This document shows positions 1-7,705 of a stretch of 7,705 nt of DNA, one piece after another (position 1 is the first letter of the stretch; every line of letters begins with the position of its first letter). The notes under the pieces were generated by a model. That model saw only the letters and a program-made list of their open reading frames with translations. It was not told where the DNA came from and did no database searches. Location: the IMG/VR virus record IMGVR_UViG_2529293040_000017; one strand, given 5' to 3'. Source of the DNA: a virus. Taxonomy: Duplodnaviria > Heunggongvirae > Uroviricota > Caudoviricetes. The position numbers were made by a program, and so were the translations under genes.

Positions 1-2
1 AG

Positions 3-440
3 CTGGGTGAGGGAACGGTCATCCACATTGTGCCGCGACTGGCCGGGGCCGGAAAGGGTGGACTGCAGATTGTGTTGGGGGCGGCAGCCATCGTGGGCTC
101 TTTCTTCACTGCCGGGGCATCAATGGCGTTATGGGGTTCAGCCCTGGCAGCCGGTGGTTTTTCTGCCACCACGATGCTGTTTTCTCTGGGGGCCAGCATG
201 ATTCTGGGTGGTGTGGCTCAGATGCTGGCCCCGAAGGCTAAAGTACCGGAGTACAAAAGCACGGATAACGGCAGACAGAACACGTATTTTTCGTCACTGG
301 ACAACATGATTGCCCAGGGTAACCCGATGCCGGTGCCTTACGGGGAAATGCTGGTTGGCTCCCGCCGTATATCCCAGGACATCAGTACCCGTGATGAAGG
401 CGGGGGCGGAAAGGTCGTGGTTATCGGGCGGCAGGCATAA
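3..440 (+). CDS. Tail assembly protein I (lambda gpI-like), 5'-partial; only the C-terminal part is in the window
   Basis: Reading frame is open from the window edge to TAA at 438-440. The translation (GKGGLQIVLGAAAIVGSFFTAGASMA...MLAPKAKVPEYKSTDNGRQNTYFSSLDNM...GGGGKVVVIGR) matches the C-terminal region of lambda gpI as I recall it, and it sits immediately upstream of a J homolog as in lambda. Confidence 0.8.
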   Translation: MGEGTVIHIVPRLAGAGKGGLQIVLGAAAIVGSFFTAGASMALWGSALAAGGFSATTMLFSLGASMILGGVAQMLAPKAKVPEYKSTDNGRQNTYFSSLDNMIAQGNPMPVPYGEMLVGSRRISQDISTRDEGGGGKVVVIGRQA

Positions 441-445
441 AAGCG

Positions 446-483
446 AAAAAATCCCGCAGTGCTCACGGACAGGAACTGCGGGA
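446..483 (-). terminator. Putative intrinsic terminator on the minus strand (hairpin plus T-tract)
   Basis: Inverted repeat TCCCGCAGT (452-460) / ACTGCGGGA (475-483). On the minus strand the hairpin is followed by TTTTTT (complement of the A6 run at 446-451). The 14-nt loop is larger than typical. Confidence 0.4.
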
Positions 484-590
484 GCGTTACGAAGATTGAG
501 TGTAAGGAATTATTCTTATGTCACGACAAAAACATTAACTCAGAGAGGGAGGATGTGCCGTTCTTTTCAGGGAGAAAGGATTTATCGTCC

Positions 591-624
591 TGAGGAATAA
601 AGGTAAGGGGCCCGCCCCTTACCT
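591..624 (-). terminator. Putative intrinsic terminator for sodC (GC-rich palindrome)
   Basis: Perfect 10-bp stem AGGTAAGGGG (601-610) / CCCCTTACCT (615-624) with a 4-nt loop, 7 nt beyond the sodC stop. On the minus strand it is followed by TTATTCCTCA. Confidence 0.55.
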
Positions 625-630
625 GACTGA

Positions 631-1158
631 TTATTGAATGATGCCGCAGGCCATTCTCGCACCACCACCGCCCAGGGGCTCCGGATGGTCATGATGGTTA
701 TCACCGCCAGCATGAAGCATGAGAGAACGCCCTTTAATCTCTTTTAATGAGTTCAGTCTCGGGGCCAGGACCGGGTAGTTCGCTTTTCCGTCATGCGTCA
801 CGAACAGCGCAGGGAGGTCGCCCAGGTGTCCATCCGGAGACCAGGGGCCAAGATGTTTGCCGGTGTTTTTCGGGTCAAAGTGACCGCCAGCCGATAATGC
901 TGCGACCGGTTTTCCGTCTTTCAGTGCCGGGGCGCAATTTCCTTTTTCGTGCACATGAAAACCATGAATGCCTTCAGACAGAGAGTGAAGGGCTGGTGTG
1001 AACAGCAGACCGTAGGGGGTCTCCTGAATGGTTATTTTTCCAATGCTGACTTCTTTTCCGTCAGCACTGACAAGGTTCATTGGGACTTCCTGTTCTGCTG
1101 CGTATCCGCATGATGCTGCTGTCAGCATGGCAATGGCAGCAATGATTTTACATTTCAT
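631..1158 (-). CDS. sodC: Periplasmic Cu/Zn superoxide dismutase (SodC family), prophage-encoded cargo gene, 175 aa
   Basis: This is the C-terminal 175 codons of the 631..1665 minus-strand ORF, starting at ATG (complement of 1156-1158) with a GAGGG Shine-Dalgarno 4 nt upstream. It has an N-terminal signal peptide ([22 protein letters not shown]) and the SodC hallmarks [53 protein letters not shown]. The upstream 169 codons of that ORF are only an open antisense frame over the J start. Confidence 0.9.
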
Positions 1159-1291
1159 AAAACCCTCATTAATTCCGTTAACAGACTGAGCTTGCTGGTT
1201 ACAGGGTAACAAACAGCGTTCTGATGATATCGCGCAATAGCTGTGCAATATCCTATCACTGCGATTAATAATACCAATTGAGAGGAACATT
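1159..1291 (-). promoter_or_regulatory. sodC upstream control region (promoter not resolved); also carries the J ribosome-binding site on the plus strand
   Basis: 133-bp non-coding gap between the divergent sodC and J starts. sodC faces away from the tail operon, so it needs its own promoter here. I could not find a convincing sigma70 -35/-10 pair with proper spacing. A small inverted repeat GTTAC-AGG-GTAAC lies at 1198-1210. Confidence 0.3.
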
Positions 1292-4200
1292 ATGGGCAAA
1301 GGTGGCGGCAGGGCGCACACGCCTCGAGAGGCGAAGGATAATCTCAAATCCACGCAGATGATGAGTGTGATTGATGCGATTGGTGAGGGACCGATAGAAG
1401 GCCCGGTGAAGGGGCTGCAGAGTATCCTGGTGAACAAAACCCCGCTGACGGACACGGACGGCAATCCTGTGATACACGGTGTGACCGCGGTCTGGCGCGC
1501 CGGGGAGCAGGAGCAGACACCACCGGAAGGCTTTGAGTCCTCCGGAGCTGAAACCGGACTGGGCGTGGAAGTGACGAAGGCAAAGCCGGTAACGCGCACC
1601 ATTACATCCGCGAACATTGACCGCCTGCGGGTCACCTTCGGGGTGCAGTCACTGTTGGAGACCACCTCAAAGGGCGACCGTAATCCCTCTTCTGTCCGAC
1701 TGCTGATTCAGTTGCAGCGTAACGGTAACTGGGTGACGGAAAAGGATGTCACCATTAACGGCAAGACCACCTCACAGTACCTGGCGTCGGTGATTCTGGA
1801 GAATCTGCCTGAGCGGCCCTTTAACATCCGGATGGTCCGGGAGACAGCGGACAGCACCTCGGACCAGCTGCAGAATAAGACGCTCTGGTCGTCATACACC
1901 GAAATCATCGATGTGAAACAGTGCTACCCGAACACGGCGATTGTGGGGCTGCAGGTGGATGCGGAGCAGTTTGGCGGTCAGCAGATGACGGTGAACTACC
2001 ATATCCGAGGTCGCATCATCCAGGTGCCGTCAAACTATGACCCGGAAAAACGCACGTACAGCGGCATCTGGGACGGCAGCCTGAAACCGGCATACAGCAA
2101 CAACCCGGCCTGGTGCCTGTGGGACATGCTGACTCACCCGCGCTACGGCATGGGAAAACGTCTGGGGGCGGCAGACGTGGACAAATGGGCGCTGTATGCC
2201 ATCGGGCAGTACTGCGACCAGACGGTCCCGGATGGTTTCGGGGGCACAGAGCCGCGGATGACCTTTAATGCGTACCTGTCACAACAGCGTAAGGCATGGG
2301 ATGTGCTCAGTGATTTCTGCTCGGCGATGCGCTGTATGCCGGTATGGAACGGCCAGACGCTGACGTTCGTTCAGGACCGCCCGTCGGATGTGGTGTGGCC
2401 GTACACCAACTGCGATGTGGTGGTGGATGATAACGGCGTGGGGTTTCGCTACAGCTTCAGCGCCCTGAAGGACCGCCACACGGCGGTGGAGGTGAATTAC
2501 ACCGACCCGCAGAACGGCTGGCAGACCTCCACGGAACTGGTGGAAGACCCGGAAGCCATACTGCGCTACGGGCGCAACCTGCTGAAGATGGATGCGTTCG
2601 GTTGCACCAGTCGCGGTCAGGCCCACCGTGCCGGGCTGTGGGTGATAAAGACCGGACTGCTGGAAACGCAGACGGTGGATTTCACGCTCGGGTCACAGGG
2701 GCTGCGTCACACACCCGGTGACATTATTGAAATCTGTGATAACGACTATGCCGGGACCATGACCGGCGGACGTATCCTGTCCATCGATGCCGCCAGCCGC
2801 ACCCTGACACTGGACCGTGAGGTGACCCTGCCGGAGACAGGTGCCGCCACGGTGAACCTGATTAACGGCAGCGGTAAGCCGGTGAGCGTGGCCATCACTG
2901 CACACCCCGCGCCGGACCGGATACAGGTCAGCACCCTGCCTGATGGTGTGGAGACATACGGGGTGTGGGGACTCTCCCTGCCGTCACTGCGTCGTCGCCT
3001 GTTCCGCTGTGTCTCCATCCGGGAAAACACGGACGGCACCTTTGCCATCACGGCGGTGCAGCACGTACCGGAAAAAGAAGCCATTGTGGATAACGGTGCC
3101 AGCTTTGAGCCGCAGTCAGGTTCCCTGAACAGCGTCATCCCACCGGCAGTGCAGCACCTGACGGTGGAGGTGAGCGCAGCTGACGGCCAGTATCTGGCGC
3201 AGGCGAAATGGGACACGCCGCGGGTGGTGAAGGGTGTGCGCTTCAGTCTGCGCCTGACCAGTGGTAAGGGAACGGATGCCAGACTGGTGACCACCGCCAT
3301 CACCGCAGACACGGAGCACCGTTTCAGCGGCCTGCCGCTCGGGGAATACACCCTGACGGTGCGGGCGATAAACAGTTATGGCCAGCAGGGCGAACCGGCC
3401 ACCACTACCTTCCGGATTAACGCGCCAGCAAAACCCGCCACCATTGAACTGACGCCGGGGTATTTTCAGATAACGGCGGTCCCGCGTCTTGCGGTGTATG
3501 ACCCGACGGTACAGTTTGAGTTCTGGTTTTCGGAGGCAAAAATCGCAGACACATCTCAGGTGGAAACCTCTGCCCGTTATCTGGGGACCGGCAGTCAGTG
3601 GAGTGTATCCGGCCCGCACATTAAGCCCGGGAAGGATTTCTGGTTTTACGTGCGCAGCGTCAACCTGGTGGGGAAATCTGCGTTTGTGGAAGTCAGCGGG
3701 CAGCCCAGCAATGATGGTGAAGGGTATCTGGAATTTTTCCGGGAAAAAATAGGAAAACTGCATCTGGCTCAGGGGCTATGGGAGCTGATAGACAACAGCC
3801 AGCTTGCGGATGAGATGGCGGAGATGAAGACCACCATCACCGAAACCCGCAATGAAATCACACAGACGGTCAGTAAAACGCTGGAAGACCAGAGCGCCAC
3901 CATTCAGCAGATACAGCGCGTGCAGAAGGACACAAATGATGACCTGGCTGCGCTGTACATGCTGAAGGTTCAAAAAACGAAAGACGGCATTCCCTATGTG
4001 GCCGGGATTGGTGCAGGGATTGAGGATACTGATGGCCAGCCACTGAGCAACATACTGCTGCTGGCTGACCGTATCGCGATGATAAATCCGGAGAGCGGCA
4101 ACAGCACTCCGTTATTTGTGGCGCAGGGGAATCAGCTGTTCATGAACGACGTGTTCCTGAAGCGTCTGTTTGCGGCGAGTATCACGTCATCCGGCAACCC

Positions 4201-4768
4201 CCCGACGTTTTCCCTGACGCCGGAAGGGAAGCTGACAGCTAGGAACGCGGATATCAGCGGAGCAATTACCGCGAATACCGGCACGCTCAATAATGTCACC
4301 ATTAACGAGAACTGTGTCATCAGAGGGAAACTGTCTGCAAACCAGATTGAAGGCGACCTGGTGAAGACGGTGGGGAAAGCCTTTCCCCGGAATAACAGTT
4401 ATGCCAGCGGGACGGTAACCGTCACAGTTTACGATGACCAGGGCTTCGACCGGCAGATTATCATTCCCCCGGTGCTGTTTCGCGGGACGAAACACCAGAA
4501 TTTCAACAGCCCGAATCAGCAGTCGTACTGGTATTCCACCTGTAAGCTGCAGGTGCTGAAGAACGGGGTTGAGATTTTCCATGAACCGGCAACGGATGTC
4601 AGCCGGGTGTTCTCATCGGTGATAGATATGCCGGCAGGGCGGGGTCATGTCACCCTGACGTTTAATGTGTCGTCGGCCGGTGCGAACAACTGGACGCCGA
4701 CAACGTACATCAGTGATTTACTGGTTGTGGTCATGAAAAAATCCACGGCAGGGATCAGTATCAGCTGA
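1292..4768 (+). CDS. J: Host specificity protein J / central tail fibre (tip attachment protein), lambda gpJ-like, 1158 aa
   Basis: ATG at 1292 with AGAGGA Shine-Dalgarno 5 nt upstream; stop TGA at 4766-4768. The translation aligns along its length with lambda J as recalled ([18 protein letters not shown].., [84 protein letters not shown]-terminal [10 protein letters not shown]). Confidence 0.95.
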
Positions 4769-4787
4769 CGGTTTATTAACCCGGACG

Positions 4788-4814
4788 GGCACCTCAGGAG
4801 GTGCCTTTTTTATT
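4788..4814 (+). terminator. Intrinsic terminator downstream of J (tJ-like)
   Basis: Stem GGCACCT (4788-4794) / AGGTGCC (4799-4805), loop CAGG (4795-4798), followed by TTTTTTATT (4806-4814), 20 nt after the J stop. Confidence 0.75.
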
Positions 4815-4836
4815 GACTGAAAACAAAGAGGTAATC

Positions 4837-5460
4837 ATGCGGCATTTATACGCAACGATATTATTGTTTACTACCCTGCTGGCAGGAATTGCCTTTCCTG
4901 CACAGGCTGAAAACGGACACGGTGCATTTTCCGTGGGATATGCTCAGGTTCACCCGGGCGGCGTACCGGCATTGTCCGGTACCGGTGCGCGTGCAGGTGA
5001 TTTAAAAGGGATTAATGTGAAATACCGTTATGAGTTCACGGATCACCTGGGCGGCATTGTCGCGCTGAGTTATGCATCGGTGAAGAAAAGTGACACGATG
5101 AAGACGGGTGAAAATACCTTCCATTATGAAAGCCTGCGCGGTCGTTATGTCAGTCTGATGGCCGGCCCTGTCTGGCAGCTCAGTGAGCGGGTCAGTCTCT
5201 ATGGCATGGCCGGGATGGCGTACACCCGCTGGTCTGACAGTGTTCAGGATTACCGGCGTGATGAAGTGAAACCGGGGTATGTGAAGGAGACCACCACCGC
5301 CAGTGATGGTCATACTGCGCGTCATCTGTCGCCGGCCTGGAATGCCGGGATTCAGTTCAGTCCCGTAGAGACGGTGGTTATTGACCTTGCTTATGAAGGT
5401 TCCGGCAGTGGCGACTGGCGCACTGACGGTTTCATCGTGGGTGTCGGCTATAAATTCTGA
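4837..5460 (+). CDS. lom: Lom/Ail/PagC-family outer-membrane beta-barrel protein (lambda Lom-like), 207 aa
   Basis: ATG at 4837 preceded by AAAGAGG (4823-4830); stop TGA at 5458-5460. Signal peptide MRHLYATILLFTTLLAGIAFPAQA. Near-identical motifs to lambda Lom as recalled: HYESLRGRYVS, AGIQ, AYEGSGSGDWRTDGFIVGVGYKF (C-terminal aromatic residue). The ORF-track start at 4801 is a GTG inside the terminator stem and is not used. Confidence 0.9.
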   Translation: MRHLYATILLFTTLLAGIAFPAQAENGHGAFSVGYAQVHPGGVPALSGTGARAGDLKGINVKYRYEFTDHLGGIVALSYASVKKSDTMKTGENTFHYESLRGRYVSLMAGPVWQLSERVSLYGMAGMAYTRWSDSVQDYRRDEVKPGYVKETTTASDGHTARHLSPAWNAGIQFSPVETVVIDLAYEGSGSGDWRTDGFIVGVGYKF

Positions 5461-5482
5461 TTAGTCAGGTAACACAGTGTTA

Positions 5483-7705
<2,223 letters not shown>

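Follow-up and report, generated by a model that had tools for sequence, protein, structure and literature searches.

A sodC cassette in the slot between tail genes I and J of a lambdoid prophage

The stretch of viral DNA analysed here (the window; 7,705 nucleotides) is the tail end of a lambdoid prophage, and the segment separating its tail genes I and J is very probably a self-contained 'moron' cassette in the I-J slot of the tail operon, encoding the periplasmic Cu/Zn superoxide dismutase SodC-F1. The gene, its product, its prophage site and its likely role are already known from the O157:H7 genome papers and from biochemistry published in 2008, and the first-pass annotation was right to regard the arrangement as known rather than novel, the product being SodC-F1 of Escherichia coli EDL933 (PMC2569942). 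The contribution of this work is to define the boundaries of the cassette, its relationship to the Fels-1 gene in the same slot, its frequency of about 10%, and its exchange as a unit between diverged tail modules; the importance of these results beyond annotation is small.

The sodC gene, its neighbours and its product

The window begins inside the tail assembly gene I homologue, the 3' part of which is an open reading frame on the plus strand (30..440, with the TAA at 438-440) encoding a protein 100% identical to the 'tail assembly protein' of prophage L001, and 70% identical to lambda I. The tail tip and host specificity gene J lies on the same strand (1292..4768, with its ATG at 1292), and is intact, its 1158 aa product matching the NCBIfam lambda_TipJ model over its full length (2312 bits, cut-off 1950), as well as the Pfam J domains. 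The 851 bp spacer between them (441-1291) holds a single real gene, sodC, on the minus strand (631..1158; ATG at 1158, stop codon ending at 631; 175 aa plus stop), which is divergent from J, with the two start codons 133 bp apart, and convergent with I. The antisense placement of sodC between genes ending at 440 and starting at 1292 was therefore correctly described.

Downstream of J is an Ail/Lom family outer-membrane protein gene on the plus strand (4801..5460; Pfam Ail_Lom, 173 bits), a second cargo gene at the position of lambda lom that is 100% identical to its L001 homologue. Just 23 bp past the lom stop codon begins an IS100 element of the IS21 family (5484..7439, plus strand, with inverted ends at approximately 5484 and 7439), carrying istA (5570-6592) and istB (6589-7371), which replaces the lom terminator and tail-fibre genes of the near-identical prophage L001. 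The right end of the element adjoins the interior of an IS3 orfA fragment (7440-7705), and the flanking sequences, GTTAT and ATAAA, constitute no target-site duplication. Hence this junction, the loss of the tail fibres and the lack of a duplication mean the prophage in the window is truncated or rearranged, and the lom-IS100 junction was found in no complete E. coli genome of the collection. The IS100 is context only, being outside the sodC unit.

The sodC product matched Pfam Sod_Cu (PF00080) with an E value of 3.9e-32 (111.9 bits, cut-off 28.9; profile positions 3-133 of 133), and the NCBIfam SodC equivalog NF007628 with 218.4 bits (cut-off 165; positions 2-172 of 172), with bacterial periplasmic SodCs as the top relatives of solved structure (E ~1e-62). 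Judged by these scores, the match to the Cu/Zn superoxide dismutase family is far above chance. In a MAFFT alignment with Fels-1 SodCIII, Gifsy-2 SodCI and human SOD1, the Cu ligands H68, H70 and H149 align with human H46, H48 and H120, the bridging H93 with human H63, and the Zn ligands H102, H111 and D114 with human H71, H80 and D83, while the catalytic R168, and C171, correspond to the identical human residues R143 and C146. Among the bacterial sequences, C77 coincides with a conserved Cys of both SodCI and SodCIII, human C57 being offset from it owing to a prokaryotic insertion. All Cu and Zn ligands are therefore kept, with none of the ligand histidines lost, upholding the original assignment to this enzyme family, and as read from the sequence the open reading frame is intact, with all catalytic residues present.

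Prophage L001 and two Stx2a-converting phages encode exactly the same SodC protein (100% identity), and one EDL933 copy departs from it at a single residue, L112P. D'Orazio et al. 2008 (PMC2569942) described this difference: owing to T/C variation at nucleotide 335, sodC-F1 encodes Leu and sodC-F2 encodes Pro. In E. coli O157:H7 EDL933 both genes are carried by prophages, CP-933R and CP-933V (PMC2569942). Hence, having Leu112, the window encodes SodC-F1, which is the purified form. This enzyme is dimeric, at approximately 30.6 kDa by gel filtration, has high thermal stability, and had an activity of 19380 U/mg compared with 6290 U/mg for chromosomal SodC, making it about three times more active (PMC2569942). 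Its expression is reported to occur in exponential phase and anaerobically, and to be RpoS-independent, with the results for the sodC-F promoter and rpoS fusions given as 'data not shown' (PMC2569942).

These data bear on whether sodC is a decaying or inactive remnant that is passively carried, as might be imagined from the downstream disruption of the prophage in the window by an insertion sequence, and from the natural F2 allele having a Pro beside the Zn ligand H111. However, 542 of 549 records match the cassette at 99% identity or more, and the Leu112 form encoded here is the one purified with an activity of 19380 U/mg (PMC2569942). The pseudogene reading was consequently rejected, on the basis of an intact reading frame, the full set of catalytic residues and the activity of the identical protein, and it retains next to no probability.

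The gene also carries the signals needed for translation and export. The Shine-Dalgarno sequence GAGGG (1163..1167, minus strand) is 4 nt before the ATG, within a 21-bp run that is perfectly conserved in a diverged sodC allele of E. coli cM8a. The signal peptide comprises codons 1-20 (1099..1158, minus strand), and includes an AASC lipobox at codons 14-17 (1108-1119, minus strand); these features were read from the sequence, as were K2 and K4, a hydrophobic core, and G-Y-A|A at residues 20/21. Solved mature SodCs start aligning at residues 15-25 of the product. The lipobox is already known: the SodC-F1 signal peptide is described as dual, with cleavage by SPase I at 20/21 or by SPase II at Cys17 of the lipobox, and export is supported by LipoP and by fractionation, in which the protein was split between soluble and membrane fractions (PMC2569942).

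Boundaries and signals of the I-J slot

The first-pass annotation treated the whole of 441-1291 as inserted DNA, which is accurate for the spacer, but overestimates the cargo. The I-proximal arm of the spacer (441..548) is 98-100% identical between the sodC-less Stx2c phage L003 and sodC-bearing phages, and is also kept, more loosely, in a class of 342-bp spacers. As the first 108 bp past I are therefore common to phages lacking sodC, the cargo proper spans approximately 549-1291. Similarly, the statement that lambda J directly follows I is approximately right, the gap being 60 bp. In a spread sample of E. coli tail modules of the window's family, spacers were either 851 bp with sodC, or approximately 342 bp or 237 bp without an annotated gene, such that comparison of the I-J junction across lambdoid phages, as originally envisaged, sets the 851 bp spacer against sodC-less spacers of 60, 237 and 342 bp.

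The I-proximal arm is common to all the spacer classes, and extends in the cM8a allele and in the short spacers by approximately 57 bp that the window type lacks. A search for sodC remnants in the 237- and 342-bp spacers found none, and each of these contains an unrelated filler with a plus-strand hairpin. Simple deletion of the cassette therefore does not explain the short spacers, and from these comparisons the I-J slot appears to act as an exchange point with alternative fillers, rather than as a simple site of insertion and deletion. In two such sodC-less spacers (L091 741-1082 and L003 3441-3678), a G+C-rich hairpin precedes a plus-strand T-run, on the same strand as I and J, resembling a terminator between these genes in the late operon; neither spacer contains a convincing open reading frame.

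Two hairpins on the minus strand follow sodC. The proximal terminator (601..624, minus strand) starts 7 nt past the sodC stop codon, and consists of a 10-bp G+C-rich stem and a 4-nt loop followed by UUUAUU (dG -17.4 kcal/mol, z -4.09); it is part of the cassette, and is kept in the cM8a allele with compensating changes. The distal intrinsic terminator (443..486, minus strand) abuts the I stop codon, and comprises a hairpin (486..452) with a 9-bp stem, CCCGCAGU/ACUGCGGG, then AUUUUUUCGCUUUU, which provides a U6 run (minus strand z -2.2). It sits in the shared arm, and is present also in sodC-less phages; hence an antisense terminator persists in lambdoid tail modules with no gene in the I-J slot. 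Together with the export signal and the GAGGG at 1167..1163, these two hairpins bear out the description of a gene with its own signal peptide, Shine-Dalgarno sequence and terminators. An Rfam scan of 380-1400 returned sub-threshold matches only, the best being to the Salmonella sRNA STnc400 (591-667, minus strand; 23.2 bits against a gathering threshold of 80, E 0.077), which overlaps the 3' end of sodC and its terminator, and is probably a chance or generic terminator similarity.

Both hairpins (601-624 and 452-486) have a U-run on the minus strand only. The two minus-strand terminators would be expected to stop sodC transcripts before these run antisense into gene I, while late read-through on the plus strand is possible because the hairpins there lack U-tracts. 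In lambda, Q-modified late transcription passes terminators. On induction of this prophage, Q-antiterminated late transcription would likewise be predicted to pass the cassette on the opposite strand and reach J.

The G+C content of the window is 0.55-0.64 in I and J, and 0.555-0.565 across most of the sodC coding sequence, compared with 0.415-0.50 over 901-1300. A scan of 380-1400 for consensus sigma-70 promoters yielded no match. Relaxed scanning identified two minus-strand candidates, each matching at 8/12 positions: a sigma-70 promoter, TTGGTA-16 nt-TAGGAT (1277..1250), which falls below the threshold of the tool, and an extended -10, TGgTATTAT (1276..1268), which is retained as TGaTATGAT in the cM8a allele (TGnTATnAT). 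The 299 bp upstream of the sodC ATG, corresponding to 1159-1457 of the window, drove lacZ, and the protein was made in uninduced cultures (PMC2569942). Within this fragment is a 32-bp block, CTATTGCGCGATATCATCAGAACGCTGTTTGT (1209..1240, minus strand), that is perfectly identical between the two E. coli sodC alleles, and represents the longest perfect run in the slot, the alleles being otherwise 76-79% identical; the number of such runs expected by chance is 0.066 at 78% identity. The block may be a candidate promoter or operator element, and possibly a regulator site. It contains TATCAT and an FNR-like match at 7/10 positions, TTGCGCGATATCAT; matching of regulator sites across the 299-bp fragment gave this FNR match, PhoP at 7/12 and CRP at 6/10, none of which is convincing. 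An FNR site overlapping the -10 was discarded, since it would predict anaerobic repression, the opposite of the published anaerobic expression. The promoter candidates and the 32-bp block are consequently leads, and not findings.

The position of these signals raises the question of which partner the cassette serves. Were it to benefit the phage more than the lysogen, antisense sodC transcription or the divergent promoter might throttle J in the prophage state or, as a variant, late transcription might silence sodC by interference, with the position itself being functional. Such an explanation would accommodate the occurrence of three sodC lineages, 60-79% identical (those of the window, cM8a and Fels-1 sodCIII), in the same slot and orientation, a candidate promoter abutting the ribosome-binding region of J, 15-40 bp from its start codon, and the retention of the arm with its minus-strand terminator even in sodC-less phages. 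However, Gifsy-2 sodCI is found elsewhere, between lom and L, the I-J slot is empty of genes in most relatives, and tail genes are silent in lysogens, as established for lambda, making a phage-serving role improbable. A broader proposal would be that the I-J junction is a dedicated cargo-exchange slot, the position of which is selected through interference between sodC and late transcription, or through control of J, with the 32-bp block being an unrecognised regulator site. This is based on the I-proximal arm and its minus-strand terminator persisting when the slot holds no gene, and on sodC lineages only 60-79% identical being kept there in phages of both E. coli and Salmonella; we regard it as unlikely.

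The favoured explanation remains a host-serving moron cassette. SodC-F1 is reported to be made in the lysogen from its own RpoS-independent promoter, exported, and partly lipid-anchored via the AASC lipobox (PMC2569942), and would then remove periplasmic superoxide in the lysogen, to the benefit of the host.

Distribution, mobility and pathogen association

Of 5426 complete E. coli genomes, 547, or about 10%, carried the 743-bp cassette (549-1291), with up to five copies in one genome, and its identity was at least 99% in all but seven of the 549 records; the entire I-sodC-J stretch was found in 542 complete E. coli genomes. It was also found in two sequenced Stx2a-converting phage genomes. 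In all six of the E. coli or phage contexts inspected (L001, L002, L006, L089, L090 and Fels-1), which include Stx2a phage EH2201, EDL933, the cM8a allele, and a tail module recorded as a 'plasmid', sodC was antisense between I and J. The rare second allele (L089 5035-5562, from E. coli cM8a, Malawi; approximately seven records) is in the same I-J slot, and has 79% nucleotide identity to the common allele in the coding sequence.

This distribution supports the initial classification of sodC as accessory prophage cargo. The alternative, that it is a host core gene beside phage remnants, is vanishingly improbable: no evidence was found in its favour, about 90% of complete E. coli genomes lack the cassette, and the chromosomal sodC of K-12 (b1646) is a distinct gene, with 58.3% identity, located elsewhere and flanked by ydhK and ydhF. 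The same gene was sought in the host core without phage context and was not found, every context that was opened having the order I-sodC-J, and the cassette is carried by both the Stx2a-converting phages. Moreover, neighbours encoding gpI, gpJ or Lom were found at 0 of 80 sodC loci in other species. The core-gene reading was accordingly tested and rejected on the frequency of the cassette, its phage tail contexts and the separate K-12 locus. The closest species-representative relatives among these 80 loci, from Serratia, Pseudomonas and Pragia, are 62-68% identical and chromosomal, without phage neighbours, and hence no donor was identified.

Comparison of the window with Stx2a phage EH2201 indicates how the cassette has spread. 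I differs at 31 of 440 bp, and the first 509 bp of J at 23 positions, with no mismatches in the 851 bp of 441-1291, where the divergence of the flanks predicts approximately 48. Hence the cassette and the shared arm have spread recently between diverged tail modules, and the 100% identity of the cassette between prophages in which I and J differ by 4.5-7% indicates that this spread was by recombination. The likely route is exchange between prophages resident in one host, through homologous recombination or gene conversion, with the conserved I and J flanks being where homologous recombination would move the cassette from one prophage to another. The 3' third of J (3001-4768 of the window) has approximately 72% DNA identity to the J of O157 and Stx2a phages (L002/L006), compared with 95-98% over the 5' 1.7 kb, which is the usual mosaicism of receptor-binding domains.

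The suggestion that the cassette marks a pathogen-associated lineage is plausible for the sample examined. Downstream of its tail fibres, prophage L001 encodes the T3SS effectors nleB2, nleC, nleH and nleF (27286-30443), while past the tail fibres the EDL933 copy has three DUF1076 genes (L006 15673-17673), and L090 an NleB-family gene (12709 onward). At least 16 of 40 evenly sampled cassette records were named O157:H7, O145, O111 or O39, but the hosts of the cassette also came from seawater, poultry, a dog and a giant panda. Owing to the IS100 junction, the window lacks the effector region of the related prophages.

The proposed protection against the phagocyte oxidative burst is established for Salmonella SodCI; for the E. 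coli enzyme, the published evidence is limited to H2O2 sensitivity and accumulation in Caco-2 cells (PMC2569942). Specifically, the deletion of the prophage sodC copies lowered survival of H2O2, with the effects of sodC deletions not being additive, and the abundance of SodC-F2 relative to chromosomal SodC was increased in bacteria recovered from inside Caco-2 cells (PMC2569942).

Comparison with known systems

The closest comparison is with EDL933, with which the window shares the Leu112 form of the protein, a cassette differing by 1 nt in 743 from the EDL933 copy compared, and the order I-sodC-J-lom. By contrast, the flanking I is only 93% identical to that of the window in DNA, and J is 95-98% identical over the 5' 1.7 kb, approximately 72% over the 3' third, and 78.5% identical overall as a protein; past lom, the window has IS100 instead of tail-fibre genes. 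The K-12 SodC belongs to the same enzyme family, with the same ligands and periplasmic location, but is encoded at a core locus. It is a fully soluble monomer, its production depends on RpoS and is confined to aerobic stationary phase, and its activity is about one third of that of SodC-F1 (PMC2569942).

The parallel originally drawn with Gifsy-2 and Fels-1 stands in general, with the E. coli prophage SodC being a 100% match, and SodCIII and SodCI more distant relatives, whereas the correspondence in position applies to Fels-1 alone. The gene for Fels-1 SodCIII (STM0924) also lies antisense between homologues of I and J, sharing both slot and orientation, and the protein is a prokaryotic Cu/Zn SOD with the same ligands. 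It differs in having only 60% amino acid identity, unalignable non-coding flanks, a shorter spacer of 722 bp, and no Cys in its signal peptide, hence no lipobox. Gifsy-2 SodCI (STM1044) is also prophage-borne, and encoded antisense within a lambdoid tail operon, with 58.4% identity and conserved ligands, but its slot is between the lom homologue and L, upstream of K-I-J. Control by PhoPQ is documented for SodCI, but is not known for the E. coli enzyme. The in vivo virulence role of the Salmonella enzyme is established (cited in PMC2569942).

More generally, the sodC cassette resembles the lambdoid 'morons', a concept of Hendrix and colleagues exemplified by lambda lom and bor: it is an additional gene with a terminator of its own, placed where relatives have two neighbouring genes, expressed from the prophage, and with a phenotype that would benefit the host. 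Unlike lom, which has the same direction as the late operon, sodC is oriented against it, and the promoter of sodC is, by sequence, only a candidate.
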